In this document: positions 1-64,000 of the stretch, piece after piece
Numbering within the stretch: position 1 is the stretch's first letter
How the letters are laid out: every line of letters begins with the position of its first letter
Sequence record: ON528742
Source: Shigella phage ESh32
Reading direction: 5' to 3' (one strand)
DNA length: 64,000 nucleotides
Notes under the pieces: generated by a model
What the model was told of the DNA's origin: nothing
Seen by the model: only the letters and a program-made list of their open reading frames with translations
Databases searched by the model: none
Made by a program: the position numbers and the translations under genes

Positions 1-456
1 TTTATCACTGAAGCAGCTATTAATTCTCAAATTATTGCTGAATCTTTTACTGATCTTTTGAAATTTAAAAAAGGTCAAAAAATTACTGCTGTATTGGATG
101 ATGGTACAGAAGTTGAGATGGATGTACAGGGATATAATTATGCAGTAGATGGAAAATTGTATAATAAATCTCATGCTAAATTTGATTCATTTGACGACTT
201 TGTTAATGCAGTTGAAGATGAAAAAACTCGTCGATCCATTGCAACTGGTGATGCTAAGGTTCTTATGGCACATGGTCATGAACGCATTCGCGCTAAACAG
301 AATAAAATGGGTGAAGATAATTTTGCATTAGTTGGTTATCAATCTGGTAAACAAACCTATGGTTATCAGCGTACTGCTACCATGTATAATAAAAATGGTA
401 AAATTGCCTTTGTGAATAGTAAGGGTTCTATTCAGTACGTTAAATCGTTCAAATAA
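1..456 (+). CDS. hypothetical protein, 5'-truncated by window edge
   Basis: frame open from position 1 to stop at 454-456; track ORF 58..456 starts at a TTG inside the same frame. Confidence 0.45.
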   Translation, partial: FITEAAINSQIIAESFTDLLKFKKGQKITAVLDDGTEVEMDVQGYNYAVDGKLYNKSHAKFDSFDDFVNAVEDEKTRRSIATGDAKVLMAHGHERIRAKQNKMGEDNFALVGYQSGKQTYGYQRTATMYNKNGKIAFVNSKGSIQYVKSFK

Positions 457-597
457 TATGGGAACAACCTGGACCTCATGATTCTGTGAGGGATTCCCGC
501 CAACCTGTAATAAGGTCGAGCCCAAGTGCGGTAATGGGTAAATACAGAAATGGACAATTCATGCGCCACGGAATGGCCCAAACTTAGAGAGAATAAA

Positions 598-1137
598 ATG
601 AGAACATTTTTAACTGGTCCTTATCTATCCCTGATGAATGCTTTTACACACCATTCTGATGCTAGAGTAGAAGAAATTTGTAAAAACGAATATATCCCGC
701 CATTTGAAGAATTACTTAAACAGTATTGCACACTTCGACTAGATGGTGGACGTCAATCCGGTAAATCAATTGCTGTGACTAACTTTGCTGCTAATTGGTT
801 GTATGATGGCGGAACAGTTATCGTTCTTTCTAATACTTCAGCTTACGCTAAAATTTCTGCAAATAACATTAAAAAGGAATTTTCGCGTTATTCTAATGAT
901 GATATACGTTTTCGTTTATTTACTGATTCTGTGCGCAGTTTTATTGGTAATAAAGGAAGCAAGTTCAGAGGTTTATCGCTTTCGCGAATTTTGTATATAA
1001 TTGATGAGCCTGTCAAATCTCCTGATATGGATAAGATTTATAGTGTCCATATTGAGACTGTACACTACTGCTGTAATAGTAAATGTTGTATTGGTGGTAT
1101 TACTCGTCCACAGTTTTTCGTAATCGGAATGCAATGA
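598..1137 (+). CDS. small P-loop NTPase-like protein
   Basis: Walker A-like GGRQSGKS and Walker B-like ILYIIDEP in ORF 550..1137; ATG at 598 (17th codon) chosen for spacing to purine-rich stretch. Confidence 0.5.
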   Translation: MRTFLTGPYLSLMNAFTHHSDARVEEICKNEYIPPFEELLKQYCTLRLDGGRQSGKSIAVTNFAANWLYDGGTVIVLSNTSAYAKISANNIKKEFSRYSNDDIRFRLFTDSVRSFIGNKGSKFRGLSLSRILYIIDEPVKSPDMDKIYSVHIETVHYCCNSKCCIGGITRPQFFVIGMQ

Positions 1138-1463
1138 TGACAGACACTCAGCTTTTCGAATATCTTTATTTTTCGCCAAAAACTATTAAAAATAAATTGG
1201 TGAATCATTTTGAAATTTTGGCAAATAACAACGTCTTGAGCGAATTTTATCCTAAGAAATACAAATTACAAAAAGGCGTATTCAAAGGATGCAGAGTTTT
1301 ATGTACTGCTCCTAATGCAAGATTAATGAATAAAATTCCATATTTTACCATGGAATTTATTGATGGACCTTTTAAAGGACTAATCACCCAAAGTTTAATG
1401 GCATATGATTCTGAGCCATTTTTAATTAAAGAACAATCTTGGATAAATTTATTTTCTAATTGA
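1134..1463 (+). CDS. hypothetical protein
   Basis: ORF 1083..1463; internal ATG at 1134 overlaps upstream stop (ATGATGA junction). Confidence 0.5.
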   Translation: MMTDTQLFEYLYFSPKTIKNKLVNHFEILANNNVLSEFYPKKYKLQKGVFKGCRVLCTAPNARLMNKIPYFTMEFIDGPFKGLITQSLMAYDSEPFLIKEQSWINLFSN

Positions 1464-1469
1464 GGTTAT

Positions 1470-1832
1470 ATGAAAGCATATCAAATTCTTGAAGGCACAC
1501 ATAAAGGTACTATTTATTTTGAAGATGGTATTCAAGCACGAATTATTGTTTCTAAAACCTTTAAAGAGGACTCTTTTGTAGACCCAGAAATTTTCTACGG
1601 TTTGCACACCCGTGAAATTGAAATTGAATCACAGCCTACAGTTAAAATTGAAGGTGGTCAACACCTGAACGTAAACGTTCTGCGTCGTGAAACTCTGGAA
1701 GATGCAGTTAAGCATCCGGAAAAATATCCGCAGCTGACCATCCGTGTATCCGGATATGCAGTTCGCTTTAACTCTCTGACTCCGGAACAGCAGCGCGACG
1801 TTATCGCTCGTACCTTTACTGAGAGTTTGTAA
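1470..1832 (+). CDS. grcA: autonomous glycyl radical cofactor GrcA (YfiD)-like protein
   Basis: C-terminus [60 protein letters not shown] with RVSGY glycyl-radical motif; GAGG RBS upstream. Confidence 0.75.
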
Positions 1833-2053
1833 TGGCAAAGATAATTATTGAAGGTTCTAAAGATGTGCTAAATGCTTTCGCCGAGTGGTTTAGTAATTCA
1901 GGCGAACAGCAATTTAACGAAGCCTGGAATATGGGTGATATTGATGGAATTTATCCTACGACAGAAATTTCTGTTCAAGGATATGGCATTCATGAACCTA
2001 TTCGTTTAGTTGAATATGATTTATGTACTGGTGAGGAAGTCAAATATGATTGA
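1832..2053 (+). CDS. hypothetical protein
   Basis: 73-codon ORF; ATG overlaps upstream stop (TAATG). Confidence 0.5.
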   Translation: MAKIIIEGSKDVLNAFAEWFSNSGEQQFNEAWNMGDIDGIYPTTEISVQGYGIHEPIRLVEYDLCTGEEVKYD

Positions 2054-2312
2054 AGACATTAAAGGTTATAAGCCGCATACTGAAGAGAAAATCGGTAAAG
2101 TGAATGCTATCAAAGACGCTGAAGTTCGTTTAGGACTTATCTTTGATGCTTTATACGATGAATTTTGGGAAGCATTTGATAGCTGTGAAGACTATGAACT
2201 CGCGAAGAATTATGCTGAAAGCCTCGATCAGTTAACTATTGCTAAAACGAAACTCAAAGAAGCCAGTATGTGGGCTTGTCGTGCAGTGTTCCAACCAGAG
2301 GAAAAATACTAA
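2046..2312 (+). CDS. hypothetical protein
   Basis: ORF 2010..2312; ATG at 2046 preceded by GAGG. Confidence 0.5.
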
Positions 2313-2590
2313 TGGCTCAATTAAGTGCAGGGTTTGGTTATGAGTATTATACTGCACCTCGTCGTGTATCTGCCGCTCCTAAGAAAATTCAAAGTCTTGA
2401 TGACTTCCAGGAAGTAGTCCGTAAAGCTTTTCAGGACTATGCACGTTATCTTAAAGAAGATTCACAGGACTGTCTCGAAGAAGATGAAATTGCTTACTAT
2501 GAGCAGCGTCTTGAACAGCTTAAAAACTTACATGAGGTTCGTGCAGAAGTTTCAAAGTCTATGAATAAATTGATTAGATTTAAAGAATAA
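2312..2590 (+). CDS. hypothetical protein
   Basis: ORF 2270..2590; ATG at 2312 overlaps upstream stop. Confidence 0.5.
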
Positions 2591-2592
2591 CT

Positions 2593-2622
2593 GTTTACTT
2601 TTCCTCTTGACTGTGGTATAAT
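2593..2622 (+). promoter_or_regulatory. T4-type early promoter (GTTTAC -35, TATAAT -10, 18-nt spacer)
   Basis: ctgtttac...ctgtggtataat immediately upstream of regB. Confidence 0.6.
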
Positions 2623-2649
2623 TTTTCTATCAGTTAAGAGGAGAACAAC

Positions 2650-3111
2650 ATGACTATCAATACAGAAGTTTTTATCCGTCGAAATAAGCTTCGTCGTCAC
2701 TTTGAGTCGGAGTTTCGTCAAATTAACAATGAGATTCGTGAAGCATCAAAAGCAGCAGGAGTCTCATCGTTTCATCTAAAATATTCTCAACATCTTCTTG
2801 ATCGTGCAATTCAACGGGAGATTGATGAGACATATGTTTTTGAATTATTCCATAAAATAAAAGACCATGTTTTAGAAGTTAATGAATTCCTGAGTATGCC
2901 TCCGCGTCCTGACATTGACGAGGATTTTATTGATGGGGTTGAATATCGTCCTGGACGTTTAGAAATCACAGATGGAAATCTTTGGCTTGGATTTACGGTT
3001 TGTAAACCTAATGAGAAGTTCAAAGACCCGTCACTTCAATGTAGGATGGCAATTATCAACAGTCGTCGTTTACCAGGAAAGGCTTCTAAAGCAGTAATTA
3101 AAACTCAATGA
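2650..3111 (+). CDS. regB: RegB site-specific endoribonuclease
   Basis: 153-aa ORF matches remembered T4 RegB (MTINTEVFIRRNKLRRHFESEFRQ...); AAGAGGAG RBS. Confidence 0.8.
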   Translation: MTINTEVFIRRNKLRRHFESEFRQINNEIREASKAAGVSSFHLKYSQHLLDRAIQREIDETYVFELFHKIKDHVLEVNEFLSMPPRPDIDEDFIDGVEYRPGRLEITDGNLWLGFTVCKPNEKFKDPSLQCRMAIINSRRLPGKASKAVIKTQ

Positions 3112-3118
3112 GGTAAGC

Positions 3119-3664
3119 ATGAGAAAAGCACTACTCGCTGGTCTATTGGCCATTTCAATGATGGCACATAGCTCCGAGCATACTTTCAGTAATGTCCAAC
3201 TCGATAACATGCGTTACGCGTATCAATTCGGGGAACAATTTTCTAAGGATGGAAAATATAAAACACACAAAAATATCCACAAGAGCGGATTAGGTCATAT
3301 AATGGCTGCTATTTTATGGCAAGAAAGCTCTGGCGGAGTTAATTTAAAATCTAAACCAAAGCATCACGCTTATGGAATGTTCCAAAATTATTTGCCTACT
3401 ATGCGAGCAAGAGTTAAGGAACTTGGTTATAATATGACCGATGCTGAAATAAAAAGAATGTTGAATAAACGGTCCAATTCAGCTTCCTGGGCGTACATTG
3501 AACTTTCTTATTGGTTAAATATACATAAGGGCGATATAAGAAAAGCAATATCCTCTTATAATTCGGGATGGAATGTTAAAGCTGGTTCTAAATATGCTTC
3601 TGAAGTCCTAGAAAAGGCTAATTACCTTAAAAATAATAAACTTTTGGAAATAGTAAATGACTAA
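3119..3664 (+). CDS. secreted lytic transglycosylase-like protein (SLT-like)
   Basis: N-terminal signal peptide MRKALLAGLLAISMMAHS; WQESSGG and YGMFQ motifs resembling SLT catalytic region. Confidence 0.55.
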   Translation: MRKALLAGLLAISMMAHSSEHTFSNVQLDNMRYAYQFGEQFSKDGKYKTHKNIHKSGLGHIMAAILWQESSGGVNLKSKPKHHAYGMFQNYLPTMRARVKELGYNMTDAEIKRMLNKRSNSASWAYIELSYWLNIHKGDIRKAISSYNSGWNVKAGSKYASEVLEKANYLKNNKLLEIVND

Positions 3665-3998
3665 AATTTTGGTTTTATGTATAGGATTAATTTCATTTTC
3701 TGCGTTAGCAGATACATCATATACTGAAATTAGAGAGTATGTAAACCGCACTGCGGCAGATTATTGTGGGAAAAATAAAGCATGCCAAGCTGAATTTGCA
3801 CAGAAATTAATATATGCATACAAAGACGGAGAAAGAGATAAATCAAGCAGATACAAAAACGATACATTATTAAAACGATATGCTAAAAAGTGGAATACCT
3901 TAGAATGTTCAGTTGCGGAGGAGAAAGATAAAGCCGCTTGTCATTCAATGGTTGACCGTTTGGTAGATTCTTATAATCGAGGATTGAGTACTAGATGA
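3657..3998 (+). CDS. hypothetical secreted protein
   Basis: 113-aa ORF with signal peptide MTKILVLCIGLISFSALA; ATG overlaps upstream stop. Confidence 0.5.
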   Translation: MTKILVLCIGLISFSALADTSYTEIREYVNRTAADYCGKNKACQAEFAQKLIYAYKDGERDKSSRYKNDTLLKRYAKKWNTLECSVAEEKDKAACHSMVDRLVDSYNRGLSTR

Positions 3999-4462
3999 TT
4001 GTAAAATATATCAAGGGCGATATTGTCGCCCTTTTCGCTGAAGGTAAAAATATTGCGCATGGATGCAATTGTTTTCATACGATGAAAGCAGGAGTCGCAG
4101 GTCAATTAACTAAAGCTTTTCCTAAAATTTTGGAAGCTGATAAATTACAGACTGAATGGGGTGATGTAACTAAACTTGGTTCTTATTCAGTTTATGAAAA
4201 ATACTTTAGGACTCATAAAGCTTACTGCTTTAATCTTTATACTCAATTTCAACCAGGGCCAAATTTTGAGTATTCCGCTTTAATGAATTGTATGTTAGAA
4301 TTAAATGAGTTTGGTGAAAATAAACTGATTAAACCTACAATCTATATGCCTAGGATTGGTGCAGGCATAGGTAAAGGGAACTGGGATATTATTGAGGGGA
4401 TTTTAGATACATATTCTTCTAAATTAGAAATTGTGATTGTTGATTGGGAACCATTATTATGA
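3995..4462 (+). CDS. macro-domain-like protein (possible ADP-ribose binding/hydrolase)
   Basis: IKGDIVALFAEGKNIAHGCNCFHTMKAGVAGQL and PRIGAGIGKGNW resemble macro-domain glycine-rich motifs. Confidence 0.5.
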   Translation: MIVKYIKGDIVALFAEGKNIAHGCNCFHTMKAGVAGQLTKAFPKILEADKLQTEWGDVTKLGSYSVYEKYFRTHKAYCFNLYTQFQPGPNFEYSALMNCMLELNEFGENKLIKPTIYMPRIGAGIGKGNWDIIEGILDTYSSKLEIVIVDWEPLL

Positions 4463-4671
4463 AAGTACATTATCCACATCCATATGACCCAAAGAATAAG
4501 GCAGTAATTATTCGTCAATGGGAACGCATTTGTCGTACTAAATGTCCAATTAATAGTCCACATGATGTAGATAAAGACTACATTGGAACATTCGTTGAAT
4601 ATACCTTTATTGATAAGAAAGGTCGTAAACAGCATGTAGAAGAATACTGCTTAAAGGTTACATGGTTATGA
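4459..4671 (+). CDS. hypothetical protein
   Basis: ORF 4444..4671; ATG at 4459 overlaps upstream TGA. Confidence 0.5.
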   Translation: MKVHYPHPYDPKNKAVIIRQWERICRTKCPINSPHDVDKDYIGTFVEYTFIDKKGRKQHVEEYCLKVTWL

Positions 4672-4874
4672 GCCAAACTAGTATTCTTAAAAATGCCCAC
4701 TGTGAAAAGTGTAAATGGCCGGTTGTTTTTGCTTTATGTAATGATGAAATGGCTTGTGGTTTCGATTATTGGTGCTATTGTTCTAATAAAGGATGCATCA
4801 ATCATAAAGGTGAAGGATTTTATTCGGGATTTTATCCTTATCCTGATTTCGTTAAAGAAGGTAAACCAAAATGA
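4662..4874 (+). CDS. cysteine-rich small protein
   Basis: 70-aa ORF with CxxC...C...CxC...C pattern. Confidence 0.5.
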   Translation: MVMSQTSILKNAHCEKCKWPVVFALCNDEMACGFDYWCYCSNKGCINHKGEGFYSGFYPYPDFVKEGKPK

Positions 4875-5044
4875 ATAGTTTTGAGTTACAATACGAAGTG
4901 TTACGTGAGCTTGATAATTTAATTGAACTCGCTGTTAATAAAGGTTTTGCCATTGGAATCGGTCAAAAAGATACTGGTCATTTAACTATGGAAATATTTA
5001 AGCAAAAGCGAATTATTTTAAAACTCCTGGAAATTAATATATGA
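4871..5044 (+). CDS. hypothetical small protein
   Basis: 57-codon ORF read from sequence (not in track); ATGA overlaps at both ends. Confidence 0.4.
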   Translation: MNSFELQYEVLRELDNLIELAVNKGFAIGIGQKDTGHLTMEIFKQKRIILKLLEINI

Positions 5045-5226
5045 GTCTGAGTAAAGAACAAAAAGATAAATTATTTGAGCTTATCCATGAACTTCTAGAT
5101 GAGCATACAGAAGCAAACACCTTTTATGATGAATACGGCCCGTTATCTCCCGAACAGCAGGAAGAATTTGCTGATCGGTTTGATAAGAAAGAAAATGAAT
5201 TAATAGCTTATGTGAATACGCTTTAA
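5041..5226 (+). CDS. hypothetical acidic small protein
   Basis: 61-aa ORF, ATG overlaps upstream stop. Confidence 0.5.
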   Translation: MSLSKEQKDKLFELIHELLDEHTEANTFYDEYGPLSPEQQEEFADRFDKKENELIAYVNTL

Positions 5227-5235
5227 GAAGGTGAT

Positions 5236-5817
5236 ATGGCGAGTTTAATTTTTACTTATGCAGCAATGAATGCTGGAAAATCTGCTTCTCTTTTGACTGC
5301 TGCGCATAATTATAAAGAGCGTGGAATGAGTGTATTAGTTCTTAAGCCTGCTATTGATACTCGCGATTCTGTCTGCGAAGTCGTTTCTCGCATTGGAATT
5401 AAACAGGAAGCGAATATTATTACAGATGATATGGATATTTTTGAGTTCTATAAATGGGCTGAAGCACAAAAAGATATTCATTGCGTATTTGTAGATGAAG
5501 CTCAGTTTTTAAAAACTGAACAGGTGCATCAATTAAGTCGAATTGTTGATACATATAATGTTCCTGTTATGGCTTATGGATTAAGGACTGATTTCGCTGG
5601 AAAATTATTTGAAGGTTCTAAAGAACTTTTAGCGATTGCAGATAAACTTATTGAACTAAAGGCAGTTTGTCATTGCGGCAAAAAAGCGATCATGACAGCT
5701 CGATTAATGGAAGATGGAACACCAGTTAAAGAAGGTAATCAAATCTGTATAGGTGATGAAATTTATGTTTCTTTGTGTAGAAAACATTGGAATGAATTAA
5801 CTAAAAAGCTCGGTTAG
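5236..5817 (+). CDS. tk: thymidine kinase
   Basis: P-loop MNAGKSASLL, 193 aa, C-terminal Cys cluster typical of type II TK; matches remembered T4 Tk. Confidence 0.9.
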   Translation: MASLIFTYAAMNAGKSASLLTAAHNYKERGMSVLVLKPAIDTRDSVCEVVSRIGIKQEANIITDDMDIFEFYKWAEAQKDIHCVFVDEAQFLKTEQVHQLSRIVDTYNVPVMAYGLRTDFAGKLFEGSKELLAIADKLIELKAVCHCGKKAIMTARLMEDGTPVKEGNQICIGDEIYVSLCRKHWNELTKKLG

Positions 5818-5826
5818 TGCAAAAGT

Positions 5827-5834
5827 TATAAATA
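5827..5834 (+). promoter_or_regulatory. possible late promoter (TATAAATA)
   Basis: exact TATAAATA about 25 nt upstream of ORF 5860. Confidence 0.35.
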
Positions 5835-5859
5835 GGTTTATCTAACTAAAGGGGTATAT

Positions 5860-6072
5860 ATGCTACAATTAACTGAAAAGCAACTTCGCAATCTTACTGT
5901 GCTTCAATTAGATGAAATTCGTAGGGAAGTTGGAAATATCATTTCAGCTTTGCGTCGAGAAGTATCACTCAACCAATCTCCGGCAGACTATACTAGATTG
6001 CGAAATTTTGAAAAATACCTTGATAAAGTTAAGGCCGTGCATCGGCATAAAGTAAATACAGGACAAAAATGA
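5860..6072 (+). CDS. hypothetical protein
   Basis: 70-aa ORF; AAAGGGG RBS. Confidence 0.5.
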
Positions 6073-6084
6073 TAGGAGGCCTTT

Positions 6085-6378
6085 ATGGCCTTAAAAGCAA
6101 CGGCACTATTTGCCATGCTAGGATTGTCATTTGCTTTATCTCCATCGATTGAAGCGAATGTCGATCCTCATTTTGATAAATTTATGGAATCTGGTATTAG
6201 ACATGTTTATATGCTTTTTGAAAATAAAAGCGTAGAATCATCTGAACAGTTCTATAGTTTTATGAGAACGACCTATAAAAATGACCCGTGCTCTTCTGAT
6301 TTTGAATGTATAGAACGAGGCGCGGAGATGGCACAATCATACGCTAGAATTATGAACATTAAATTGGAGACTGAATGA
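6085..6378 (+). CDS. rI: lysis-inhibition regulator RI
   Basis: 97-aa ORF MALKATALFAMLGLSFALSPSIEANVDPHF... with N-terminal signal-anchor; matches remembered T4 RI. Confidence 0.8.
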   Translation: MALKATALFAMLGLSFALSPSIEANVDPHFDKFMESGIRHVYMLFENKSVESSEQFYSFMRTTYKNDPCSSDFECIERGAEMAQSYARIMNIKLETE

Positions 6379-6761
6379 AATTCAGCGACTTTTCACAAAG
6401 TGGAAAACCTTCAAAGGCAGATGAATACTTAGGTTTATTAATGGCTGCACAAGCTTATTTTCATTCTGCACATTTTGAAACTAAAAGTTATGCTAGACAC
6501 AAAGCATACGATTTTATTTTCTCCGAGTTGCCAGATTTGATTGATAAATTTGGTGAGCAATATTTGGGGTATTCTGGTAGAAAATACACGCCTTCAATTC
6601 CAGATGCCAGTAAACTTCCTACCGACACAATTAAAATGATTGATCGCATACTAGACCAATCTAACAGCATTTACAAAGAAATGCCTCCAGCCATTCAAAG
6701 CACGATAGATGATATTACTGGAATGTTTTACCAGAGTAAATATCTTCTTTCCCTCGAATAA
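6375..6761 (+). CDS. hypothetical protein (rI-adjacent)
   Basis: 128-aa ORF; ATGA overlap with rI stop. Confidence 0.55.
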
Positions 6762-6765
6762 CGTT

Positions 6766-6788
6766 AGTCTCCTTCGGGAGACTTTTTT
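6766..6788 (+). terminator. intrinsic terminator (UUCG-loop hairpin + T-tract)
   Basis: agtctccttcgggagact followed by tttttt. Confidence 0.7.
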
Positions 6789-6798
6789 CATTTTACCG

Positions 6799-6829
6799 GT
6801 TTACTTTCCGTTTGAGCTGTGATACTATA
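6799..6829 (+). promoter_or_regulatory. T4-type early promoter
   Basis: ggtttactttcc ... gatactatac; part of a cassette repeated at 47679-47771. Confidence 0.5.
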
Positions 6830-6856
6830 CAACTATCGGATAAAGAGGAGAACATC

Positions 6857-7045
6857 ATGAAAATTGAAGCACTCAATCAAGAAGGAAATATCTACGTTAT
6901 CATTAATGGTGATTTTTTCGTCGACATGGATGAAGTTACTAGTGAAGAACTTGTAGAACTTCTTAAGAAACGTTATAATATGTGTGATGAAGTTGCAACT
7001 CACATGGCGTGTGCAATATTCTCTCTGTCATATGTGGTGGAATAA
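6857..7045 (+). CDS. hypothetical small protein
   Basis: ORF 6812..7045; ATG at 6857 preceded by AAGAGGAG. Confidence 0.5.
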
Positions 7046-7248
7046 TGATTAGTATAGAGCAAGCAGATAAAATCAAGGAATTAGTGGCTTCAATTCGTAA
7101 AGCAGATGAAGAGCTGATTGACTTTGCTTGGTATTCATCGGGTATTTCGAATAAAGGCATTAAAGACTTTGAAACTAAAGTGGATAATGCTTTAGAAGCG
7201 TTAGATATGTTTCTTGATGAAATTATCGATCATAATACGAGAGTTTAA
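7045..7248 (+). CDS. hypothetical small helical protein (tandem family member)
   Basis: ORF 7009..7248; ATG at 7045. Confidence 0.5.
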   Translation: MISIEQADKIKELVASIRKADEELIDFAWYSSGISNKGIKDFETKVDNALEALDMFLDEIIDHNTRV

Positions 7249-7250
7249 GT

Positions 7251-7445
7251 ATGCTAACACGTGAACAGTTTGAAAAAATCATTAAATTAGCACGTGATAT
7301 TGAAATAGATTCATACCAATTAGCAGTTGAGCATTGTGAAGGATATTCATACGACGGTATAGAAGCAGCTAAAAGAGATTTGGATAAATCCAAAGCTAAG
7401 TTAGTTCAATATCTTGAAATGATTAGGTGGAATAATGAAAACTGA
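7251..7445 (+). CDS. hypothetical small helical protein (tandem family member)
   Basis: 64-aa ORF MLTREQFEKIIKLARD... Confidence 0.5.
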   Translation: MLTREQFEKIIKLARDIEIDSYQLAVEHCEGYSYDGIEAAKRDLDKSKAKLVQYLEMIRWNNEN

Positions 7446-7608
7446 AAAGCAGATGTTTTTAATGAAGCTAATTGAAGAATATGCTAATGCAGTTTCTGAC
7501 TATGAGTATTCTGCTCGGGAAAGAGGTACGGCTTTCGCTAAAGAAGAATTGAAAATCATGGTTGATGCTCATACAAAGCTTCAGAATTTTATCGAAAACG
7601 TCATTTAA
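7435..7608 (+). CDS. hypothetical small helical protein (tandem family member)
   Basis: 57-codon ORF read from sequence: MKTEKQMFLMKLIEEYANAV... Confidence 0.4.
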   Translation: MKTEKQMFLMKLIEEYANAVSDYEYSARERGTAFAKEELKIMVDAHTKLQNFIENVI

Positions 7609-7610
7609 TG

Positions 7611-7640
7611 GTTTACAAGTTGGCAAGGTTATGGTATAGT
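7611..7640 (+). promoter_or_regulatory. T4-type early promoter
   Basis: gtttacaagttggcaaggttatggtatagt. Confidence 0.55.
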
Positions 7641-7668
7641 AATCTTGTCGACTGCCAAGGAGAAGAGA

Positions 7669-7773
7669 ATGAAAGTTTTGTTTGTTGTGTATGTGATGAT
7701 TCAATATAATTACCCAATGTTTACTTATAATTTGGTAAACAACATTATTGATATGATTCAGAGGAGTATGTAA
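7669..7773 (+). CDS. possible small hydrophobic peptide
   Basis: 34 codons with AAGGAG RBS after the promoter. Confidence 0.3.
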   Translation: MKVLFVVYVMIQYNYPMFTYNLVNNIIDMIQRSM

Positions 7774-7940
7774 TGACAAGTGAGCAGGCTTTTAAATTAA
7801 GAGAATTAATTGAGACGTATAGTAAAGCTGTTCATACATCAACAATTATTGATGAATCAGCTTTCTCCGGACATGCTAACAAGATTAAATACAAAACTCT
7901 TATGGAAGAAGCTAAAGTAAATCTTGATTCTTATATTTAA
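7773..7940 (+). CDS. hypothetical small helical protein (tandem family member)
   Basis: 55-codon ORF MTSEQAFKLRELIETYSKAV...; TAATG overlap. Confidence 0.4.
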   Translation: MTSEQAFKLRELIETYSKAVHTSTIIDESAFSGHANKIKYKTLMEEAKVNLDSYI

Positions 7941-7959
7941 ACTTTAATTGGTAAATAAT

Positions 7960-8502
7960 ATGAAAGCTGTAATTGAAACAACTGATTTGTTCGGTGACTT
8001 AGTTATCGAAAAACGCGGTAATGTATACGTTCTGACGCAGGAAGACGATAGTATTACTATTCTTCCTATGGAACTGGCTGCGATTTTATCTTATGCTCCC
8101 TCAGGAGTTACCGGTGTAACTAATATTACAGGTGACCTCCAAGTTCGTTTTTATCGTGGCCTTTACGGCGGTAATATTGAAACTGAATTTATGTGTCTTT
8201 CTATCAGCAATTGGGCAACATTCGTTGTCAAGGTGAAAGAATTCTTAGAATCTGAAACAGTCGAAACACCCGAAAAGGCTAAACTTCAATGGGCTAAAGA
8301 TCGCGGTGCTAACATTATTAATCCAGTAGCTGCAAATTATACTACGACTTTGGATGTCAAGACTTCTTATGAAGATGGCGATGTCGTACTTGTTCGCCAA
8401 AATGATGATTCTCGAGCACATATTGTCACATTTACCAAAGACGAAGCTATTGCGCTAAAGACTTATCTTGATTCTGTCATTCCAACTATGATTTCAAAGT
8501 GA
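7960..8502 (+). CDS. hypothetical protein (paralog of 8509..9030)
   Basis: ORF 7948..8502 (TTG at 7948); ATG at 7960; C-terminus ...EAIALKTYLDSVIPTMISK. Confidence 0.55.
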   Translation: MKAVIETTDLFGDLVIEKRGNVYVLTQEDDSITILPMELAAILSYAPSGVTGVTNITGDLQVRFYRGLYGGNIETEFMCLSISNWATFVVKVKEFLESETVETPEKAKLQWAKDRGANIINPVAANYTTTLDVKTSYEDGDVVLVRQNDDSRAHIVTFTKDEAIALKTYLDSVIPTMISK

Positions 8503-8508
8503 GGAAAT

Positions 8509-9030
8509 ATGTTTATTTCAAGTGGAAGTGGTTTAATTCGTGTTGAATTTAAAAATGATATTTTCCTTATTCAAGGAGATGATATTATTAAAATGAGTTA
8601 TGATGAAATCAAGAAAATTTGTCATACTCTTGAAAGCCGTGGAAACGTAAATGCTGTTATTGACATTGGTGATTTATGGGTAACGCTTTATGAAGTATCC
8701 GAAGGATTTAATATTGAAGATGAAAATAACATTTTAGCTATTGATAAAAGAACTGATTTGTTTGATGTATTAAAAGCCTATGAACAGTCAAATGGTGGAA
8801 GAAAAGCTGTATTGATTTATCAAAAACCACATTCATGCGGAACTGCTTCAATCATTTCAAATATTGAAGGCGAAGCTGATACTTATATGTGTGTTTTAAA
8901 AGCTGGTGGTGACCGTCATCCGGATTTTATTTCTATTCGTCAAAACAATGGAGAAATTTCATTATCAAAATCAGAAGCTGAAGCTATGATTAAGTATTTA
9001 ACAACTGTTACGCCTTCAATGAAAGGATAA
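8509..9030 (+). CDS. hypothetical protein (paralog of 7960..8502)
   Basis: 173 aa; C-terminus ...EAEAMIKYLTTVTPSMKG parallels upstream gene. Confidence 0.55.
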   Translation: MFISSGSGLIRVEFKNDIFLIQGDDIIKMSYDEIKKICHTLESRGNVNAVIDIGDLWVTLYEVSEGFNIEDENNILAIDKRTDLFDVLKAYEQSNGGRKAVLIYQKPHSCGTASIISNIEGEADTYMCVLKAGGDRHPDFISIRQNNGEISLSKSEAEAMIKYLTTVTPSMKG

Positions 9031-9032
9031 TT

Positions 9033-9494
9033 ATGATTATTAATGAAAATTCTTGGCATTATAAATTATTCAAATTGTTTAACGATGAATGGCAACGACC
9101 TAAGACACTATGCGCATATTTTTGGTCTATTGCCATTCCTACATTTTTCGTTTCTATTTTTGGATGTACTATACTCGTAGGGCTAACAATTATTTGTGCA
9201 GAAAGCCTACAACGTTGGCTTATTTTCGGTAGTTTATGGACTCTTCTTCCATCGGCATTTATATTTGCGCTTTTGGCTGTTTTACTTATTATTGGTTCAT
9301 TTGTTATTCCTGTACATTTGCGTGAAAAATATAAAGATTATAAATGGAAAAAGGATTATGCTTTACACGTAGAAAACATTGATAGGAAAAATAAAGGTTT
9401 ACCTCCTATTCAACCCAAGAAATCGATTATCGTTGAATTTTTAAAAGCTCGTAAAGCTAAAGTATGTCCTGTTATTGAATATAAGGCTGAATGA
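9033..9494 (+). CDS. integral membrane protein
   Basis: 153 aa with at least three hydrophobic helices. Confidence 0.55.
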   Translation: MIINENSWHYKLFKLFNDEWQRPKTLCAYFWSIAIPTFFVSIFGCTILVGLTIICAESLQRWLIFGSLWTLLPSAFIFALLAVLLIIGSFVIPVHLREKYKDYKWKKDYALHVENIDRKNKGLPPIQPKKSIIVEFLKARKAKVCPVIEYKAE

Positions 9495-10504
9495 TGAAAA
9501 CAGTAATGAAAAGCTATTTTGGTAGTCATCTTTATGGAACTTCTACTCCAGAATCGGATGTAGATTTTAAAGAAATTTTTGTTCCTCCTGCTCGTGATAT
9601 TCTTATCGGAAACGTTAAAGATCATATGAGCAAAAACACTAACAACACATCATCTAAAAACACTAAAGATGATATTGACCATGAACTATACAGTCTTAAA
9701 TATTTCTTTAAATTAGCAGCAGATGGTGAAACCGTAGCATTAGATATGCTCCACACTCCACCTGAACTAGTAGTTAAATCTGATTTGCCTGATGTGTGGA
9801 AGTTTATTCAAGACAACCGTTCTCGTTTTTATACGACTAACATGAAATCATATTTAGGATATGTCCGCAAGCAAGCTTCTAAATACGGTGTCAAAGGTTC
9901 TCGTTTGGCTGCATTACGTGATGTATTGAAAGTAGTTAATCAAATCCCTGAGCAGTGGATTGATTACCAAGAAGATGGTTCTATTAAGCAGCGTCGCACT
10001 AAAGTTGAAGATATTAAGCATCGTCTTCCAGAAAACGAATTCTGTGAATGGGTGTTCCATAATCATGAGAAAACAGGCCCACAAACGTTCTACACTGTGT
10101 TGGGTCGTAAATATCAGACAACGCTTTCTCTTATTGAGCTTAAGCAGTCACTGAACAGATTAGATGCTGAATATGGTGAACGTGCTCGTAAGGCCGAAGC
10201 CAATGAAGGCATTGACTGGAAAGCTTTGAGTCATGCTTGTCGTGGTGGACTTCAATTATTGGAAATTTACAAAACTGGTGACTTAGTATATCCACTCCAA
10301 GATGCTCCCTTTATTCTCGACGTGAAGTTGGGTAAGCATCCATTTAAAACGGTTCAAGAGTTTTTGGAAGATGTGGTCGATCAAGTAGAAGCAGCATCTA
10401 CTGAAGCTTCTAAGAACGGTATGCAGCAAAAAGTAGACATGAGTTTTTGGGATGACTTCCTTGAGAAGGTCTATCTTGAAAACCACCGAAGTTATTATAA
10501 ATGA
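9491..10504 (+). CDS. Pol-beta-superfamily nucleotidyltransferase-like protein
   Basis: FGSHLYGTSTPESDVDF fits the GS-x9-13-DxD nucleotidyltransferase motif; 337 aa. Confidence 0.55.
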   Translation: MMKTVMKSYFGSHLYGTSTPESDVDFKEIFVPPARDILIGNVKDHMSKNTNNTSSKNTKDDIDHELYSLKYFFKLAADGETVALDMLHTPPELVVKSDLPDVWKFIQDNRSRFYTTNMKSYLGYVRKQASKYGVKGSRLAALRDVLKVVNQIPEQWIDYQEDGSIKQRRTKVEDIKHRLPENEFCEWVFHNHEKTGPQTFYTVLGRKYQTTLSLIELKQSLNRLDAEYGERARKAEANEGIDWKALSHACRGGLQLLEIYKTGDLVYPLQDAPFILDVKLGKHPFKTVQEFLEDVVDQVEAASTEASKNGMQQKVDMSFWDDFLEKVYLENHRSYYK

Positions 10505-10505
10505 T

Positions 10506-10531
10506 AGGGAGCCTTCGGGCTCCCTTTTTTA
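10506..10531 (+). terminator. intrinsic terminator
   Basis: agggagccttcgggctccct + tttttt. Confidence 0.8.
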
Positions 10532-10554
10532 TTTCAAAAATTTTTCACAAAGTT

Positions 10555-10584
10555 GTTTACAAGCATAAAGCTTTATGGTACTAT
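10555..10584 (+). promoter_or_regulatory. T4-type early promoter with A/T-rich upstream element (cassette copy A)
   Basis: aaaaatttttcacaaagttgtttacaag ... atggtactat. Confidence 0.6.
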
Positions 10585-10618
10585 ACAACTATCAACTGAT
10601 ACGGATTTGGAGAATAAA

Positions 10619-11587
10619 ATGAAAACTGTAACTATCAATAAGGGTATCTACTTCGGTAAAGAAATCTCTGGAACTTTTGAGCTCTTAGGCGAATGGTTCC
10701 CAGATAATGCTCCGGTAGATGCACAAGGAGATGGTAAAGTTTTTGTTGAAATTGACGGTAAACGTCGCGGTGTTTGGGTTTACAAATCAGACATTTCATA
10801 TGATGGTGTAAAAGTTGAAGAAGTTAAAGAATCATATGAAGATATGAAAACCCGCATTAATAAAAGATTTAATGTTATGGGAATGATGACGAATGGTATT
10901 ATTAACGGAAACATTCGTTCATTAATTATCTCTGGTGCGGCGGGTATTGGTAAAACGTATTCTTTAGATAAAGCTTTAAATAAAGCAAATGATATTGGAT
11001 ACATTGAATATAAAAGCATTAACGGTAAAATCTCCGGTATCGGTCTTTATGAGCAGCTTTGGAATAATCGTGAAGAGAATTCTGTCCTTTTGATTGATGA
11101 TGTGGATGTTTTCTCTGATATGGACATTCTTAATCTTCTGAAAGCTGCTCTGGACACCGGAGAGACCCGTAAAGTCTGCTGGAGCACCGCATCTTCTTAC
11201 TTAGAAGAAAAAGGCATTGAGCGTGAGTTTGAATTTAAAGGAACGATTGTTTTTATCACAAACGTTGACATTGACCGCGAATTAGACCGTGGTACTAAAC
11301 TTGCTCCACATTTACAAGCATTAGTGTCCCGCTCAGTTTATTTGGATTTGGGTGTTCACACTAATGAAGAAATTATGGTCAGGGTTGAAGATGTTATTCT
11401 TTCAACTGACATGATGCAAAAGCGCGGTCTTTCTGATGAAGAAACTTATAAAGCATTATCATGGATGAAAGTCAATGTTAATCGTTTACGCAATGTTTCA
11501 CTGCGTACTGCTCTTTATCTTGCTGACTTTATTATGACCGACAAAAACGGTTGGGAAGAAATTGCTGAAACGGTATTATTAAAATGA
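10619..11587 (+). CDS. AAA+/P-loop ATPase
   Basis: Walker A GAAGIGKTY, Walker B VLLIDDVD; ATG at 10619 after GGAG in the conserved leader. Confidence 0.65.
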   Translation: MKTVTINKGIYFGKEISGTFELLGEWFPDNAPVDAQGDGKVFVEIDGKRRGVWVYKSDISYDGVKVEEVKESYEDMKTRINKRFNVMGMMTNGIINGNIRSLIISGAAGIGKTYSLDKALNKANDIGYIEYKSINGKISGIGLYEQLWNNREENSVLLIDDVDVFSDMDILNLLKAALDTGETRKVCWSTASSYLEEKGIEREFEFKGTIVFITNVDIDRELDRGTKLAPHLQALVSRSVYLDLGVHTNEEIMVRVEDVILSTDMMQKRGLSDEETYKALSWMKVNVNRLRNVSLRTALYLADFIMTDKNGWEEIAETVLLK

Positions 11588-12303
11588 AAAAATATTTTAC
11601 TATCTATAAAACTGAAATATTAAATTTAAAGACAGGTATTAAGAAATACTATTATGGTCGACATATAACTAATAACATCAATGATTCGTATGTTGGTAGT
11701 GGAAATTATATAGAACGTGTAAAAGTGTCAAATGACCATATATTATCAAAAACGGTTTTAGAAGTTTTTGATAATTATGATAAAATGGTACAAGCCGAAA
11801 TATTATATATCATGGCAGGTAAATTGAAATATGGAAAAAACTGCGTTAACCTGTCATATGGGGGTGAAGGAGGAAAGGTTGCAGATGAAACTAGGATAAA
11901 ATGTAAAAAGCATTCTATAAATTTATGGAAAAATCCTAATCATATAGAGCATATGAAGAAAAAGATGAAAGAGGTCACATCCACGCCGGAAGCTAAATTA
12001 AACACTTCAATAAAAACTTCACAACGATATAAGGACCCAGCTTTTGTTAGAAAAGTTAGTAATATTATTAAAAAGACACTAAGCAATCCTACAGTAAAAG
12101 AAAAGCACATTAATGGAATTAAAGCTGCAAAGCGTTCTCATTTAACTATATGGCAGTATGAAGATGAATTATTCGAGCTTTGGAAAGAAACTAAATACGG
12201 ATGGAGAAAATTTACAAAGGAAGCTATAAAACACGGTTATCCAAATGAACCTTATCGTAGTATGGTATCAACTTTTCAGAAAAGACATTTAGAAGAATCG
12301 TAA
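11584..12303 (+). CDS. GIY-YIG family homing endonuclease-like protein (seg-like)
   Basis: N-terminal FTIYKTEILNLKTGIKKYYYGRH (GIY..YIG-like spacing, following Arg); basic C-terminal region. Confidence 0.6.
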   Translation: MKKYFTIYKTEILNLKTGIKKYYYGRHITNNINDSYVGSGNYIERVKVSNDHILSKTVLEVFDNYDKMVQAEILYIMAGKLKYGKNCVNLSYGGEGGKVADETRIKCKKHSINLWKNPNHIEHMKKKMKEVTSTPEAKLNTSIKTSQRYKDPAFVRKVSNIIKKTLSNPTVKEKHINGIKAAKRSHLTIWQYEDELFELWKETKYGWRKFTKEAIKHGYPNEPYRSMVSTFQKRHLEES

Positions 12304-12385
12304 GACAAAAAGGCAGTTCAGAAATAGATTATATGGACTGCCATCAAAAAGATGACTAGAATTAAACTGGTAAATGGAGGTAATG

Positions 12386-12688
12386 ATGTTATACTCAAAG
12401 GCTCGTGAAATTTACGAAACTAAAATTAAAGAAGCAGTATTTCAGTTCGCAACAACAATGCGATGGACCAATGATTGGGAATATTCAAAAAATCATAAGA
12501 AGCCCCTGGTGACAAGAAAGGCTCATATGTTAGTGTTAATAGACCGTGAGCAGATTAAAGCCCGAGAAGCTCTCCAGAATCATAAAAAGGCTGCCTTTGA
12601 ATGGTTTATGGATAACACTGCTCCTGAGACTAAGAAAGCAGTGAGCGCGTGGTTCAGTGGAAAAAATTGTGAAAGAAGTTTCTTTTAG
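12386..12688 (+). CDS. hypothetical protein
   Basis: ORF 12374..12688; start at 12386 preferred for spacing from GGAGG, 12374 possible. Confidence 0.45.
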   Translation: MLYSKAREIYETKIKEAVFQFATTMRWTNDWEYSKNHKKPLVTRKAHMLVLIDREQIKAREALQNHKKAAFEWFMDNTAPETKKAVSAWFSGKNCERSFF

Positions 12689-12690
12689 TT

Positions 12691-12720
12691 GTTTACAAGA
12701 CCGTTCCTCTGTGGTACTAT
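12691..12720 (+). promoter_or_regulatory. T4-type early promoter (cassette copy B)
   Basis: gtttacaagaccgttcctctgtggtactat. Confidence 0.6.
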
Positions 12721-12748
12721 ACAACTATCAACTACGGAGGAACAGAAA

Positions 12749-13276
12749 ATGAATGCTAAAGATATTTTCAACCTGGTAAATTACAACGATGGTAAATTTA
12801 AATCAGAAGCACAAAGCAAGTTCTTTAATGACATCTCAATCGGAGGTGAAATCACGGTTGACGGAGGACAAATTTACAAATCCCGTTGGAATTGGATCGT
12901 TATTATTGACGAGATCGGTATTGTAGAAATTTACAAAAATACGAATAAAAATCGTACATTACACTGGTCTCGTGATACTAACGAACAGTACAAAAAGGAT
13001 AAAGCATCTAAATTATCTCGTGTAACTCAAGAAGATATTGAGTTCATCAAGAAAGATATTTTGATGTATGATAACTTAATTGCTGAAGAGCAAGCTGTTA
13101 TTGATAAATTTGACGAGATTAAAGCTTCTCGTGAAATTCCTGATTTTATGAAAGAATCAGTAAATGAACGATACACTCTCATTTCAGAGCGTATTGAAAC
13201 TTACAAAAAGCAAAGAGCTGAACGCCAGAATACTCTTCGGAAGTTTGAAGAACGGTTAAAGACGGTACTCGCATAA
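12749..13276 (+). CDS. hypothetical protein with C-terminal coiled coil
   Basis: ORF 12689..13276; ATG at 12749 after GGAGG; C-terminal heptad-like helix. Confidence 0.55.
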   Translation: MNAKDIFNLVNYNDGKFKSEAQSKFFNDISIGGEITVDGGQIYKSRWNWIVIIDEIGIVEIYKNTNKNRTLHWSRDTNEQYKKDKASKLSRVTQEDIEFIKKDILMYDNLIAEEQAVIDKFDEIKASREIPDFMKESVNERYTLISERIETYKKQRAERQNTLRKFEERLKTVLA

Positions 13277-13331
13277 CCGCTTTATACCAAGGATGGTATA
13301 ATGGTTCTAAGCCCTTTTAATTGAGATTATT

Positions 13332-13739
13332 ATGAAACAGTTGATAATTAAAAGATTGAATTTATTGATATGTTGTTTATGCGTAGTAGTTGCATATGGT
13401 TATTACGCAATTAATGATTATATGCATTATAAAGATTATGATGTTACTGTAGTTAATACCCTTACAGGAACTCAAGGAAAGGGGTCTAGTTTATCGTTTA
13501 TTGCCGTATATGAACTCAAAGACGGTTATAGATTTAGTGAATATATTTCACCGGAGATGTATTCTTCAATAGAAAAAGGTGATAATATTACTGTAAGTTT
13601 ACGTCCTTTCGACGTAAAACAGACATTGTTTGATAATATCGTTTGGTTCTTTGGAATGGTATTAGTTCAATCTGTGTGTGGTGCTTATATAGTCTGTTCC
13701 ATCATATTCTGCGTATTTAGTAAAATTGAAATTGAGTGA
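13332..13739 (+). CDS. membrane protein
   Basis: 135 aa, N- and C-terminal hydrophobic helices. Confidence 0.5.
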   Translation: MKQLIIKRLNLLICCLCVVVAYGYYAINDYMHYKDYDVTVVNTLTGTQGKGSSLSFIAVYELKDGYRFSEYISPEMYSSIEKGDNITVSLRPFDVKQTLFDNIVWFFGMVLVQSVCGAYIVCSIIFCVFSKIEIE

Positions 13740-13746
13740 GGAAAAT

Positions 13747-14634
13747 ATGTCAGTAGTAATTAATAATGTCAATGCAGTAATTAAATCTTTAGTTAATAAA
13801 AAATTGAATGAATGGACTGTACTTCGTCGTGGAGAGCCAGATAAATTTTTTCATAGATTTAACCCAACTTTGGATTTGAATGTTATTGACAGAGATGTTC
13901 ATGCTGAAATTTTAGATAAATTTAAAGTTGATATTGGGTTTGGATTAGATAAACATTTACAACGAACAAACGGGTCTGGAATGGGTTTATCTAATCGCAT
14001 CATGAAAGCCCTTAATAAAATTGGAGCGTTGTCTCGTATTAATGCAAGTGAAATTCTTCGCAATTATAATAAAGGCTATGATCTTTACGGTCGACTAATG
14101 CCGAAATTATCATTTGACCAAATGATCGCAGATTTGTGGGAAAATCAACGACGATTATTAGCATTAGGCGCTCGATTAGCTAAAGGTCTAGATAAACAAA
14201 TGATTTTTAAGACCAATAATACAGAAGACCTTAAATGCTTTAAATTTAGTATTCGCGGCGATGATTATTACGTCAGAGCTCGCTCTACAGATTATGTTAA
14301 TATGGGGCATCATCTCTGTTTAGCTTTTGAAGTTTTAAAAGAAGCCGGAACGTTAGAATATTCATCTGGTGCTAAATGCCCGATTGGTTCAAATTGCATT
14401 TTAATTTATCGCCCGGATGAATCCAGTTTAACTAAATTTCCTACAAAACCTGTACCAGTTCGTAGTAACGAAAAACATTCTGAACAAATTGATTATTTTA
14501 ATAAGCAAATTGAAGAGCTGAATATTTCTATTCAACAATATGACGATGAAATCTTTAGACTATCTGGATTGAGTAGTAAAGCTAAATCTGAGCGTGAAAA
14601 GTTAATTAAAATTGTTGATTTACTTAAATCTTAA
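13747..14634 (+). CDS. hypothetical protein with C-terminal coiled coil
   Basis: ORF 13726..14634 (TTG at 13726); ATG at 13747 after GAGGA. Confidence 0.55.
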   Translation: MSVVINNVNAVIKSLVNKKLNEWTVLRRGEPDKFFHRFNPTLDLNVIDRDVHAEILDKFKVDIGFGLDKHLQRTNGSGMGLSNRIMKALNKIGALSRINASEILRNYNKGYDLYGRLMPKLSFDQMIADLWENQRRLLALGARLAKGLDKQMIFKTNNTEDLKCFKFSIRGDDYYVRARSTDYVNMGHHLCLAFEVLKEAGTLEYSSGAKCPIGSNCILIYRPDESSLTKFPTKPVPVRSNEKHSEQIDYFNKQIEELNISIQQYDDEIFRLSGLSSKAKSEREKLIKIVDLLKS

Positions 14635-14642
14635 GGAACACT

Positions 14643-15662
14643 ATGAAAACTCGTTCTCAAATTGAAGATATGGTTCGTAATGCCAGCTATACTCGTGATG
14701 TTATGACATTTTTGTGCCAAAATAATTTAGACCCTGATAGAGTTAATAGTTCCATTCACTTTAAGTATATGAATAGCAGTGAATGGTTACGTCATTTTAG
14801 TAAAGCGGGATATATTACACAAATGACTGCTCGTGAGCAGCTCACCGATTTCTGTAAAACTATTGATTATAAAAATCCTCTATTTGTTCAAGGTGTTGGT
14901 CAGAGTAAGGTTGATTTATCATCTGGATTTTTCAATCCCAATCATTATCGTATTGAATGGAGATTTATTGCTCTATTCCGTAAACAGTTAAAGCAAATTT
15001 TGTCGACAGCTAGTCGATTAAAAGGTTCTGACATTAACTTAAAGAACCTGAAATTTGATGGTTATACTCTTCAGATGGAAGTAAGACCATTAAAAGAAAA
15101 TAATAGAACTGCACGAATTAGCTTTAAACCTAATACAAAAAATTCTCTTTCAATTTGTGAATGCCTTAAATCACAGTTGACAGAAGCATTTAAGTATATG
15201 GATGTTGTTGCCGCTGTTCAGTCTAAGATTTTACCTCGTTTTGAACGATTTAAGTTAGATACAACAACGTATGAACTTGATATGATCGTTTCATTTAAAT
15301 ACGATTTTTTGAGAAAGGACGAAGTCCCGCAAGAGAAAAAGCAGGAAGTACAAGATAACTTAAATTTATCCAATTACTTATCAAACGATCCTAAATTTTG
15401 GATGTATAGTTCAGGTAATAATGATGCATGGAAATTCAATAAAGTGAATTTTCTTCCTGTTGAAAATCCGAGTCTTAAACCTGTTGAAAAATGGCACGCG
15501 GATGCGATTGAGAAGTCTATCAAGGCAGTAGATGATGAACTCGTTAAAGCGACCAATGAAGTGCTAGAAGCTGAAAAGGCGTTAGAACAAGCTCAGTCAA
15601 GGGTTCAAAATCTGACAAAGCAACGTTCTAAACTGAACAATGCATTAAATGCACTGAACTAG
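14643..15662 (+). CDS. hypothetical protein with C-terminal coiled coil
   Basis: 339 aa; AAGGAA RBS. Confidence 0.6.
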   Translation: MKTRSQIEDMVRNASYTRDVMTFLCQNNLDPDRVNSSIHFKYMNSSEWLRHFSKAGYITQMTAREQLTDFCKTIDYKNPLFVQGVGQSKVDLSSGFFNPNHYRIEWRFIALFRKQLKQILSTASRLKGSDINLKNLKFDGYTLQMEVRPLKENNRTARISFKPNTKNSLSICECLKSQLTEAFKYMDVVAAVQSKILPRFERFKLDTTTYELDMIVSFKYDFLRKDEVPQEKKQEVQDNLNLSNYLSNDPKFWMYSSGNNDAWKFNKVNFLPVENPSLKPVEKWHADAIEKSIKAVDDELVKATNEVLEAEKALEQAQSRVQNLTKQRSKLNNALNALN

Positions 15663-15691
15663 TTTACTTTGCCACAAGGATGTGGTATAAT
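15662..15691 (+). promoter_or_regulatory. T4-type early promoter
   Basis: agtttactttgccacaaggatgtggtataat; near-duplicate of promoter at 60182. Confidence 0.6.
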
Positions 15692-15719
15692 GTTCTTACT
15701 TTCTACTGAGGAGATTAAT

Positions 15720-16721
15720 ATGACTCGTAACGAATATATCAAATCATTCAATAGGGTTATTGATGATAAAGTTAAACCCATGTCTAGTCAGAATGCTGTT
15801 CTTTCTATTATCAATCAATGGCTCAGCAGTATTGATGCAAGTATTGTTTCTTCCAGTAAATTTATTCATGAAGTTCGTGAAATTTCTAGCCGTGTAGATA
15901 AAGATGATATTAAGATAATCTTTAAAGGGTCTCGTCTTCTTTCATATTTAGTTAATCGGGATATTCTTGGTAATTTTGGGAAAGAAATTAAACGAACTAA
16001 AGGTGTAATAGGATACAATTGGTTCGGTGATGTTAATTCTTATCATCTTAATATCAAAGAAGACCCTAAGAATATTTTTACTCGTCGTTGGATTAGTAAT
16101 TTCAGACTTTTTAAAGGACAAATTCTAAAATCAGCTTCTAAATTATGTTATGGCGATTATCGTCAAATTCATCCTTTGGCTTCTGATATGATTATCGTAA
16201 AAGAATATGAGCTTGATAAAAATAAAGTAGCTATTTTTGTGAATTATGAATTTTTTACACCAGAAGCTAACCAAAAGAATATTAATAAATTTTTCTCAAT
16301 TGCTAGCACTATAACTCATCAATTAGAGACGGCTTTGGATTGTATGGAAACTGTAAAAAGTATTCATACATATCCTTTCAAAAATATTGGTGGTTGGGAA
16401 GGATATAAAATTGTAATTAGTCTTCGTGAAGTGAAATGTGCTTATTCACTAACTGATAAAGAAATTTACCAACAAAAATGCGAAGAAATTGTGAATACTC
16501 CTAAAGAAGAAACTACCCTTGAGGAACTAATGGATAATCTTGACGATTCACTTGAACCGGTAGAAATTCGTCCAGAAGTTGTTGCATTAGAAAAAGCTTA
16601 TAAAGAAGTTCTAGAAATTTCTAATAAAGCGCAGAAAGAATATGAGAAGGCTAAAAAGATTTGGGAAGAATCTGTTAATCGCTTGGATCGTCTTGAACAA
16701 GCTTTACAGTTAATTAAGTAA
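15720..16721 (+). CDS. hypothetical protein with C-terminal coiled coil
   Basis: ORF 15669..16721; ATG at 15720 after GAGGAG. Confidence 0.6.
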   Translation: MTRNEYIKSFNRVIDDKVKPMSSQNAVLSIINQWLSSIDASIVSSSKFIHEVREISSRVDKDDIKIIFKGSRLLSYLVNRDILGNFGKEIKRTKGVIGYNWFGDVNSYHLNIKEDPKNIFTRRWISNFRLFKGQILKSASKLCYGDYRQIHPLASDMIIVKEYELDKNKVAIFVNYEFFTPEANQKNINKFFSIASTITHQLETALDCMETVKSIHTYPFKNIGGWEGYKIVISLREVKCAYSLTDKEIYQQKCEEIVNTPKEETTLEELMDNLDDSLEPVEIRPEVVALEKAYKEVLEISNKAQKEYEKAKKIWEESVNRLDRLEQALQLIK

Positions 16722-16772
16722 TTTAAAGCCAAGGATGGCTCGGAGTATAAATCATTAACAAGTGAGAAGAAC

Positions 16773-17702
16773 ATGAAAACTCGTAAACATTATATTGATT
16801 ATTTTGACAGTCTTATTACTAAACATCGTAATTATCAGATCGGACACAGAGCAGTAATCAATAATATTCTTCGTGATTTCCTTCAATATGTTGGCCAGGA
16901 AAATCATATCTGTAAAGATACTCAAAACGCTTATTCTCATTCGTTAGGCAATTTGCTTGAATGGTTTAAACGTTCTCGTATGTTATCTTCTACTATAGCT
17001 CGTGATAACATTAAAAACTTTATGAAGCCGAGCTTCATTAAATCTGAGACATCTATAACCGATTTGGTTCAATTTACTATTGTTAACGATGTTAAAAAGA
17101 CCCATTTGGCTGATTGGTTATCTACCATTCCTGAAACTAAATTTGCTGATAAATTTGCTTGTCAATTCAATACCCAAGTGAATATGCTTTTTAAGCATGC
17201 TCGCAAACTGTTTACCGCGGGCGATGATCGTACAAATACAGTTCATGTTAAGGACTGGGTTATTGCTGATGAAGTAACACACAAGCCAGGTGGTTCATCA
17301 GTATTAATTAATATCCAGGTTCCTTATTATTACTCACGTAATCTCGGCACCATGACAGCTAAAGAAATTAATAAGCACAACAAAACTATTCGTTCGTTGT
17401 CTTATAAACTCCGCATGATGTTAAAAATTATGGACGTAGTGGAAATGTATGACGAAACCGAAGATAATGGTTCAATGTTATACAGTTCACGCATTCTAAT
17501 TAAACTGAAGAACCCTAATACATATAAGACAGTTGTAAAAGAGCCTAAAGTAGAAAAGGTTGATAATCTGGGTGAAGAACGTGAATATCTCAATGCCCGT
17601 TTGACTGAAGTTGAAAAACAAATTGAAGAGCATACTAAAGTTCTTAAGGCTTTAACCGCCAAAGCAAATGGTTTACGTAATGCTATTGAGGTATTGAAAT
17701 GA
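16773..17702 (+). CDS. hypothetical protein with C-terminal coiled coil
   Basis: 309 aa. Confidence 0.6.
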   Translation: MKTRKHYIDYFDSLITKHRNYQIGHRAVINNILRDFLQYVGQENHICKDTQNAYSHSLGNLLEWFKRSRMLSSTIARDNIKNFMKPSFIKSETSITDLVQFTIVNDVKKTHLADWLSTIPETKFADKFACQFNTQVNMLFKHARKLFTAGDDRTNTVHVKDWVIADEVTHKPGGSSVLINIQVPYYYSRNLGTMTAKEINKHNKTIRSLSYKLRMMLKIMDVVEMYDETEDNGSMLYSSRILIKLKNPNTYKTVVKEPKVEKVDNLGEEREYLNARLTEVEKQIEEHTKVLKALTAKANGLRNAIEVLK

Positions 17703-18088
17703 AAAAGCGTTTATTAGAAGACATTGCAGCTTCAAGTAATTCCAGTTTAATTAAAATTATTATGGCTGGTGAGGAAGATGATATGGAAATGCGTGGAAAG
17801 ATTCACGGCTGCGACGATTTAGATTTTAAACCTCCAGCATGGGATGCTATTATGGCTATGGTTGAACGACGTGAAAGAGCTTCTAAAAACGTTCCTAATT
17901 GCCCTGAATGCGGTACTGAACAAGTTCAGTTGATTAACTGGCGTAAACCAGAGCTTGAATATAAATGCCGTCAATGTAAACATAAATTCAGTAAGCATGC
18001 TCCGGAAATGGTTAAATTGCCTGACTCTACTGAGTTCTTTAAAGAACTTGTGAGTGTTCAACCAATGCCTAATAATATTTTGGATTAA
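17699..18088 (+). CDS. zinc-ribbon protein
   Basis: CPECGTEQ...CRQCKHKF four-Cys motif; ATGA overlap upstream. Confidence 0.55.
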
Positions 18089-18090
18089 AA

Positions 18091-18333
18091 ATGACCAAGC
18101 GTAAAGAATATATGGAGGCTGCTGAAAAGGCAGTCCGTGAATTAGCAATAGCTTATTATAATGAACATGGTAAATTTCCTGATAGATACAGCGTGCTTAA
18201 ATCTGCTTTAACTCGTTCATATAAAAATATGCTATCAGAAGTAAGTGATATTATATACAAACATAAAGAACAAACGGGCCAAAGTCTTGATTACGACGAG
18301 ACTTTTAAACAAGTACTAGGAATTAAGGAATAA
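18091..18333 (+). CDS. hypothetical protein
   Basis: 80-aa ORF. Confidence 0.5.
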
Positions 18334-18334
18334 T

Positions 18335-18598
18335 ATGTTTAAAGTATATGGTTATGATAGCAGCATCCATAAATGTGTGTATTGCGATAATGCAAAACGT
18401 CTTTTGACTGTAAAGAAACAGCCGTTTGAATTTATCAATATTATGCCGGAAAAAGGTGTTTTTGATGATGAGAAAATCGCTGAGCTTCTGACGAAACTAG
18501 GTCGTGATACTCAAATCGGCTTGACAATGCCACAAGTATTTGCTCCTGATGGAAGTCATATTGGTGGATTTGACCAACTGCGAGAATATTTTAAATGA
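18335..18598 (+). CDS. nrdC: glutaredoxin-type thioredoxin NrdC
   Basis: 87 aa, CVYC active site; matches remembered T4 NrdC. Confidence 0.9.
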   Translation: MFKVYGYDSSIHKCVYCDNAKRLLTVKKQPFEFINIMPEKGVFDDEKIAELLTKLGRDTQIGLTMPQVFAPDGSHIGGFDQLREYFK

Positions 18599-18810
18599 TG
18601 CTCGAAGGAACTGACTATATTCACGATTACCGCGGAAGCGCGGTATATGTAGGTGATGAAGTTGCAGTTTATTATGGGTATGGAACTTTGATGACAGCCA
18701 AGGTTATTCAAATTAAAAATAATCGTGCTAAACTCGAAGTTTATTATTCTAATGGCGAAAAGTCTATTTCTAAGTGGAAATACGGCGATTGCATGGTCAA
18801 ACTGGGGTAA
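18595..18810 (+). CDS. hypothetical protein
   Basis: 71-aa ORF, ATGA overlap. Confidence 0.5.
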   Translation: MMLEGTDYIHDYRGSAVYVGDEVAVYYGYGTLMTAKVIQIKNNRAKLEVYYSNGEKSISKWKYGDCMVKLG

Positions 18811-18812
18811 AT

Positions 18813-18983
18813 ATGATTTACGATATTAATGTAGCAAGAGCTCCGTCAATGGTTACTATTCCTGCTGAAGAACTAGATCGTCTTCAGAAAATTGAAGAAC
18901 TTCTTTGGGAAATTGAATGTGACCTGCCATCAGGACTAGAATCCTGGATTGATGATGAAGAACTTAATAAATTGCGAAATTAA
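18813..18983 (+). CDS. hypothetical acidic small protein
   Basis: ORF 18774..18983; ATG at 18813 just after upstream stop. Confidence 0.45.
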   Translation: MIYDINVARAPSMVTIPAEELDRLQKIEELLWEIECDLPSGLESWIDDEELNKLRN

Positions 18984-18993
18984 TTGGTGAAAA

Positions 18994-19314
18994 ATGACTA
19001 TTAAAAATAAATTAGATGTTGATGCAGTTCTGAGCGAAATCATTGAAGACCATGATGCATTTTCGGAAAACTATGATTTCGATTTTTCCGACTATCTTAA
19101 ACCTATCGAAATAGAAGACTGGGTGCAAGATGGTAAATGTCAATATCGTCAGTGTGTTTACTTTAGTCCAAAACATAATGTACATGTAGCGGTAAATGAA
19201 TCTCGGTCAGGTTCTTATCATTCTGACTGGTATTATGCAGTTCCGACTGTTGAACTAGTCGAGCCCCATGAACGTGTAGTAACTCAGACAGTACGAGAAT
19301 GGATTACGCTATAA
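18994..19314 (+). CDS. hypothetical protein
   Basis: 106-aa ORF. Confidence 0.5.
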   Translation: MTIKNKLDVDAVLSEIIEDHDAFSENYDFDFSDYLKPIEIEDWVQDGKCQYRQCVYFSPKHNVHVAVNESRSGSYHSDWYYAVPTVELVEPHERVVTQTVREWITL

Positions 19315-19437
19315 AACCTTGGTGGGCGGCTAGATGGGAAACTGTAGAGCCAGAGCCGGAAGAACCGGTTTACACTGATGAAGAAACAATATATAATGAA
19401 CCAACGATAAATGACTTAATTGATATGGAGATGGGAC

Positions 19438-19923
19438 ATGATTACAGTAGATAAGTGGTTTAGAATTAATCGTGCTGATACAGGGCTGTGTAATTACTGG
19501 CCGGAACTTAGTGCAGGTACTGTCTTTAAAGTTCGTGAACTTGCAAAAGAATGTGAAGATGATATAGAGCCTGATACTGGAATTATTGAAATTGAACTTT
19601 CTGATGGAAAGATTATTAACATCTACGATAAGCCAATTACGTATTGGTGCTTGTGGAATACTGAATCAGTCGAAAATGGCGAAATTGAAGAAGTTGTAGA
19701 GCGAACTAATCAAGTTGTTCAGAAGCCTAAAGCCGATTTTCAAGGTGAACGTATTTCATACGCATTAGCTAAATTAGCTGCACAAGAAAATAACGATGGT
19801 TATGAAGGAAATTTGATGCAAGCTGCGGCAGAATATATTGAATGGCTTGAAACCCAAATTTCTTTTTCTGACCAAAAGATTCGGCAATATAAGCGATTGA
19901 ATCAAATGTTTTACAATACTTGA
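19438..19923 (+). CDS. hypothetical protein (position and 161-aa length consistent with T4 pin, unverified)
   Basis: ORF 19420..19923; ATG at 19438. Confidence 0.45.
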   Translation: MITVDKWFRINRADTGLCNYWPELSAGTVFKVRELAKECEDDIEPDTGIIEIELSDGKIINIYDKPITYWCLWNTESVENGEIEEVVERTNQVVQKPKADFQGERISYALAKLAAQENNDGYEGNLMQAAAEYIEWLETQISFSDQKIRQYKRLNQMFYNT

Positions 19924-19934
19924 AAATAATAAAT

Positions 19935-19959
19935 ACCCTTATCTATTTAAGGTAAGGGT
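19935..19959 (+). promoter_or_regulatory. stem-loop sequestering the gene 49 ribosome-binding site
   Basis: accctta / taagggt 7-bp inverted repeat, 11-nt loop; 3' arm contains the AGGG Shine-Dalgarno 6 nt from the ATG. Confidence 0.55.
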
Positions 19960-19964
19960 TTATT

Positions 19965-20438
19965 ATGTTATTGACTGGCAAATTATATAAAGAAGAAAAA
20001 CAGAAATTTTATGATGCACAAAATGGTAAATGCTTAATTTGCCAACGAGAACTAAATCCTGATGTTCAAGCTAATCACCTCGACCATGACCATGAATTAA
20101 ATGGACCAAAAGCAGGAAAGGTACGTGGATTGCTTTGTAATCTCTGCAATGCCGCAGAAGGTCAAATGAAGCATAAATTTAATCGTTCTGGCTTAAAGGG
20201 ACAAGGTGTTGATTATCTTGAATGGTTAGAAAATTTACTTACTTATTTAAAATCCGATTACACCCAAAATAATATTCACCCTAACTTTGTTGGAGATAAA
20301 TCAAAGGAATTTTCTCGTTTAGGAAAAGAGGAAATGATGGCTGAGATGCTTCAAAGAGGATTTGAATATAATGAATCTGACACCAAAACACAATTAATAG
20401 CTTCATTCAAGAAGCAGCTTAGAAAGAGTTTAAAATGA
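19965..20438 (+). CDS. 49: endonuclease VII (Holliday-junction resolvase)
   Basis: 157 aa; matches remembered T4 gp49 (MLLTGKLYKEEKQKFYDAQNGKCLICQREL...). Confidence 0.9.
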   Translation: MLLTGKLYKEEKQKFYDAQNGKCLICQRELNPDVQANHLDHDHELNGPKAGKVRGLLCNLCNAAEGQMKHKFNRSGLKGQGVDYLEWLENLLTYLKSDYTQNNIHPNFVGDKSKEFSRLGKEEMMAEMLQRGFEYNESDTKTQLIASFKKQLRKSLK

Positions 20439-22252
20439 CAATTGAAAAAGAAATTGAAGGATTGATTCATAAAACTAATAAAGACCTTTTAAACGAGAAT
20501 GCTAATAAAGATTCTCGTGTTTTTCCAACTCAACGGGACCTTATGGCTGGTATTGTGTCTAAACACATTGCCAAAAATATGGTCCCGTCTTTTATTATGA
20601 AAGCGCATGAAAGCGGAATTATCCATTTCCATGATATTGATTATTCCCCTGCTCTTCCATTTACTAATTGCTGTTTAGTAGATTTAAAAGGAATGCTTGA
20701 AAACGGATTTAAGCTAGGTAATGCGCAGATTGAAACTCCTAAATCAATTGGCGTTGCTACTGCAATTATGGCACAAATTACTGCGCAAGTTGCTTCCCAT
20801 CAATATGGCGGAACGACTTTTGCGAATGTAGATAAAGTACTTTCTCCTTATGTTAAACGCACCTATGCAAAACATATTGAGGATGCAGAAAAATGGCAAA
20901 TCGCTGATGCGTTAAATTATGCTCAATCTAAAACAGAAAAAGATGTATACGATGCATTCCAAGCTTATGAATATGAAGTAAATACTCTCTTTAGTTCAAA
21001 CGGACAAACGCCTTTTGTAACAATTACATTTGGTACGGGAACTGACTGGACTGAACGAATGATTCAGAAAGCAATTCTGAAAAATCGTATTAAAGGTCTT
21101 GGTCGTGATGGGATAACTCCTATTTTCCCTAAGCTTGTTATGTTTGTTGAAGAAGGTGTTAATCTTTATAAAGATGATCCGAACTATGATATTAAACAGC
21201 TTGCTCTAGAGTGCGCAAGCAAAAGGATGTATCCTGATATTATTTCAGCTAAGAACAATAAAGCTATCACTGGTTCATCTGTTCCTGTTTCTCCGATGGG
21301 TTGCCGTAGTTTCTTGAGCGTATGGAAAGATTCGACTGGCAATGAAATTCTTGATGGACGTAATAATCTTGGTGTTGTAACACTGAATCTTCCTCGTATC
21401 GCATTAGATTCTTATATTGGAACACAGTTCAATGAACAGAAATTTATCGAATTGTTCAATGAACGAATGGATTTATGTTTTGAAGCTTTGATGTGTAGAA
21501 TTAGTTCCTTAAAAGGAGTTAAAGCGACTGTTGCTCCTATTCTTTACCAAGAAGGTGCATTCGGGGTTCGTCTTAAACCTGATGACGACATAATTGAGTT
21601 ATTTAAAAACGGTAGAAGTTCAGTGTCTTTAGGATACATTGGTATTCATGAATTGAATATTCTTGTCGGTCGTGATATTGGACAAGAAATTTTAACTAAA
21701 ATGAATGCTCGTCTTAAGCAGTGGACCGAAAGAACCGGTTTTGCTTTTAGCTTGTATTCTACTCCTGCTGAAAACCTTTGCTATCGCTTCTGTAAACTTG
21801 ATACTGAAAAATATGGAAGTGTAAAAGATGTTACTGATAAAGGCTGGTACACTAACAGTTTCCACGTTTCAGTAGAAGAAAATGTTACTCCGTTTGAAAA
21901 GATTTCTCGTGAAGCGCCATATCATTTCATTGCGACAGGTGGTCACATTTCTTATGTTGAACTTCCTGATATGAAAAATAACTTAAAAGGTCTTGAGGCT
22001 GTATGGGATTATGCCGCACAACATTTAGATTATTTTGGTGTTAATATGCCAGTGGATAAATGTTTTACATGTGGAAGTACCCATGAAATGACTCCTACTG
22101 AAAACGGATTTGTTTGTTCTATTTGTGGAGAAACTGATCCTAAAAAGATGAACACAATAAGAAGAACATGTGGTTATTTGGGAAATCCGAACGAACGCGG
22201 ATTTAATCTCGGTAAAAATAAAGAAATCATGCATAGGGTTAAACACCAATGA
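20435..22252 (+). CDS. nrdD: anaerobic ribonucleoside-triphosphate reductase, intronless
   Basis: 605 aa; C-terminal Zn ribbon CxxC...CxxC and glycyl-radical motif RRTCGY. Confidence 0.95.
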   Translation: MTIEKEIEGLIHKTNKDLLNENANKDSRVFPTQRDLMAGIVSKHIAKNMVPSFIMKAHESGIIHFHDIDYSPALPFTNCCLVDLKGMLENGFKLGNAQIETPKSIGVATAIMAQITAQVASHQYGGTTFANVDKVLSPYVKRTYAKHIEDAEKWQIADALNYAQSKTEKDVYDAFQAYEYEVNTLFSSNGQTPFVTITFGTGTDWTERMIQKAILKNRIKGLGRDGITPIFPKLVMFVEEGVNLYKDDPNYDIKQLALECASKRMYPDIISAKNNKAITGSSVPVSPMGCRSFLSVWKDSTGNEILDGRNNLGVVTLNLPRIALDSYIGTQFNEQKFIELFNERMDLCFEALMCRISSLKGVKATVAPILYQEGAFGVRLKPDDDIIELFKNGRSSVSLGYIGIHELNILVGRDIGQEILTKMNARLKQWTERTGFAFSLYSTPAENLCYRFCKLDTEKYGSVKDVTDKGWYTNSFHVSVEENVTPFEKISREAPYHFIATGGHISYVELPDMKNNLKGLEAVWDYAAQHLDYFGVNMPVDKCFTCGSTHEMTPTENGFVCSICGETDPKKMNTIRRTCGYLGNPNERGFNLGKNKEIMHRVKHQ

Positions 22253-22719
22253 ATTACGATAGATTTTATCCTTGCGATTTTGTTAATGGCCCTGGTTGCA
22301 GGGTCGTTCTTTTCGTTACAGGTTGTTTGCATAAATGCGAAGGGTGTTATAATAAATCAACATGGAATGCTAGAAATGGTATTCCATTCACTGGTGAAAC
22401 ACTAGAACAATTAATTGAATGTTTGAATAATGATTATATGGAAGGATTGACTATAACCGGAGGAGACCCTCTCTATCCTGATAACCGAGATGTTATTCAC
22501 TCTGTAGTTCAAACTATTAAAAATCTTTATCCCAATAAAAGCATTTGGTTGTGGACAGGATATAAGTTTGAAGATATTAAACAGCTAGAAATGCTTAAAT
22601 ATGTTGATGTTATTATTGATGGGAAGTATGAGAAAAATCTTCCGACCAAAAAGCTGTGGCGAGGATCAGATAATCAGCGACTTTGGTCAAATACCGATGG
22701 GGTGTGGACACATGATTAA
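22249..22719 (+). CDS. nrdG: anaerobic RNR activating enzyme (radical SAM)
   Basis: CLHKCEGC radical-SAM-type Cys cluster; ATGA overlap with nrdD. Confidence 0.9.
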   Translation: MNYDRFYPCDFVNGPGCRVVLFVTGCLHKCEGCYNKSTWNARNGIPFTGETLEQLIECLNNDYMEGLTITGGDPLYPDNRDVIHSVVQTIKNLYPNKSIWLWTGYKFEDIKQLEMLKYVDVIIDGKYEKNLPTKKLWRGSDNQRLWSNTDGVWTHD

Positions 22720-22833
22720 ATTGAATTACATTATGGATACTATAAATGATATGATTTTTCATTTTGGTCCAGAATTTTATTCGCAATATAGTTTAGTGCT
22801 TATCAATGCTTGGTTAATTAATTAAGGGTAAAT

Positions 22834-23049
22834 ATGTATAAATTTCGTAAAGGTTTAGCTGATTTTCTTACAACTGTAACATTCTTTCTGTTTATGGCAG
22901 TTGGAGCTATTTTCCTTATTCCTTTTATTGCTGTATTTTTTGTGATTAGTTTAATTTCTCCAGAAAAGGGCTTATCTTCTAGTGAGTTCAATGAGCGTCT
23001 GGATAAAATTACTAACAAGCTGAATGCGGTTCTTGATAAAAAGGATTAA
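22834..23049 (+). CDS. small membrane protein
   Basis: 71 aa with one long hydrophobic segment. Confidence 0.5.
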   Translation: MYKFRKGLADFLTTVTFFLFMAVGAIFLIPFIAVFFVISLISPEKGLSSSEFNERLDKITNKLNAVLDKKD

Positions 23050-23051
23050 TT

Positions 23052-23363
23052 ATGATTAGTTTTGAGCGGTATGTAGTAGAGAGTTGGAATGGTTTTGATA
23101 TGTTCGGTAATGACTATTATTTCTATGAATGTAGTCTGAACCCAAGCTTCTGGGCTGGACGTGAACAAGACCTCGAAGAAATCAACGCTCGTGCCGATTT
23201 GTTAGGTGAACTGCCTACGGTTTATTTTACCTTTGATGAATCCGGCTTCGTTATCCAGGTTTATTTTCCTGAAGAAAACTCTGGTGAGGATTCTGTTAAT
23301 CCTCCTTATTGGGCTTACCAAGGAATTATTTCTCGTGGAACAAAACTCGAACTTAAAGAATAA
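23052..23363 (+). CDS. hypothetical acidic protein
   Basis: 103-aa ORF. Confidence 0.55.
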   Translation: MISFERYVVESWNGFDMFGNDYYFYECSLNPSFWAGREQDLEEINARADLLGELPTVYFTFDESGFVIQVYFPEENSGEDSVNPPYWAYQGIISRGTKLELKE

Positions 23364-23364
23364 G

Positions 23365-23658
23365 ATTGAAGTCTATGGAATTCCAGATGAAGTAGGTCGT
23401 TGTCCTGGATGTCAATCAGTTACAAAACTTCTAAAGGAGCTCAATGCTCCTTTTACTTTTTATAAAGTTCTTACTAATAATGGTAAGATTGAGTATGATC
23501 GTCCACTGATTGTATCTCTTGCCAAACGCGCCGGATTCACATCTCTTAATATTCGGTATCCTGTCATTTTCATTAATGATTCTAGACAAAAGAACATTAA
23601 ACACTTCAAAGAAACTCTCATTTCACTTGGATATGATAGAGATATCATAGAAGATTAA
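23365..23658 (+). CDS. nrdH: glutaredoxin-like protein (NrdH-like); start codon uncertain (no in-frame ATG near domain start)
   Basis: KIEVYGIPDEVGRCPGCQSV with CPGC redox motif; frame from track ORF 23206..23658. Confidence 0.5.
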   Translation: MEVYGIPDEVGRCPGCQSVTKLLKELNAPFTFYKVLTNNGKIEYDRPLIVSLAKRAGFTSLNIRYPVIFINDSRQKNIKHFKETLISLGYDRDIIED

Positions 23659-23661
23659 GAC

Positions 23662-23684
23662 GGGCCCTCTGGGCCTTTCTTTCT
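23662..23684 (+). terminator. probable intrinsic terminator
   Basis: ggccc-tct-gggcc hairpin + T-rich tract. Confidence 0.5.
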
Positions 23685-23756
23685 CGCATTCTGTATATTA
23701 CCATTCTAAGCTATCGTTCCCTTCTTGTCATTCCCTAAAATATTTTTCACAAAGTT

Positions 23757-23786
23757 GTTTACAACAAGTTCAAACCGTGGTATTAT
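23757..23786 (+). promoter_or_regulatory. T4-type early promoter with upstream A/T element
   Basis: tatttttcacaaagttgtttacaac ... ccgtggtattat. Confidence 0.6.
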
Positions 23787-23816
23787 TAACATATGAATTG
23801 CCTTTGAGGATTTGAT

Positions 23817-23999
23817 ATGGTTGTGGTTGATAAAGAAATTAAAAAGGGACAGTATTATCTCATTAATGGTAATGCTGTTCGTGTTACTCATGTAAATAGT
23901 TTTGAAGTTTGCTATATTATACTCAAGTTACATAAACGCATGATTTGCGATCGTGCTGCATTTAGTTCAGTTGCTAAGGAAATTAAACTCCATGGGTAA
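23817..23999 (+). CDS. hypothetical protein
   Basis: 60-aa ORF with GAGGA RBS. Confidence 0.45.
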   Translation: MVVVDKEIKKGQYYLINGNAVRVTHVNSFEVCYIILKLHKRMICDRAAFSSVAKEIKLHG

Positions 24000-24285
24000 A
24001 ACGTATCGTCGTAAAGACTTAAAAGTGCGTGATTATGACTATTTTGGAAAGCGTAAAGCTCCAGACGGTGTAAGTCATAAAGATATGGTTGAAAACATTT
24101 TTCGCTCAGATAAATGGCGTAGAATGAAAGGTATTGATTCAGAAGTTAAAGATGAGCTAAATCGCCAATTACGTGGTGAAGTAAGAAAGTTGAAAAAATC
24201 AGTTTACATTGACGATGATTTTGATTATAATACTTCTCAACTAGTTGCTAAGCGTAAATCAAACGAGTGCTATCGTTACAGCTGA
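23992..24285 (+). CDS. hypothetical basic protein
   Basis: ORF 23953..24285; ATG at 23992. Confidence 0.5.
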   Translation: MGKTYRRKDLKVRDYDYFGKRKAPDGVSHKDMVENIFRSDKWRRMKGIDSEVKDELNRQLRGEVRKLKKSVYIDDDFDYNTSQLVAKRKSNECYRYS

Positions 24286-24292
24286 GGAAAAT

Positions 24293-24424
24293 ATGAATAT
24301 CAAACGAATGCTTTTTAAGCAAGGGCTATATACTTTAAATGTTACTCCAAAAGGCGATACAACTAAGTGGTCAGTAAATGACTGGATTAAATTTATTGAT
24401 GAAAACGGTAACTGGAAAATTTAA
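24293..24424 (+). CDS. possible small protein
   Basis: 43 codons read from sequence; GAGGAAAA RBS. Confidence 0.35.
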   Translation: MNIKRMLFKQGLYTLNVTPKGDTTKWSVNDWIKFIDENGNWKI

Positions 24425-24625
24425 ATGAATCCTGAATCTATGTTATCGCAAAAGCTTCGTGAAGAACGCGCCAAATTTTTCCAGAACATGAAACACAATG
24501 GTATTGAGGATGAAGTTTTTCTAAATTGGTTCTGGAATAATAAGTATGCAGCATGCGAAGGAGCTTTGTCATTGTCAGTCGCAATGATGTACGAAGGCTG
24601 GAAGGGTGCCAAACAGTTTAGCTAA
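24425..24625 (+). CDS. hypothetical protein
   Basis: 66-aa ORF. Confidence 0.5.
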   Translation: MNPESMLSQKLREERAKFFQNMKHNGIEDEVFLNWFWNNKYAACEGALSLSVAMMYEGWKGAKQFS

Positions 24626-24642
24626 GGGCTTCGGCCCTTTTT
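24624..24642 (+). terminator. intrinsic terminator (AAGGGCUUCGGCCCUU hairpin)
   Basis: aagggcttcggccctt + ttt. Confidence 0.7.
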
Positions 24643-24677
24643 GGATAATAAAATTTTAACGTAATTGAGGATAATGT

Positions 24678-25004
24678 ATGACTATTCAAATTAAAAACGC
24701 CATCAATTCTTACGCATATGATAAAGTAGTTTCTTTGCTAGAAAAAGGCGATATTGTAACTCCTCAAATTTTGGATAAATGGGAAAAAGAGCTTCATCAG
24801 ACGATGAAACAGAATGATCAGAAAATTGGACGCAATACTGTCCGTGAATTGTTGGTTCAATATATCTTGTCAGAATTTGATGTTAAAGCTTTTGGTGTAG
24901 AATCTAAAGCTTATCAAAAGCATGAAATTTCCGATAAAACTATTCGTCGTATGAAAAATCAACGCAAGAAAAAATTTGCAGACCTGAAAATTACTAAGGT
25001 ATAA
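24678..25004 (+). CDS. hypothetical protein
   Basis: 108 aa; GAGGA RBS. Confidence 0.55.
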   Translation: MTIQIKNAINSYAYDKVVSLLEKGDIVTPQILDKWEKELHQTMKQNDQKIGRNTVRELLVQYILSEFDVKAFGVESKAYQKHEISDKTIRRMKNQRKKKFADLKITKV

Positions 25005-25006
25005 TT

Positions 25007-25222
25007 ATGAACGAAGCTCTTATTAACGATTTACGTCTTGCTGGGTATGAAGTAAATACAAATGGCATTGGTTTAACTCAAATTGAAGGAAATGGATTTA
25101 TCCTTGAGTATGAATTTAGCCAATGGTGGTTATACGCTAATTACGGCAAACTGATTGAATATGTCGATCAATTTGATTCACTAGATGCAGCTCTCGAAGC
25201 GGCTAAGTTGATGAATGTATGA
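25007..25222 (+). CDS. hypothetical protein
   Basis: 71-aa ORF. Confidence 0.5.
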   Translation: MNEALINDLRLAGYEVNTNGIGLTQIEGNGFILEYEFSQWWLYANYGKLIEYVDQFDSLDAALEAAKLMNV

Positions 25223-25488
25223 AATTTATTAATATTTCTATTACTATTGAAAATTATGGCATTTTCTATGTTGACCAATACATGAAAATTTCATTTTTCC
25301 CAAATAAGACTGGTGTTGGATATTGGGAAAGCCATGTTTCTGAATTAAATGAAAGTGAATATGTTAGTACACATGAAAAGTTTTTAGACTTTTTATATCA
25401 TGCTGATCTAACTAGTCATTATATAGATATTCATGAATTTAAAAAGATGATGGAGAAAGTATTCCAAGCATACTGTTTACTTAGATAA
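25219..25488 (+). CDS. hypothetical protein
   Basis: 89-aa ORF. Confidence 0.5.
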   Translation: MKFINISITIENYGIFYVDQYMKISFFPNKTGVGYWESHVSELNESEYVSTHEKFLDFLYHADLTSHYIDIHEFKKMMEKVFQAYCLLR

Positions 25489-25566
25489 CTGATATCCTCT
25501 ATGCTTTAAGATAGATCTTCAAATATTATGATATAATAGATCTATGAATTGAGCTAAGAGGTGAAA

Positions 25567-26124
25567 ATGTCAGAAACTAAGCCTAAATATAATTACGTAA
25601 ACAATAAAGAGCTTTTACAAGCTATTATTGATTGGAAAACAGAATTAGCAAATAATAAAGACCCAAATAAAGTAGTTCGTCAGAATGATACTATCGGATT
25701 AGCCATTATGCTTATTGCAGAAGGCTTATCTAAACGTTTCAACTTTTCAGGATACACCCAGTCTTGGAAACAAGAAATGATTGCAGATGGTATAGAAGCT
25801 TCTATTAAGGGGCTTCATAATTTTGATGAAACGAAATATAAAAACCCACATGCATATATAACTCAAGCTTGTTTTAATGCATTCGTCCAACGTATTAAAA
25901 AAGAACGTAAGGAAGTTGCAAAGAAATATAGTTACTTCGTTCACAATGTCTATGACAGTCGTGACGACGATATGGTTGCGTTAGTAGATGAAACTTTTAT
26001 TCAAGACATCTACGATAAAATGACGCATTACGAAGAATCAACTTATAGAACACCGGGGGCTGAAAAGAAAAGTGTTGTAGACGATTCTCCTAGTTTGGAT
26101 TTTTTATATGAGGCTAACGATTAA
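25567..26124 (+). CDS. 55: late-transcription sigma factor gp55
   Basis: 185 aa from ATG at 25567 (track ORF starts at GTG 25561); matches remembered T4 gp55 [24 protein letters not shown]... Confidence 0.9.
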
Positions 26125-26326
26125 CCTCTCCGGATTCTTGGAAGAAATACCTGAAGTTGAAGCTATTCCCTATTTACTTAAAATGTATCTCAGGGAAGTT
26201 TTAGCTCTTGACATTGATATTGATCCAGAAAATCCGTATGATACCGCTTTTAAATCTAATGGTGTAGAATTAAACTATCGGTATCATTTAACAGATGATG
26301 ATTTTTATTTTATATTAGAGAAATAA
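26108..26326 (+). CDS. hypothetical protein
   Basis: 72-aa ORF overlapping the 3' end of gene 55 by 17 nt. Confidence 0.45.
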
Positions 26327-26327
26327 T

Positions 26328-26645
26328 ATGACTGATAAACCCGAAATTAATGATGAAGTGGAAAAGCTTATTTCTTCTATTGAAGAAAAGAACCGTCTTG
26401 AAGCAGAAAGAAAAGCAAATAAGTTATTGTCTAAAAACAAACGCGAACTGAATCGTCTTTATAAGCATGCTCAGATTGCGGCTGAAAATAATAATTTTGC
26501 TCAATACGAATATGCTATCAAGAAAAGTCGGGATATTCTAAAACAGCCATATAACGATGAACTTATCAGTATTCTTTGGAAGACTACTAGATCGCAGATT
26601 GAGGATATGATTGATGCTTACACACGTAAAATTCAAGCGTCTTAA
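26328..26645 (+). CDS. hypothetical coiled-coil protein
   Basis: 105-aa ORF. Confidence 0.55.
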   Translation: MTDKPEINDEVEKLISSIEEKNRLEAERKANKLLSKNKRELNRLYKHAQIAAENNNFAQYEYAIKKSRDILKQPYNDELISILWKTTRSQIEDMIDAYTRKIQAS

Positions 26646-26817
26646 AATTAATGCAGGATTTACTGAATCTTTGAATGGTCATCTTTGTGTGAAAATTTCT
26701 GAAAAAGAATACCATGATAGTTCAATTAAAGAAGTTAATCCTCCTATTGTAAGAGCAGACCCTAATATGAAAGTGTGGGTTGATTCCTATCAAGTCAAAA
26801 AATGGTGGCAACTATGA
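26611..26817 (+). CDS. possible protein overlapping upstream gene by about 35 nt
   Basis: 68-aa ORF; no alternative downstream start. Confidence 0.35.
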   Translation: MMLTHVKFKRLKINAGFTESLNGHLCVKISEKEYHDSSIKEVNPPIVRADPNMKVWVDSYQVKKWWQL

Positions 26818-27012
26818 AAGATGAACACCCAGACTTCTGAAATAGATTATAATAAAATTCGTTCCTCTAAAGAGGAAATGATGAGACGCTTTAAAGAGTC
26901 TCATGATAAAGCTAAAGCAGAAGGAACTATAACATATAAGCGTATAAAATTTAGAAGCTCTAATGAGCCTCTATACGGTGTATTATGCGGATAGGAGCTT
27001 CAGCTCCTATAT

Positions 27013-27036
27013 TGCTTTATAAATTTTTGGTAAAAT
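27013..27036 (+). promoter_or_regulatory. candidate MotA-dependent middle promoter
   Basis: TGCTTTA box, 11 nt, then TAAAAT, upstream of alpha-gt. Confidence 0.4.
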
Positions 27037-27060
27037 AAACCAAAACAAAGAGGATATTAA

Positions 27061-28263
27061 ATGAAAGTATGTATTTTTATGGCTCGAGGTCTTGAAGGTT
27101 GTGGTGTAACAAAATTCTCACTCGAGCAACGTGATTGGTTTATTAAAAATGGTCATGAAGTGACTTTGGTTTATGCTAAAGATAAATCATTTACTCGTAA
27201 TTGCGCGCATGATTATAAATCATTTTCAATTCCGGTTTTATTGGCAAAAGAATACGATAAAACACTTAAGCTGGTAAATGATTGTGATATTCTAATTATC
27301 AATTCAGTTCCTGCTACTTCGGTTGAAGAAGACACTATTAATAACTATAAAAAAATTATTGATAACATTAAACCTTCTGTTCGTGTTGTAGTTTATCAGC
27401 ATGACCATTCTTCTCTTTCTTTGCGTCGAAATTTGGGATTAGAAGAAACTGTTCGTCGAGCTGATGTTATTTTTAGCCATTCTGATAATGGTGATTTTAA
27501 TAAAGTTCTGATGAAAGAATGGTATCCTGAAACAGTTTCTCTGTTTGATGATATTGAAGAAGCACCGACCGTATATAACTTTCAGCCTCCTATGGATATT
27601 GCGAAAGTTCGATCAACCTATTGGAAAGATGTTTCTGAAATTAATATGAATATCAACCGTTGGATTGGTCGTACGACTACATGGAAAGGTTTTTATCAGA
27701 TGTTTGATTTTCACGAAAAACATCTTAAACCTGCAGGACTAAGTACTATTATGGAAGGTCTGGAACGTTCTCCAGCGTTCATTCCTATTAAAGAAAAAGG
27801 AATTCCATACGAGTATTATCGTCTTCATCAAGTAGACCAAATTAAAATTGCTCCTAATTTGCCAACGCAAATTCTTGACCGTTATGTAAATAGCGAAATG
27901 CTTGAACGTATGAGTAAATCCGGTTTTGGTTATCAGTTGAGTAAGTTGGATAAAAAATATCTACAGCGCTCTTTAGAATATACTCATCTCGAGCTTGGTG
28001 CATGTGGAACAATTCCGGTATTTTGGAAATCTACTGGCGAAAATTTAAAATTCCGTGTTGATAATACTCCTTTGACCTCGCATGATAGCGGTATCATTTG
28101 GTTTGATGAAAATGATATGGAATCAACATTTGAACGTATTAAAGAACTGTCATCTGACCGAGCTCTTTATGACCGTGAGCGAGAAAAAGCATATGAATTT
28201 TTGTATCAGCACCAAGATTCAAGCTTCTGCTTTAAAGAACAGTTTGACATTATTACAAAATAA
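27061..28263 (+). CDS. a-gt: DNA alpha-glucosyltransferase
   Basis: 400 aa; matches remembered T4 alpha-gt (CIFMARGLEGCGVTKFSLEQRDWFIKNGHEVTLVYAKDKSF...). Confidence 0.9.
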   Translation: MKVCIFMARGLEGCGVTKFSLEQRDWFIKNGHEVTLVYAKDKSFTRNCAHDYKSFSIPVLLAKEYDKTLKLVNDCDILIINSVPATSVEEDTINNYKKIIDNIKPSVRVVVYQHDHSSLSLRRNLGLEETVRRADVIFSHSDNGDFNKVLMKEWYPETVSLFDDIEEAPTVYNFQPPMDIAKVRSTYWKDVSEINMNINRWIGRTTTWKGFYQMFDFHEKHLKPAGLSTIMEGLERSPAFIPIKEKGIPYEYYRLHQVDQIKIAPNLPTQILDRYVNSEMLERMSKSGFGYQLSKLDKKYLQRSLEYTHLELGACGTIPVFWKSTGENLKFRVDNTPLTSHDSGIIWFDENDMESTFERIKELSSDRALYDREREKAYEFLYQHQDSSFCFKEQFDIITK

Positions 28264-28280
28264 AGGGCTTCGGCCCTTTA
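28263..28280 (+). terminator. UUCG-loop hairpin terminator
   Basis: aagggcttcggccctt directly after alpha-gt stop. Confidence 0.6.
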
Positions 28281-28302
28281 GCTTTATACGGAGTTTGATA
28301 TA

Positions 28303-28443
28303 ATGATATTTCTTGGATATGTGATACTTTTTCTTGCATTTTATCTATTCACTAGAGCATGTTGGATTGGGTTCTTTAGCACACCAGATGGGTTTATTTC
28401 AATAATTTTATTTTGCATTTCAATGACGGTTCTTGATATATGA
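28303..28443 (+). CDS. possible small membrane peptide
   Basis: 46 codons read from sequence, hydrophobic; ATGA overlap with gene 47 start. Confidence 0.35.
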   Translation: MIFLGYVILFLAFYLFTRACWIGFFSTPDGFISIILFCISMTVLDI

Positions 28444-29459
28444 AAATTTTAAATTTAGGTGATTGGCATTTAGGCGTTAAAGCTGATGATGAGTGGGTTC
28501 AATCCATTCAGTTGGATGGAATTAAACAAGCGATAGAATATTCTAAGAAAAATGGAATTACTACATGGATTCAATATGGTGATATTTTTGATGTGCGAAA
28601 AGCAATCACACATAAAACTATGGAGTTCGCTCGTGAAATAGTTCAAATGCTTGATGATGCTGGTATTACACTGCATACTGTTGTAGGAAACCATGATATG
28701 CACTTTAAAAATACTTTAACTCCAAATGCCTCTACTGAGCTTTTGGCTAAATATCCTAATGTTAAAGTATATGATAAGCCTACTACAGTAGATTTTGACG
28801 GATGTTTAATTGATTTGATTCCTTGGATGTGTGAAGAAAATACTGGTGAAATTCTCGAGCACATAAAAACTTCTTCTGCTTCTTTTTGTGTTGGTCACTG
28901 GGAACTGAATGGATTTTATTTTTATAAAGGAATGAAATCTCACGGTCTTGAACCCGATTTCCTTAAGACTTATAAAGAAGTGTGGTCTGGTCACTTCCAT
29001 ACTATTTCTGAGGCTGCAAACGTCAGATATATTGGGACACCATGGACACTAACTGCAGGTGACGAGAATGACCCTCGTGGGTTCTGGATGTTTGATACAG
29101 AAACAGAACGAATGGAATTTATTCCAAACAATACTACCTGGCATCGTAGAATTCATTATCCATTTAAAGGAAAAATTGACTATAAAGATTTTACAAATCT
29201 ATCAGTACGTGTTATAGTAACTGAAGTAGACAAAAATCTGACGAAGTTCGAATCTGAACTAGAAAAAGTTGTGCATTCATTACGAGTTGTGTCAAAAATT
29301 GATAACTCTGTCGAGTCAGATGACAGTGAAGAAGTTGAAGTTCAATCTCTTCAGACGTTAATGGAAGAATACATTAATGCAATTCCAGACATCACTGATT
29401 CTGACCGTGAAGCACTTATTCAATATGCGAATCAGCTATATGTAGAGGCAACACAATGA
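28440..29459 (+). CDS. 47: recombination endonuclease subunit gp47 (Mre11-like)
   Basis: N-terminal phosphoesterase motifs LNLGDWHLG, GDIFD, GNHD; 339 aa. Confidence 0.9.
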   Translation: MKILNLGDWHLGVKADDEWVQSIQLDGIKQAIEYSKKNGITTWIQYGDIFDVRKAITHKTMEFAREIVQMLDDAGITLHTVVGNHDMHFKNTLTPNASTELLAKYPNVKVYDKPTTVDFDGCLIDLIPWMCEENTGEILEHIKTSSASFCVGHWELNGFYFYKGMKSHGLEPDFLKTYKEVWSGHFHTISEAANVRYIGTPWTLTAGDENDPRGFWMFDTETERMEFIPNNTTWHRRIHYPFKGKIDYKDFTNLSVRVIVTEVDKNLTKFESELEKVVHSLRVVSKIDNSVESDDSEEVEVQSLQTLMEEYINAIPDITDSDREALIQYANQLYVEATQ

Positions 29460-29719
29460 CTTTTGATGAATTTAAAAATGTTATGATGAGTCAGCATTTT
29501 GAATGCGAAGTAAAAGATGATATTGGGCATAAAGAAATTATTGAATATTGGTTTGAACCACTAGAAGTTGAAGATAATTGTATTAAAAAAGTTACGGTCT
29601 GCACTGATTGGGCTGTATCTTTTAACTTCAACATTTTAGATAATGACACACCTAAATCATTACAAGATATGGCTGTATCTTGTATTAAGGATGCATACTG
29701 TGAAGTTTTCGACATTTGA
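29456..29719 (+). CDS. hypothetical protein
   Basis: 87-aa ORF, ATGA overlap. Confidence 0.5.
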   Translation: MTFDEFKNVMMSQHFECEVKDDIGHKEIIEYWFEPLEVEDNCIKKVTVCTDWAVSFNFNILDNDTPKSLQDMAVSCIKDAYCEVFDI

Positions 29720-29906
29720 CATTAATGATGAATTCATAGCAAATATTGATTATACCGAAGAAGATTCTAGATATGTTGGAATAATTTATATCACATCAAA
29801 AGCAGCACAAGGTGTTGTTTGCATGGCTGAATTTGATGAATACTTTTTAGATTATGATGATATGATAGAATGGTCTAAAAGATACATTAAAAGGAATCTT
29901 TTGTGA
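29691..29906 (+). CDS. hypothetical protein (start uncertain)
   Basis: ORF 29643..29906; ATG 29691 or GTG 29700. Confidence 0.4.
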   Translation: MHTVKFSTFDINDEFIANIDYTEEDSRYVGIIYITSKAAQGVVCMAEFDEYFLDYDDMIEWSKRYIKRNLL

Positions 29907-31585
29907 AGAATTTTAAACTAAACCGAGTTAGGTATCAAAATATAATGTCAGTAGGTGGAAATCCTATTGACATTCAACTAGATAAGGTTCAAAAAACTCT
30001 TATTACCGGGCGAAATGGTGGTGGTAAGTCTACTATGTTAGAAGCCATCACATTTGGGCTTTTTGGCAAGCCATTTCGTGATGTAAAGAAAGGTCAATTA
30101 ATAAACAGCACAAATAAGAAAGAACTTTTAGTTGAACTGTGGATGGAATATGATGAGAAAAAGTACTATATCAAAAGAGGACAAAAACCAAACGTTTTCG
30201 AAATCACCGTTAACGGTACACGTCTTAATGAATCTGCCAGCAGTAAAGATTTCCAAGCAGAATTTGAACAGCTTATCGGAATGTCATATGCCAGTTTCAA
30301 GCAGATTGTTGTCCTTGGTACAGCAGGGTATACCCCTTTCATGGGTTTGTCGACCCCTGCACGAAGAAAGCTTGTGGAAGACCTGCTTGAGGTAGGAACA
30401 TTAGCTGAAATGGATAAGCTTAATAAAGCGCTAATACGTGAATTAAATTCACAAAACCAAGTGCTTGATGTTAAAAAAGATAGTATTATCCAACAAATTA
30501 AAATATATAATGATAACGTTGAACGCCAGAAAAAATTGTCTGGTGACAATCTTACTCGTCTGCAGAATATGTACGATGATTTGGCAAAAGAAGCTAGAAC
30601 GCTAAAATCGGAAATAGAAGAAGCTAATGAAAGATTAGTTAATATTGTTTTAGACGAAGACCCGACTGATGCATTTAATAAAATCGGTCAAGAAGCAGTT
30701 TTAATTAAATCAAAAATTGACTCGTATAATAAAGTCATTAATATGTATCACGAAGGTGGATTATGTCCAACCTGCTTGTCACAATTAAGTTCCGGTGATA
30801 AAGTTGTTTCTAAAATTAAAGATAAAGTTTCTGAATGTACGCATTCGTTTGAACAGCTTTCAACGCACCGTGATAATTTAAAAGTTCTTGTTGATGAATA
30901 CCGAGATAATATTAAAACACAGCAGTCGTTGGCAAATGATATTCGCAATAAAAAGCAATCTCTAATCACGACGGTAGATAAAGCTAAAAAGGTTAAAGCA
31001 GCTATAGAAAAAGCATCTTCTGAGTTTATTGACCATGCTGATGAAATAGCACTGCTTCAAGAAGAACTTGATAAAATTGTTAAGACAAAAACTAATTTAG
31101 TAATGGAAAAATACCACCGAGGAATTTTGACTGATATGCTCAAAGATTCTGGTATTAAAGGTGCTATTATTAAAAAGTACATTCCATTATTTAATAAGCA
31201 GATTAACCATTATCTTAAAATAATGGAAGCGGATTATGTGTTTACATTAGATGAAGAATTTAATGAGACAATTAAATCCCGTGGTCGCGAAGATTTTAGT
31301 TATGCTTCATTTAGTGAAGGTGAAAAAGCAAGAATTGATATTGCTCTTTTATTTACTTGGCGTGATATTGCTTCTATTGTATCTGGTGTTAGTATTAGTA
31401 CATTAATACTCGATGAAGTGTTTGATGGGTCATTTGATGCCGAAGGTATTAAAGGTGTAGCTAATATTATAAATTCAATGAAAAACACTAATGTTTTTAT
31501 AATTTCGCATAAAGACCATGACCCGCAAGAATATGGTCAGCATCTTCAAATGAAGAAAGTTGGTCGATTTACTGTAATGGTTTAA
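29903..31585 (+). CDS. 46: recombination endonuclease subunit gp46 (Rad50/SbcC-like ATPase), GTG start
   Basis: Walker A GRNGGGKST; coiled-coil middle with CPTC zinc hook; 560 aa. Confidence 0.9.
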   Translation: MKNFKLNRVRYQNIMSVGGNPIDIQLDKVQKTLITGRNGGGKSTMLEAITFGLFGKPFRDVKKGQLINSTNKKELLVELWMEYDEKKYYIKRGQKPNVFEITVNGTRLNESASSKDFQAEFEQLIGMSYASFKQIVVLGTAGYTPFMGLSTPARRKLVEDLLEVGTLAEMDKLNKALIRELNSQNQVLDVKKDSIIQQIKIYNDNVERQKKLSGDNLTRLQNMYDDLAKEARTLKSEIEEANERLVNIVLDEDPTDAFNKIGQEAVLIKSKIDSYNKVINMYHEGGLCPTCLSQLSSGDKVVSKIKDKVSECTHSFEQLSTHRDNLKVLVDEYRDNIKTQQSLANDIRNKKQSLITTVDKAKKVKAAIEKASSEFIDHADEIALLQEELDKIVKTKTNLVMEKYHRGILTDMLKDSGIKGAIIKKYIPLFNKQINHYLKIMEADYVFTLDEEFNETIKSRGREDFSYASFSEGEKARIDIALLFTWRDIASIVSGVSISTLILDEVFDGSFDAEGIKGVANIINSMKNTNVFIISHKDHDPQEYGQHLQMKKVGRFTVMV

Positions 31586-31599
31586 TTTATAAGAGATTA

Positions 31600-31623
31600 T
31601 GCTTTAATTTATTAGAGTATAAT
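31600..31623 (+). promoter_or_regulatory. candidate MotA-dependent middle promoter inside a 9-bp inverted repeat
   Basis: TGCTTTA, 11 nt, TATAAT; flanked by agagattat / ataatctct. Confidence 0.5.
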
Positions 31624-31640
31624 CTCTATGGAGGAAAAAC

Positions 31641-31829
31641 ATGGAATATTCAACTGGACAGCATCTATTAACTATTCCTGAAATAAAACGATATATTCTG
31701 AGAAATAATTTTTCTAATGAAGAGCATATAGTTACTGAATCTATGCTTAGGAATGCATTTAAAGCAGAATATACAAAAATAATGTCCAATAGAAATGAAG
31801 CTTGGACTGTTACTGATTATTATGACTAA
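31641..31829 (+). CDS. hypothetical protein
   Basis: 62-aa ORF; GGAGGA RBS. Confidence 0.5.
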   Translation: MEYSTGQHLLTIPEIKRYILRNNFSNEEHIVTESMLRNAFKAEYTKIMSNRNEAWTVTDYYD

Positions 31830-31838
31830 AGGTGTATT

Positions 31839-32228
31839 ATGACTAAAATTACTGTGAATTATACTGTTGATGTAAAAGATATTCAGCCAAAACACGTGCG
31901 TTCTGAATCAAATCCACAAAACCAAAATAAAATTCGTCGAGCATGGGTTTTGTCTCTTTCTGATAACGCAATGGAAGTTATTCAGAACAAAATTAAATCT
32001 GCACCTGCTCGTCATGCGTATTATGAAGCTATCGATCGTGAAGTAAGTAATAAATGGATTGAACTAATGCGCAAACATACTGCAGAATCCCTAAACGCCG
32101 GTGCTAAATTTATTATGACTTCATGTGGTGAACGCCTTGAAGATGATTATTGCGGTAATGCAGATGAACGCCTAATTGTTGCTGCTCAAATTGTTGCGGA
32201 AACAATTGCGGCTGATTTTAATCGTTAA
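31839..32228 (+). CDS. rpbA: RNA polymerase-binding protein RpbA
   Basis: 129 aa; position between 46 and 45; matches remembered T4 RpbA. Confidence 0.75.
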
Positions 32229-32229
32229 T

Positions 32230-32254
32230 TGCTTTATTAAATTAGTTATAAAAT
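32230..32254 (+). promoter_or_regulatory. candidate MotA-dependent middle promoter for gene 45
   Basis: TGCTTTA box about 10 nt upstream of TATAAAAT. Confidence 0.45.
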
Positions 32255-32283
32255 TAAATCTCATTTGAATTGAAGGAAATTAC

Positions 32284-32970
32284 ATGAAACTGTCTAAAGA
32301 TACACTGAATATTTTGAAAAATTTCGCTACTATTAACTCCGGTATTATGCTTAAATCCGGTCAATTTATTATGACTCGCGCAGTTAATGGTACAACTTAT
32401 GCGGAAGCAAATATTTCTGACGTTATTGATTTTGATGTAGCAATTTACGATTTGAACGGTTTTCTCGGTATTCTGTCTCTAGTTAATGATGATGCAGAAA
32501 TTTCCCAGTCAGAAGATGGAAATATTAAAATTGCTGATGCTCGCTCAACAATTTTTTGGCCAGCAGCCGATCCGAGTACAGTAGTTGCTCCTAATAAACC
32601 AATTCCATTCCCGGTAGCATCTGTTGTTACTGAAATTAAAGCTGAAGACCTTCAACAGCTGTTGCGTGTATCTCGTGGTCTGCAAATTGATACAATTGCT
32701 ATCACGGTAAAAGAAGGTAAAATCGTAATTAACGGTTTTAATAAAGTAGAAGATTCTGCTTTGACTCGTGTTAAATATTCTTTGACTCTTGGTGATTATG
32801 ATGGTGAAAATACATTTAATTTCATTATCAATATGGCAAATATGAAAATGCAACCAGGAAATTATAAACTTCTGCTCTGGGCAAAAGGTAAACAAGGTGC
32901 TGCTAAATTTGAAGGTGAACACGCGAATTATGTAGTAGCTCTTGAAGCTGATTCTACCCACGATTTTTAA
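32284..32970 (+). CDS. 45: sliding clamp gp45
   Basis: 228 aa; matches remembered T4 gp45. Confidence 0.9.
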   Translation: MKLSKDTLNILKNFATINSGIMLKSGQFIMTRAVNGTTYAEANISDVIDFDVAIYDLNGFLGILSLVNDDAEISQSEDGNIKIADARSTIFWPAADPSTVVAPNKPIPFPVASVVTEIKAEDLQQLLRVSRGLQIDTIAITVKEGKIVINGFNKVEDSALTRVKYSLTLGDYDGENTFNFIINMANMKMQPGNYKLLLWAKGKQGAAKFEGEHANYVVALEADSTHDF

Positions 32971-32973
32971 TAG

Positions 32974-32990
32974 AGGGCTTCGGCCCTTTA
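32974..32990 (+). terminator. UUCG-loop hairpin (terminator or attenuator)
   Basis: agggcttcggccct followed by ttataattt. Confidence 0.5.
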
Positions 32991-33021
32991 TAATTTACAC
33001 TAAAACTTGAATGAGGAAATT

Positions 33022-33981
33022 ATGATTACCGTAAATGAAAAAGAACACATTCTTGAACAGAAATATCGTCCATCTACTATCGATGAATGTATTCTTCCCG
33101 CCTTTGATAAAGAAACCTTTAAATCTATTACAAGTAAAGGTAAGATTCCACATATTATTCTTCATTCTCCTTCTCCAGGAACAGGTAAAACAACTGTAGC
33201 AAAAGCATTGTGTCATGATGTAAATGCTGATATGATGTTTGTGAATGGATCAGATTGTAAAATTGATTTCGTTCGTGGTCCTTTGACTAATTTTGCCAGT
33301 GCAGCTTCATTTGATGGTCGTCAAAAAGTAATCGTTATTGATGAATTTGACCGCTCAGGTTTAGCAGAATCTCAGCGACATCTTCGTTCCTTTATGGAAG
33401 CTTATAGTTCAAACTGTAGTATTATTATTACTGCTAACAATATTGATGGTATTATTAAACCGCTTCAGTCACGCTGCCGAGTTATTACATTCGGTCAACC
33501 GACCGATGAAGATAAAATTGAAATGATGAAGCAGATGATTCGTCGATTGACTGAAATCTGCAAGCATGAAGGAATTGCTATAGCTGATATGAAAGTTGTA
33601 GCAGCTTTGGTTAAAAAGAATTTTCCTGATTTTCGTAAAACTATTGGCGAGCTCGATAGTTATTCATCTAAAGGTGTTTTGGATGCTGGTATTTTATCAC
33701 TGGTTACTAACGATCGTGGTGCTATTGATGATGTTCTTGAGTCTCTCAAAAATAAAGATGTTAAACAACTCAGAGCTTTAGCACCAAAATATGCAGCTGA
33801 TTATTCGTGGTTCGTGGGTAAACTTGCCGAAGAAATCTATTCACGTGTAACTCCACAAAGTATTATTCGTATGTACGAAATTGTTGGTGAAAATAATCAG
33901 TATCATGGTATTGCAGCTAACACTGAATTACATTTAGCTTATCTTTTCATTCAATTAGCATGTGAAATGCAGTGGAAGTGA
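33022..33981 (+). CDS. 44: clamp loader large subunit gp44 (AAA+)
   Basis: Walker A SPGTGKTT; 319 aa from ATG at 33022 (track ORF 33007..33981). Confidence 0.9.
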
Positions 33982-33982
33982 T

Positions 33983-34546
33983 ATGAGCTTATTTGAAGAT
34001 GATATTCAATTAAACGAGCATCAAATTGCTTGGTATTCAAAAGATTGGACAGCTGTCCAATCCGCTGCTGATTCTTTTAAAGAAAAAGCTGAAAATGAGT
34101 TTTTTGAAATAATTGGAGCTATTAATAATAAAACTAAATGCTCTATTGCTCAAAAAGATTATTCAAAATTCATGGTTGAAAATGCATTATCACAATTTCC
34201 AGAGTGCATGCCAGCTGTATATGCTATGAATTTAATTGGATCAGGCTTAAGTGATGAAGCTCATTTTAATTATCTAATGGCTGCAGTTCCTCGTGGTAAA
34301 AGATATGGTAAATGGGCAAAACTAGTTGAAGATTCCACCGAAGTATTGATTATTAAGTTACTTGCTAAGCGGTATCAAGTTAATACAAATGATGCAATTA
34401 ACTATAAATCAATTCTTACTAAAAATGGAAAACTACCTTTAGTATTAAAAGAACTTAAAGGATTAGTCACGGATGATTTTTTGAAAGAAGTGACTAAGAA
34501 CGTAAAAGAACAGAAACAACTCAAAAAACTAGCATTGGAATGGTAA
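33983..34546 (+). CDS. 62: clamp loader small subunit gp62
   Basis: ORF 33962..34546; ATG at 33983 right after gp44 stop. Confidence 0.85.
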
Positions 34547-34547
34547 A

Positions 34548-34916
34548 ATGATTGAAATTACTCTTAAAAAACCTGAAGATTTTCTGAAAGTAAAAGAAAC
34601 TTTGACTCGTATGGGAATTGCTAATAATAAAGATAAAGTTCTGTATCAGTCCTGTCATATTCTTCAGAAAAAAGGACTATACTATATCGTTCATTTTAAA
34701 GAAATGCTTCGTATGGATGGCCGTCAAGTTGAAATGACAGAAGAAGATGAAGTTCGTCGTGATTCAATTGCATGGCTATTAGAAGATTGGGGACTGATTG
34801 AAATCGTCCCTGGTCAAAGAACTTTTATGAAAGATTTAACTAATAACTTCCGAGTTATTTCTTTTAAACAAAAACATGAATGGAAACTCGTTCCTAAATA
34901 TACGATTGGTAATTAA
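34548..34916 (+). CDS. regA: translational repressor RegA
   Basis: 122 aa; matches remembered T4 RegA. Confidence 0.9.
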   Translation: MIEITLKKPEDFLKVKETLTRMGIANNKDKVLYQSCHILQKKGLYYIVHFKEMLRMDGRQVEMTEEDEVRRDSIAWLLEDWGLIEIVPGQRTFMKDLTNNFRVISFKQKHEWKLVPKYTIGN

Positions 34917-34926
34917 GGTAAATTAT

Positions 34927-35163
34927 ATGACACAATCAGAGATTCAGTTTACCGAAGCTTTTCTAATATTCGAAAATCTAAAACAAGCATATGGTCTGTC
35001 TTCTACTCAACTGGTTTTTGACCTCCCGGAAGATAAACAAATAGAATTCCAAAAAGAATTCCAACGATTAGTTTACCCACGCCAACGCGCATTTCATGCG
35101 ATTATCAAAACCACAAATAAAGATGGCAAGTCCGTTATATCGCGTCGTACAATAGAAATTTAA
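34927..35163 (+). CDS. hypothetical protein
   Basis: ORF 34876..35163; ATG at 34927. Confidence 0.5.
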   Translation: MTQSEIQFTEAFLIFENLKQAYGLSSTQLVFDLPEDKQIEFQKEFQRLVYPRQRAFHAIIKTTNKDGKSVISRRTIEI

Positions 35164-35168
35164 AGCAA

Positions 35169-35187
35169 AGGGGCTTCGGCCCCTTAT
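35169..35187 (+). terminator. UUCG-loop hairpin
   Basis: aggggcttcggcccct. Confidence 0.5.
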
Positions 35188-35204
35188 TTGGAGTATAATA
35201 TATC

Positions 35205-35243
35205 AAGAGCCTAATAACTCGGGCTATAAACTAAGGAATATCT
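35205..35243 (+). promoter_or_regulatory. gene 43 translational operator (hairpin + RBS)
   Basis: agccu-aauaacuc-gggcu hairpin (5-bp stem, 8-nt loop) then AAGGA RBS and ATG at 35244. Confidence 0.6.
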
Positions 35244-37940
35244 ATGAAAGAATTTTATATCTCTATCGAAACAGTCGGAAATAATATTGTTGAACGTTAT
35301 ATTGACGAAAATGGAAAGGAACGTACTCGCGAAGTAGAATATCTTCCGACTATGTTTAGACATTGTAAGGAAGAATCAAAATACAAAGACATTTACGGTA
35401 AAAACTGCGCTCCTCAAAAATTTCCATCAATGAAAGATGCACGAGATTGGATGAAGCGAATGGAAGACATCGGTCTCGAAGCCCTCGGTATGAACGATTT
35501 TAAACTCGCTTATATCAGTGATACATATGGTTCAGAAATTGTTTATGACCGAAAATTTGTTCGTGTAGCTAACTGTGACATTGAGGTTACTGGTGATAAA
35601 TTTCCTGACCCAATGAAAGCTGAATATGAAATTGATGCTATCACTCATTACGATTCAATTGATGATCGTTTTTATGTTTTCGACCTTTTGAATTCAATGT
35701 ATGGTTCAGTATCAAAATGGGATGCAAAGTTAGCTGCTAAGCTTGACTGTGAAGGTGGTGATGAAGTTCCTCAAGAAATTCTTGACCGAGTAATTTATAT
35801 GCCATTCGATAATGAGCGTGATATGCTCATGGAATATATCAATCTCTGGGAACAGAAACGACCTGCTATTTTTACTGGTTGGAATATTGAGGGATTTGAC
35901 GTTCCGTATATCATGAATCGCGTTAAAATGGTTCTCGGTGAACGTAGTATGAAACGCTTCTCTCCAATCGGTCGAGTAAAATCTAAACTTATCCAAAATA
36001 TGTACGGTAGCAAAGAAATTTATTCTATTGATGGCGTATCTATTCTTGATTATTTAGATTTGTATAAGAAATTCGCATTTACTAATTTGCCGTCATTCTC
36101 TTTGGAATCAGTTGCTCAGCATGAAACCAAAAAAGGTAAATTACCATACGACGGTCCTATTAATAAACTTCGTGAGACTAATCATCAACGATACATTAGT
36201 TATAACATCATTGACGTAGAATCAGTTCAAGCAATTGATAAAATTCGCGGGTTTATCGATCTAGTTTTAAGTATGTCTTATTACGCTAAAATGCCTTTTT
36301 CTGGTGTAATGAGTCCTATTAAAACCTGGGATGCTATTATTTTTAACTCATTGAAAGGTGAACACAAGGTTATTCCTCAACAAGGTTCGCATGTTAAACA
36401 GAGTTTTCCGGGTGCATTTGTATTTGAACCTAAACCAATTGCTCGTCGATATATTATGAGTTTTGACTTGACGTCTCTGTATCCGAGCATTATTCGTCAG
36501 GTTAACATTAGTCCTGAGACTATTCGTGGTCAGTTTAAAGTTCATCCAATTCATGAATATATCGCAGGAACAGCTCCTAAACCGAGTGATGAATATTCTT
36601 GTTCTCCGAATGGATGGATGTACGATAAGCATCAAGAAGGTATCATTCCAAAGGAAATCGCTAAAGTATTTTTCCAGCGTAAAGATTGGAAAAAGAAAAT
36701 GTTCGCTGAAGAAATGAATGCCGAAGCTATTAAAAAGATTATTATGAAAGGCTCAGGGTCTTGTTCAACTAAACCTGAAGTTGAACGATATGTTAAGTTC
36801 AGTGATGATTTCTTAAATGAACTATCGAATTATACTGAATCTGTTCTCAATAGTTTGATTGAAGAATGTGAAAAAGCGGCTACACTTGCTAATACAAATC
36901 AGCTGAACCGTAAAATTCTTATTAACAGTCTTTATGGTGCTCTTGGTAATATTCATTTCCGTTACTATGATTTGCGAAATGCTACTGCTATCACAATTTT
37001 CGGCCAAGTTGGTATTCAGTGGATTGCTCGTAAAATTAATGAATATCTGAATAAAGTATGCGGAACTAATGGCGAAGATTTCATTGCAGCAGGTGATACT
37101 GATTCGGTATATGTTTGTGTAGATAAAGTTATTGAAAAAGTTGGTCTTGACCGATTCAAAGAGCAGAACGATTTAGTTGAATTCATGAATCAGTTCGGTA
37201 AGAAAAAGATGGAACCTATGATTGATGTTGCATATCGTGAGTTATGTGATTATATGAATAACCGCGAGCATCTGATGCATATGGACCGTGAAGCTATTTC
37301 TTGCCCTCCACTTGGTTCAAAGGGCGTTGGTGGATTTTGGAAAGCGAAAAAGCGTTATGCTCTGAACGTATATGATATGGAAGATAAGCGTTTTGCTGAA
37401 CCGCATCTAAAAATCATGGGTATGGAAACTCAGCAAAGTTCAACGCCTAAAGCAGTTCAAGAAGCTCTTGAAGAAAGTATTCGTCGTATTCTTCAAGAAG
37501 GCGAAGAGTCTGTTCAAGAATATTATAAGAACTTTGAGAAAGAATATCGTCAACTTGACTATAAAGTTATTGCTGAAGTAAAAACTGCGAACGATATAGC
37601 GAAATATGATGATAAAGGTTGGCCAGGATTTAAATGCCCGTTCCATATTCGTGGGGTGCTAACTTATCGTCGAGCTGTTAACGGTTTAGGTGTAGCTCCA
37701 ATTTTGGATGGAAATAAGGTAATGGTTCTTCCATTACGTGAGGGAAATCCATTTGGTGACAAATGCATTGCTTGGCCGTCGGGTACAGAACTTCCAAAAG
37801 AAATTCGTTCTGACGTACTGTCTTGGATTGACTACTCAACTTTGTTCCAAAAATCGTTTGTTAAACCGCTTGCAGGCATGTGTGAATCGGCTGGTATGGA
37901 CTATGAAGAAAAAGCTTCGTTAGACTTCCTGTTTGGCTGA
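35244..37940 (+). CDS. 43: DNA polymerase gp43 (family B, with 3'-5' exonuclease)
   Basis: 898 aa; exo motif DIEV, polymerase motifs SLYPS and DTDS. Confidence 0.95.
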   Translation: MKEFYISIETVGNNIVERYIDENGKERTREVEYLPTMFRHCKEESKYKDIYGKNCAPQKFPSMKDARDWMKRMEDIGLEALGMNDFKLAYISDTYGSEIVYDRKFVRVANCDIEVTGDKFPDPMKAEYEIDAITHYDSIDDRFYVFDLLNSMYGSVSKWDAKLAAKLDCEGGDEVPQEILDRVIYMPFDNERDMLMEYINLWEQKRPAIFTGWNIEGFDVPYIMNRVKMVLGERSMKRFSPIGRVKSKLIQNMYGSKEIYSIDGVSILDYLDLYKKFAFTNLPSFSLESVAQHETKKGKLPYDGPINKLRETNHQRYISYNIIDVESVQAIDKIRGFIDLVLSMSYYAKMPFSGVMSPIKTWDAIIFNSLKGEHKVIPQQGSHVKQSFPGAFVFEPKPIARRYIMSFDLTSLYPSIIRQVNISPETIRGQFKVHPIHEYIAGTAPKPSDEYSCSPNGWMYDKHQEGIIPKEIAKVFFQRKDWKKKMFAEEMNAEAIKKIIMKGSGSCSTKPEVERYVKFSDDFLNELSNYTESVLNSLIEECEKAATLANTNQLNRKILINSLYGALGNIHFRYYDLRNATAITIFGQVGIQWIARKINEYLNKVCGTNGEDFIAAGDTDSVYVCVDKVIEKVGLDRFKEQNDLVEFMNQFGKKKMEPMIDVAYRELCDYMNNREHLMHMDREAISCPPLGSKGVGGFWKAKKRYALNVYDMEDKRFAEPHLKIMGMETQQSSTPKAVQEALEESIRRILQEGEESVQEYYKNFEKEYRQLDYKVIAEVKTANDIAKYDDKGWPGFKCPFHIRGVLTYRRAVNGLGVAPILDGNKVMVLPLREGNPFGDKCIAWPSGTELPKEIRSDVLSWIDYSTLFQKSFVKPLAGMCESAGMDYEEKASLDFLFG

Positions 37941-37952
37941 TAGAATAAATCT

Positions 37953-37975
37953 AGGGACCTCCGGGTCCCTTTTTC
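37953..37975 (+). terminator. intrinsic terminator
   Basis: agggacctccgggtccct + tttt. Confidence 0.75.
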
Positions 37976-38057
37976 ATACAAGTAATATAAATCTATACTT
38001 ATGAAAAACAGATGATTCTGGACCTTTAGAATTCATTAAAAATTTTTTCACAAAACT

Positions 38058-38088
38058 GTTTACAAGACTGTTCTTCCATGGTACTATA
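38058..38088 (+). promoter_or_regulatory. T4-type early promoter (cassette copy C)
   Basis: aattttttcacaaaactgtttacaag ... atggtactat. Confidence 0.6.
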
Positions 38089-38124
38089 TCAATATCAACT
38101 ACTGATACGGATTTGGAGAATGAA

Positions 38125-38505
38125 ATGAAAATCGCTATTTTGGTTATTGCATTAGGTCTTACTGGTTGTGTGGCTCAAGGACCGGTAGTAAATCAGTCTG
38201 ATGTAGGAAAAATTGTAAACTGTTCAAGCAAATTTTATAATCCTAATGTCAAGTGTTATAAAGAAGCTCCAAATCAAACAGTCGAACAAATGCAGGCGAA
38301 TTTTGACGAAGCTATTCGTCCAGATGAATCTGCTCAAGCATATCGTAATTCTGATGTAATTACACGCGAAGAAAAAATTGAAAACTACTGCGCCGAGCTT
38401 TGGGCTAATTGGGCTAATAATTACCAATGGCGTACTGGTAAAAATGCTCCGATGGAGTATGTAGTGAATTCTTATAATTCATGTGTAAAAAATTTGACTA
38501 AGTGA
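38125..38505 (+). CDS. lipoprotein
   Basis: signal peptide with lipobox LTGC; ATG at 38125 (track ORF starts at TTG 38113). Confidence 0.55.
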   Translation: MKIAILVIALGLTGCVAQGPVVNQSDVGKIVNCSSKFYNPNVKCYKEAPNQTVEQMQANFDEAIRPDESAQAYRNSDVITREEKIENYCAELWANWANNYQWRTGKNAPMEYVVNSYNSCVKNLTK

Positions 38506-38512
38506 GGAAAAC

Positions 38513-38764
38513 ATGGAAACTTTAGTAGCAGGTTCAATTTTTATGGTTTTAGTTTCAGGTGTGTTGGCTATTATTATATACATGCTTCCATGGTTCATTG
38601 CCTTGATGCGTGGGTCAAAATCGACAGTAGGAATCTTTTTCACATCTTTACTGTTTAACTGGTCAATTATTGGTTGGTTTATTACATTTATTTGGTCAAT
38701 TGCGGGTGAAACTAAAAAGTCTGCACAACCAAATCAGGTAATTATCATCAGAGAGAAGGAATGA
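38513..38764 (+). CDS. imm: superinfection immunity membrane protein Imm
   Basis: 83 aa, two TM segments, position between 43 and 42. Confidence 0.75.
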   Translation: METLVAGSIFMVLVSGVLAIIIYMLPWFIALMRGSKSTVGIFFTSLLFNWSIIGWFITFIWSIAGETKKSAQPNQVIIIREKE

Positions 38765-38910
38765 AAAGCAAAATTATAGCAGTGTTGCTTTTAATCTTGA
38801 TGATTATAATAAGTATATACTATAGTGTAACGGTTCCTCTTATGATTCCAACTATTATTTTAGGTTGGGGTTTATTACTGTTACAAGTTAAATATGAATG
38901 TATCAATTGA
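38761..38910 (+). CDS. possible small membrane protein
   Basis: 49 codons read from sequence; ATGA overlap with imm stop. Confidence 0.35.
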   Translation: MKSKIIAVLLLILMIIISIYYSVTVPLMIPTIILGWGLLLLQVKYECIN

Positions 38911-38917
38911 GGTTTAA

Positions 38918-39658
38918 ATGATTAGTGACTCTATGACAGTTGAAGAAATCCGTCTTCATTTGGGGCTTGCATTAAAAGAAAAAGATTTCGTAGTTGATAA
39001 AACTGGTGTTAAAACTATTGAAATTATTGGCGCATCATTTGTAGCAGATGAACCGTTTATTTTTGGCGCTCTTAATGATGAATACATTCAGCGTGAACTT
39101 GAATGGTATAAATCTAAGAGCTTGTTTGTTAAAGATATTCCAGGTGAAACACCAAAGATTTGGCAGCAGGTCGCATCTTCTAAAGGCGAAATTAATTCGA
39201 ATTACGGTTGGGCTATTTGGTCAGAAGATAACTACGCCCAGTATGATATGTGTTTAGCTGAACTTGGTCAAAACCCTGATTCTCGACGTGGTATTATGAT
39301 TTATACTCGTCCATCCATGCAATTTGACTACAATAAAGATGGTATGTCAGATTTCATGTGTACTAATACAGTACAGTACCTGATTCGTGATAAGAAAGTC
39401 AATGCAGTAGTAAGCATGCGCTCAAATGACGTGGTCTTCGGATTCCGTAATGATTATGCATGGCAAAAATACGTATTAGATAAATTAGTATTTGATTTGA
39501 ATGCCGGCGATTCAACTCGTCAGTATAAAGCAGGTTCTATTATATGGAATGTCGGAAGTCTTCATGTATATTCTCGTCATTTTTACTTGGTTGATCATTG
39601 GTGGAATACTGGCGAAACTCATATTGTGAAAAAAGACTATAAAGGTGAGTGGAAATGA
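38918..39658 (+). CDS. 42: dCMP hydroxymethylase gp42
   Basis: 246 aa; thymidylate-synthase-like fold; matches remembered T4 gp42. Confidence 0.9.
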   Translation: MISDSMTVEEIRLHLGLALKEKDFVVDKTGVKTIEIIGASFVADEPFIFGALNDEYIQRELEWYKSKSLFVKDIPGETPKIWQQVASSKGEINSNYGWAIWSEDNYAQYDMCLAELGQNPDSRRGIMIYTRPSMQFDYNKDGMSDFMCTNTVQYLIRDKKVNAVVSMRSNDVVFGFRNDYAWQKYVLDKLVFDLNAGDSTRQYKAGSIIWNVGSLHVYSRHFYLVDHWWNTGETHIVKKDYKGEWK

Positions 39659-40497
39659 TTCAATTCGTAATTCCAAGTTATCAGCGTGTCGGGGCAGTTT
39701 CTGCCCTTGATATGTTTCCGACTGATTATGAACCCCATATTGTAGTGCGTGAACATGAAGAAAAAGCTTATTATGATGCCTATGGGTCTAGAGCTAAAAT
39801 TATAACTATTCCTGATGATGTAAACGGAATTGCCGGTACTCGTAAAGCAATTACTGATATGTATGCAGGTCAACGAATCTGGATGATTGACGATGATACT
39901 ACTATTCGTATGAGTTCAATGCGAAAAAGAGATGACCGTCGTTGTGTGGATAAAGTCAATCAATTAACCCGTGAACAGTTCTATGAATTGATTCAATACG
40001 TCGAAGATGCCATGGATTGTGGGTATTATCACGGTCATGCTCGTCTACCTATTTTTAAAATTACTTCATCTTGGGGTAATTATCGTGAAAATTCATATGG
40101 ATTCACGAATACATGGTATGACCTCGGAAAACTTACTACAGAACAAATTGGGTATGGAAAAATTGATTTGTGCGAAGATATGTATGCATTTCTCAATTTA
40201 ATTAATCAAGGTTATCCGCATTTGGCCTTGTTCAAATATCTGGTTGTATCTGGAAAAGCACAAGCTCCTGGCGGGTGCAGTTCAATTCGTAGTAATTCTA
40301 AACATAATAGAGCGCTTGAGCAAATCAATAGAGAGTTTCCAGAGCAAGCTCGTTGGAAAACTTCTAATATTGAAAAACGAAAATCGTTGGGTGAAGAAGA
40401 CGAGCCATTAAAGGTTCTTCGCATGTGTGTTTCGCGCAAAGAAAAATCAGAAGCATTTCATAAGTTTAATGCTATTCATCCGATAGCAGTTGATTAA
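39649..40497 (+). CDS. GT-A fold glycosyltransferase at the beta-gt locus
   Basis: DxD motif WMIDDDT; unrelated to remembered T4 beta-gt sequence. Confidence 0.6.
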   Translation: MEMIQFVIPSYQRVGAVSALDMFPTDYEPHIVVREHEEKAYYDAYGSRAKIITIPDDVNGIAGTRKAITDMYAGQRIWMIDDDTTIRMSSMRKRDDRRCVDKVNQLTREQFYELIQYVEDAMDCGYYHGHARLPIFKITSSWGNYRENSYGFTNTWYDLGKLTTEQIGYGKIDLCEDMYAFLNLINQGYPHLALFKYLVVSGKAQAPGGCSSIRSNSKHNRALEQINREFPEQARWKTSNIEKRKSLGEEDEPLKVLRMCVSRKEKSEAFHKFNAIHPIAVD

Positions 40498-40521
40498 TGC
40501 CTAAATTTATTGTGTTATAAT
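40497..40521 (+). promoter_or_regulatory. weak candidate middle promoter upstream of uvsX
   Basis: TGCCTAA (imperfect MotA box), 12 nt, TATAAT. Confidence 0.3.
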
Positions 40522-40574
40522 TACTCTATCTTTAACCAGTGAGGAAAATATAATGATGCCTATGGAAAAAATGA

Positions 40575-41756
40575 ATGTCTATTGCAGATTTAAAATCCCG
40601 TTTGATTAAAGCTTCAACTTCTAAAATGACTGCTGAACTGACTACATCTAAATTCTTTAATGAAAAGGATGTAATCCGTACAAAAATCCCAATGCTTAAT
40701 ATTGCTATTTCTGGTGCGATTGATGGCGGCATGCAGTCTGGTTTAACTATTTTCGCAGGGCCTTCTAAACACTTTAAATCAAATATGTCTTTGACTATGG
40801 TTGCGGCATATTTGAACAAATATCCTGACGCGGTTTGTCTATTCTATGATAGCGAATTTGGTATCACTCCAGCTTATTTGCGATCTATGGGAGTTGACCC
40901 GGAACGAGTAATTCATACACCAATCCAGTCAGTTGAACAGCTGAAAATTGATATGGTGAACCAGCTTGAAGCTATTGAGCGTGGTGAAAAGGTTATTGTA
41001 TTCATCGACTCAATTGGTAATATGGCTTCTAAGAAAGAAACGGAAGATGCCTTGAATGAAAAATCTGTGGCAGATATGACTCGTGCTAAATCACTGAAGT
41101 CATTATTCCGTATTGTTACTCCTTACTTTAGCATTAAAAATATTCCATGTGTTGCGGTTAACCATACAATTGAAACAATTGAAATGTTTAGTAAAACCGT
41201 GATGACAGGCGGTACAGGCGTAATGTATTCGGCTGATACTGTATTCATTATCGGTAAACGTCAGATTAAAGATGGTTCTGATCTTCAGGGATATCAATTT
41301 GTTCTAAATGTAGAAAAATCTCGTACCGTTAAAGAAAAAAGTAAATTCTTTATTGATGTTAAATTTGACGGTGGTATCGATCCTTATTCTGGATTGTTAG
41401 ATATGGCTCTAGAATTAGGATTTGTAGTAAAACCTAAAAATGGCTGGTATGCTCGTGAATTTCTTGACGAAGAAACCGGTGAGATGATTCGCGAAGAAAA
41501 ATCTTGGCGTGCAAAAGATACCAACTGCACTACATTCTGGGGTCCTTTATTTAAGCATCAACCATTCCGAGATGCTATTAAACGTGCTTATCAGTTAGGT
41601 GCTATTGATAGTAATGAAATTGTTGAAGCTGAAGTTGATGAATTGATTAACTCAAAGGTTGAAAAATTTAAATCTCCAGAAAGTAAAAGTAAATCAGCAG
41701 CTGATTTAGAAACTGACCTCGAGCAGTTAAGTGATATGGAAGAATTTAATGAATAA
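40575..41756 (+). CDS. uvsX: RecA-like recombinase UvsX
   Basis: 393 aa; Walker A GPSKHFKS; matches remembered T4 UvsX. Confidence 0.95.
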   Translation: MSIADLKSRLIKASTSKMTAELTTSKFFNEKDVIRTKIPMLNIAISGAIDGGMQSGLTIFAGPSKHFKSNMSLTMVAAYLNKYPDAVCLFYDSEFGITPAYLRSMGVDPERVIHTPIQSVEQLKIDMVNQLEAIERGEKVIVFIDSIGNMASKKETEDALNEKSVADMTRAKSLKSLFRIVTPYFSIKNIPCVAVNHTIETIEMFSKTVMTGGTGVMYSADTVFIIGKRQIKDGSDLQGYQFVLNVEKSRTVKEKSKFFIDVKFDGGIDPYSGLLDMALELGFVVKPKNGWYAREFLDEETGEMIREEKSWRAKDTNCTTFWGPLFKHQPFRDAIKRAYQLGAIDSNEIVEAEVDELINSKVEKFKSPESKSKSAADLETDLEQLSDMEEFNE

Positions 41757-42093
41757 AGATGATTTAGACTTAGATCTAGAAATTATCGATGAATCCCCCT
41801 CTTCGGAGGGGGAAGAAGAAAGAAAAGAACGTCTTTTTAATGAGTCTCTTAAGATAATTAAATCCGCTATGGAAAATGTTATCCAGGAGATTGTCATTAA
41901 ACTAGAAGATGGTTCTACACACATTGTGTATGTGACAAAATTAGATTGGGTTAATGGAAAAGTCGTAATGGACTTTGCTGTTCTTGACCAAGAAAGAAAA
42001 GCTGAGTTAGCTCCTCATGTAGAAAAATGTATTACAATGCAACTACAAGATGCATTTAATAAAAGGTCAAAGAAAAAGTTTAAATTCTTTTAA
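41749..42093 (+). CDS. 40: head assembly protein gp40-like
   Basis: ORF 41731..42093; ATG at 41749; position between uvsX and 41. Confidence 0.65.
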   Translation: MNKDDLDLDLEIIDESPSSEGEEERKERLFNESLKIIKSAMENVIQEIVIKLEDGSTHIVYVTKLDWVNGKVVMDFAVLDQERKAELAPHVEKCITMQLQDAFNKRSKKKFKFF

Positions 42094-42102
42094 GGAGTAA
42101 GT

Positions 42103-43530
42103 GTGGTAGAAATTATTCTTTCTCATCTCATATTTGATCAAGCTTATTTTTCAAAAGTTTGGCCATATATGGATTCAGAATATTTTGAAAGTGGTCCAGC
42201 TAAAAATACATTCAAATTAATTAAATCTCATGTTAATGAGTACCATAGCGTTCCATCTATTAATGCGTTAAATGTTGCATTAGAAAATAGTTCATTTACT
42301 GAAACAGAATATTCTGGTGTAAAAACACTTATTTCAAAACTAGTTGATTCTCCAGAAGATCACAGTTGGTTAGTAAAAGAAACTGAAAAATATGTTCAGC
42401 AACGAGCAATGTTTAATGCTACGTCTAAAATAATCGAAATTCAAACTAATGCTGAGCTTCCTCCGGAAAAACGAAATAAGAAAATGCCGGATGTTGGTGC
42501 TATTCCTGACATCATGCGTCAAGCATTATCAATTTCATTTGATAGCTACGTTGGTCATGATTGGATGGATGACTACGAAGCACGTTGGCTATCTTATATG
42601 AATAAAGCTCGTAAGGTTCCATTTAAACTCAGAATTCTAAACAAAATTACTAAAGGCGGAGCTGAGACTGGAACACTGAACGTTTTAATGGCTGGTGTTA
42701 ACGTTGGTAAATCATTAGGACTTTGTTCATTAGCAGCAGATTATTTGCAGCTTGGTCATAACGTTCTTTATATCTCCATGGAAATGGCAGAAGAAGTCTG
42801 TGCTAAGCGTATTGATGCTAATATGCTTGATGTTTCTCTTGATGACATTGATGATGGGCATATTTCTTACGCTGAGTATAAAGGAAAAATGGAAAAATGG
42901 CGTGAGAAATCTACTCTCGGTCGTTTAATCGTTAAACAATATCCTACTGGTGGAGCAGACGCTAATACATTCAGGTCTCTCTTGAATGAATTGAAGCTCA
43001 AAAAGAATTTTGTTCCAACAATCATTATTGTCGACTATCTAGGTATTTGTAAATCTTGCCGCATTAGAGTTTATTCAGAAAATAGTTACACAACTGTTAA
43101 AGCTATTGCAGAGGAATTACGTGCTCTGGCTGTTGAAACCGAAACCGTTCTTTGGACTGCAGCACAGGTTGGTAAACAAGCTTGGGACTCTTCCGATGTT
43201 AACATGAGCGATATTGCAGAATCTGCTGGTCTTCCAGCAACAGCTGATTTTATGCTTGCGGTCATTGAAACCGAGGAGCTAGCAGCTGCTGAACAACAAC
43301 TCATTAAGCAAATCAAATCACGATATGGCGATAAGAATAAGTGGAATAAGTTTTTGATGGGTGTTCAAAAAGGAAATCAGAAATGGGTAGAAATTGAACA
43401 AGATTCTACTCCAACCGAAGTGAACGAAGTAGCAGGTTCACAACAGATTCAGGCTGAGCAGAATCGCTATCAAAGAAATGAATCAGCTCGAGCTCAGTTA
43501 GATGCTTTGGCGAATGAATTAAAATTTTAG
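42103..43530 (+). CDS. 41: replicative helicase gp41 (DnaB-like), GTG start
   Basis: 475 aa; Walker A GVNVGKS; no in-frame ATG near N-terminus. Confidence 0.9.
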   Translation: MVEIILSHLIFDQAYFSKVWPYMDSEYFESGPAKNTFKLIKSHVNEYHSVPSINALNVALENSSFTETEYSGVKTLISKLVDSPEDHSWLVKETEKYVQQRAMFNATSKIIEIQTNAELPPEKRNKKMPDVGAIPDIMRQALSISFDSYVGHDWMDDYEARWLSYMNKARKVPFKLRILNKITKGGAETGTLNVLMAGVNVGKSLGLCSLAADYLQLGHNVLYISMEMAEEVCAKRIDANMLDVSLDDIDDGHISYAEYKGKMEKWREKSTLGRLIVKQYPTGGADANTFRSLLNELKLKKNFVPTIIIVDYLGICKSCRIRVYSENSYTTVKAIAEELRALAVETETVLWTAAQVGKQAWDSSDVNMSDIAESAGLPATADFMLAVIETEELAAAEQQLIKQIKSRYGDKNKWNKFLMGVQKGNQKWVEIEQDSTPTEVNEVAGSQQIQAEQNRYQRNESARAQLDALANELKF

Positions 43531-43559
43531 TTTACAAGCTGACAAGACTATGGTATAGT
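43530..43559 (+). promoter_or_regulatory. T4-type early promoter
   Basis: gtttacaagctgacaagactatggtatagt. Confidence 0.6.
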
Positions 43560-43587
43560 AGTCTTGTTGGTTAATGAGGAGATTGTT

Positions 43588-43770
43588 ATGGAATTGGTAA
43601 AGGTAGTTTTTATGGGGTGGTTTAAGAATGAAAGCATGTTTACTAAAGAAACCACAATGATGAAAGATGACGTTCAATGGGCTACTACTCAGTATGCTGA
43701 AGTTAATAAAGCATTAGTTAAAGCTTTCATTGATGACAAGAAAGTATGTGAAGTGGATTGCCGAGGATAA
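43588..43770 (+). CDS. dmd: Dmd antitoxin (discriminator of mRNA degradation)
   Basis: 60 aa MELVKVVFMGWFKNESMF...; GAGGAG RBS; position next to gene 41. Confidence 0.7.
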   Translation: MELVKVVFMGWFKNESMFTKETTMMKDDVQWATTQYAEVNKALVKAFIDDKKVCEVDCRG

Positions 43771-43771
43771 T

Positions 43772-44029
43772 ATGCATATTGTTTTATTTAAACCTACTCC
43801 GTATAACGTCAGGAAAAATACACAATTTAAGGCACTTATTGCGGATACGTGGGAATTGGTGTTAGATATTCCAGCAGAAGAAAGTCCTCCATTTGGTCGA
43901 GTGGAATTTATTAAGTTTGCTGTACGTCCTACGAAGCGACAGATTCGTCAATGCAAAAGATACTTTCGTAAAATCGTCAAGTTAGAGAAACAGTTTGTAA
44001 CATGTGATTATGCAGAAGTTTTAAAATAA
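43772..44029 (+). CDS. hypothetical protein
   Basis: ORF 43730..44029; ATG at 43772. Confidence 0.5.
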   Translation: MHIVLFKPTPYNVRKNTQFKALIADTWELVLDIPAEESPPFGRVEFIKFAVRPTKRQIRQCKRYFRKIVKLEKQFVTCDYAEVLK

Positions 44030-44059
44030 CTGTTTACTTTTGTTGGAAATTGAGATACT
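44030..44059 (+). promoter_or_regulatory. T4-type early promoter
   Basis: gtttacttttgttggaaattgagatactat. Confidence 0.55.
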
Positions 44060-44089
44060 ATATAAACATAAACTACTGAGGAGATTATC

Positions 44090-44383
44090 ATGAAAAAATT
44101 TGTTTTTGCTGCAATTTTTGCTTTAGCTTCTTGTGCTGCTCAGCCTGCTATGGCAGGTTATGATAAAGATTTGTGTGAATGGTCTATGACTGCGGATCAG
44201 ACTGAAGTTGAAACTCAGATTGAAGCAGATATTATGAATATCGTTGAGCGTGATCGCCCTGAAATGAAAGCTGAAGTACAAAAACAGCTTAAGTCTGGTG
44301 GTGTAATGCAGTATAATTATGTTTTGTATTGCGATAAAAACTTTAATAACAAAAATATCGTAACTGAAATCACAGGTGAATAA
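44090..44383 (+). CDS. sp: spackle periplasmic protein Sp
   Basis: 97 aa with signal peptide; position between 41 and 61. Confidence 0.7.
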   Translation: MKKFVFAAIFALASCAAQPAMAGYDKDLCEWSMTADQTEVETQIEADIMNIVERDRPEMKAEVQKQLKSGGVMQYNYVLYCDKNFNNKNIVTEITGE

Positions 44384-44384
44384 T

Positions 44385-45017
44385 ATGATTTATTATATGC
44401 ACAAAAATCCACCGTTTAAATACGGTAAATTTCCTGATGCACAATGTTATAATATAACGCCTGATGAAAATAACCGTGGATATCTTATTGGCACAATTTT
44501 TGTAATTGTTAAAGATAACGAAATCGTTGCCTGGGCAGATTTTAAAGGTACAACACATGATGTTAATCCGGTGCCTTTCACATATTACAATATAATGGAT
44601 TTGGCATATGATTATAATTGGTTTAATCATGACACGTTGGCTCATATTGAAGGTGTAGGATTTGACATCTCTTATTCTAGCTACTCGTTGTGTCCTATGA
44701 GTCGGGCTCATAAAGAACCTGAATATTTTTCATTTAGGAAACGTGTAAACTTTAAACGCAACACAGAGTATGTCGGTGGAATCTTTGTTAAAGATAATCG
44801 AATTATTCGTATTAATTATCCTTTGAGCGTTAGTCAAAAAGATATTGATGTTGATTTAGATTTCACTGAAAATAATATTAATCATATTGCTTCTGTGTAT
44901 TTTGGTATCGATCACAAAATTGTAATATGTGGATATGAATTACCGTTTGAAGAACAGTCTAAAGTAAATGTTTCTATTGACGATCAAATTTTTAATGCTT
45001 TTATGAATAAAGGTTAA
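44385..45017 (+). CDS. hypothetical protein (shares C-terminal motif with next gene)
   Basis: ORF 44376..45017 (GTG 44376); ends ...SIDDQIFNAFMNKG. Confidence 0.55.
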   Translation: MIYYMHKNPPFKYGKFPDAQCYNITPDENNRGYLIGTIFVIVKDNEIVAWADFKGTTHDVNPVPFTYYNIMDLAYDYNWFNHDTLAHIEGVGFDISYSSYSLCPMSRAHKEPEYFSFRKRVNFKRNTEYVGGIFVKDNRIIRINYPLSVSQKDIDVDLDFTENNINHIASVYFGIDHKIVICGYELPFEEQSKVNVSIDDQIFNAFMNKG

Positions 45018-45018
45018 T

Positions 45019-45375
45019 ATGTATAGTTCTGAATTTTCATATTTAAAAATGGAAAAAATTTCATACGATTTTATAGATGAAAAGGTTTATTATAGTTTCC
45101 ATGAACCACGTTTTAATAGTGAGGTTGGGTTTATTGTAGTAAAAGACAATTTCATTTTAAAGATATATTCGGCATTAAAGGATTTTCACTACGAAAATAT
45201 TAACCTAAAATTTGATAAAGAAAACGTTCGTAATTGTGCAGTAACAATTACAGGAAATAAAGGTACGTGTGTTATGTTATCTGATGAAATTAATGATTTG
45301 CTAAATGATGCCGAAAAGGTTGCTATTCCATCTATTGATGACCAAATTTTTAATGCTTTTATGAATAGAGGTTAA
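45019..45375 (+). CDS. hypothetical protein (shares C-terminal motif with previous gene)
   Basis: 118 aa ending ...SIDDQIFNAFMNRG. Confidence 0.55.
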   Translation: MYSSEFSYLKMEKISYDFIDEKVYYSFHEPRFNSEVGFIVVKDNFILKIYSALKDFHYENINLKFDKENVRNCAVTITGNKGTCVMLSDEINDLLNDAEKVAIPSIDDQIFNAFMNRG

Positions 45376-45376
45376 T

Positions 45377-45541
45377 ATGAAAACATATAAAGAATTTATT
45401 AAAGAAGATATGGTAGCTGGAGATTCAGGTGGTAATCCTGAAAATATCTCTACTGGAACAACATCAGGTGCTGTAGTAAATAAAGGTCCTGAACAGATTC
45501 CTAAAAAGAAAAAAGAGGAATCTAAAGAAAAAGAAGAGTAA
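45377..45541 (+). CDS. possible lysine-rich small protein
   Basis: 54 codons read from sequence. Confidence 0.4.
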   Translation: MKTYKEFIKEDMVAGDSGGNPENISTGTTSGAVVNKGPEQIPKKKKEESKEKEE

Positions 45542-45543
45542 AA

Positions 45544-46572
45544 ATGTCATCAATACCTTGGATTGATAATGAGTTTGCATATCGTGCATTAGCTCATTTA
45601 CCTAAATTCACACAAGTAAATAATAGTTCAACTTTTAAATTACGGTTTAGATGCCCTGTTTGTGGAGATTCAAAAACCGATCAGAATAAAGCTCGTGGAT
45701 GGTATTATGGTGATAATAATGAAGGAAATATTCATTGTTATAACTGTAACTATCATGCACCAATCGGAATATATTTAAAGGAGTTTGAACCCGATTTATA
45801 TCGTGAGTATATCTTTGAAATAAGAAAAGAAAAAGGTAAAAGTCGTCCAGTAGAAAAACCTAAAGAACTTCCTAAACAACCTGAGAAGAAAATAATTAAA
45901 TCTCTTCCGTCATGTGTTAGATTAGATAAACTGGCGGAAGACCATCCAATTATAAAATATGTAAAAGCTCGTTGTATTCCAAAGGATAAATGGAAATATC
46001 TTTGGTTTACAACCGAATGGCCTAAATTAGTTAATAGCATAGCACCGGGAACATACAAAAAGGAAATTTCTGAGCCTCGTCTTGTTATTCCAATTTATAA
46101 TGCTAACGGAAAAGCTGAGTCTTTTCAAGGACGTGCATTAAAGAAAGATGCTCCTCAAAAATATATCACCATTAAAGCTTATCCTGAGGCAACAAAAATT
46201 TACGGTGTTGAACGAGTTAAAGATGGTGATGTATATGTTCTAGAAGGACCTATAGATTCACTTTTTATTGAAAATGGTATAGCTATTACAGGTGGTCAAT
46301 TAGACCTAGAAGTTGTTCCATTTAAAGATAGACGAGTGTGGGTTTTAGATAATGAACCTCGTCACCCTGACACTATCAAACGAATGACTAAATTAGTTGA
46401 TGCAGGAGAAAGGGTTATGTTTTGGGATAAATCTCCCTGGAAATCAAAAGATGTCAATGATATGATTAGAAAGGAAGGTGCAACCCCTGAACAAATTATG
46501 GAATATATGAAAAATAATATTGCCCAGGGGTTAATGGCTAAAATGCGGTTATCTAAATATGCTAAGATTTAA
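45544..46572 (+). CDS. 61: DNA primase gp61
   Basis: 342 aa; zinc ribbon CPVCGDS...HCYNC; TOPRIM-like acidic residues. Confidence 0.9.
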   Translation: MSSIPWIDNEFAYRALAHLPKFTQVNNSSTFKLRFRCPVCGDSKTDQNKARGWYYGDNNEGNIHCYNCNYHAPIGIYLKEFEPDLYREYIFEIRKEKGKSRPVEKPKELPKQPEKKIIKSLPSCVRLDKLAEDHPIIKYVKARCIPKDKWKYLWFTTEWPKLVNSIAPGTYKKEISEPRLVIPIYNANGKAESFQGRALKKDAPQKYITIKAYPEATKIYGVERVKDGDVYVLEGPIDSLFIENGIAITGGQLDLEVVPFKDRRVWVLDNEPRHPDTIKRMTKLVDAGERVMFWDKSPWKSKDVNDMIRKEGATPEQIMEYMKNNIAQGLMAKMRLSKYAKI

Positions 46573-46769
46573 ATCAACCCAACTAAAGCAAATGCTAAAT
46601 CTACAAATGTATCAAGAGTAACTACTGGAATATTAACACCATGCGCAATTGCAATTGGTGATAAAATAAAGTTCCAGAGTAAAATTCCTACCATAGCAGA
46701 AATAGTAAAAGCTATACGTTTCTTATTACCTTTTATGGCATTAACAAGTGCCATTAATTTTTGTACCAT
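46569..46769 (-). CDS. candidate small membrane protein on the opposite strand
   Basis: 66-aa ORF, two hydrophobic helices; AAGGAGG 4 nt upstream of ATG on the minus strand. Confidence 0.4.
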   Translation of the reverse strand: MVQKLMALVNAIKGNKKRIAFTISAMVGILLWNFILSPIAIAHGVNIPVVTLDTFVDLAFALVGLI

Positions 46770-46782
46770 ATGTCCTCCTTAT

Positions 46783-46806
46783 TGCTTTATATATTTATTG
46801 TATAAT
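46783..46806 (+). promoter_or_regulatory. candidate MotA-dependent middle promoter for gene 56
   Basis: TGCTTTA, 11 nt, TATAAT. Confidence 0.5.
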
Positions 46807-46840
46807 TAATCTACTAACCCATGAATTGAAAGGAAAAATA

Positions 46841-47359
46841 ATGGCTTACTTTAACGAATGTTCACAACTGATTGAAGGCGCTGATAAAGCTCAAAATGAA
46901 TATTGGGATATTCTCGGTGATGAAAAAGACCCGCTGCAGGTAATGCTCGATATGCAGAAATCTCTGCAAGTTCGTTTAGCTAAAGATAAACCTGAATATA
47001 ATCGTCATCCTGATGACTTGGCTACTGCAGGTGAAGTTGTTGATTGGTTGCGTAATCAGAAAGATTATATTGACGATGAATTCCGTGAACTTCTGACTTC
47101 TCTTGGTGGTATGAGCAATGGTGAAAAAGATGCATCTGCTGTATGGAAACCTTGGAAGTCGCAGCATGGTGAACGTCGTGAAACTCTGATTACTGATTTG
47201 TCTCCACAAGACCAATTGGAAATTAAATTTGAAATGATTGATATTCTCCATTTCGTTCTGAACATGTTCCAAGGTCTTGGTCTTACAGCAGAAGAAATCT
47301 TTAAACTTTATTATCTAAAAAATGCCGAAAACTTTGCTCGTCAAGACCGAGGTTATTAA
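46841..47359 (+). CDS. 56: dCTPase/dCDPase gp56 (MazG-like)
   Basis: ORF 46748..47359; ATG at 46841 gives 172 aa MAYFNECSQLIEGADKAQNEYWDILGDEKDPLQ... Confidence 0.85.
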   Translation: MAYFNECSQLIEGADKAQNEYWDILGDEKDPLQVMLDMQKSLQVRLAKDKPEYNRHPDDLATAGEVVDWLRNQKDYIDDEFRELLTSLGGMSNGEKDASAVWKPWKSQHGERRETLITDLSPQDQLEIKFEMIDILHFVLNMFQGLGLTAEEIFKLYYLKNAENFARQDRGY

Positions 47360-47389
47360 CAGCTCGTCTTAAAAGCCGCGAGAATTTAT

Positions 47390-47397
47390 TATAAATA
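47390..47397 (+). promoter_or_regulatory. late promoter TATAAATA upstream of soc
   Basis: exact TATAAATA about 30 nt upstream of soc ATG. Confidence 0.6.
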
Positions 47398-47427
47398 ATC
47401 ATGTAATTTAAATAAAAGGAGAATTAC

Positions 47428-47673
47428 ATGGCTAGTACTCGCGGTTATGTTAATATCAAAACATTTGAGCAGAAATTAGATGGAAATAAGAAAATTGAAG
47501 GAAAGGAAATTTCAGTAGCTTTCCCTCTTTATTCTGACGTTCACAAAATTTCTGGCGCTCATTACCAGACATTCCCTTCAGAAAAAGCAGCATATACTAC
47601 TGTATATGAAGAAAATCAACGTGCTGCATGGATTGCTGCAAATGAAGATTTGTGGAAAGTAACTGGTGAATAA
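47428..47673 (+). CDS. soc: small outer capsid protein Soc
   Basis: 81 codons MASTRGYVNIKTFEQKLDGNKKIEGKEISVAF...; matches remembered T4 Soc. Confidence 0.85.
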   Translation: MASTRGYVNIKTFEQKLDGNKKIEGKEISVAFPLYSDVHKISGAHYQTFPSEKAAYTTVYEENQRAAWIAANEDLWKVTGE

Positions 47674-47678
47674 ATTCA

Positions 47679-47704
47679 AGGACTCCTTCGGGAGTCCTTT
47701 TTTC
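47679..47704 (+). terminator. intrinsic terminator
   Basis: aggactccttcgggagtcct + tttttt. Confidence 0.8.
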
Positions 47705-47712
47705 ATTTTATG

Positions 47713-47742
47713 GTTTACTTTCCAAAATGAGTATGGTATAAT
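47713..47742 (+). promoter_or_regulatory. T4-type early promoter
   Basis: gtttactttccaaaatgagtatggtataat. Confidence 0.6.
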
Positions 47743-47768
47743 AAAAATATCTTATAGAGGAGAACACC

Positions 47769-47981
47769 ATGTTAAATCGTTGGATTAAACCAAATGAAGA
47801 CCTCCAGAAGGTTCTTGATAAAGCTATCTCTGATAAATGGGGTATGAAAAGCTGGGATTGTGATATCGTCACGCATTCATTCATGATGCATGCAGATGGT
47901 TCAGTCGAGTTCAATGCTGAAATGCGATACACTGACTGGGGTGGATTTCAAAGAGTCGAATTTCAAAGAGGCTTTTTGTAA
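47769..47981 (+). CDS. hypothetical protein
   Basis: 70 aa; AGAGGAG RBS. Confidence 0.5.
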   Translation: MLNRWIKPNEDLQKVLDKAISDKWGMKSWDCDIVTHSFMMHADGSVEFNAEMRYTDWGGFQRVEFQRGFL

Positions 47982-48313
47982 TGTTTATCTTTAATTGGTT
48001 TAAAAGTTTCTTTACGGATTTTTTCTCTACGACTCCTGGAGAAGGTGTAGTTCCTATTTCAAATGACTATCTTCCTTTAACTGTAGTTGAATATGTTTAT
48101 ATGGGAGATGGAACAGTAGAAGCAGTTACTATGACTTATGAAGAAGCCCAAGAATATTATAAAAATCCTTGGCGCTGGTCAGTACCTACTACATCATCTA
48201 ACGCGCAGTCTAGTTCTGATTCATATGACACTAATGTTCCTGTTCATGTATGGGCGGGTGATTCATGTGGAAGTTCTTGTGATTCTAGTTGTTCATCTAC
48301 ATCTTGCGATTGA
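47981..48313 (+). CDS. hypothetical protein with Cys/Ser-rich acidic C-terminal tail
   Basis: 110 aa ending [18 protein letters not shown]. Confidence 0.5.
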
Positions 48314-48321
48314 GGAAAATT

Positions 48322-48807
48322 ATGGAAGCAATTTTGTTTGAAATGTATATTAGCAGTAATAGTATGTCGTTTGCTAAAGACGTTCCAATTACCGTAGCAG
48401 TAATGATTGATAAGGGTTATTGTGACCCAATGTATCTCGTAGAAAATTTCGTTTCAATGCCAGTTCCAGAAGATGCTGAAATAAAACTTAAAAAGATCGG
48501 AATTATTGAAACTGTACCAAATATTCCATTTAGAGCAATTGAAGCATTTACTAAATCCGAATACATTAATGTTAGCGCAGAACAATATAATGATAAACCC
48601 TTATCTTTTTATTCGTACGATTCAATATATAACTGGAAAATAGATAAAGGAAACAAATTTATAATTGCGAGTGAAGATGCGTTATCATACTTTATTTCTT
48701 CTGTATGGAATAGTTTACATCCAAATTTGCTAAAAATTCATGAATTTGACGGTGTCCATACTATTGTTTTAGGTAAAATAAATGAAAGCTCTCAAGAAGA
48801 TTCTTGA
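48322..48807 (+). CDS. hypothetical protein (position and 161-aa length consistent with T4 mrh, unverified)
   Basis: ORF 48289..48807; ATG at 48322 after GAGGAAAA. Confidence 0.5.
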
Positions 48808-48985
48808 ATGGTTCAATAGACCAAACTCAATGTATATTGATGATGGTTGGGTTGAACAAGCAAATAAAGAAATGCAGAACGAGTCAGAAGAATGGATGAA
48901 ATCAATGATTAGTGCTGAGAAAGAAAAGAAATTAGAACGCTCAGTGCTTAAATTGATGAGAGACATCTATGGTGATAAATCATGA
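48782..48985 (+). CDS. hypothetical protein
   Basis: 67-aa ORF overlapping upstream gene by 26 nt. Confidence 0.4.
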
Positions 48986-49146
48986 CCAAAGATATGACGT
49001 TAGAAGAGGCAAAGGCTAAAGCAAATGAAGCTTTGGATTTGCTTCTTAAAATTGGTAGTAAAATGATGGAAGAAAATGAGAAATATATCCAGGAAAACAA
49101 AATTCCTGATGGTCCATTAGTAGGCAAGAGGAAATCACATGATTGA
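48982..49146 (+). CDS. possible small protein
   Basis: 54 codons read from sequence; ATGA overlap. Confidence 0.35.
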
Positions 49147-49609
49147 AGTAGCAAAACTGTATTCAATAGGATTTATGTCTAAAGAAGGTAAATCAGTAAA
49201 TACACTTGATAAAAAATGCTCGTTAATTATTCCTTTAGCAGAAAATCCGGATATTTTAATTAAAGATATAAAAGAAAGAAAATATCCAGAAAATGTTATT
49301 CTAATTATAAAGCATACTGAAGATATTTTGCAGAATACTGATTCACCGTTTTCTTCTTCCGAAGCTTTAACTATTAAAGGCTATAAAAGAGCTCATGAAT
49401 ATGGTCTTTTTGACATGTTTGAAGACGATAAAGTTAAATTAGCGAGTCAACCTTCTAAAAGTAAAACATTCATTATTGAAGATATTAAAGATATAAATGC
49501 ATTTGTTAAGATGGTCTGGGCTCATTTTGATGTTGGACTACGCTGGAGAATGTCCGAAGAAGAAAGAAAGATTATTGAAGCTAATCGTCAATTTGGTTTT
49601 TATCGCTAG
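49139..49609 (+). CDS. hypothetical protein
   Basis: 156 aa; AAGAGGAAA RBS. Confidence 0.5.
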
Positions 49610-49617
49610 GAATTAGT

Positions 49618-49800
49618 ATGGATTTATTTGAGATGTTAGAAGATAATCATTCTACGAATATCCAGAATGATTCTAGTGATTATAAGAAAGAATACCGTAT
49701 AGTATTACAGAATTATGGAATTGAAGCCCCAGATGCTCTTCTAGAAGAACTAGCTTCATACCATCTTGACCCTCCGCCTTGGGCTCCCTGGGCAAAATAA
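49618..49800 (+). CDS. hypothetical acidic small protein
   Basis: 60-aa ORF. Confidence 0.45.
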   Translation: MDLFEMLEDNHSTNIQNDSSDYKKEYRIVLQNYGIEAPDALLEELASYHLDPPPWAPWAK

Positions 49801-49811
49801 TTCAAAAAGTT

Positions 49812-49841
49812 GTTTACTTTCCTTTCTAACGATGATATGAT
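49812..49841 (+). promoter_or_regulatory. T4-type early promoter
   Basis: aaaaagttgtttactttcctttctaacgatgatatgat. Confidence 0.55.
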
Positions 49842-49867
49842 AGCTTCTGAAGTATACGGAGGCTATC

Positions 49868-50491
49868 ATGATTATTAATCCTGCAGATGTTGAACAGTTA
49901 TCTATAAAAGCTGAAAGCGTTGATTTTCAATATGATATGTATAAAAAAGTCTGTGAAAAATTTACTGACTTTGAGCAGTCTGTTCTTTGGCAATGTATGG
50001 AAGCCAAAAAGAATGAAGCTCTTCATCGGCAATTGAATAAAATCATTAAAAAGCATTTAACTAAATCACCTTATCAGTTATATCGCGGTATATCAAAATC
50101 GACAAAAGAACTTATTAAAGATTTACAAGTTGGAGAAGTGTTTTCAACGAACAGGGTAGATTCATTTACTACTAGTTTGCACACAGCATGTTCTTTTTCT
50201 TATGCTGAATATTTCACTGAAACAATACTTCGTTTAAAAACTGATAAAGCTTTTAATTACTCTGACCATATCAGCGATATTATACTTTCTTCTCCTAATA
50301 CTGAGTTTAAGTATACATATGAAGATACTGATGGGCTAGATTCAGAGCGTACTGATAACTTAATGATGATTGTGCATGAACAAGAATGGATGATTCCAAT
50401 TGGAAAGTATAGAATAACTTCTATTTCAAAAGAAAAATTACACGATTCATTTGGAACATTTAAAGTTTATGATATTGAGGTAGTTGAATGA
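49868..50491 (+). CDS. modB: ADP-ribosyltransferase ModB-like
   Basis: R-S-ExE ART triad (LYRG, TTS, EQEWMIP); 207 aa. Confidence 0.65.
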   Translation: MIINPADVEQLSIKAESVDFQYDMYKKVCEKFTDFEQSVLWQCMEAKKNEALHRQLNKIIKKHLTKSPYQLYRGISKSTKELIKDLQVGEVFSTNRVDSFTTSLHTACSFSYAEYFTETILRLKTDKAFNYSDHISDIILSSPNTEFKYTYEDTDGLDSERTDNLMMIVHEQEWMIPIGKYRITSISKEKLHDSFGTFKVYDIEVVE

Positions 50492-51090
50492 AATACTCAG
50501 TAATGCAACTAAAAGATTTTAAAATAAAATCAATGGATGCATCGGTGCGTGCTTCTATTCGTGAAGAATTACTTTTTGAAGGGTTTAATTTATCTGAAAT
50601 TGAACTTTTAATTCATTGTATTACTAATAAGCCAGATGACCATACTTGGTTAAATGAAATAATCAAATCTCGTTTGGTTCCAAACGATAAACCTCTTTGG
50701 AGAGGTGTTCCAGCTGAGACTAAGCAAGCGTTAAATCAAGGAATTGATATTATTACATTTGATAAAGTCGTATCAGCTTCATATGATAAAAATATAGCTC
50801 TACATTTTGCTTCCGGTTTAGAGTATAACACACAGGTTATTTTTGAATTCAAAGCTCCTATAATATTCAATTTCCAGGAGTATGCTATAAAAGCTCTACG
50901 CTGTAAAGAATACAATCCAAACTTTAAGTTTCCGGATAGCCATCGTTATCGTAATATGGAATTAGTTTCAGATGAACAAGAAGTAATGATACCAGCTGGA
51001 AGTGTATTTAGAATTGCAGATAGATATGAGTACAAAAAGTATTCAACATACACTATCTATACTCTTGATTTTGAAGGATTTAATCTATAA
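50488..51090 (+). CDS. modA: ADP-ribosyltransferase ModA-like
   Basis: LWRG, SAS, EQEVMIP; 200 aa; tandem paralog of upstream gene. Confidence 0.65.
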   Translation: MKYSVMQLKDFKIKSMDASVRASIREELLFEGFNLSEIELLIHCITNKPDDHTWLNEIIKSRLVPNDKPLWRGVPAETKQALNQGIDIITFDKVVSASYDKNIALHFASGLEYNTQVIFEFKAPIIFNFQEYAIKALRCKEYNPNFKFPDSHRYRNMELVSDEQEVMIPAGSVFRIADRYEYKKYSTYTIYTLDFEGFNL

Positions 51091-51146
51091 TGGAAGGACT
51101 TAGATTCATTATACCATGAAAGTTTTAAAGCATTTTTCATAAAGTT

Positions 51147-51176
51147 GTTTACAAGTTAAAGTAAAAATGTTATAGT
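51147..51176 (+). promoter_or_regulatory. T4-type early promoter with upstream A/T element
   Basis: catttttcataaagttgtttacaag ... gttatagtat. Confidence 0.6.
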
Positions 51177-51212
51177 ATAGTAGTCAAACCGTCCGTAAGA
51201 TGTGAGAAAAAT

Positions 51213-51959
51213 ATGAAACTGTCTAATAATCAAATTCGTAAAATTAAACGTCGTTTAGAGCATACTCAGGCATCTGCAAAAAGACGTTCTAAAGATTTTA
51301 ACTTAGACTTCAATTACATTAAGAACATTTTAGATCAGAAAGTTTGTGCTTACTCGGGAGAACCTTTTGATAATCGTATTGAAGGAGAGAAATTATCATT
51401 AGAACGTTTTGATAATAACGTTGGATACATTAAAGGGAATGTTATTGCAGTAAAGAAAAAGTATAATACATTTCGTTCTGATTATACTTTAGAGGAGTTA
51501 ATTGAAAAACGTGATTTGTTTGCTTTGCGAATTGGTCGTTCATCTGCGAAAAAAGTTCATAAACTAAATTTAGATGAAAAGAAATGGGCTAAAATCAAAA
51601 AGACTTATAATCAAATTAAAGCTATACAGAAAAAACGTGAAAACCGAATTGAACACATTTCTCAGCTTTCTAAATCAAAACAGACCTCTGACGTTAAGCT
51701 AACGATTATAGCGCTTAAAGCTCGTATTGATGGTTCTCGCATAGCAGAAGGCGCTGAAGTTGTTAAACTGAACGTTCTTCTTAAAGGCTCGGATTGGAAA
51801 ATTGTGAAAAAGTTATCAGAAGCAGAAATGCAATATGATATGTGTGATAAAATTATTCAAGGTGTAGAGCGGTATCAAAACTTGTCTTTTATTGATAAAC
51901 TTAAACTGAAAAGAGGATACCCGCTAAATTGTTCAATTTTTAAACTTATCCGAGGATAA
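51213..51959 (+). CDS. srd: Srd-like protein (position/length consistent with T4 srd)
   Basis: 248 aa basic protein between modA and dda. Confidence 0.55.
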   Translation: MKLSNNQIRKIKRRLEHTQASAKRRSKDFNLDFNYIKNILDQKVCAYSGEPFDNRIEGEKLSLERFDNNVGYIKGNVIAVKKKYNTFRSDYTLEELIEKRDLFALRIGRSSAKKVHKLNLDEKKWAKIKKTYNQIKAIQKKRENRIEHISQLSKSKQTSDVKLTIIALKARIDGSRIAEGAEVVKLNVLLKGSDWKIVKKLSEAEMQYDMCDKIIQGVERYQNLSFIDKLKLKRGYPLNCSIFKLIRG

Positions 51960-51960
51960 T

Positions 51961-52272
51961 ATGGTTTATGTATATGCGATAGTTTACCGAGACAAAGACG
52001 GATTTACTGCGCCAGTTCCGCTTGATGAACATCGTCCTGCTGTATTTTTTGAATGGAAGATTGCTGATAAAGTATTTACCACTCTTAAAGAGCAGTATCA
52101 ACTAGCTTTAGGTAAGGGAATTCCAAGATTAGTTGAGACTCCACGTAAATTTTGGTTTAATAAAATAGAAGTTAAACATGTTAAGCCTGACGTAGACACA
52201 CAAAGATTATATCAGCGAATTTTAGATACTGGGCGTATTGTTAGTATACCAATTGCAGGGAATTTACGATGA
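51961..52272 (+). CDS. hypothetical protein
   Basis: 103-aa ORF. Confidence 0.5.
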   Translation: MVYVYAIVYRDKDGFTAPVPLDEHRPAVFFEWKIADKVFTTLKEQYQLALGKGIPRLVETPRKFWFNKIEVKHVKPDVDTQRLYQRILDTGRIVSIPIAGNLR

Positions 52273-53588
52273 CATTTGATGATTTGACCGAAGGCCAGAA
52301 AAATGCCTTTAACATTGTTATGAGGGCTATTAAAGAAAAGAAACATCATGTAACTATTAATGGACCTGCTGGTACCGGTAAGACTACTCTTACTAAGTTC
52401 ATCATTGAAGCTTTAATATCTACGGGTGAAACTGGTATTATTTTAGCAGCTCCTACACATGCGGCTAAAAAGATTCTTTCAAAACTATCAGGGAAAGAAG
52501 CGAGTACTATTCATAGTATTCTTAAAATTAACCCGGTAACATATGAAGAAAATGTTCTTTTTGAACAAAAAGAAGTACCAGATTTAGCTAAATGCAGGGT
52601 ATTAATCTGCGACGAAGTGTCAATGTATGATAGAAAGCTATTTAAAATTCTGCTTTCAACTATTCCACCTTGGTGTACTATAATTGGAATAGGGGATAAT
52701 AAGCAAATCAGACCTGTTGACCCAGGAGAAAACACTGCTTATATCAGTCCATTCTTTACACATAAAGATTTTTATCAGTGTGAACTCACTGAAGTTAAAC
52801 GCAGTAATGCTCCTATTATTGATGTAGCTACTGACGTTCGTAACGGTAAGTGGATTTATGATAAAGTTGTTGACGGGCATGGAGTACGTGGATTTACTGG
52901 TGATACAGCTTTACGCGATTTTATGGTAAATTATTTTTCAATCGTCAAATCTCTAGATGATTTGTTTGAAAATCGCGTAATGGCATTTACGAATAAATCT
53001 GTTGACAAGTTAAATAGCATTATTCGTAAAAAGATTTTTGAAACTGATAAAGATTTTATTGTCGGTGAAATTATTGTAATGCAGGAACCATTAATTAAAA
53101 CATATAAAATTGATGGAAAGCCTGTGTCAGAAATTATTTTTAATAACGGACAATTAGTTCGTATTATAGAAGCAGAGTATACATCAACCTTTGTTAAAGC
53201 TCGTGGTGTTTCTGGGGAATATCTAATTCGTCATTGGGATTTAACAGTAGAAACTTACGGTGATGATGAATATTATCGTGAAAAGATTAAAATAATTTCA
53301 TCCGATGAAGAGCTATATAAGTTTAACCTATTTTTAGGTAAAACGGCAGAAACTTATAAAAATTGGAATAAAGGCGGAAAAGCTCCGTGGAGTGATTTTT
53401 GGGATGCTAAATCACAGTTTAGTAAAGTGAAAGCGCTTCCTGCATCAACATTCCATAAAGCTCAGGGTATGTCTGTAGACCGTGCTTTCATTTATACGCC
53501 TTGTATTCATTATGCAGATGCTGAACTAGCTCAGCAGCTTCTTTATGTTGGTGTAACACGTGGTCGTTATGATGTGTTTTATGTGTGA
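52269..53588 (+). CDS. dda: Dda DNA helicase (SF1)
   Basis: 439 aa; Walker A GPAGTGKTT, Walker B ICDEVSM; matches remembered T4 Dda. Confidence 0.9.
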   Translation: MTFDDLTEGQKNAFNIVMRAIKEKKHHVTINGPAGTGKTTLTKFIIEALISTGETGIILAAPTHAAKKILSKLSGKEASTIHSILKINPVTYEENVLFEQKEVPDLAKCRVLICDEVSMYDRKLFKILLSTIPPWCTIIGIGDNKQIRPVDPGENTAYISPFFTHKDFYQCELTEVKRSNAPIIDVATDVRNGKWIYDKVVDGHGVRGFTGDTALRDFMVNYFSIVKSLDDLFENRVMAFTNKSVDKLNSIIRKKIFETDKDFIVGEIIVMQEPLIKTYKIDGKPVSEIIFNNGQLVRIIEAEYTSTFVKARGVSGEYLIRHWDLTVETYGDDEYYREKIKIISSDEELYKFNLFLGKTAETYKNWNKGGKAPWSDFWDAKSQFSKVKALPASTFHKAQGMSVDRAFIYTPCIHYADAELAQQLLYVGVTRGRYDVFYV

Positions 53589-53594
53589 GGCTAT

Positions 53595-53855
53595 ATGATT
53601 AACATCAATTCAAAATATTTAAATCGTCTAATAGATGGTATAAGGAAGCATACTAATAAGCAAGATAATCTCGATGTTATGGTAACAGGAGCTGAGCTCC
53701 TTCATAAGCTTTATCTTATAAGTGATACTATATTAGCAATTAAACGAATTGAAAAACAATCATATCACAGTAATACAGATACGGTAATTACACTAGATGA
53801 AAGTGTCTGTAAATTACTAATTAAATTTGAGGAAGCTATTCGTGGAAATAACTAA
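53595..53855 (+). CDS. hypothetical protein (tandem family, divergent member)
   Basis: 86-aa ORF. Confidence 0.5.
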   Translation: MININSKYLNRLIDGIRKHTNKQDNLDVMVTGAELLHKLYLISDTILAIKRIEKQSYHSNTDTVITLDESVCKLLIKFEEAIRGNN

Positions 53856-54087
53856 AGATCAGTTTTATCTGCTTCAAGATAAAGTGAGCGAAATTTATGA
53901 AATAGCTTATAGTAAAAATCGTAGAAATGTAAAAATTGAATCTGGCAAGTTAATGCTTCAATTAGAAGAAATTGAACGAGATTTAATTGCGTTAGAATTC
54001 TTTTGTGGTGAAGTGAAAACTGTCACAATCAGTGATTATGTTTTAGGTGAAATTAGCCATCTTTATAAGGCGGTTATTAATGATTGA
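53842..54087 (+). CDS. hypothetical protein (tandem paralog), probable GTG start
   Basis: ORF 53827..54087 (TTG); GTG at 53842 is 5 nt after GAGGAAG. Confidence 0.45.
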   Translation: MEITKDQFYLLQDKVSEIYEIAYSKNRRNVKIESGKLMLQLEEIERDLIALEFFCGEVKTVTISDYVLGEISHLYKAVIND

Positions 54088-54322
54088 ATTAAGTTTGCAT
54101 CAGTTTAAATCTCTTATGACAAATGTTAAAGCTGTCATTGAGGAAAATTCTAGTCCTGAAAATATTACTATTCGCGAAAAAGCTTTAAAGATAGTATACA
54201 GTCTTGAAGAGATACAAAAAGATATTGAATCTATGGCAAAATTTATTGATGAGCCTATTAATAAAGTTTATATCCAAGATTATACTGTAGGTCAAATTCG
54301 CGATTTAGCAAGGAAAATTTAA
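54080..54322 (+). CDS. hypothetical protein (tandem paralog)
   Basis: ORF 54047..54322; ATG at 54080; ...VYIQDYTVGQIRDLARKI parallels ...VTISDYVLGEISHLYKAV upstream. Confidence 0.45.
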   Translation: MIELSLHQFKSLMTNVKAVIEENSSPENITIREKALKIVYSLEEIQKDIESMAKFIDEPINKVYIQDYTVGQIRDLARKI

Positions 54323-55005
54323 TGTTTGATTTTATTATAGATTTTGAAACAATGGGAAGCGGTGAAAAAGCAGCTGTTATTGATTTGGCTGTAATTGCTT
54401 TTGACCCTAATCCAGAAGTCGTTGAAACATTTGATGAATTAGTTTCACGTGGCATTAAAATCAAATTTGATTTAAAAAGCCAAAAAGGACATCGTCTTTT
54501 TACTAAAAGCACTATCGAATGGTGGAAGAATCAATCTCCTGAAGCTCGAAAAAATATTGCACCATCCGATGAAGATGTAAGCACTATCGATGGTATTGCA
54601 AAATTTAATGATTACATCAATGCACATAATATCGATCCTTGGAAATCTCAAGGCTGGTGCCGTGGAATGTCGTTTGATTTTCCAATTTTAGTCGATCTCA
54701 TTCGTGATATTCAACGTCTTAATGGTGTTTCTGAGAATGAGCTTGACACATTTAAGTTAGAACCATGTAAATTCTGGAATCAGCGTGATATTCGTACCAG
54801 AATTGAAGCACTTCTGCTTGTTCGTGATATGACAACATGTCCTCTTCCAAAGGGAACCTTAGATGGATTCGTTGCGCATGATTCTATTCATGACTGTGCG
54901 AAAGACATCCTGATGATGAAGTATGCTTTGCGATATGCTATGGGTCTTGAAGATGCTCCGTCAGAGGAAGAATGCGATCCTCTATCTCTTCCAACAAAAC
55001 GATAA
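54322..55005 (+). CDS. dexA: exonuclease A (DEDDh 3'-5' exonuclease)
   Basis: 227 aa; IIDFETMG exo motif; matches remembered T4 DexA. Confidence 0.85.
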   Translation: MFDFIIDFETMGSGEKAAVIDLAVIAFDPNPEVVETFDELVSRGIKIKFDLKSQKGHRLFTKSTIEWWKNQSPEARKNIAPSDEDVSTIDGIAKFNDYINAHNIDPWKSQGWCRGMSFDFPILVDLIRDIQRLNGVSENELDTFKLEPCKFWNQRDIRTRIEALLLVRDMTTCPLPKGTLDGFVAHDSIHDCAKDILMMKYALRYAMGLEDAPSEEECDPLSLPTKR

Positions 55006-55011
55006 AAAGTT

Positions 55012-55041
55012 GTTTACTTCCTCGGTTAGTTGTGGTATTAT
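55012..55041 (+). promoter_or_regulatory. T4-type early promoter
   Basis: aaaagttgtttacttcctcggttagttgtggtattat. Confidence 0.6.
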
Positions 55042-55068
55042 AACACCATAGCTACTGAGGATAATAAA

Positions 55069-55581
55069 ATGAAAATTTATCGTGTTGAATCATCGTTTAG
55101 CGCATTAAATGATGATAGTGGTATAATGAAAATTAGGCAAGAGTTATGCGTCCAATCGACTCCTTATCGTGGATTTGATTCTATGAAAACTCGAACTTGG
55201 TTAAAATTTTGTGGTATTAATTCATCATCATTTCATCATCATAGCGATAATTATGAAAGCCATGAAAGTATTCCTATTCCACACGATGATAAGTTATTAG
55301 TTGAAAATGCTAATGATGTTATTAAAACTAAATGGAATAAAGATTATTCACGAATTGAAAATTATATTCCATTGTGGTTTATTGCATTATATCATTTTGC
55401 TTTCGCTAGTGAATATGATATGATGAGATGGTTCACTCGAGAAGAGCGTGAAGACTTAAAAGAACGTGGAATGTACATTGCGATTTATGAAGTGCCAGAT
55501 GACCAAGTTATCATTGGCGGACATCAAGTAATGTTCCGCAAATCGCATGCCGAATTAAAAGGCTTTATTACCTTAGATTAA
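55069..55581 (+). CDS. hypothetical protein
   Basis: ORF 55030..55581; ATG at 55069 after GAGGA. Confidence 0.5.
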   Translation: MKIYRVESSFSALNDDSGIMKIRQELCVQSTPYRGFDSMKTRTWLKFCGINSSSFHHHSDNYESHESIPIPHDDKLLVENANDVIKTKWNKDYSRIENYIPLWFIALYHFAFASEYDMMRWFTREEREDLKERGMYIAIYEVPDDQVIIGGHQVMFRKSHAELKGFITLD

Positions 55582-55591
55582 AGAGAAAATT

Positions 55592-56095
55592 ATGATTAAA
55601 AATAATGCTGTTTATCAATTGAAAAAATTTGATGAAATTAAGAATTTTCCGGTACTGTCTAATACAGCTCATAATAAGTTTTGTGAACTTCTTGCTTTAA
55701 CTGGCGGATATCCTTTTACTGTTATTAGTGTTAATAGCGGAATTCTTATCGGCATGATGTATATTGAAATTAGAAACTATTATGGAATGGTGTCATCGCT
55801 TATTATTTATGAAAAAGATTTTAGTCTATTGACAGAAATTGAAAAAGAAGAACAGGAAAAATCCCATATTGATATGGATTTAGTTTCTATGTATGTGGCA
55901 CCAGTTGAAAAAATTGAAGACCCGACTGATTTGTTGTGTAAGGCAGTTTACATTCGTCGTCCATTCGCGAATCCGGTCGGCGGTTGGGTAACTGACCAGT
56001 GGATTGAAGATGGCGTTGAACTTCTTAATGTAGTTCATGCTGGAGAGTATTCTGTCGTTCCTCGCAGCGCAGTGATTAATGTTCGTGTAAGCTAG
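55592..56095 (+). CDS. hypothetical protein (paralog of 56169..56660)
   Basis: C-terminal ...GGWVTDQWIEDGVELLNVVHAGEYSVVPRS. Confidence 0.5.
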   Translation: MIKNNAVYQLKKFDEIKNFPVLSNTAHNKFCELLALTGGYPFTVISVNSGILIGMMYIEIRNYYGMVSSLIIYEKDFSLLTEIEKEEQEKSHIDMDLVSMYVAPVEKIEDPTDLLCKAVYIRRPFANPVGGWVTDQWIEDGVELLNVVHAGEYSVVPRSAVINVRVS

Positions 56096-56124
56096 TTTAC
56101 AAACTCTTGGGATCAGAGTATAAT
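56095..56124 (+). promoter_or_regulatory. T4-type early promoter
   Basis: gtttacaaactcttgggatcagagtataat. Confidence 0.6.
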
Positions 56125-56168
56125 GGTCCTGTGGAGTATAAAACCTTTTTAACAAGTGAGAGATAATT

Positions 56169-56660
56169 ATGAATATTAATATCGGCGAAATTGCTCGTGT
56201 ATCTGATAAATCCCGTTCTAAAGCAGCAGGAAAATTGGTCGAAGTTGTAAGCATTCAGCTTAAACACGGTGTTAAAGATGAAGATTCTGAAGTAAAAGTA
56301 CGTATCATTGCTAAAGATGGAATGTCTAAGCCCCAGTTTGGTTATGTTCGATGGAAATTTCTTGAGCCTGCGTTTTTGAAAGCTGTTCCTGCTAAAGGAA
56401 TTGAAACGATTGATACTTCGCATGTAGGTGTAGACTTTAAGTGGAAACTTGGTCAAGCTATCAAGTTCATTGCTCCTTATGAGTTTGAATTTACCGAAGG
56501 TGGACAACCACTTCCTCGGCGTACTCGCGCTATGTGTGCATACATTACTGATCAATGGGTAGAAGATGGCGTTAAGTTATACAACGCGGTATTTTTAGGA
56601 ACATACAAAGTCATTCCTGAAAGTTGGATTAAACACTATAGCAAAGCTCGCTATGCATAA
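56169..56660 (+). CDS. hypothetical protein (paralog of 55592..56095)
   Basis: C-terminal ...AYITDQWVEDGVKLYNAVFLGTYKVIPES. Confidence 0.5.
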   Translation: MNINIGEIARVSDKSRSKAAGKLVEVVSIQLKHGVKDEDSEVKVRIIAKDGMSKPQFGYVRWKFLEPAFLKAVPAKGIETIDTSHVGVDFKWKLGQAIKFIAPYEFEFTEGGQPLPRRTRAMCAYITDQWVEDGVKLYNAVFLGTYKVIPESWIKHYSKARYA

Positions 56661-56684
56661 AGTTTAAAATTTTTTCATAAAACT

Positions 56685-56714
56685 ATATACATCAGTAGTT
56701 GATTATGGTACTAT
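56685..56714 (+). promoter_or_regulatory. degenerate copy of the early promoter/leader cassette (copy D)
   Basis: ttttttcataaaactatatacatcag ... atggtactat, with -35 degenerated relative to copies A and C. Confidence 0.4.
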
Positions 56715-56832
56715 ATCAATATCAACTACTGATATAGAAAATAATTTGGAGAATAAAATGGAAAATTTGCCAAAGGTGCTGCTACTCTTCTGAAATGCAT
56801 CGCTCCAATGTTCAATTAACGAGGAAATTGTA

Positions 56833-57048
56833 ATGAAACGTAAAATTGTTCAGAACTGCACTAATGACGAATTTGAAGATGTGTTATTCGATCCAGATTT
56901 GGTAGTAGTTCAAAAGGAACACACTGCTAAGTTTACTCACTTGACTTCGGTTTATGTGTATGAAAAGGTTGGGGATAAACAACCAATTTACGGTGTATTT
57001 CGTGAAATCACTGAAGATGGTACAACTTACTGGAAGGAAATTTATTAA
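56833..57048 (+). CDS. hypothetical protein
   Basis: 71 aa; GAGGAAA RBS. Confidence 0.5.
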
Positions 57049-57473
57049 TGGCTATTAAATTTGAAGTTAATAAATGGTATCAATTTAAAAATAAACAAGC
57101 TCAAGAAGATTTTATCAAGGACCATACTGAAAACGGAATTTATGCACGACGTCTTGGTATGGAACCTTTTAGAGTTACAGATATTGACTATCTTGGTCGT
57201 CCTACTAAACTTGTGACATCTAGTGGAAAATTGGCGTTATCTTCTGGTAAAGATATTTTGGATGAAGATTTTATCTGGCTTTCAACGAGTGAAGCCGTGT
57301 TCTTTGATGAAGTGGAAAATCCATACCAGGCAGCTGAAGAGCAAGAGCAGGAAGAGAAAGAGCAAGAACAAATAGAAGATTTCACAGAATTCCCGGTCAT
57401 GAAAGTTACTATTGAAAATAATGAACAGGCATGGTCTTTGTATCAGATGTTGAAAGCACACTTTAAGGAATAA
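57048..57473 (+). CDS. hypothetical protein with acidic C-terminal segment
   Basis: 141 aa, [12 protein letters not shown] tract. Confidence 0.5.
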
Positions 57474-57475
57474 TT

Positions 57476-57652
57476 ATGCCAATGTATGATTATAAATGCC
57501 AATCCGAAGATTGCGGGCATGAATATGAAAAAATTAAAAAGATTTCTGAACGAGAAAATGATGTTTGCCCTAAATGTCATCGTTTGTCTACTCGTCGGCC
57601 TTCTGCTCCTAAGCATGTGAATGGCGGTTTTTACGATTTACTTAAAGGGTGA
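57476..57652 (+). CDS. small zinc-ribbon protein (FmdB-like)
   Basis: 58 codons read from sequence: YKCQSEDCGH...CPKCH (CxxC-x~20-CxxC). Confidence 0.45.
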   Translation: MPMYDYKCQSEDCGHEYEKIKKISERENDVCPKCHRLSTRRPSAPKHVNGGFYDLLKG

Positions 57653-57654
57653 TT

Positions 57655-58029
57655 ATGTTTAAAATCGGTAAGAAATATCGTGTTCGCGAAGGTGAAGAAA
57701 AGAAATATCTACTTTCTACTAGTAATAGGAGTGGTTCTATTAATGCCGTAATATCTACAAGCGAATTTATCGTTGAAGATATGAAAGGTCATAATGTTAC
57801 AATGATTAGTACAGCAACTAGCAGAAATGCTGGAAAAATTCTTCACAGTTTTCAGAGTAATGTTCTAATTTATGATGAAGAATTTGACTTCTTCGAAGAA
57901 GTTCCTGAAGATTTTGATTTTGAATGCACTATTACTATGAAATCTGGTGACCCTCTTTCTTTTACAGTTAAAGATGAAAGAAGCCGTTTGAGAATTATTA
58001 GTCTCCTTCAAGCCATTAAATTTAAGTGA
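57655..58029 (+). CDS. hypothetical protein
   Basis: ORF 57649..58029 (GTG); ATG at 57655. Confidence 0.5.
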   Translation: MFKIGKKYRVREGEEKKYLLSTSNRSGSINAVISTSEFIVEDMKGHNVTMISTATSRNAGKILHSFQSNVLIYDEEFDFFEEVPEDFDFECTITMKSGDPLSFTVKDERSRLRIISLLQAIKFK

Positions 58030-58034
58030 AAATT

Positions 58035-58295
58035 ATGAAATATGTTAATCGTTCTATCGCAGCATTAGTATTAGCAGTATCTTTAGTAGGATGTACTGAT
58101 GCTGATAATGCAACCAAAGTTTTATCTTCAAGTGGTTTTACTAATATTGAAATCACTGGATATAATTGGTTTGGTTGTTCTGAAAATGATTTCCAACATA
58201 CTGGATTTCGTGCTATTGGACCTACTGGGCAGAAAGTAGAAGGAACCGTGTGTTCTGGTCTATTCTTCAAGGATTCGACTATCCGTTTTAAATAA
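58035..58295 (+). CDS. lipoprotein
   Basis: ORF 58026..58295 (GTG); ATG at 58035; lipobox LVGC. Confidence 0.5.
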   Translation: MKYVNRSIAALVLAVSLVGCTDADNATKVLSSSGFTNIEITGYNWFGCSENDFQHTGFRAIGPTGQKVEGTVCSGLFFKDSTIRFK

Positions 58296-58296
58296 A

Positions 58297-58313
58297 AGGC
58301 CTTCGGGCCTTTA
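58297..58313 (+). terminator. UUCG-loop hairpin
   Basis: aggccttcgggcct followed by ttagcttta. Confidence 0.55.
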
Positions 58314-58364
58314 GCTTTATGATTGCCGGAGTATAATATTCCCGAAACCAAACGAGGATAAGTG

Positions 58365-60182
58365 ATGATTAAGAATGAAATTAAAATTCTGAGCGATATT
58401 GAACATATCAAAAAGCGTAGTGGCATGTATATTGGCTCTTCTGCTAATGAAATGCATGAGCGCTTTCTGTTTGGTAAATGGGAAAGTGTTCAGTATGTAC
58501 CTGGTCTTGTTAAGCTTATTGATGAAATTATCGATAACTCAGTAGATGAAGGTATTCGTACTAAGTTTAAATTCGCAAATAAAATTAATGTTACTATTAA
58601 AAACAATCAAGTAACAGTTGAAGATAACGGTCGCGGTATTCCACAGGCGATGGTTAAAACACCTACCGGTGAAGAAATTCCTGGTCCTGTTGCTGCATGG
58701 ACTATTCCAAAAGCAGGTGGTAACTTTGGTGATGATAAAGAACGTGTCACCGGTGGTATGAATGGTGTTGGTTCTAGTTTAACTAACATTTTTTCTGTGA
58801 TGTTTGTCGGTGAAACTGGCGATGGTCAAAATAATATTGTAGTTCGTTGTTCAAATGGCATGGAAAATAAATCCTGGGAAACTATTCCAGGAAAATGGAA
58901 AGGAACCCGTGTTACTTTCATTCCTGATTTTATGTCATTTGAAACTAATGAGCTGTCCCAAGTTTATCTTGACATTACACTAGATCGTCTCCAGACACTT
59001 GCTGTTGTTTATCCTGATATTCAATTTACTTTTAATGGTAAAAAGGTTCAGGGCAATTTTAAGAAATATGCACGACAGTATGATGAACATGCTATTGTTC
59101 AAGAACAAGAAAATTGTTCTATTGCGGTTGGTCGTTCACCGGATGGTTTTCGTCAATTAACTTACGTGAATAACATTCATACTAAGAATGGTGGCCATCA
59201 CATTGACTGTGTTATGGATGATATTTGCGAAGACCTTATTCCACAAATCAAACGTAAATTCAAAATTGATGTAACTAAAGCACGCGTTAAAGAATGTTTG
59301 ACTATCGTTATGTTTGTTCGTGATATGAAAAACATGCGATTTGATTCTCAAACTAAAGAGCGTTTGACTTCTCCATTTGGCGAAATTCGTAGTCATATTC
59401 AGCTTGATGCTAAAAAGATTTCACGCGCTATTCTAAATAATGAAGCAATTTTAATGCCGATTATTGAAGCTGCTTTAGCACGTAAATTGGCGGCAGAAAA
59501 AGCAGCAGAAACTAAAGCAGCTAAAAAGGCTTCTAAAGCTAAGGTTCATAAACATATCAAAGCGAATCTTTGTGGTAAAGATGCTGACACTACTCTTTTC
59601 TTGACTGAGGGTGATTCTGCTATCGGATATCTTATTGATGTTCGTGATAAAGAACTTCATGGTGGTTATCCATTGCGCGGTAAAGTTCTTAATAGTTGGG
59701 GTATGTCATATGCTGATATGCTTAAAAACAAAGAACTATTTGATATTTGCGCAATCACTGGATTAGTTCTTGGTGAAAAAGCTGAAAACTTGAATTATCA
59801 TAATATTGCTATTATGACCGATGCTGACCATGATGGTTTAGGAAGCATTTATCCTTCTCTGCTCGGATTTTTTAGTAATTGGCCAGAACTGTTTGAACAA
59901 GGAAGAATTCGCTTTGTCAAAACTCCTGTAATCATCGCTCAGGTCGGTAAAAAACAAGAATGGTTTTATACAGTCGCTGAATATGAGAGTGCCAAAGATG
60001 CTCTACCTAAACATAGCATCCGTTATATTAAGGGACTTGGCTCTTTGGAAAAATCTGAATATCGTGAGATGATTCAAAACCCAGTATATGATGTTGTTAA
60101 ACTTCCTGAGAACTGGAAAGAGCTTTTTGAAATGCTCATGGGAGATAATGCTGACCTTCGTAAAGAATGGATGAGCCAGTAG
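58365..60182 (+). CDS. 39: DNA topoisomerase II ATPase subunit gp39, unsplit (T4 gp39 + gp60 equivalent in one ORF)
   Basis: 605 aa from ATG at 58365 (track ORF starts GTG 58362); GHKL ATPase N-terminus; C-terminus continuous through MTDADHDGLGSI...RKEWMSQ. Confidence 0.9.
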   Translation: MIKNEIKILSDIEHIKKRSGMYIGSSANEMHERFLFGKWESVQYVPGLVKLIDEIIDNSVDEGIRTKFKFANKINVTIKNNQVTVEDNGRGIPQAMVKTPTGEEIPGPVAAWTIPKAGGNFGDDKERVTGGMNGVGSSLTNIFSVMFVGETGDGQNNIVVRCSNGMENKSWETIPGKWKGTRVTFIPDFMSFETNELSQVYLDITLDRLQTLAVVYPDIQFTFNGKKVQGNFKKYARQYDEHAIVQEQENCSIAVGRSPDGFRQLTYVNNIHTKNGGHHIDCVMDDICEDLIPQIKRKFKIDVTKARVKECLTIVMFVRDMKNMRFDSQTKERLTSPFGEIRSHIQLDAKKISRAILNNEAILMPIIEAALARKLAAEKAAETKAAKKASKAKVHKHIKANLCGKDADTTLFLTEGDSAIGYLIDVRDKELHGGYPLRGKVLNSWGMSYADMLKNKELFDICAITGLVLGEKAENLNYHNIAIMTDADHDGLGSIYPSLLGFFSNWPELFEQGRIRFVKTPVIIAQVGKKQEWFYTVAEYESAKDALPKHSIRYIKGLGSLEKSEYREMIQNPVYDVVKLPENWKELFEMLMGDNADLRKEWMSQ

Positions 60183-60211
60183 TTTACTTTACCACAAGGA
60201 TGTGGTATAAT
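60182..60211 (+). promoter_or_regulatory. T4-type early promoter
   Basis: agtttactttaccacaaggatgtggtataat. Confidence 0.6.
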
Positions 60212-60236
60212 TAATTGGGCAAATGAGGATATTGGA

Positions 60237-60440
60237 ATGAAATCATATAGAGTAAATTTAGAACTTTTTGATAAAGCAGTTCATCGAGAATATAGAATCA
60301 TTCAACGCTTTTTCGATATGGGAGAAGCCGAAGAATTTAAAAACCGCTTTAAAGATATTAGAGATAAAATTCAATCCGACACCGCAACTAAAGATGAACT
60401 ACTAGAAGTTGCTGAAGTTATTAAGCGTAATATGAATTAA
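60237..60440 (+). CDS. hypothetical protein
   Basis: 67-aa ORF upstream of rIIA. Confidence 0.5.
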
Positions 60441-60450
60441 TGAGGAAATT

Positions 60451-62628
60451 ATGATTATCACCACTGAAAAAGAAACAATTCTTGGTAATGGTTCTAAATC
60501 AAAAGCATTTAGCATCACAGCATCTCCTAAAGTATTTAAAATTCTGTCATCTGATTTGTATACAAACAAGATTCGTGCAGTAGTCCGTGAATTGATTACC
60601 AACATGATTGATGCCCATGCACTCAATGGAAATCCTGAAAAATTTATCATTCAAGTTCCTGGACGTTTAGATCCACGATTTGTTTGCCGAGATTTTGGTC
60701 CGGGTATGAGTGATTTTGATATTCAGGGTGATGATAATTCTCCTGGTCTGTATAATTCATACTTCAGTTCATCTAAGGCTGAATCTAACGATTTCATTGG
60801 CGGATTTGGTTTAGGTTCTAAATCTCCGTTTAGTTATACTGATACATTTAGTATTACTTCGTGTCATAAAGGTGAAATTCGTGGTTATGTAGCTTACATG
60901 GATGGCGATGGTCCACAAATTAAACCTACATTCGTGAAAGAAATGGGTCCAGATGATAAAACTGGTATTGAAATCGTAGTTCCAGTTGAAGAAAAAGACT
61001 TTAGAAACTTTGCTTATGAAGTTTCTTATATCATGCGACCGTTCAAAGATATGGCTATTATTAATGGTCTTGACCGTGAAATTGATTATTTTCCGGATTT
61101 TGATGATTATTACGGTGTAAATCCAGAAAGATACTGGCCTGATCGTGGTGGATTATATGCTATCTATGGCGGTATTGTTTATCCTATCGATGGTGTTATT
61201 AGAGACCGTAACTGGCTAAGCATTCGCAATGAAGTGAATTACATTAAGTTTCCAATGGGTTCACTTGATATTGCTCCATCACGTGAAGCTCTTTCATTGG
61301 ATGATCGTACTCGTAAAAATATTATTGAACGAGTTAAAGAGCTTAGTGAGAAAGCATTTAATGAAGATGTAAAACGATTTAAAGAATCTACATCTCCCCG
61401 TCACACATATCGTGAATTGATGAAGATGGGGTATTCTGCTCGAGATTATATGATTAGTAATTCAGTCAAATTCACGACTAAAAATCTGTCATATAAAAAG
61501 ATGCAGAGCATGTTTGAACCTGACAGTAAGTTATGTAATGCAGGCGTGGTGTATGAAGTAAATCTTGACCCTCGACTGAAACGCATTAAGCAAAGCCATG
61601 AAACTTCAGCCGTTGCATCAAGTTATCGTCTGTTTGGTATTAATACAACAAAAATTAATATCGTTATTGATAATATTAAAAATCGTGTTAATATTGTCCG
61701 TGGATTAGCACATGCGTTAGATGATAGTGAATTTAATAACACTTTAAATATTCATCACAATGAGCGTCTTCTGTTTATTAATCCGGAAGTAGAATCGCAG
61801 ATTGATTTACTACCTGATATTATGGCAATGTTTGAAAGTGATGAAGTTAACATTCATTATTTGTCAGAAATTGAAGCTTTAGTTAAAAGCTATATTCCAA
61901 AGGTAGTTAAAAGTAAAGCTCCTCGTCCTAAAGCTGCTACAGCATTTAAATTTGAAATTAAAGATGGACGATGGGAAAAAGAGGAACTATTTACGCTCAC
62001 ATCAGAAGCAGATGAAATTACTGGTTATGTAGCGTATATGCATCGTTCTGATATTTTCTCTATGGATGGTACTACATCGCTTTGTCATCCATCTATGAAT
62101 ATTTTGATTCGTATGGCTAATCTTATTGGCATTAATGAATTTTATGTTATTCGTCCGCTTTTACAGAAAAAGGTAAAAGAACTCGGTCAGTGCCAATGTA
62201 TTTTTGAAGCTTTGCGTGATTTATATGTAGATGCTTTTGATGATGTAGATTATGATAAGTATGTAGGTTATTCAAGTTCAGCTCAACGATATATTGATAA
62301 AATTATCAAGTATCCTGAGCTAGATTTTATGATGAAGTACTTCAGTACAGATGAAGTTTCTGAAGAATATACACGACTCGCTAATATAGTTAGTTCATTG
62401 CGCGGTGTATATTTTAATGGTGGAAAAGATACCATCGGTCATGATATCTGGACAGTAACTAATCTTTTTGATGTATTATCAAATAATGCTTCAAAAAACA
62501 GTGATAAAATGGTTGCTGAGTTTACCAAGAAATTCCGTATTGTTTCCGACTTCATCGGATATCGCAACTCTTTAAGTGATGATGAAGTTTCCCAAATCGC
62601 TAAAACTATGAAGGCCCTTGCGGCCTAA
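60451..62628 (+). CDS. rIIA: rIIA protein
   Basis: 725 aa; N-terminal GHKL-like ATPase motifs ([19 protein letters not shown]). Confidence 0.9.
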
Positions 62629-62639
62629 TAAGGAAAATT

Positions 62640-63578
62640 ATGTACAATATTAAATGCCTGACCAAAAACGAACAAGCTGAAATTGTTAAACTGTATTCAA
62701 GCGGTAATTATACTCAGCAGGAATTGGCTGATTGGCAAGGTGTATCGGTTGATACAATCCGTCGTGTTTTGAAAAATGCTGAAGAAGCTAAACGCTCTAA
62801 AGTTACTATTAGCGGTGATATTACAGTTAAAGTTAATAGCGATGCAGTTATTGCTCCAGTTACTAAATCTGACATTATTTGGAATGCATCTAAAAAATTC
62901 ATTTCGATTACTGTCGATGGTGTAACTTATAATGCAACACCTAATACTCATTCAAACTTCCAGGAAATTCTCAATCTGCTTGTAGCGGATAAGCTGGAAG
63001 AAGCGGCACAAAAAATTAATGTTCGTCGCGCTGTTGAAAAATATATTTCCGGCGATGTTCGAATTGAAGGTGGAAGCTTATTCTATCAAAATATTGAATT
63101 GCGGTCTGGTTTGGTTGATCGTATTCTTGATTCGATGGAAAAAGGCGAAAACTTTGAATTTTATTTTCCGTTCTTGGAAAATCTGCTGGAAAACCCAAGC
63201 CAGAAAGCGGTATCTCGACTTTTTGATTTCTTGGTAGCAAACGATATTGAAATTACAGAAGATGGTTACTTCTATGCTTGGAAAGTAGTTCGCAATAATT
63301 ACTTTGACTGTCACTCAAATACCTTTGATAACAGTCCTGGTAAAGTAGTTAAAATGCCGCGTACTCGTGTGAATGACGATGATACACAAACTTGTTCTCG
63401 TGGTCTGCATGTGTGTTCTAAATCTTATATTCGTCACTTCGGTGGTTCAACCAGCCGAGTTGTAAAAGTTAAAGTTCATCCTCGTGATGTAGTATCAATT
63501 CCGATTGATTACAACGACGCTAAAATGCGTACCTGCCAATACGAAGTAATTGAAGACGTTACTGAACAATTTAAATAA
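62640..63578 (+). CDS. rIIB: rIIB protein
   Basis: 312 aa immediately downstream of rIIA; matches remembered T4 rIIB. Confidence 0.9.
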   Translation: MYNIKCLTKNEQAEIVKLYSSGNYTQQELADWQGVSVDTIRRVLKNAEEAKRSKVTISGDITVKVNSDAVIAPVTKSDIIWNASKKFISITVDGVTYNATPNTHSNFQEILNLLVADKLEEAAQKINVRRAVEKYISGDVRIEGGSLFYQNIELRSGLVDRILDSMEKGENFEFYFPFLENLLENPSQKAVSRLFDFLVANDIEITEDGYFYAWKVVRNNYFDCHSNTFDNSPGKVVKMPRTRVNDDDTQTCSRGLHVCSKSYIRHFGGSTSRVVKVKVHPRDVVSIPIDYNDAKMRTCQYEVIEDVTEQFK

Positions 63579-63592
63579 GGGCTTCGGCCCTT
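63577..63592 (+). terminator. UUCG-loop hairpin (no clear T-tract)
   Basis: aagggcttcggccctt overlapping rIIB stop. Confidence 0.4.
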
Positions 63593-63606
63593 AACTAAGG
63601 AAAATT

Positions 63607-63801
63607 ATGTTAGGTTATCAAGCACGAGTAAAAGAAGAATACGATCAATTAATGCTCAAAATTAATGCACTGAGCAAATTTTTAGAAAGCGCAAAGTTTC
63701 TAACGGTTAGTGCAGTTGAGCAAGAACTGCTGCTTTCACAGTTCATCTCAATGAAATCTTATGCTGAGTGTCTAGAGAAAAGAATCGCACAATTCAAATA
63801 A
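63607..63801 (+). CDS. hypothetical protein
   Basis: 64-aa ORF. Confidence 0.5.
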   Translation: MLGYQARVKEEYDQLMLKINALSKFLESAKFLTVSAVEQELLLSQFISMKSYAECLEKRIAQFK

Positions 63802-63804
63802 AAT

Positions 63805-63827
63805 AAGGGCTTCGGCCCTTTTGTTTT
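63805..63827 (+). terminator. intrinsic terminator
   Basis: aagggcttcggccctt + ttgtttt. Confidence 0.7.
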
Positions 63828-63864
63828 AAGAGAAATTATGATTCCGACATAAAGGAAAGTCTAA

Positions 63865-64000
63865 ATGCAGAAAACGAATCCAGGTTTACAGAGACTATTT
63901 CAGATTCCGTCATTTACCCTATCGAACGGTGACTTGACCAATGAAATGAAGGTCAAAATTGCTGATACTGCAAGATACTCTTTAAAACAAAACCCGAACC
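63865..64000 (+). CDS. hypothetical protein, 3'-truncated by window edge
   Basis: ATG at 63865 after AAGGAAA; frame open to window end. Confidence 0.45.
   Translation, partial: MQKTNPGLQRLFQIPSFTLSNGDLTNEMKVKIADTARYSLKQNPN

Follow-up and report, generated by a model that had tools for sequence, protein, structure and literature searches.

The junction between genes 46 and 45.2 in this phage carries a published T4 middle promoter, P45.2, with both promoter boxes in the arms of a long RNA hairpin. This hairpin is real and was previously under-described. We propose, at a probability of roughly 55%, that the junction is a composite promoter and stem-loop boundary element, for which we infer the effects of the hairpin.

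By its sequence, the window, i.e., the whole 64-kb stretch analyzed, comes from a T4-type phage (Tequatrovirus). In the list of open reading frames, genes 47, 46.2, 46.1, 46, 45.2, rpbA, 45, 44, and 62 surround the junction in this order, all on the + strand, and the junction region matches more than 500 Tequatrovirus genomes. Phage T6 and the window showed 100% identity across 481 bases around the 46/45.2 junction, and the T4 sequence is identical, base for base, from the end of gene 46 into gene 45.2. Gene 46 (29903..31585, +) starts with GTG, encodes a 560-aa Rad50/SbcC-like recombination nuclease subunit, has the same length and neighbours as T4 gene 46, and ends with the stop codon TAA at 31583-31585. 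A spacer (31586-31640) separates this stop codon from the ATG of gene 45.2 (31641..31829, +), which encodes a 62-aa protein of unknown function and is followed by rpbA and gene 45. Gene 45.2 is the first gene served by P45.2. The numbering of the window is antiparallel to that of T4 in GenBank; the T4 coordinate equals 64887 minus the window position. This offset was tested on four published middle promoters besides P45.2, namely, P47 (T4 36576, window 28311), P46i(1) (T4 34394, window 30493), P46i(2) (T4 33803, window 31084), and P45 (T4 32626, window 32261). Each of these sites lies 7 nt past a MotA-type motif that was found independently.

The promoter motifs are intact. The MotA box TTATGCTTTA (31597..31606, +), which includes TGCTTTA at 31600-31606, agrees with the consensus (a/t)(a/t)(a/t)TGCTTtA at all 10 positions. 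A sigma-70-type -10 element, TATAAT (31618..31623, +), follows after an 11-nt spacer (31607-31617), which agrees with the spacing of 12 +/- 1 given with the consensus by Hinton (2010; PMC2988021). Table 1 of the same review lists the middle promoter P45.2 with a start site at T4 33257, citing Hsu & Karam 1990. Transferred through the identical sequence, this start site is the G at 31630 (+), 7 nt after TATAAT; in T4, GGAGG begins with this G, and the ATG of gene 45.2 lies 11 nt downstream. The first-pass annotation had described a middle-promoter-like element downstream of gene 46, with both repeat arms, TGCTTTA, and TATAAT 11 nt apart. All of these were found, and the description was correct and understated because the element has a perfect MotA box, is identical to T4, and corresponds to a published promoter. 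We conclude from this correspondence that the flagged element is, in sequence terms, P45.2 and not a new regulatory element, since the promoter had already been mapped in 1990. The annotation named an absence of transcript ends at the site as its refutation; the 5' end of P45.2 RNA maps here. The MotA dependence of P45.2, and initiation rather than processing at 33257, rest on the listing in the review. A potential RegB cut (GG^AG) in the 45.2 Shine-Dalgarno sequence lies 2 nt away from the mapped 5' end, and GGAG is the core motif cut by T4 RegB (Uzan & Miller 2010; PMC3014915).

Other sources provided little on this promoter. A promoter is annotated on the same bases in two GenBank records, one of which is phage SA20RB. 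The copies of the T4 records NC_000866, AF158101, and M10160 that we examined had no promoter or RNA features, and the supplement of a T4 dRNA-seq preprint (10.1101/2024.04.04.588121) listed nothing at 33255-33259 or for 45.2. Gene 45.2 was not mentioned in T4 RNA-seq and omics papers, and Hinton (2010) was the sole relevant source found in a literature search for P45.2 or gp45.2. A sigma-70 -35/-10 scan reported no promoter at the site. The pattern TGCTTNA-N11-13-TANNNT occurred 17 times in the window against 4.9 expected, and none of 100 shuffles reached this number.

The hairpin is larger than the 9-bp inverted repeat first reported. The sequence AGAGATTAT at 31592-31600 is complementary to ATAATCTCT at 31619-31627; the annotated interval of 31591-31624 started 1 nt early and lost 3 nt of the right arm. 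The repeat was described as flanking the boxes; it rather overlaps them. The left arm includes the a/t flank of the MotA box together with its first T, and the ATAAT of the -10 element lies in the right arm. An inverted-repeat search extended the arms to 17 nt (31592-31608 and 31611-31627) with two mismatches, both of which become G·U pairs in + strand RNA (G31601·U31618 and U31604·G31615). Sense RNA, therefore, forms a core of 16 uninterrupted pairs (31592-31627), including the two G·U pairs, closed by a 4-nt loop. The 5' arm of the core, AGAGAUUAUGCUUUAA (31592..31607, +), contains the whole MotA box and has pair probabilities of approximately 1.0. The loop UUUA (31608..31611, +) lies within the promoter spacer, and the 3' arm, UUAGAGUAUAAUCUCU (31612..31627, +), contains the -10 element and provides G31615 and U31618 for both G·U pairs. 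Only four of the 16 core pairs are G-C, and the stem is AU-rich. Outside the core, the strand UUUAUA (31586..31591, +), which begins 1 nt past the stop codon of gene 46, pairs with 31627-31632. This outer helix has five to six weaker A-U and G·U pairs, with probabilities of 0.35-0.93 in longer read-through RNAs. The doubled stem length, the outer pairs that reach the 45.2 Shine-Dalgarno sequence, and the recurrence of this layout in T4-like phages had all been missed in the first reading.

RNA folding, which had been suggested as a check, gave a stable structure. The minimum free energy of sense RNA was -22.1 kcal/mol (z -4.55), which was not matched in 200 dinucleotide shuffles. The antisense RNA reached -10 kcal/mol (z -1.7), and this strand asymmetry points to RNA, not DNA. 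No Rfam family matched the hairpin; the best hits, with E values of about 0.5-1, were far below gathering scores.

A perfect 9-bp repeat alone is unremarkable in this A/T-rich DNA, and another occurs within 200 nt (about 100 nt away). The complete stem is different. When the 64 kb were searched on both strands for stems of Watson-Crick or G·U pairs with loops of 3-10 nt, the P45.2 hairpin was the longest uninterrupted stem on either strand. Four stems had at least 15 pairs, all on the + strand, whereas 0.37 were expected per shuffle. In a sliding 56-nt fold scan of the + strand, the hairpin ranked approximately 17th (-19.3 against a mean of -7.4, sd 3.4). Since the MotA-box flank and TATAAT are by nature partly self-complementary, we also used constrained shuffles, in which the MotA box, -10 element, and Shine-Dalgarno sequence were fixed and the other 28 positions were shuffled. 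None of 20,000 such shuffles reached the energy of the hairpin (mean -4.9, sd 2.1, best -17.6). Among the 31 MotA-type motif hits in the window, P45.2 folded at -18.1 kcal/mol, the next at -10.9, and the median was near -3.5. P45.2 is, thus, an outlier, which rules out structure as a general trait of middle promoters. Based on the stem-length, constrained-shuffle, and motif-hit comparisons, the hairpin is a separate feature superimposed on the promoter and not a by-product of the promoter motifs.

The core hairpin spans -38 to -3 relative to the P45.2 start. RNA from P45.2 lacks the core entirely: it begins 3 nt beyond it, at 31630, with its own Shine-Dalgarno sequence (GGAGGAAAAACAUG). Since the core is upstream of +1, it exists only in read-through RNA. 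The hairpin-bearing RNA comes from early promoters, from P47 and P46, and from P46i1/2, the pair located within gene 46. In these RNAs, the hairpin comprises 16-21 bp, begins 1-7 nt past the gene 46 stop codon, and ends at the 45.2 Shine-Dalgarno sequence or 3 nt into it. The Shine-Dalgarno GGAGG (31630..31634, +), which includes the GGAG motif, pairs through its GGA with 31586-31588 in read-through RNA. The unpaired probability of this GGA was 0.05-0.15 in read-through RNA versus 0.68-0.89 in P45.2 RNA. The last two G residues were mostly open in both RNAs, and the start codon was marginally involved. The folding models, thus, suggest only partial masking of the Shine-Dalgarno sequence, through weak outer pairs. 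From the known ribosome footprint, we infer that termination of translation at the gene 46 stop codon would melt the outer helix together with the basal pairs of the core.

These features are best explained by a boundary element that combines the promoter with the stem-loop. The stem-loop would act on RNA initiated upstream, for which it would provide a structured 3' boundary of the gene 46 message. Following any cut further downstream, this boundary would block 3' exonucleases. On the same read-through RNA, fewer ribosomes would enter independently at 45.2, except where a ribosome that finishes gene 46 unwinds the stem at its base. P45.2, whose transcripts start 3 nt downstream of the core with an unstructured leader, would then renew the expression of 45.2-rpbA-45. 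We favour the boundary element because the geometry of stop codon, stem, and Shine-Dalgarno sequence is common to early-promoter cassettes, because a second genus keeps a hairpin at this promoter with a different sequence, and because the stem lacks the canonical requirements of a terminator. The first-pass annotation had offered stabilization of the gene 46 transcript as one role of the hairpin, a role that it may have. Points against the boundary element are the partial masking of the Shine-Dalgarno sequence, a VR26-like promoter without structure, the lack of covariation, and a Mosigvirus Shine-Dalgarno sequence outside the stem. In the literature searched, which did not include Hsu & Karam 1990, Miller 2003, or Gram & Rueger 1985, we found no functional data on the hairpin regarding 3' ends, processing, or translation, and no mention of a hairpin around T4 P45.2.

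Termination was the other role first suggested for the hairpin, and it was poorly supported. As an attenuator or terminator, the stem-loop would stop or reduce polymerase arriving from gene 46 and the promoter would restart transcription, as proposed for the promoter-early stem-loop (PeSL) cassettes. A PeSL stem-loop of RB49 placed between a promoter and lacZ cut expression approximately as much as rrnB T1 (PMC2839356). Moreover, the P45.2 hairpin resembles an intrinsic terminator in being stable and directly after a stop codon, and the SA20RB record contains a software call (WebGeSTer/TransTermHP) of a "rho-independent terminator" at exactly this hairpin, overlapping its own middle-promoter call. 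However, the stem is followed by AUGGAGGAAAAAC in the T4 type and by AAAUUAAAUGG in Mosigvirus, neither of which is a U run. The RB49 stems tested as terminators were G/C-rich, whereas the P45.2 stem is AU-rich and unusually long. Our terminator scan was silent at the site, yet it and the fold scan detected terminators with a GC-rich hairpin and T-run elsewhere in the window. A canonical intrinsic terminator is, thus, ruled out by the four G-C pairs in 16, the tail, and the lack of a scan call, and we regard attenuation in the broader sense as unlikely.

A pure translational gate is also improbable. The sole role of the hairpin would then be to make the ribosome-binding site of 45.2 inaccessible in read-through RNA, as in T4 e, soc, 49, and I-TevI, and gp45.2 would be produced only from P45.2 RNA or by coupling to gene 46 translation. 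The outer pairs do cover the GGA of the Shine-Dalgarno sequence in read-through RNA only, and a helix that begins 1 nt past the gene 46 stop codon would be opened by a terminating ribosome. A promoter inside a hairpin follows the same logic as that documented for gene e and I-TevI (PMC3014915). Coupling between the two genes is suggested in related phages by sequence: genes 46 and 45.2 overlap (ATGA or TAATG) in Gelderlandvirus, Karamvirus, Bragavirus, Winklervirus, and Jiaodavirus, where translation may be coupled and where neither a promoter nor a hairpin was found at the junction. However, pairing involves only three of the five Shine-Dalgarno bases and consists of weak U·G and A-U pairs. 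Furthermore, the 16-bp core adds nothing to masking, which leaves the core unexplained by a gate alone, and the Mosigvirus Shine-Dalgarno sequence lies outside the stem.

The Mosigvirus (RB69-like) junction cannot be aligned with that of T4, yet it has a MotA-like box, AAACGCTTTA, a 12-nt spacer, and TATAAT. It also forms an unrelated 10-bp hairpin, GAUGUGGUUA/UGACCACAUC, with the -10 element at the apex (z -3.1; 1 of 200 shuffles). This stem ends 9 nt before GGAG and was invariant in the five sequences sampled. Since the Mosigvirus stem excludes GGAG, masking of the Shine-Dalgarno sequence cannot be the function common to both genera. In the Mosigvirus AV116, three adjacent changes (AAA>GTG) lengthen the stem from 10 to 13 pairs; either selection or a templated quasi-palindrome mutation could account for this triple change. 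VR26-like phages keep a promoter motif, TAATGCTTTAA-N-TATAAT, in direct overlap with the stop codon of gene 46, and no significant structure was detected at the junction (z -0.27). A hairpin seen there in a single fold was rejected because it was no better than shuffles.

Within Tequatrovirus, 371 of 443 records were at least 99% identical over the 81-nt junction. Among the variants read, differences were limited to the A-run before the ATG, one additional A behind the stop codon, and A31628G, in which a U·G pair is retained. No covariation was detected, the core being unchanged in all sequences read, five Tequatrovirus variants (of 443 records) and five Mosigvirus sequences (of 141 records), and we judged the variation too thin for a covariance model. 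The variants adjacent to the stems were compatible with pairing, namely, A31628G, C/T at the base of the Mosigvirus stem, and the AV116 change. In comparison with phage teqdroes, divergence was limited to a patch in gene 46 (31288-31534), and 45.2 and rpbA differed by 0-1.3%. Extra conservation of the intergenic region was ruled out since 45.2 and rpbA are equally conserved; sequence conservation is, therefore, uninformative about the stem.

The hairpin may have no selected function. It would then be a by-product of an A/T-rich, partly self-complementary promoter and quasi-palindrome "perfecting", or a remnant of promoter-cassette recombination. ATTAT, in the a/t flank of the MotA box, is inherently complementary to the ATAAT of the -10 element, compensatory changes are absent within Tequatrovirus, and VR26-like phages do without the hairpin. 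The AAA>GTG change in AV116 has the signature of a templated quasi-palindrome mutation. The junction also appears to be an indel site and recombinationally active because opposite-strand homing-endonuclease genes have been inserted there in three lineages (RB51/RB32, Bp7, and the IMG/VR phage L019), replacing the T4-type spacer. However, the constrained shuffles did not approach the stability of the hairpin, and the thirty other MotA-type motifs lack comparable structure. Mismatches are tolerated only as sense-strand G·U pairs, the four longest stems are all on the transcribed strand, and Mosigvirus has an unrelated hairpin at the same promoter. We, therefore, find the lack of a selected function a rather doubtful explanation.

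A more specific reading, which we offer as a tentative suggestion of low probability, is that the sense-strand RNA hairpin is functional and is encoded jointly with the promoter, which would give the boxes a second meaning at the RNA level. One possibility is that the hairpin and the GGAG of the Shine-Dalgarno sequence form a processing and protection module, in which RegB or another endonuclease cuts 3' of the stem. The gene 46 mRNA would then be capped by a 16-bp 3' hairpin, and the translation of 45.2 would be inactivated on early read-through RNA. Alternatively, the 21-bp helix could serve as an RNase III-type site. If either is true, the hairpins embedded in the early and middle promoters of T4 would form a general system that cuts polycistronic RNA into units of differing stability at the points of restart. 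The hairpin and GGAG are both present in Tequatrovirus and Mosigvirus, and neither is present in VR26-like phages; this co-occurrence is compatible with such a role, but it covers three groups only.

A DNA-level switch, in which a cruciform hides or exposes the MotA box and -10 element in competition with promoter use, is highly implausible: the two boxes do lie on opposite arms of the repeat, but the DNA fold reached only -7.9 kcal/mol per strand with two G·T mismatches (A·C on the other strand), the sense/antisense asymmetry points to RNA, and cruciform control of T4 middle promoters was not suggested in the literature searched. Promoter use and hairpin formation had been called mutually exclusive at the DNA/RNA level. 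This holds for each RNA molecule; however, an RNA hairpin does not block the use of the promoter in DNA, and the cruciform is weak.

The proposed composite promoter and stem-loop boundary element has close relatives in the PeSL cassettes. Arbiol et al. (2010; PMC2839356) described PeSLs in RB49/phi1, with the stem-loop between the -35 and -10 elements or over the -10 element. Comeau et al. (2014; PMC4122927) extended them to PST/T4 and nt-1/KVP40 and named the versions with a MotA box PmSL. These cassettes consist of an intergenic promoter, a stable stem-loop between or over the boxes, and then the Shine-Dalgarno sequence and start codon of the next gene. The P45.2 site has the same layout: an intergenic promoter, a 16-bp stem over both boxes, and GGAGG at 31630-34. 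Comparable arrangements are found elsewhere in the window. Of the three other stems with at least 15 pairs, two, at 7618-7653 and 43537-43572, are built into early-type promoters, with GTTTAC, the 5' arm in the spacer, a TATAGT -10 element in the loop, the 3' arm, and then a Shine-Dalgarno sequence and ATG within a few bases. Further + strand hairpins (2593-2648, 12689-12744, 55009-55064, and others) have internal early promoters and the Shine-Dalgarno sequence of the next gene in the 3' arm. The P45.2 stem sequence itself is not repeated elsewhere in the window. By analogy, we read the P45.2 element as a PmSL, the middle-promoter counterpart of the PeSL cassettes.

There are also differences from these cassettes. 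PmSLs have been reported only for vibriophage nt-1 and PeSLs mostly for hyperplastic regions, whereas P45.2 lies in the conserved replication and recombination core. The P45.2 stem-loop, including its loop, is situated between the upstream edge of the MotA box and -3, and both boxes are stem sequence. With this hairpin, the PeSL/PmSL concept is no longer limited to variable regions and a vibriophage but reaches the conserved core of replication genes in T4 itself. A promoter-hairpin arrangement as such would not surprise a T4 specialist. The P45.2 site is a convenient test case for whether such stem-loops terminate transcription, protect 3' ends, or gate translation. It is a clean one because the stem may be mutated outside the boxes (AGAG/CUCU at the base) without touching promoter function.

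The second group of known systems comprises T4 e, soc, 49, and I-TevI, in which hairpins hide the ribosome-binding site in long transcripts and an internal late promoter yields translatable RNA (Uzan & Miller 2010; PMC3014915). The likeness to the gene e type lies in a promoter situated in the DNA of the hairpin 5' strand, so that long RNAs fold and promoter-proximal RNAs have a free ribosome-binding site. However, the gene e type uses late promoters and has the Shine-Dalgarno sequence and/or AUG in the main helix, with approximately 100-fold less lysozyme for gene e. P45.2 is a middle promoter, and its strong helix stops 2 nt before the Shine-Dalgarno sequence, with weak pairs touching GGA. 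Compared with T4 P45.2 itself, the spacer between genes 46 and 45.2 shows no difference from stop codon to start codon, and the promoter is the same element.

Insertions appear to recur at the junction of genes 46 and 45.2. A homing-endonuclease gene lies exactly between these genes, on the opposite strand, in three separate T4-like lineages, namely, RB51 (locus L004, 1730-2443; mobB-like in RB51 and RB32), Bp7 (L031, 996-1712), and an IMG/VR phage (L019, upstream of 701), and it replaced the T4-type promoter/hairpin spacer in all three. The annotated N-terminus of 45.2 also differs in RB51, with two residues in place of the initial Met and a GTG start.

Nearly all of the local divergence between the window and phage teqdroes (approximately 50 differences) fell within a 250-nt segment of gene 46 close to its 3' end (31288-31534), whereas the next 750 nt downstream, comprising the spacer, 45.2, and rpbA, differed at just 6 positions. 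This distribution marks a sharp mosaic boundary within gene 46.

In VR26-like phages (loci L020-L022, 655-700), the MotA-type motif and the stop codon of gene 46 overlap, and only 10 nt separate the -10 of this motif from the 45.2 ATG downstream. A transcript from this motif would not carry the 45.2 Shine-Dalgarno sequence (AGAGG). If it is an active promoter, the motif may serve rpbA and gene 45 rather than 45.2. In the Mosigvirus phage AV116, three adjacent substitutions (AAA>GTG; locus L040, 162-164; columns 63-65 of the Mosigvirus alignment A3) are located immediately 3' of the Mosigvirus hairpin. GTG gains three pairs with CAC across the stem, which is extended from 10 to 13 bp, a pattern characteristic of templated quasi-palindrome mutation.

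At the 3' end of rpbA (32193-32254), a short hairpin resembling a terminator (GTTGCGG..TTGCGGC, then TGATTTT) is located directly upstream of the P45 MotA box (TGCTTTA at 32230, +1 at 32261), P45 being a known middle promoter. This is another stem-loop/middle-promoter pair within this gene cluster.

Only four uninterrupted stems in the window reached the length of the 15-bp stem TGCATATGGTTATTA / TAATGATTATATGCA (13391-13426, + strand, 6-nt loop), which was not accompanied by an obvious promoter motif. Of the four longest stems without interruption in the 64 kb, two were early-promoter hairpins. Early-type promoters with a strong sense-strand hairpin built in were found at 7618-7653 and 43537-43572, and further strong sense-strand hairpins of early-type promoters at 2593-2648, 12689-12744, 55009-55064, and 56681-56736. 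The motifs of these promoters are GTTTAC ... TGGTATAAT-like, the loop holds or adjoins the -10, and the Shine-Dalgarno sequence of the next gene is within the 3' arm or just past it. This architecture matches that of PeSL, the published early promoter and stem-loop cassette of T4-like phages.

Follow-up and report, generated by a model that had tools for sequence, protein, structure and literature searches.

Which enzyme does Shigella phage ESh32 carry between gene 42 and uvsX, the slot that beta-gt occupies in relatives, and what would it do to the hydroxymethylcytosine (hmC) in the phage DNA? An earlier note, made from the letters of a 64,000-nucleotide stretch of the genome (record ON528742; hereafter the window), had described a 282-aa open reading frame with the motif WMIDDDT in this position, and such a frame is indeed present at 39649..40497 (+). 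The figure of 282 aa is a mechanical count from the GTG at 39649, which is only the first possible start. The gene, which we refer to as TAGT, more likely begins at the ATG at 39655: (i) this ATG is the start in every annotated ortholog (MIQFVIPSY..., 280 aa), (ii) it shares the sequence ATGA with the TGA stop codon of gene 42, and (iii) a Shine-Dalgarno-like sequence, GGTGAG, ends 5 nt upstream of it. The order gene 42, TAGT, uvsX is common to the window, T2, T6 and phages QOTSP and EL. In the ESh32 window TAGT stands alone in the interval, whereas T4 has b-gt and the homing endonuclease gene segA there. A scan for sigma-70 promoters around TAGT returned 15 sites compared with 13.8 expected from shuffled sequence, and no promoter is claimed. 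The features discussed below are collected in Table 1.

Table 1 Features of the ESh32 window bearing on hmC synthesis and glucosylation, with the evidence for each.
Feature	Coordinates	Strand	Evidence
alpha-gt, DNA alpha-glucosyltransferase, which makes alpha-glucosyl-hmC, the acceptor of TAGT	27061..28263	+	PDB 1xv5, E = 5.6e-258, full length
gene 42, dCMP hydroxymethylase, maker of the hmC precursor	38918..39658	+	96.7% identical to T4 gp42; thymidylate-synthase superfamily
Predicted RNA hairpin pairing the GGUGAG Shine-Dalgarno-like sequence and the TAGT AUG	39644..39682	+	Folding
ba-gt / g-gt / TAGT, beta-glucosyl-HMC-alpha-glucosyltransferase	39655..40497	+	280 aa; family profiles and identity to T2, T6 and QOTSP proteins
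IPSYQR, codons 6-11, N-terminal motif after beta1	39670..39687	+	I6, P7, S8, Y9 and R11 invariant; T2 has H11
GGGGCAG-TTT-CTGCCCT hairpin, TAGT codons 13-18	39691..39707	+	Folding and ortholog codon comparison
DxD motif (here DDD), codons D79-D80-D81, loop after strand beta4	39889..39897	+	Invariant in alignment
CED, codons E174-D175	40174..40179	+	D175 invariant, E174 nearly so in alignment
uvsX, downstream neighbour, edge of the slot	40575..41756	+	ORF list and 10-kb nucleotide comparison
gene 56, dCTPase/dUTPase, clears dCTP so that hmdCTP is incorporated	46841..47359	+	tblastn with T4 gp56: 73% identity, E = 4e-84

The encoded protein matches PHROG 842, "beta-glucosyl-HMC-alpha-glucosyltransferase", with E = 2.2e-89, and the Pfam family PF20691 (TET-associated glycosyltransferase, TAGT) with 38.9 bits (gathering score 27.5) over 205 of 205 profile positions; neither TAGT nor alpha-gt is represented by an NCBIfam model. 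It is identical to the T2 protein at 278 of 280 positions, in two independent T2 records, to the T6 protein at 276 of 280 and to the QOTSP protein at 279 of 280, the single substitution in the last case being D24N. The T2/T6-type enzyme that had been predicted for this locus is thus borne out by the identity to both. The ESh32 gene also shares with T2 and T6 ba-gt its length, its place in the gene 42-uvsX interval and its partner, alpha-gt. The differences are confined to R11 and P251 in the window, which are H11 and S251 in T2, and to Y40, D55 and R106, which are N, G and H in T6, and the ESh32 gene has neither of the lesions that occur in two T6 records (codon 10 changed to TAG in one, D79 deleted in the other). 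On the basis of these comparisons, the gene almost certainly encodes an intact beta-glucosyl-HMC-alpha-glucosyltransferase of the T2/T6 type (ba-gt, g-gt, TAGT).

Homologs of TAGT were detected by tblastn in 688 of 50,697 phage records, and 471 of the 688 hold a copy with at least 95% identity, most of them annotated as beta-glucosyl-HMC-alpha-glucosyltransferase. At the nucleotide level, the 10 kb surrounding the gene matches wV7, RB51 and RB68 with ~98% identity, and the window is accordingly that of an ordinary Tequatrovirus. The finding itself is not new: the literature already covers the DNA glucosyltransferase of T2 and T6, its Pfam family, its GT-A fold, its prevalence, the synteny with T4 beta-gt and the effects on defence. 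Biochemical knowledge of TAGT dates back to the early 1960s, and the T2 and T6 genes were reportedly first cloned by Winkler and Rueger (Nucleic Acids Res, 1993). The synteny of TAGT with the position of T4 beta-GT was stated in a 2026 paper (PMC13390438), its GT-A fold has been reported (PMC13216743), and the pairing of alpha-GT with TAGT is known to be the common one, that of alpha-GT with beta-GT, as in T4, being rare (PMC13390438, PMC13216743).

By sequence, TAGT does not resemble the enzyme that fills the same slot in T4. BLASTP of the window protein against T4 b-gt gave a best E of 2.2; phmmer against all PDB chains, T4 b-gt and alpha-gt included, gave nothing at E <=1 and two chance matches at E > 1; and when the entire 64-kb window was searched by tblastn with T4 b-gt, the best E was 1.5, with no beta-gt homolog there. 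The statement in the earlier note that the protein does not resemble T4 beta-gt therefore stands. Because no relative of known structure could be identified by sequence, we examined the fold through a model predicted from an alignment of nine homologs spanning 99% to 32% identity. The model has a mean pLDDT of 69.9 and a pTM of 0.72. Residues 1-80 score 84-95, and residues 126-151, 203-211 and 261-280 fall below 50, so that the C-terminal half is of low confidence. In the model, the protein forms a single Rossmann-like alpha/beta/alpha domain resembling solved GT-A enzymes, not the two-domain GT-B fold, and the DxD motif lies in the loop after the fourth strand, with D79-D81 following strand E74-77 (block pLDDT 87). 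The modeled fold, together with the invariant DDD after strand beta4, agrees with the GT-A (DxD) glycosyltransferase originally proposed for the locus.

TAGT and T4 b-gt thus have in common a slot downstream of gene 42, UDP-glucose as the donor, a beta linkage, and phage DNA after replication as the substrate. They differ in sequence, to the point of having no similarity, in fold (GT-B for b-gt (PMC13216743), GT-A for TAGT), and in acceptor, which is bare hmC for b-gt and alpha-glucosyl-hmC for TAGT. Cellular GT-A enzymes of the GT2 family (BcsA, K4CP, TarP, GlfT2) are only 10-16% identical to TAGT, which, unlike them, is free of membrane or polymerase domains and has a DNA-linked sugar as its acceptor. 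Donor specificity varies widely among GT-A enzymes, and the fold alone leaves the sugar unfixed; transfer of a sugar other than glucose, such as arabinose as in RB69-type phages, was considered on these grounds. We regard it as exceedingly improbable, given that gentiobiose is the known product of the 99% identical enzymes of T2, T6 and QOTSP (PMC13390438; PMC6024577; PMC11078745) and that arabinosylation is a trait of Mosigviruses, whose transferases are different and which carry a cluster of sugar-precursor genes (PMC13390438).

Across the nine-homolog alignment, the window protein retains the consensus residue at every invariant column, including the DDD and R11. Inactivation of TAGT as a pseudogene was also considered and was rejected, the frame having neither a frameshift nor a stop codon and the consensus residues being in place. 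The DDD is predicted to bind a divalent metal and the diphosphate of UDP, and it is this DxD motif that suggests a metal-dependent enzyme. The IPSYQR motif presumably resembles the "PxYN" nucleotide-binding motif of GT2 enzymes. E174/D175 are candidates for the catalytic base on the model of the "ED" motif found in inverting GT2 enzymes, and likeness to the mostly inverting GT2 enzymes would fit the formation of a beta linkage from UDP-alpha-glucose.

Genes for the preceding steps of the pathway also lie in the window. The alpha-gt, which had been described as intact, is so: it spans 400 aa and matches PDB 1xv5 over its full length (Table 1). It is 100% identical (400/400) to that of QOTSP, 99.5% to that of T2, 92% to that of T6, 91.5% to that of T4 and ~92% to that of EL. 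With alpha-gt present and beta-gt absent, the 64-kb window of this ~167 kb genome has the hmC-glucosyltransferase genes of the T2/T6 type. Gene 56 is a locally divergent allele; its product is 73% identical to that of T4, compared with 92-97% for the neighbouring replication genes. A homolog of dam was not detected in the window by tblastn, as in the QOTSP group and T6.

In the proposed pathway, gp56 would remove dCTP from the pool while gp42 makes hmdCMP, and the polymerase would then place hmC in the phage DNA. Alpha-gt would move glucose from host UDP-glucose onto ~75% of the hmC in alpha linkage, and TAGT, acting as a metal-dependent, inverting GT-A enzyme, would add a beta-1,6-linked glucose, again from UDP-glucose, to yield gentiobiosyl-hmC. 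As TAGT would be inactive on bare hmC, 1/4 to 1/3 of the hmC would remain unglucosylated and beta-glucosyl-hmC would not be made. The addition by TAGT of a beta-linked second glucose to alpha-glucosyl-hmC has been described (PMC6024577; bioRxiv 10.64898/2026.02.25.707755; PMC13216743), and T2 and T6 are without b-gt (bioRxiv 10.64898/2026.02.25.707755; PMC6024577; PMC13216743; PMC11078745). In T2, 70% of hmC is alpha-glucosylated and 5% gentiobiosylated, and in T6 the corresponding values are 3% and 72% (bioRxiv 10.64898/2026.02.25.707755; PMC6024577; PMC11078745), with ~25% bare hmC in both (bioRxiv 10.64898/2026.02.25.707755; PMC6024577; PMC13216743; PMC11078745).

The shared slot raises the question of whether TAGT instead replaces T4 beta-gt and glucosylates bare hmC at sites beyond the reach of alpha-gt. 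The existence of phages with a TAGT homolog and neither alpha-GT nor beta-GT points in the same direction, in that other acceptors may exist (PMC13216743). However, T2, T6 and the Durham Tequatroviruses, whose enzymes are 97-99% identical, retain 25-33% bare hmC, and beta-glucosyl-hmC is undetectable in all of them (bioRxiv 10.64898/2026.02.25.707755; PMC13390438). Moreover, TAGT and b-gt stand side by side in phage CC31, so one does not simply take the place of the other. We consider replacement of beta-gt very improbable and retain alpha-glucosyl-hmC as the acceptor.

The closest guide to the product in ESh32 is Escherichia phage vB_Eco_QOTSP (OY720014). In a comparison covering TAGT, alpha-gt and the surrounding 10 kb, QOTSP has the same gene order, the same alpha-gt (400/400), a TAGT identical at 279 of 280 residues (D24N being the difference), and 97.4% nucleotide identity over the 10 kb. 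HPLC-MS of QOTSP virion DNA gave ~1/3 hmdC, ~2/3 gentiobiosyl-mdC, and low (background) alpha-glucosyl-mdC (PMC13390438). The glucosyl-alpha-glucosyl chemistry anticipated for ESh32, that is, beta-1,6-linked gentiobiosyl-hmC, has thus been measured with a near-identical enzyme pair (PMC13390438). Because the alpha-gt/TAGT pair of the window is essentially that of QOTSP, we infer that ESh32 virion DNA is T6-like, with mostly gentiobiosyl-hmC, rather than T2-like, with mostly mono-alpha-glucosyl-hmC. The expected composition is mostly gentiobiosyl-hmC, ~1/4-1/3 bare hmC and no beta-glucosyl-hmC.

The level of gentiobiosylation is not readable from sequence alone, being 5% in T2, ~40% in EL and ~2/3-72% in T6 and QOTSP, with enzymes that are all at least 97% identical (PMC13390438). 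ESh32 could accordingly possess a TAGT that is present but of low yield, as in T2, leaving mainly mono-alpha-glucosyl-hmC with a few percent of gentiobiosyl-hmC. The alpha-gt of the window is the T2 allele (99.5% identical), and its TAGT matches at 278/280 residues that of T2, which is reported at only 5% gentiobiosyl-hmC. Nevertheless, QOTSP, whose alpha-gt allele is the same and whose TAGT departs from that of the window only by D24N, gave ~2/3 gentiobiosyl-hmC (PMC13390438), and the two T2 substitutions, R11H and P251S, fall in an invariant and a nearly invariant column, at both of which the window has the consensus residue. A T2-like yield is therefore unlikely, and T6-like DNA remains our prediction.

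These two substitutions, of which R11H lies in the invariant IPSYxR motif, are the only differences between the window TAGT and that of T2 (AP018813, 7283-8125; LC348380, 2295-3137). In both the window and QOTSP, the alpha-gt is of the T2 type and the TAGT has the consensus residues; as QOTSP is ~2/3 gentiobiosylated (PMC13390438), the two substitutions bear on the 60-year-old gap between T2 (5%) and T6 (72%) in gentiobiosyl-hmC. Since T2 and QOTSP share the alpha-gt allele, a hypomorphic TAGT is a plausible source of the low level in T2. We offer tentatively, with somewhat less than an even chance of its being right, the explanation that R11H and P251S in T2 TAGT, and not the alpha-gt allele, set this gap. 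The alpha-gt sequences fall into two allele groups ~8% apart, one of the window, T2 and QOTSP (99.5-100% identical) and the other of T4, T6 and EL (99-99.5%), and alleles of alpha-gt and TAGT have thus been reassorted among the Tequatroviruses.

Both complete T6 records have a lesion in TAGT, each a different one. In MH550421 (4950-4955 region), codon 10 is changed from CAG to TAG, and the annotated CDS, of 261 aa, begins at an ATG farther downstream. In AP018814 (CDS 7135-7974), a 3-nt deletion at codon 79 removes one D of the invariant DDD. Either mutation of the stocks or errors in sequencing could account for these lesions. In a supE host, amber is read as Gln, which at T6 codon 10 would restore the wild-type protein.

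That glycosylation changes sensitivity to host defence, as the earlier note had expected, is documented for Brig1 (PMC11078745) and BapA (bioRxiv 10.64898/2026.02.25.707755). Enzymes that recognize alpha-glucosyl-hmC specifically, for instance the glycosylase Brig1 and the glucosidase BapA, would be blocked by the second sugar. In vitro, T6 DNA is resistant to Brig1 and T6 delta-ba-gt DNA is not, and the mutant is more sensitive in vivo (PMC11078745). Similarly, BapA releases no glucose from T6 DNA, which bears gentiobiosyl-hmC, but does so from T6 delta-g-gt DNA (bioRxiv 10.64898/2026.02.25.707755). Gentiobiosyl-hmC is itself targeted by GmrSD (PMC13216743), and Brig3 acts on the remaining bare hmC (bioRxiv 10.64898/2026.02.25.707755). 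For CRISPR, no test against gentiobiosyl-hmC specifically was found in the papers cited here. Packaged ESh32 DNA should thus be resistant to BapA and, in vitro, to Brig1. The phage should stay sensitive to GmrSD-family type IV enzymes and, because bare hmC remains, to 5hmC-specific glycosylases such as Brig3. The assignment is of use for annotation and phenotype prediction, for example in choosing phages for therapy or for assays of defence systems, and opens no new question.

The junction of gene 42 and TAGT is predicted to fold stably as RNA (z = -4.2 for 39630-39720), with two adjacent hairpins between 39644 and 39716. The first pairs the ribosome-binding site and start codon of TAGT (Table 1), and it was not recovered in the ortholog from a Klebsiella phage. 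Together with the ATGA overlap, this hairpin suggests that translation of TAGT may be coupled to that of gene 42. The stem of the hairpin at codons 13-18 includes the fourfold-degenerate codons GGG, GCA and GCC, which are fixed in 19/19, 19/19 and 20/21 orthologs, respectively; the loop varies. Codons 9-17 give the lowest synonymous entropy of any 6-codon window in the gene (0.47, compared with a mean of 0.92), other windows reaching 0.49-0.53. The hairpin shows no covariation and is missing in the two most divergent orthologs, so that its conservation at synonymous sites is suggestive rather than decisive. It is the only terminator-like site inside TAGT, and we do not call it a terminator. 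The junction hairpins may time or limit translation of TAGT; if so, they would determine how long replicating DNA bears the alpha-glucose alone and stays sensitive to Brig1.

Several further observations concern other phages and the remainder of the window. In CC31 (Karamvirus, GU323318, 1501-3410), a TAGT homolog (66% identical) and b-gt lie in tandem in the interval bounded by gene 42 and uvsX; there is thus room for both enzymes in the slot, and the partner of TAGT in this phage is b-gt rather than alpha-gt. In the 171.9-kb viral contig IMGVR_UViG_2974573174_000001 (from 1501), the TAGT frame stops after 49 codons and tblastn similarity continues to residue 276, apparently reflecting either a natural pseudogene or a frameshift error. 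Compared with T4, the window is without dam and, by alpha-gt, without mobB (tblastn E >=0.5 for both), and without segA between gene 42 and uvsX. Scans of positions 1-64000 for Rfam families and tRNAs gave no family at the gathering score, no tRNA genes and no group I intron. A GIY-YIG-like seg homolog lies elsewhere, in the ORF at 11584..12303, which is the only match in the window to SegA (E = 9e-10) or SegF (1e-7). Finally, a strongly hydrophobic 49-aa ORF lies between imm and gene 42 (38761-38910); the QOTSP and EL annotations list it as "Phage protein", and the T4, T2 and T6 records have an unannotated gap of the same size at this position.

Follow-up and report, generated by a model that had tools for sequence, protein, structure and literature searches.

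Tandem AdfA-family genes of a T4-like phage end in a conserved peptide whose coding repeat probably also serves as a recombination joint

Two adjacent genes of Shigella phage ESh32 end in almost the same nucleotides and the same peptide, although their upstream parts differ, and the locus thus raises the question of why the last stretch of DNA in two otherwise diverged genes should be so alike. The DNA analysed here, termed the window below, is the whole 64,000-nt stretch from sequence record ON528742. A preliminary description made from the letters of this DNA had noticed the likeness and offered two readings of it, a recombination junction or a conserved C-terminal interaction peptide. The window belongs to Tequatrovirus and is nearest to RB51, RB68 and AR1, with 98.3% identity over 1.6 kb. 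The open reading frame list and the RB51 annotation give the local gene order 41, dmd, 61.4, sp, 61.2, RB32ORF033c, 61.1, 61. The two genes, 61.2 and RB32ORF033c (hereafter ORF033c), belong to the anti-toxin island dmd-tifA-sp-adfA of this T4-like genome. Both open reading frames had been delimited correctly (210 and 118 aa) and agree with the RB51 genes 61.2 and RB32ORF033c. The coordinates of the features discussed are collected in Table 1. The sp gene is a conserved neighbour upstream of every AdfA-family gene; its own 3' junction (GGTGAATAATATG) is similar to the junction at the end of the tails.

Table 1. Features of the sp to 61.1 region, with positions counted from the first letter of the window
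Feature	Position	Strand	Basis or content
sp (spackle)	44090..44383	+	Open reading frame list; RB51 annotation; synteny in L014-L017, L040-L044
adfA (gene 61.2), 210 aa, anti-DarT factor A	44385..45017	+	Pfam PF23813; PHROG 3781; PMC11257639
Left copy of the 49-nt repeat	44973..45021	+	SIDDQIFNAFMNKG codons followed by TAA-T-ATG, where ATG starts the next gene
Junction AAAGGTTAATATG	45009..45021	+	Shine-Dalgarno-like AAGG/AGGT, adfA stop, ORF033c start
RB32ORF033c-type gene, 118 aa, one domain and tail	45019..45375	+	PF23813; PHROG 4122; RB51 note
Right copy of the 49-nt repeat	45331..45379	+	SIDDQIFNAFMNRG codons followed by TAA-T-ATG, where ATG starts 61.1
One repeat period, 358 bp, missing from T4-type genomes	45022..45379	+	Alignment of T4, L036 and the window; one-gene loci L040-L044
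Gene 61.1, 54 aa, downstream neighbour; start codon within the right repeat copy	45377..45541	+	

The repeat search identified a direct repeat of 49 nt, of which 46 are identical (94%), with a start-to-start distance of 358 nt. Each copy consists of the last 14 codons of a gene, its stop codon and the start codon of the gene that follows. The near-identity of the two 3' ends therefore survived realignment, and the three mismatches (GAC/GAT, GAT/GAC and AAA/AGA) are the same three variable positions that had been named before. The extent had been put at about 45 nt; this core was recovered, but the repeat continues for a further 4 nt, through TAA-T-ATG. Both proteins end in SIDDQIFNAFMN(K/R)G, as had been reported. 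Given the base composition of the region, at least 46 matches in 49 positions would arise with a probability of ∼1e-21 for one pair and ∼5e-16 when every pair within 1 kb is counted, which rules out a chance origin. An assembly artefact was also ruled out, because the identical arrangement recurs in ∼157 independent phage records.

AdfA is among the few phage inhibitors of DarTG known. This small protein binds the DNA ADP-ribosyltransferase DarT1 and thereby neutralises it, and the binding is decided by the identity of residue 164, His or Arg, with His marking the DarT1-neutralising allele (PMC11257639); anti-DarT factor A is traced to LeRoux et al. 2022 in PMC11257639 and PMC9391042. The product of gene 61.2 in the window matches the full length of the AdfA profile, PF23813 (E = 8.5e-138, 457 bits), and carries His at the site equivalent to R164 of RB69 (NNINH, compared with NNINR in RB69-type proteins). 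ORF033c scores 34.1 bits against this profile, for which the gathering threshold is 27 bits, and is matched at profile positions 113-211 only; it lacks the N-terminal ∼95 residues of AdfA and has an Asn aligned to position 164. Thus, the upstream parts of the two genes have diverged, as first described, but they are not unrelated: the bodies of the two proteins share 27-30% amino acid identity over ∼100 aligned codons, with a proportion of synonymous differences, pS, of 0.69-0.75, at which the synonymous sites are saturated. PHROGs assigns the genes to two families, 3781 and 4122, that match each other, and the RB51 and RB32 records already label the short gene 'similar to gp61.2'.

Judged by these profile matches and alignments, ORF033c is a diverged paralog of the C-terminal half of AdfA, so that the shared tail is an inherited family sequence and not a graft onto unrelated genes. 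A weak profile match between the N-terminal half of AdfA and the same domain (hhalign probability 44%, E = 2e-4) suggests that this half may be a degenerate copy of the domain. AdfA is composed of two subdomains and ORF033c of one, each protein continuing into a flexible linker and the C-terminal peptide. With pN/pS values of ∼0.2-0.4 against its T2 and Sf21 orthologs, ORF033c is under purifying selection. T2 is treated as lacking an adfA homolog in PMC11257639; it retains the short paralog ORF033c. A literature search found no mention of ORF033c or of the C-terminal motif described below.

The peptide proved to be a property of the whole family. A word-indexed search with ORF033c alone returned close relatives only, and the distant ones were obtained by exhaustive HMM and profile searches. 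The exhaustive HMM search of 1.84e9 representative proteins gave 5 true clusters only, and the profile search of a larger collection gave ∼66 proteins or clusters, in three length classes of ∼118-125, ∼144-148 and ∼208-216 aa. The motif DDQIFNAFM(N/K)(R/K)(G/D) closes all of them (66/66), a few departing from it by no more than a single substitution, and is carried by both genes of the window; its use as a criterion for the family is proposed here and has not been published. Six of the eight invariant columns in an alignment of 36 sequences lie in the tail, while identity in the globular parts is 20-30%. All members examined sit directly after sp and before the primase gene 61, and this position holds in Tequatrovirus, in Mosigvirus-type and Dhakavirus-type phages, in Gaprivervirus and in two metagenomic lineages. 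Gaprivervirus VR25 has two adjoining tail-bearing genes, of 145 and 119 aa. A search of 185,579 bacterial and archaeal genomes did not return the motif, and neither did a search of plasmids. Hence, of the conserved C-terminal interaction peptide that had been suggested, the conservation is borne out, the tail being the most conserved segment of the family, while the interaction is presumed rather than seen.

Selection on the peptide can be separated from selection on its DNA by comparing distant members. The ORF033c of the window and its distant homolog in L014 have identical tail peptides over 14 residues and differ at 7 of the 7.3 synonymous sites, and tails from different genera show pS values of 0.41-0.95 with pN values of 0-0.09. 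The peptide is kept while the synonymous sites turn over, which argues that selection acts on the peptide and not on the DNA, and the comparisons across genera bear the clear mark of strong purifying selection at the peptide level.

The simplest account of the likeness within a genome would then be that conservation of the peptide, combined with the A/T-ending codon bias of T4-like phages, is sufficient, and that no recombination between the copies has taken place. We consider this unlikely, though part of it holds. From the codon usage of the window itself, 6.6 of 12 tail codons are predicted to be identical and 10 are seen, an excess that is marginal (P = 0.037), and the shared tail codons are all preferred ones. 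The paralog tails of Gaprivervirus-like phages, which are mostly not homogenised, differ at 7-9 sites (3 in VR20), as would be expected from bias alone. However, the same bias and the same peptide in distant lineages leave up to 7 of 7.3 synonymous sites different, whereas L036 and RB32 have 12 of 12 identical tail codons, for which a hand product of the per-codon values gives a probability of ∼5e-4, and the two tails of PinkRuby are identical at 49/49 nt. Codon bias accounts for much of the tail identity but not for everything. The compared genomes are related, so that they do not count as independent trials.

Comparison of tails with bodies points the same way. Between paralogs of the same genome pS is 0-0.28 in the tail versus 0.69-0.75 in the body. 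The paralog tails of Tequatrovirus differ at 0-3 of 45 nt and are closer to each other than orthologous tails of different genera, which differ at 5-7, despite the fact that orthologous bodies are far more alike than paralogous bodies. The Tequatrovirus tails therefore appear to have been homogenised at some point. A closer likeness of tails within a genome than between genomes was not found in Tequatrovirus, where the mean left-right distance is 2.00 within and 2.04 between genomes. This equality is again compatible with bias alone, and it leaves continuing intragenomic gene conversion in Tequatrovirus unsupported, with PinkRuby as a single example; because the two distances are so close, homogenisation was perhaps one old event or an exchange at the level of the population.

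Recombination is also indicated by the arrangement of the genes in related phages. Three arrangements occur: adfA only (A, as in T4), adfA followed by ORF033c (B, as in the window, RB51, RB32, Sf21, Shfl2 and PinkRuby) and ORF033c only (C, as in T2). In a collection of 50,697 phage records, the AdfA-specific N-terminal half is present in 486 and ORF033c in 336, the latter at an identity of at least 60% in 298. The B junction (157 records) and the T2-type junction (141 records) sum to the same 298, and the arrangements are represented by ∼329 (A), 157 (B) and 141 (C) records. T4 and the B-type contig L036 have the same adfA allele, and their colinearity is broken only by a single indel of exactly 358 bp, at whose edges the repeat lies. 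Since the T4-type and the two-gene type differ by exactly one repeat period, the repeat would also be a recombination joint. This exact coincidence of the indel edges with the repeat counts further against peptide conservation and codon bias alone, and it gives substance to the recombination junction first proposed: the repeat is the exact edge of a 358-bp presence/absence polymorphism, and the tails are more alike than their age predicts. The polymorphism is not tied to one adfA allele, as both alleles are found with and without ORF033c; the window-type allele occurs without it in L041-L043, where AdfA is 98% identical.

The sequence of the tails fits such exchange. All 10 A-type tails examined have the right-copy sequence (GATGAC...AGA, Arg), whereas the left copy reads AAA (Lys) in each of the 10 B-type genomes; the prediction that clusters of 210-aa AdfA with an Arg tail lack ORF033c held in 3 of 3. 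Recombination between the two tails would be expected to leave such a pattern. Alternatively, the K/R pattern could stem from selection for ribosome binding at the gene that follows, but the right copy of PinkRuby has AAA, and therefore tuning of Lys or Arg for the ribosome-binding site is not obligatory. In T2-type phages a remnant of the adfA tail of ∼14 nt (TAGAGGTTAGTATG) is left ahead of ORF033c, which argues for a two-gene ancestor and a nearly precise deletion of adfA. A TAG variant of this T2-type junction occurs in Shfl2.

A different possibility is that a signal in the nucleotides is what is conserved, whether a MotA-dependent middle promoter, an RNA structure or a translational-coupling signal. 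MotA boxes have the consensus (a/t)(a/t)TGCTT(t/c)A, positioned ∼12 nt before a TAnnnT -10 element. A loosened MotA-box/-10 pattern is matched in both copies (TGCTTTT-12 nt-TAATAT), and this pattern is enriched in the window, with 33 matches compared with 14.9 expected. However, the MotA-like box in the repeat (AATGCTTTT, then 12 nt and TAATAT) ends in T, where the TGCTTtA consensus as generally quoted has an A, and the box is broken in phages where the peptide is kept (TGCATTT in the RB69-type, CGCTTTC in L015 and TGCCTT(T/C) in Gaprivervirus and Dhakavirus). Moreover, the putative -10 element overlaps the next start codon, so that a transcript would miss the start of that gene. The resemblance of the repeat to a promoter is thus unconvincing, and a middle promoter is a minor possibility; the T4 GenBank records examined annotate no promoter in this region. 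The repeat contained neither a sigma-70 promoter nor a terminator, its copies were predicted to fold no better than shuffled sequences (z = +2.1 and +0.1), and it had no match in Rfam.

In several genera, conservation at the nucleotide level is seen for the final 13 nt, (A/G)AGGTTAATATG (GAGGTTAATATG in the repeat), which are laid out like a Shine-Dalgarno sequence followed by stop and start codons. By its layout the junction may work in translational coupling, which probably adds constraint on the terminal R-G codons. A coupling signal would cover the last ∼13 nt only and not the preceding 36 nt, and as an explanation of the repeat as a whole, a conserved nucleotide signal is decidedly improbable. 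That the repeat is a fresh scar, left when the 3' end of adfA was recently duplicated in part and in tandem or when a foreign cassette was recently inserted, as near-identical copies directly flanking one gene-sized unit might suggest, is scarcely credible, because the remainder of the duplicated unit is saturated (pS ∼0.7, 27-30% amino acid identity), which makes the duplication old, and because ORF033c diverges by up to 26% inside Tequatrovirus (Sf21) and has orthologs at 45-47% identity in another genus, again beside a tail-bearing gene.

We therefore return to a combined explanation, which is very probably correct: the two genes are tandem AdfA paralogs, and selection on the peptide, the role of the junction and the use of the repeat as a recombination joint together explain the repeat. 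It builds on the paralogy, the invariance of the motif, the peptide-level selection, the exact indel edges and the low synonymous divergence of the tails in Tequatrovirus, all of them read directly from compared sequences. Purifying selection on the peptide would keep the tail-coding DNA nearly identical, and the last 13 nt would double as ribosome-binding site, stop codon and start of the next gene. Homologous recombination between the copies would homogenise the tails, and by the same recombination the 358-bp ORF033c cassette would be lost or gained at the 49-nt repeat, giving the T4-type and the RB51-type and copying the right-hand tail onto adfA. The T2-type, with ORF033c only, would have arisen by a separate and almost precise deletion of adfA. 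The two readings of the preliminary description are then each partly supported, and they are mutually compatible.

What the peptide might do was considered with AlphaFold2 models built on the family alignments. The globular parts were modelled with confidence, the mean pLDDT being 78.6 for AdfA and 83.4 for ORF033c, in which residues 11-90 exceed 90. In both proteins the tail was modelled as a 10-residue helix with a pLDDT of 51-58, following a linker with values below 50, and the tail thus appears not to be part of the folded core. Its position outside the core, together with its invariance across diverged domains, argues for a tethered peptide that either acts by itself or binds a partner that stays the same. 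We somewhat favour a model in which the tail binds a constant partner, or is the active element, and the variable domain, with the residue 164 site, picks the target. The tail would then be a tethered docking or neutralising helix, and the variable domain with its His164 specificity site would select the toxin. The partner might be a surface that DarT-type toxins have conserved, or else a replication protein of the phage or the host.

Two more specific ideas about the tail were rejected. The hydrophobic moment of the tail is no higher than that of shuffled sequences, which speaks against an amphipathic helix. A gp45 clamp-binding tail of the kind found in gp43 and gp55 (SLDFL[FY]) was likewise discarded, since SIDDQIFNAFMNRG resembles it in no more than S-[IL]-D and its aromatic nature; gp43 in the window ends in ...ASLDFLFG. 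A search among solved and predicted structures gave no convincing structural relatives of the domain outside the family. Deletion of adfA from T4 is reported to give no phenotype, and no solved structure of AdfA is known.

More speculatively, the tail might be a portable effector or docking peptide for interchangeable toxin-recognition domains, with its coding DNA as the joint at which cassettes are added, dropped or swapped. We put this forward as a tentative suggestion only. If it were true, the T-even anti-toxin island would hold a counter-defence system of a constant region and variable domains, the short paralogs, ORF033c and the ∼146-aa class, would neutralise DarT variants, or further toxins, against which full-length AdfA is ineffective, and T2, described as lacking adfA, would still have an active family member. 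Independently of this suggestion, the near-invariant tethered peptide provides a concrete mutational target for work on the mechanism of AdfA. The presence of a second short family member in many T-even phages, and of a short member alone in some (T2), means that tables of adfA presence and absence in studies of host range and defence should be reread. The locus also provides a clear case from nature in which a coding repeat under selection would act as the joint for gain and loss of a gene cassette.

Among known systems, the closest is AdfA itself (PF23813). The first gene is AdfA with His at the R164-equivalent site, and the second fits the same model in its C-terminal half; unlike AdfA, it is without ∼95 residues at the N-terminus and carries Asn at 164. 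Both genes belong to a known family, and what is new is an uncharacterised member and an undescribed motif, not a new kind of system. The findings are useful for work on DarTG counter-defence and do not overturn its current understanding. The layout is similar to that of type II antitoxins, in which, as commonly described, a folded domain is joined to a flexible, helix-forming C-terminal segment and the toxin is neutralised by binding. In contrast, the sole mapped specificity residue of AdfA (164) lies in the globular domain, and contact of the AdfA tail with DarT is hypothetical. Orphan cassettes of CDI and Rhs systems, in the usual account of them, resemble the present locus in that a constant segment common to tandem genes offers homology for swapping and deletion. 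Here, however, the constant part is a 14-residue C-terminal tail, where those cassettes have an N-terminal delivery region; phage anti-toxins take the place of toxins, and every copy forms a whole gene that begins at a start codon of its own.

Two comparisons concern the T4-type phages themselves. PeSL (promoter-early stem-loop) elements were reportedly described by Arbiol et al. in 2010 as mobile regulatory cassettes of T4-type phages. They are short repeats at gene boundaries for which modular shuffling in hyperplastic regions has been proposed, and the present repeat has a similar position; PeSL elements consist of an early sigma-70 promoter and a stem-loop, whereas the repeat here is coding and has no promoter, terminator or stable fold. 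In the dmd-tifA island of T4, recombination at short homologies has been shown experimentally to cause amplification and deletion (Srikant et al. 2022, PMC9391042, where Wu et al. 1991 is cited on short-homology recombination). The island is the same, and in both cases gene-sized units are gained or lost between direct repeats. The laboratory events in T4 used homologies of 2-10 bp, whereas the homology here is 49 nt long, is coding and specifies a selected peptide, and it bounds a polymorphism that is natural and widespread.

The adfA allele of the window is, on sequence comparison, a mosaic. Residues 1–110, encoded by the 5′ part of the gene (44385–44714), are 93.6% identical to AdfA of the Mosigvirus RB69, whereas the same residues share only ∼64% identity with T4 AdfA (comparison loci L002 and L036, the latter a two-gene contig with the T4 allele). 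Over its 3′ two-thirds, by contrast, identity to T4 is >90%, and this combination of an RB69-like 5′ part with a T4-like remainder suggests that adfA alleles have been exchanged between genera.

Exchange on a smaller scale may have occurred between the tails that end adjacent adfA-family genes. The left and right tails of phage VR20 differ at 3 of 45 nt, compared with 7 in the closely related VR25. The synonymous variants CAG and TTC of the right copy are found in the left copy of VR20, and the left-copy variants GTT and AAG in its right copy, a pattern that resembles the outcome of local conversion between the two tails.

The short AdfA-family paralog ORF033c carries a 1-nt deletion directly 3′ of the start codon in the Tequatrovirus BCH953P2 (about 1100–1130 of its locus; TATAGTTTGAA versus TATAGTTCTGAA); this is either a pseudogene or a sequencing error.

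VR25 has two TifA/61.4-like genes in a single island, both with the motif RPTKRQIR, which is also present in 61.4 of the window. These genes are a second paralog pair of the same anti-toxin island. gp61.1 is 54 aa long and matches the 156-aa PHROG family phrog_2086 over the C-terminal third of the latter (E 2.6e-16), and a 154-aa gene occupies the 61.1 slot in a distant relative (L014). As judged from sequence, gp61.1 is another short protein equivalent to the C-terminal part of a longer protein. At the slot of the 66-aa ORF listed below, T4 has its dam methyltransferase gene.

Coordinates of genes in and around the island in the window and in comparison loci
Feature	Location	Strand	Context
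61.4	window 43730–44029		
gp61.1	window 45377–45541		
66-aa predicted membrane ORF, RB32ORF030w type	window 46569–46769	−	flanked by gene 61 (primase) and gene 56
TifA/61.4-like gene	VR25 (L004) 707–1003		
TifA/61.4-like gene	VR25 (L004) 2159–2380		
154-aa gene	L014 3613–4077		61.1 slot
HNH endonuclease gene	L015 871–1491		insertion that separates gene 41 (helicase) from dmd; distant T4-like metagenomic phage

Across the whole window, the MotA-box-like pattern TGCTT-N(12–14)-TAnnnT is enriched, with 33 matches against 14.9 expected (for example at 27013, 31600, 32230, 46783 and 51108). Several sites contain a complete TGCTTTA box, and these are probably middle promoters.

In the T2-type phages, represented by 141 records, adfA has been lost, but ∼14 nt of its tail survive and provide ORF033c with its ribosome-binding site (phage T2 locus, 1440–1520); in T2, a 1-nt insertion in sp alters the C-terminus of its product. 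T2 has been described as naturally without an adfA homolog (PMC11257639); however, it does carry the 118-aa paralog, which is positive for Pfam AdfA and annotated as 61.2.

Follow-up and report, generated by a model that had tools for sequence, protein, structure and literature searches.

In phage T4, all early and middle transcripts are of one polarity, and the strand that carries the small open reading frame (ORF) described here is used by late transcripts only (PMC2988020). Among the 50 T4 late promoters listed by Geiduschek and Kassavetis (PMC2988020), 32 contain the perfect motif TATAAATA and nine have A at position -13, which is the commonest natural variant. According to Nolan et al. 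(2006; PMC1524935), late promoters occur only ahead of orthologs of T4 late genes, and novel ORFs are nearly always oriented like their neighbours. The minus-strand ORF is an exception to both generalisations.

A late accessory gene of T4, soc, lies within the same early-gene block. It is located on the early-gene strand and encodes a soluble capsid decoration protein. In the window (the whole stretch of 64,000 nucleotides analysed here, which derives from a Tequatrovirus, i.e., a T4-like phage), soc has a strong ribosome-binding site (RBS) and the motif TATAAATA at 47390, 38 nt before its ATG at 47428. The ORF lies about 0.6 kb from soc and resembles it in being accessory and, as predicted, late, but it is located on the opposite strand and codes for a membrane protein; its late motif precedes the ATG by 30 nt, compared with 38 nt for soc and 37 nt for an ORF of 157 amino acids. 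The T-even proteins Imm, Sp and RI (superinfection immunity, spackle and antiholin) are, like the ORF product, shorter than 100 amino acids and associated with the inner membrane or periplasm. Their genes follow the polarity of the early strand, those for Imm and Sp being early genes, whereas the ORF is on the late-only strand. BLASTP of the ORF protein against the window's own Imm (38513–38761) gave no alignment at E ≤ 100. Finally, class II holins and pinholins (e.g., S68 of phage 21) share with the ORF product a length of 60–70 amino acids, two hydrophobic segments and late expression, the latter being predicted from sequence for the ORF. Unlike these proteins, the ORF product lacks a basic C-terminal tail, is not encoded within a lysis cassette and matches none of the holin families searched.

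The features of the locus are as follows.

46569–46769, minus strand: coding sequence of a small membrane protein of 66 amino acids (ORF reading, PHROG 2024 match, annotated relatives, dN/dS and codon score).
46774–46780, minus strand: Shine-Dalgarno sequence AAGGAGG, read from the sequence and followed by the 4-nt spacer ACAT and the ATG (46769–46767).
46569–46572, no strand assigned: TTAA, read from the sequence, with the shared stops of the convergent gene 61 (plus strand) and the small ORF (minus strand).
46735–46764, plus strand: terminator-like hairpin, ATGGCATTAACAAGTGCCAT followed by TAATTTTTGT (pattern scan and terminator annotation in phage SA20RB).
46783–46806, plus strand: MotA-type middle promoter of gene 56, with TGCTTTA (46783–46789), 11 nt and TATAAT (46801–46806).
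46792–46799, minus strand: predicted gp55-type late promoter motif AATAAATA, the A(-13) variant of TATAAATA (sequence and conserved spacing).

The preliminary description of this DNA had reported a minus-strand ORF of 66 codons with AAGGAGG 4 nt ahead of its ATG, and both were verified in the sequence. The ORF translates as MVQKLMALVNAIKGNKKRIAFTISAMVGILLWNFILSPIAIAHGVNIPVVTLDTFVDLAFALVGLI. Its neighbours are the primase gene (gene 61) and the dCTPase gene (gene 56, with its ATG at 46841 on the plus strand). The reported overlap with the gene 61 stop was also confirmed, the stops of the ORF (46569–46571) and of gene 61 (46570–46572) both lying within the palindrome TTAA. The same 4-nt stop overlap with the primase gene was found in the Mosig-, Dhaka-, Moon- and Gelderlandvirus orthologs. 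Positions 46400–46950 of the window are 100% identical at the nucleotide level to Salmonella phage vB_SenS_Jbel and 97–99% identical to RB32, wV7, AR1 and hundreds more. In Jbel, the closest relative, the small ORF is the sole opposite-strand coding sequence among 54 features in 32 kb, and the block was thus correctly described as otherwise unidirectional. Nowhere else on the minus strand of the 64-kb window does a GGAGG stand ahead of an ATG from which an ORF of more than two codons extends.

The ORF is already catalogued and is not new. Its position and orientation between genes 61 and 56 are those of RB32ORF030w and RB69ORF029w, and it is the same gene, with an identity of 97–100% within Tequatrovirus; RB32ORF030w is annotated as 'similar to RB69ORF029w'. 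An hmmscan search matched residues 2–66 to positions 1–65 of the 65-position profile of PHROG 2024 (E = 1.5e-31), a family labelled 'unknown function'. Most relatives (hundreds) carry the annotation 'hypothetical protein', phage HMD-9 has 'putative membrane protein', and a single UniProt entry, for the OE5505 ortholog, is named 'Holin'. The T4 genome (NC_000866/AF158101) encodes the ORF at 17738..17938 on the plus strand, stop included, with 97% identity, and the T2 reference encodes it as well; in both records, it is unannotated. The modest additions made by the present analysis are the late-promoter motif, the distribution across eight genera, the tests for selection and the observation that the T4 and T2 annotations lack the gene.

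Conservation of the ORF and of its RBS was analyzed in related phages. With the ORF protein as tblastn query, 692 phage records were matched, 686 of them at a coverage of at least 80%, i.e., with an intact ORF; a divergent ortholog used as query matched 945 records. The identity was 90–100% in Tequatrovirus and 44–56% in Mosig- and Gaprivervirus. Orthologs of 63–69 codons were present in eight genera of the Tevenvirinae (Tequatro-, Mosig-, Gapriver-, Dhaka-, Kanagawa-, Jiaoda-, Moon- and Gelderlandvirus), in all of which the ORF converges on the 3' end of the primase gene 61 from the gene 56 side. GGAGG or AGGAGG preceded the ATG in all 11 lineages compared. The ORF was not found in Krisch-, Slopek-, Biquarta- and Hadassahvirus. 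An unannotated gap of 590 nt after the primase gene of Krischvirus was considered as a site for an ortholog and rejected, as it contains a plus-strand HNH-like ORF instead.

It might be argued that the ORF arose by chance, is not expressed, was spread by automatic annotation and owes its conservation to overlapping terminator and promoter signals. It is missing from the curated annotations of T4 and T2, and AT-rich phage DNA is rich in such antisense ORFs, of which the minus strand of the window has 54. However, the length of 63–69 codons and the motif W-N-x4-P-x5-G-x3-P-x3-[DE] have been retained across the eight genera at identities of 30–55%, and the substitutions follow the codon positions. 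In an ungapped block of 34 codons from 10 lineages, the mean nucleotide identity was 0.50 at first, 0.74 at second and 0.35 at third codon positions. Pairwise dN/dS ranged from 0.15 to 0.42, with pS values of 0.6–0.9, so that synonymous sites were at or near saturation. Codon usage was likewise gene-like: with a codon model trained on the long plus-strand genes of the window, the ORF frame scored 0.328 bits per codon, compared with 0.37 ± 0.09 for real plus-strand genes, at most 0.04 for the other five frames at the ORF and 0.094 for the second-best of the 54 minus-strand ORFs.

The plus-strand hairpin, which overlaps the 5' end of the ORF, would also fit a chance origin. It lies downstream of gene 61 and within the first 12 codons of the ORF, and it consists of a GC-containing stem-loop (stem at 46735–46754, eight pairs) with the T run TAATTTTTGT. 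The terminator pattern scan yielded three sites, with 0.3 expected. Among the lineages compared, the hairpin was present in the window and in T4 only, i.e., in Tequatrovirus, and had no equivalent in the other nine. Since it is confined to Tequatrovirus, it represents a lineage-specific overlay and does not explain why the ORF is conserved. The explanation by chance is thus largely refuted and is regarded as extremely improbable. A second structure, a conserved RNA hairpin AACCCCTG...CAGGGGTT in the 3' end of gene 61, was rejected: RNAalifold returned no consensus structure, and its pair counts were no better than those of shuffled sequences (82 of 500 were as good).

Both flanks of the ORF have been invaded in individual phages. 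In DK-13, a homing endonuclease lies between the ORF and gene 61, and in T4, dam lies between the ORF and gene 56; the ORF is intact in both. Having withstood these insertions, the ORF does not depend on its neighbours, and it constitutes a real gene under purifying selection with conserved synteny.

The predicted late promoter motif AATAAATA on the ORF strand had gone unremarked in the preliminary description. Its first base is located 30 nt before the ATG. T4 late genes have a -10 motif of the TATAAATA type closely preceding the RBS and ATG and require no -35 element. The lineages carry the following forms of the motif.

TATAAATA: ZX14, kv_tblp5 and MY742.
AATAAATA: this window, G53, WG01 and KpV477.
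GATAAATA: T4.
CATAAATA: DK-13 (Gaprivervirus).
ATTAAATA: Merlin and UTK0003.

In all 11 lineages, the motif lies 23–30 nt ahead of the ATG and upstream of GGAGG. NATAAATA was found at -23 to -30 from the ATG in nine of the 11 lineages, with ATTAAATA in the other two, and at the same positions in 10 of 10 loci from IMG/VR. The late motif tracks the ORF and not the surrounding DNA. In T4, it survives the insertion of dam and is embedded in non-homologous DNA adjoining the 5' end of that gene. Its place with respect to the MotA box varies: it falls between the box and the -10 element here, lies past the box in G53 and overlaps it in DK-13.

The heptamer ATAAATA is about seven-fold depleted in the window: six copies were counted on both strands, while 39.7 ± 5.1 were expected from first-order Markov simulations of the window. 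Four of the six sites are located 30–38 nt before an RBS and ATG, namely those of this ORF, soc, a 70-aa ORF and the 157-aa ORF, which is presumably gene 49 (endonuclease VII). The depletion makes ATAAATA a cheap and fairly specific predictor of late transcription units in T-even genomes.

An alternative, regarded as highly improbable, is that the gene is real but is read in the early or middle period of infection from a promoter of the sigma-70 type. Two points count against late expression: this phage departs from the consensus at position -13 of the late motif, and the motif begins with a base other than T in Tequatro-, Mosig-, Gapriver-, Dhaka- and Jiaodavirus. On the other hand, a scan of positions 46200–47000 found no sigma-70-like site on the minus strand, and the perfect motif TATAAATA is present at three orthologous loci. 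Moreover, since early and middle transcripts of T4 have a single polarity, an ORF on the opposite strand can only be late (PMC2988020). From the motif and its spacing, we infer gp55-dependent late transcription of the ORF, which would start near 46785–46786 and give a leader of about 17 nt. A T4 dRNA-seq study (bioRxiv 10.1101/2024.04.04.588121) reports 150 T4 start sites, of which 22 are antisense.

On the plus strand, the preliminary description had placed a candidate MotA-type promoter of gene 56 over the 5' region of the ORF, and this promoter was identified as described, with TGCTTTA, 11 nt and TATAAT. The extended sequence TTGCTTTA, 11 nt and TATAAT (46782–46806) fits the MotA consensus (a/t)(a/t)TGCTT(t/c)A, 11–13 bp, TAnnnT. 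It aligns with the homologous T4 sequence ATTGCTTACATACTCAAATGATATAAT upstream of gene 56, in the oriA region; in the T4 record, oriA is located where gene 56 begins, and the record of phage SA20RB annotates the gene 56 promoter as a middle promoter. This phage has no dam, and here the late motif falls within the spacer between the two elements of the MotA promoter, with the inferred late start site overlain by the MotA box. For this reason, the late and middle promoters could not be occupied jointly, and such mutually exclusive occupancy could matter at the switch from middle to late transcription. T4 differs from this phage by about 0.9 kb of extra DNA (dam and its upstream region) between the RBS region of the ORF and the gene 56 promoter. 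Since the two promoters are 0.9 kb apart in T4, their interleaving cannot be the conserved function.

This arrangement bears on the proposal that the locus acts primarily as a regulatory element, in which late antisense or convergent transcription would damp gene 61 or the gene 56/oriA promoter, the ORF being incidental. In addition to the two promoters that could not be occupied together, the overlapping stops and the lack of a canonical terminator on the ORF strand would allow the transcript to run antisense into gene 61. The scan detected no terminator on the ORF strand, where only weak AT-rich hairpins were seen except in KpV477. In KpV477, a GC hairpin is located between the ORF and the primase gene, and it would block antisense read-through. 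A regulatory role also fails to account for purifying selection on the amino acid sequence at saturated synonymous sites, or for the retention of the ORF, the RBS and the promoter where a homing endonuclease separates them from gene 61 or dam from gene 56. A convergent-transcription regulatory element, one of the two functions suggested in the preliminary description, is thus unsupported as the primary function and is considered very unlikely; a secondary antisense effect of the ORF transcript may occur. The other suggestion, a late-expressed small membrane protein, is supported by purifying selection, the presence in eight genera and the conserved late motif, from which its timing is predicted.

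The protein was expected to contain two hydrophobic helices. By hydropathy, residues 19–41 form a firm transmembrane segment, so this part of the expectation held. The second helix is marginal: the C-terminal stretch (approximately residues 49–66) is hydrophobic, contains two acidic residues and is 15–18 residues long, with about +4.3 kcal/mol on the Hessa scale, which makes it a doubtful membrane span. The AF2 model (mean pLDDT of 79) has helices at residues 2–12, 16–42 and 52–63. All five Lys/Arg residues are located in residues 1–18, and both acidic residues lie in the C-terminal helix. By the positive-inside rule, the N-terminus would be cytoplasmic, and the conserved loop and the acidic helix would be periplasmic or re-entrant. 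Trp32, Asn33, Pro38, Gly44, Pro48 and Asp/Glu52 vary little or not at all among the genera. A polar Asn within a transmembrane helix usually indicates helix-helix contacts, and the conserved mid-membrane Asn suggests that the protein associates with itself or with a partner.

The small size, the two hydrophobic segments and the apparent late expression, which is predicted from the promoter motif, are also compatible with a lysis protein resembling holins or pinholins. A transmembrane domain, of which holins have one or more, is present (residues 19–41), and UniProt gives the name 'Holin' to the OE5505 ortholog. However, the protein ends in ...AFALVGLI and lacks the highly charged, usually basic, cytoplasmic C-terminal tail of holins, its basic residues being all N-terminal with no Lys/Arg beyond residue 18. 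The endolysin and lysis genes are not adjacent, the neighbours being those for primase and dCTPase. Holin families of Pfam and NCBIfam gave no match at E ≤ 10, and Foldseek gave none below E = 7.9. In addition, T-even phages already use holin T together with the antiholin RI, and we know of no rapid-lysis mutants that map to the ORF locus. A lysis protein of this type is therefore regarded as unlikely.

Broader searches returned no homolog of known function. Pfam, NCBIfam and PADLOC scans with four divergent orthologs gave no match at E ≤ 10. A phmmer search against 1.84 billion representatives yielded nine hits, of which the real ones were phage orthologs or fragments of 41–72 amino acids. 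The long proteins P0032, P0036 and P0037 among the phmmer hits were rejected as spurious, as they scored via many repeated stretches; the sequences of P0032 and P0036 are tandem repeats. Foldseek with the AF2 model against BFVD and PDB retrieved orthologs only, the best non-ortholog having E > 1. Literature searches found no paper on the minus-strand ORF, and the HIDEN-SEQ paper on T4 transposon insertion makes no mention of the locus. Trypsin has no site past Arg18, and the expected fragment is a hydrophobic peptide of 48 residues. Standard shotgun proteomics would therefore very likely be blind to the protein, and this peptide is a plausible reason for the protein going unseen. To our knowledge, the ORF was never hit in classical T4 genetics; hence, any phenotype would be subtle, and the gene is probably dispensable under laboratory conditions.

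Taken together, the ORF is a genuine, conserved accessory gene of the T-even phages (Tevenvirinae) that encodes an inner-membrane protein of 63–69 amino acids and is most probably expressed late. After the onset of replication, RNA polymerase modified by gp55, gp33 and gp45 would initiate leftward at AATAAATA (46792–46799, minus strand). The transcript would have a leader of about 17 nt with AAGGAGG and would extend, in antisense orientation, into the 3' end of gene 61. The product would be inserted with its basic N-terminus (five Lys/Arg in residues 1–18) in the cytoplasm and a single transmembrane helix at about residues 19–41, which includes the invariant Trp32-Asn33 and Pro38. The H/Q-G-x-x-L/I-P loop and the short acidic-hydrophobic C-terminal helix would lie on the periplasmic face or be folded back into the membrane. 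Because an Asn within a transmembrane helix usually mediates helix-helix contacts, our leading guess is that the protein is a small modulator, binding to itself or to a different membrane protein and acting on a late envelope function such as lysis timing, lysis inhibition or exclusion.

A more far-reaching reading, to which we give only an outside chance, is that T4 and its relatives possess a late gene that has been overlooked, the sole one to run against an early-gene stretch of about 32 kb. The small Trp-Asn transmembrane protein would then govern something that happens at the envelope late in infection, be it lysis timing, lysis inhibition, exclusion or the countering of a membrane-acting defence. 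In phages without dam, late polymerase bound at the promoter of the ORF would additionally shut down the gene 56/oriA promoter and the origin as middle transcription gives way to late.

T4 is the reference organism of the family, yet its curated annotation is without this gene, and in practice the ORF merits entry in the T4 and T2 annotations. Small membrane proteins are an under-studied class. A gene that is under purifying selection in at least eight genera, at a fixed position and with its own putative late promoter, must pay for itself.

The late-promoter core ATAAATA, the heptamer of the T4 late-promoter motif, was found to be about 7-fold depleted in the whole window, with 6 copies observed on both strands as compared to 39.7 ± 5.1 expected from first-order Markov simulations. 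The motif scan placed the copies as follows:

5827, 19928 and 47390, plus strand: ATAAATA
46799, 55811 and 1518, minus strand: ATAAATA

Four sites stand 30–38 nt before a ribosome-binding site and ATG. No ORF was found in the window behind two of the minus-strand sites:

55811, minus strand: CATAAATA
1518, minus strand: AATAAATA

Late antisense RNAs could begin at 55811 and 1518.

Codons 6–12 of the small minus-strand ORF convergent on primase gene 61 contain, on the opposite strand, a hairpin that resembles a terminator of gene 61 transcription and was found in Tequatrovirus only:

46735-46764, plus strand: hairpin, read in the sense of the ORF as ATGGCACTTGTTAATGCCAT

In the Klebsiella phage KpV477, 18 nt separate the small ORF from the primase gene, and this gap contains a GC hairpin, GGGGC-TTTG-GCCCC, just past the small-ORF stop (position 1392 of comparison locus L023). 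The hairpin resembles a terminator that acts in both directions between two convergent genes. Within the 3' end of gene 61 itself, several genera share an inverted repeat, AACCCCTG...CAGGGGTT (about 46494-46545; loop of about 35 nt). Since pair counting revealed no covariation beyond that in shuffles, the repeat probably just reflects conservation of the encoded sequence ATPEQ...AQGL.

Upstream of this region, three further plus-strand ORFs were noted:

38761-38910, plus strand: very hydrophobic 49-aa ORF (MKSKIIAVLLLILMIIISIYY...), directly 3' of imm and overlapping it by 4 nt
44376-45017, plus strand: tandem ORF, 213 aa
45019-45375, plus strand: tandem ORF, 118 aa

The first, annotated only as hypothetical in the Salmonella phage Jbel, is predicted to be another small membrane protein. 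The tandem ORFs share the C-terminal peptide IDDQIFNAFMN(K/R)G and represent a 61.2-like duplication, noted in the annotation of the T4-like phage RB32 as 'similar to gp61.2'.

The junction of genes 61 and 56 was compared between the window (46573-46840) and the loci of T4 (L003), DK-13 (L005), ZX14 (L008), Merlin (L024) and KFS-EC (L026). The inserts were as follows:

T4: dam
DK-13: homing endonuclease
Kanagawa-, Moonvirus and some Klebsiella/Enterobacter phages: additional ORF (about 94 aa) with the annotation NTP pyrophosphohydrolase
Krischvirus: 187-aa HNH-like ORF, without annotation in KFS-EC

By this comparison, the junction is a hotspot for insertions.
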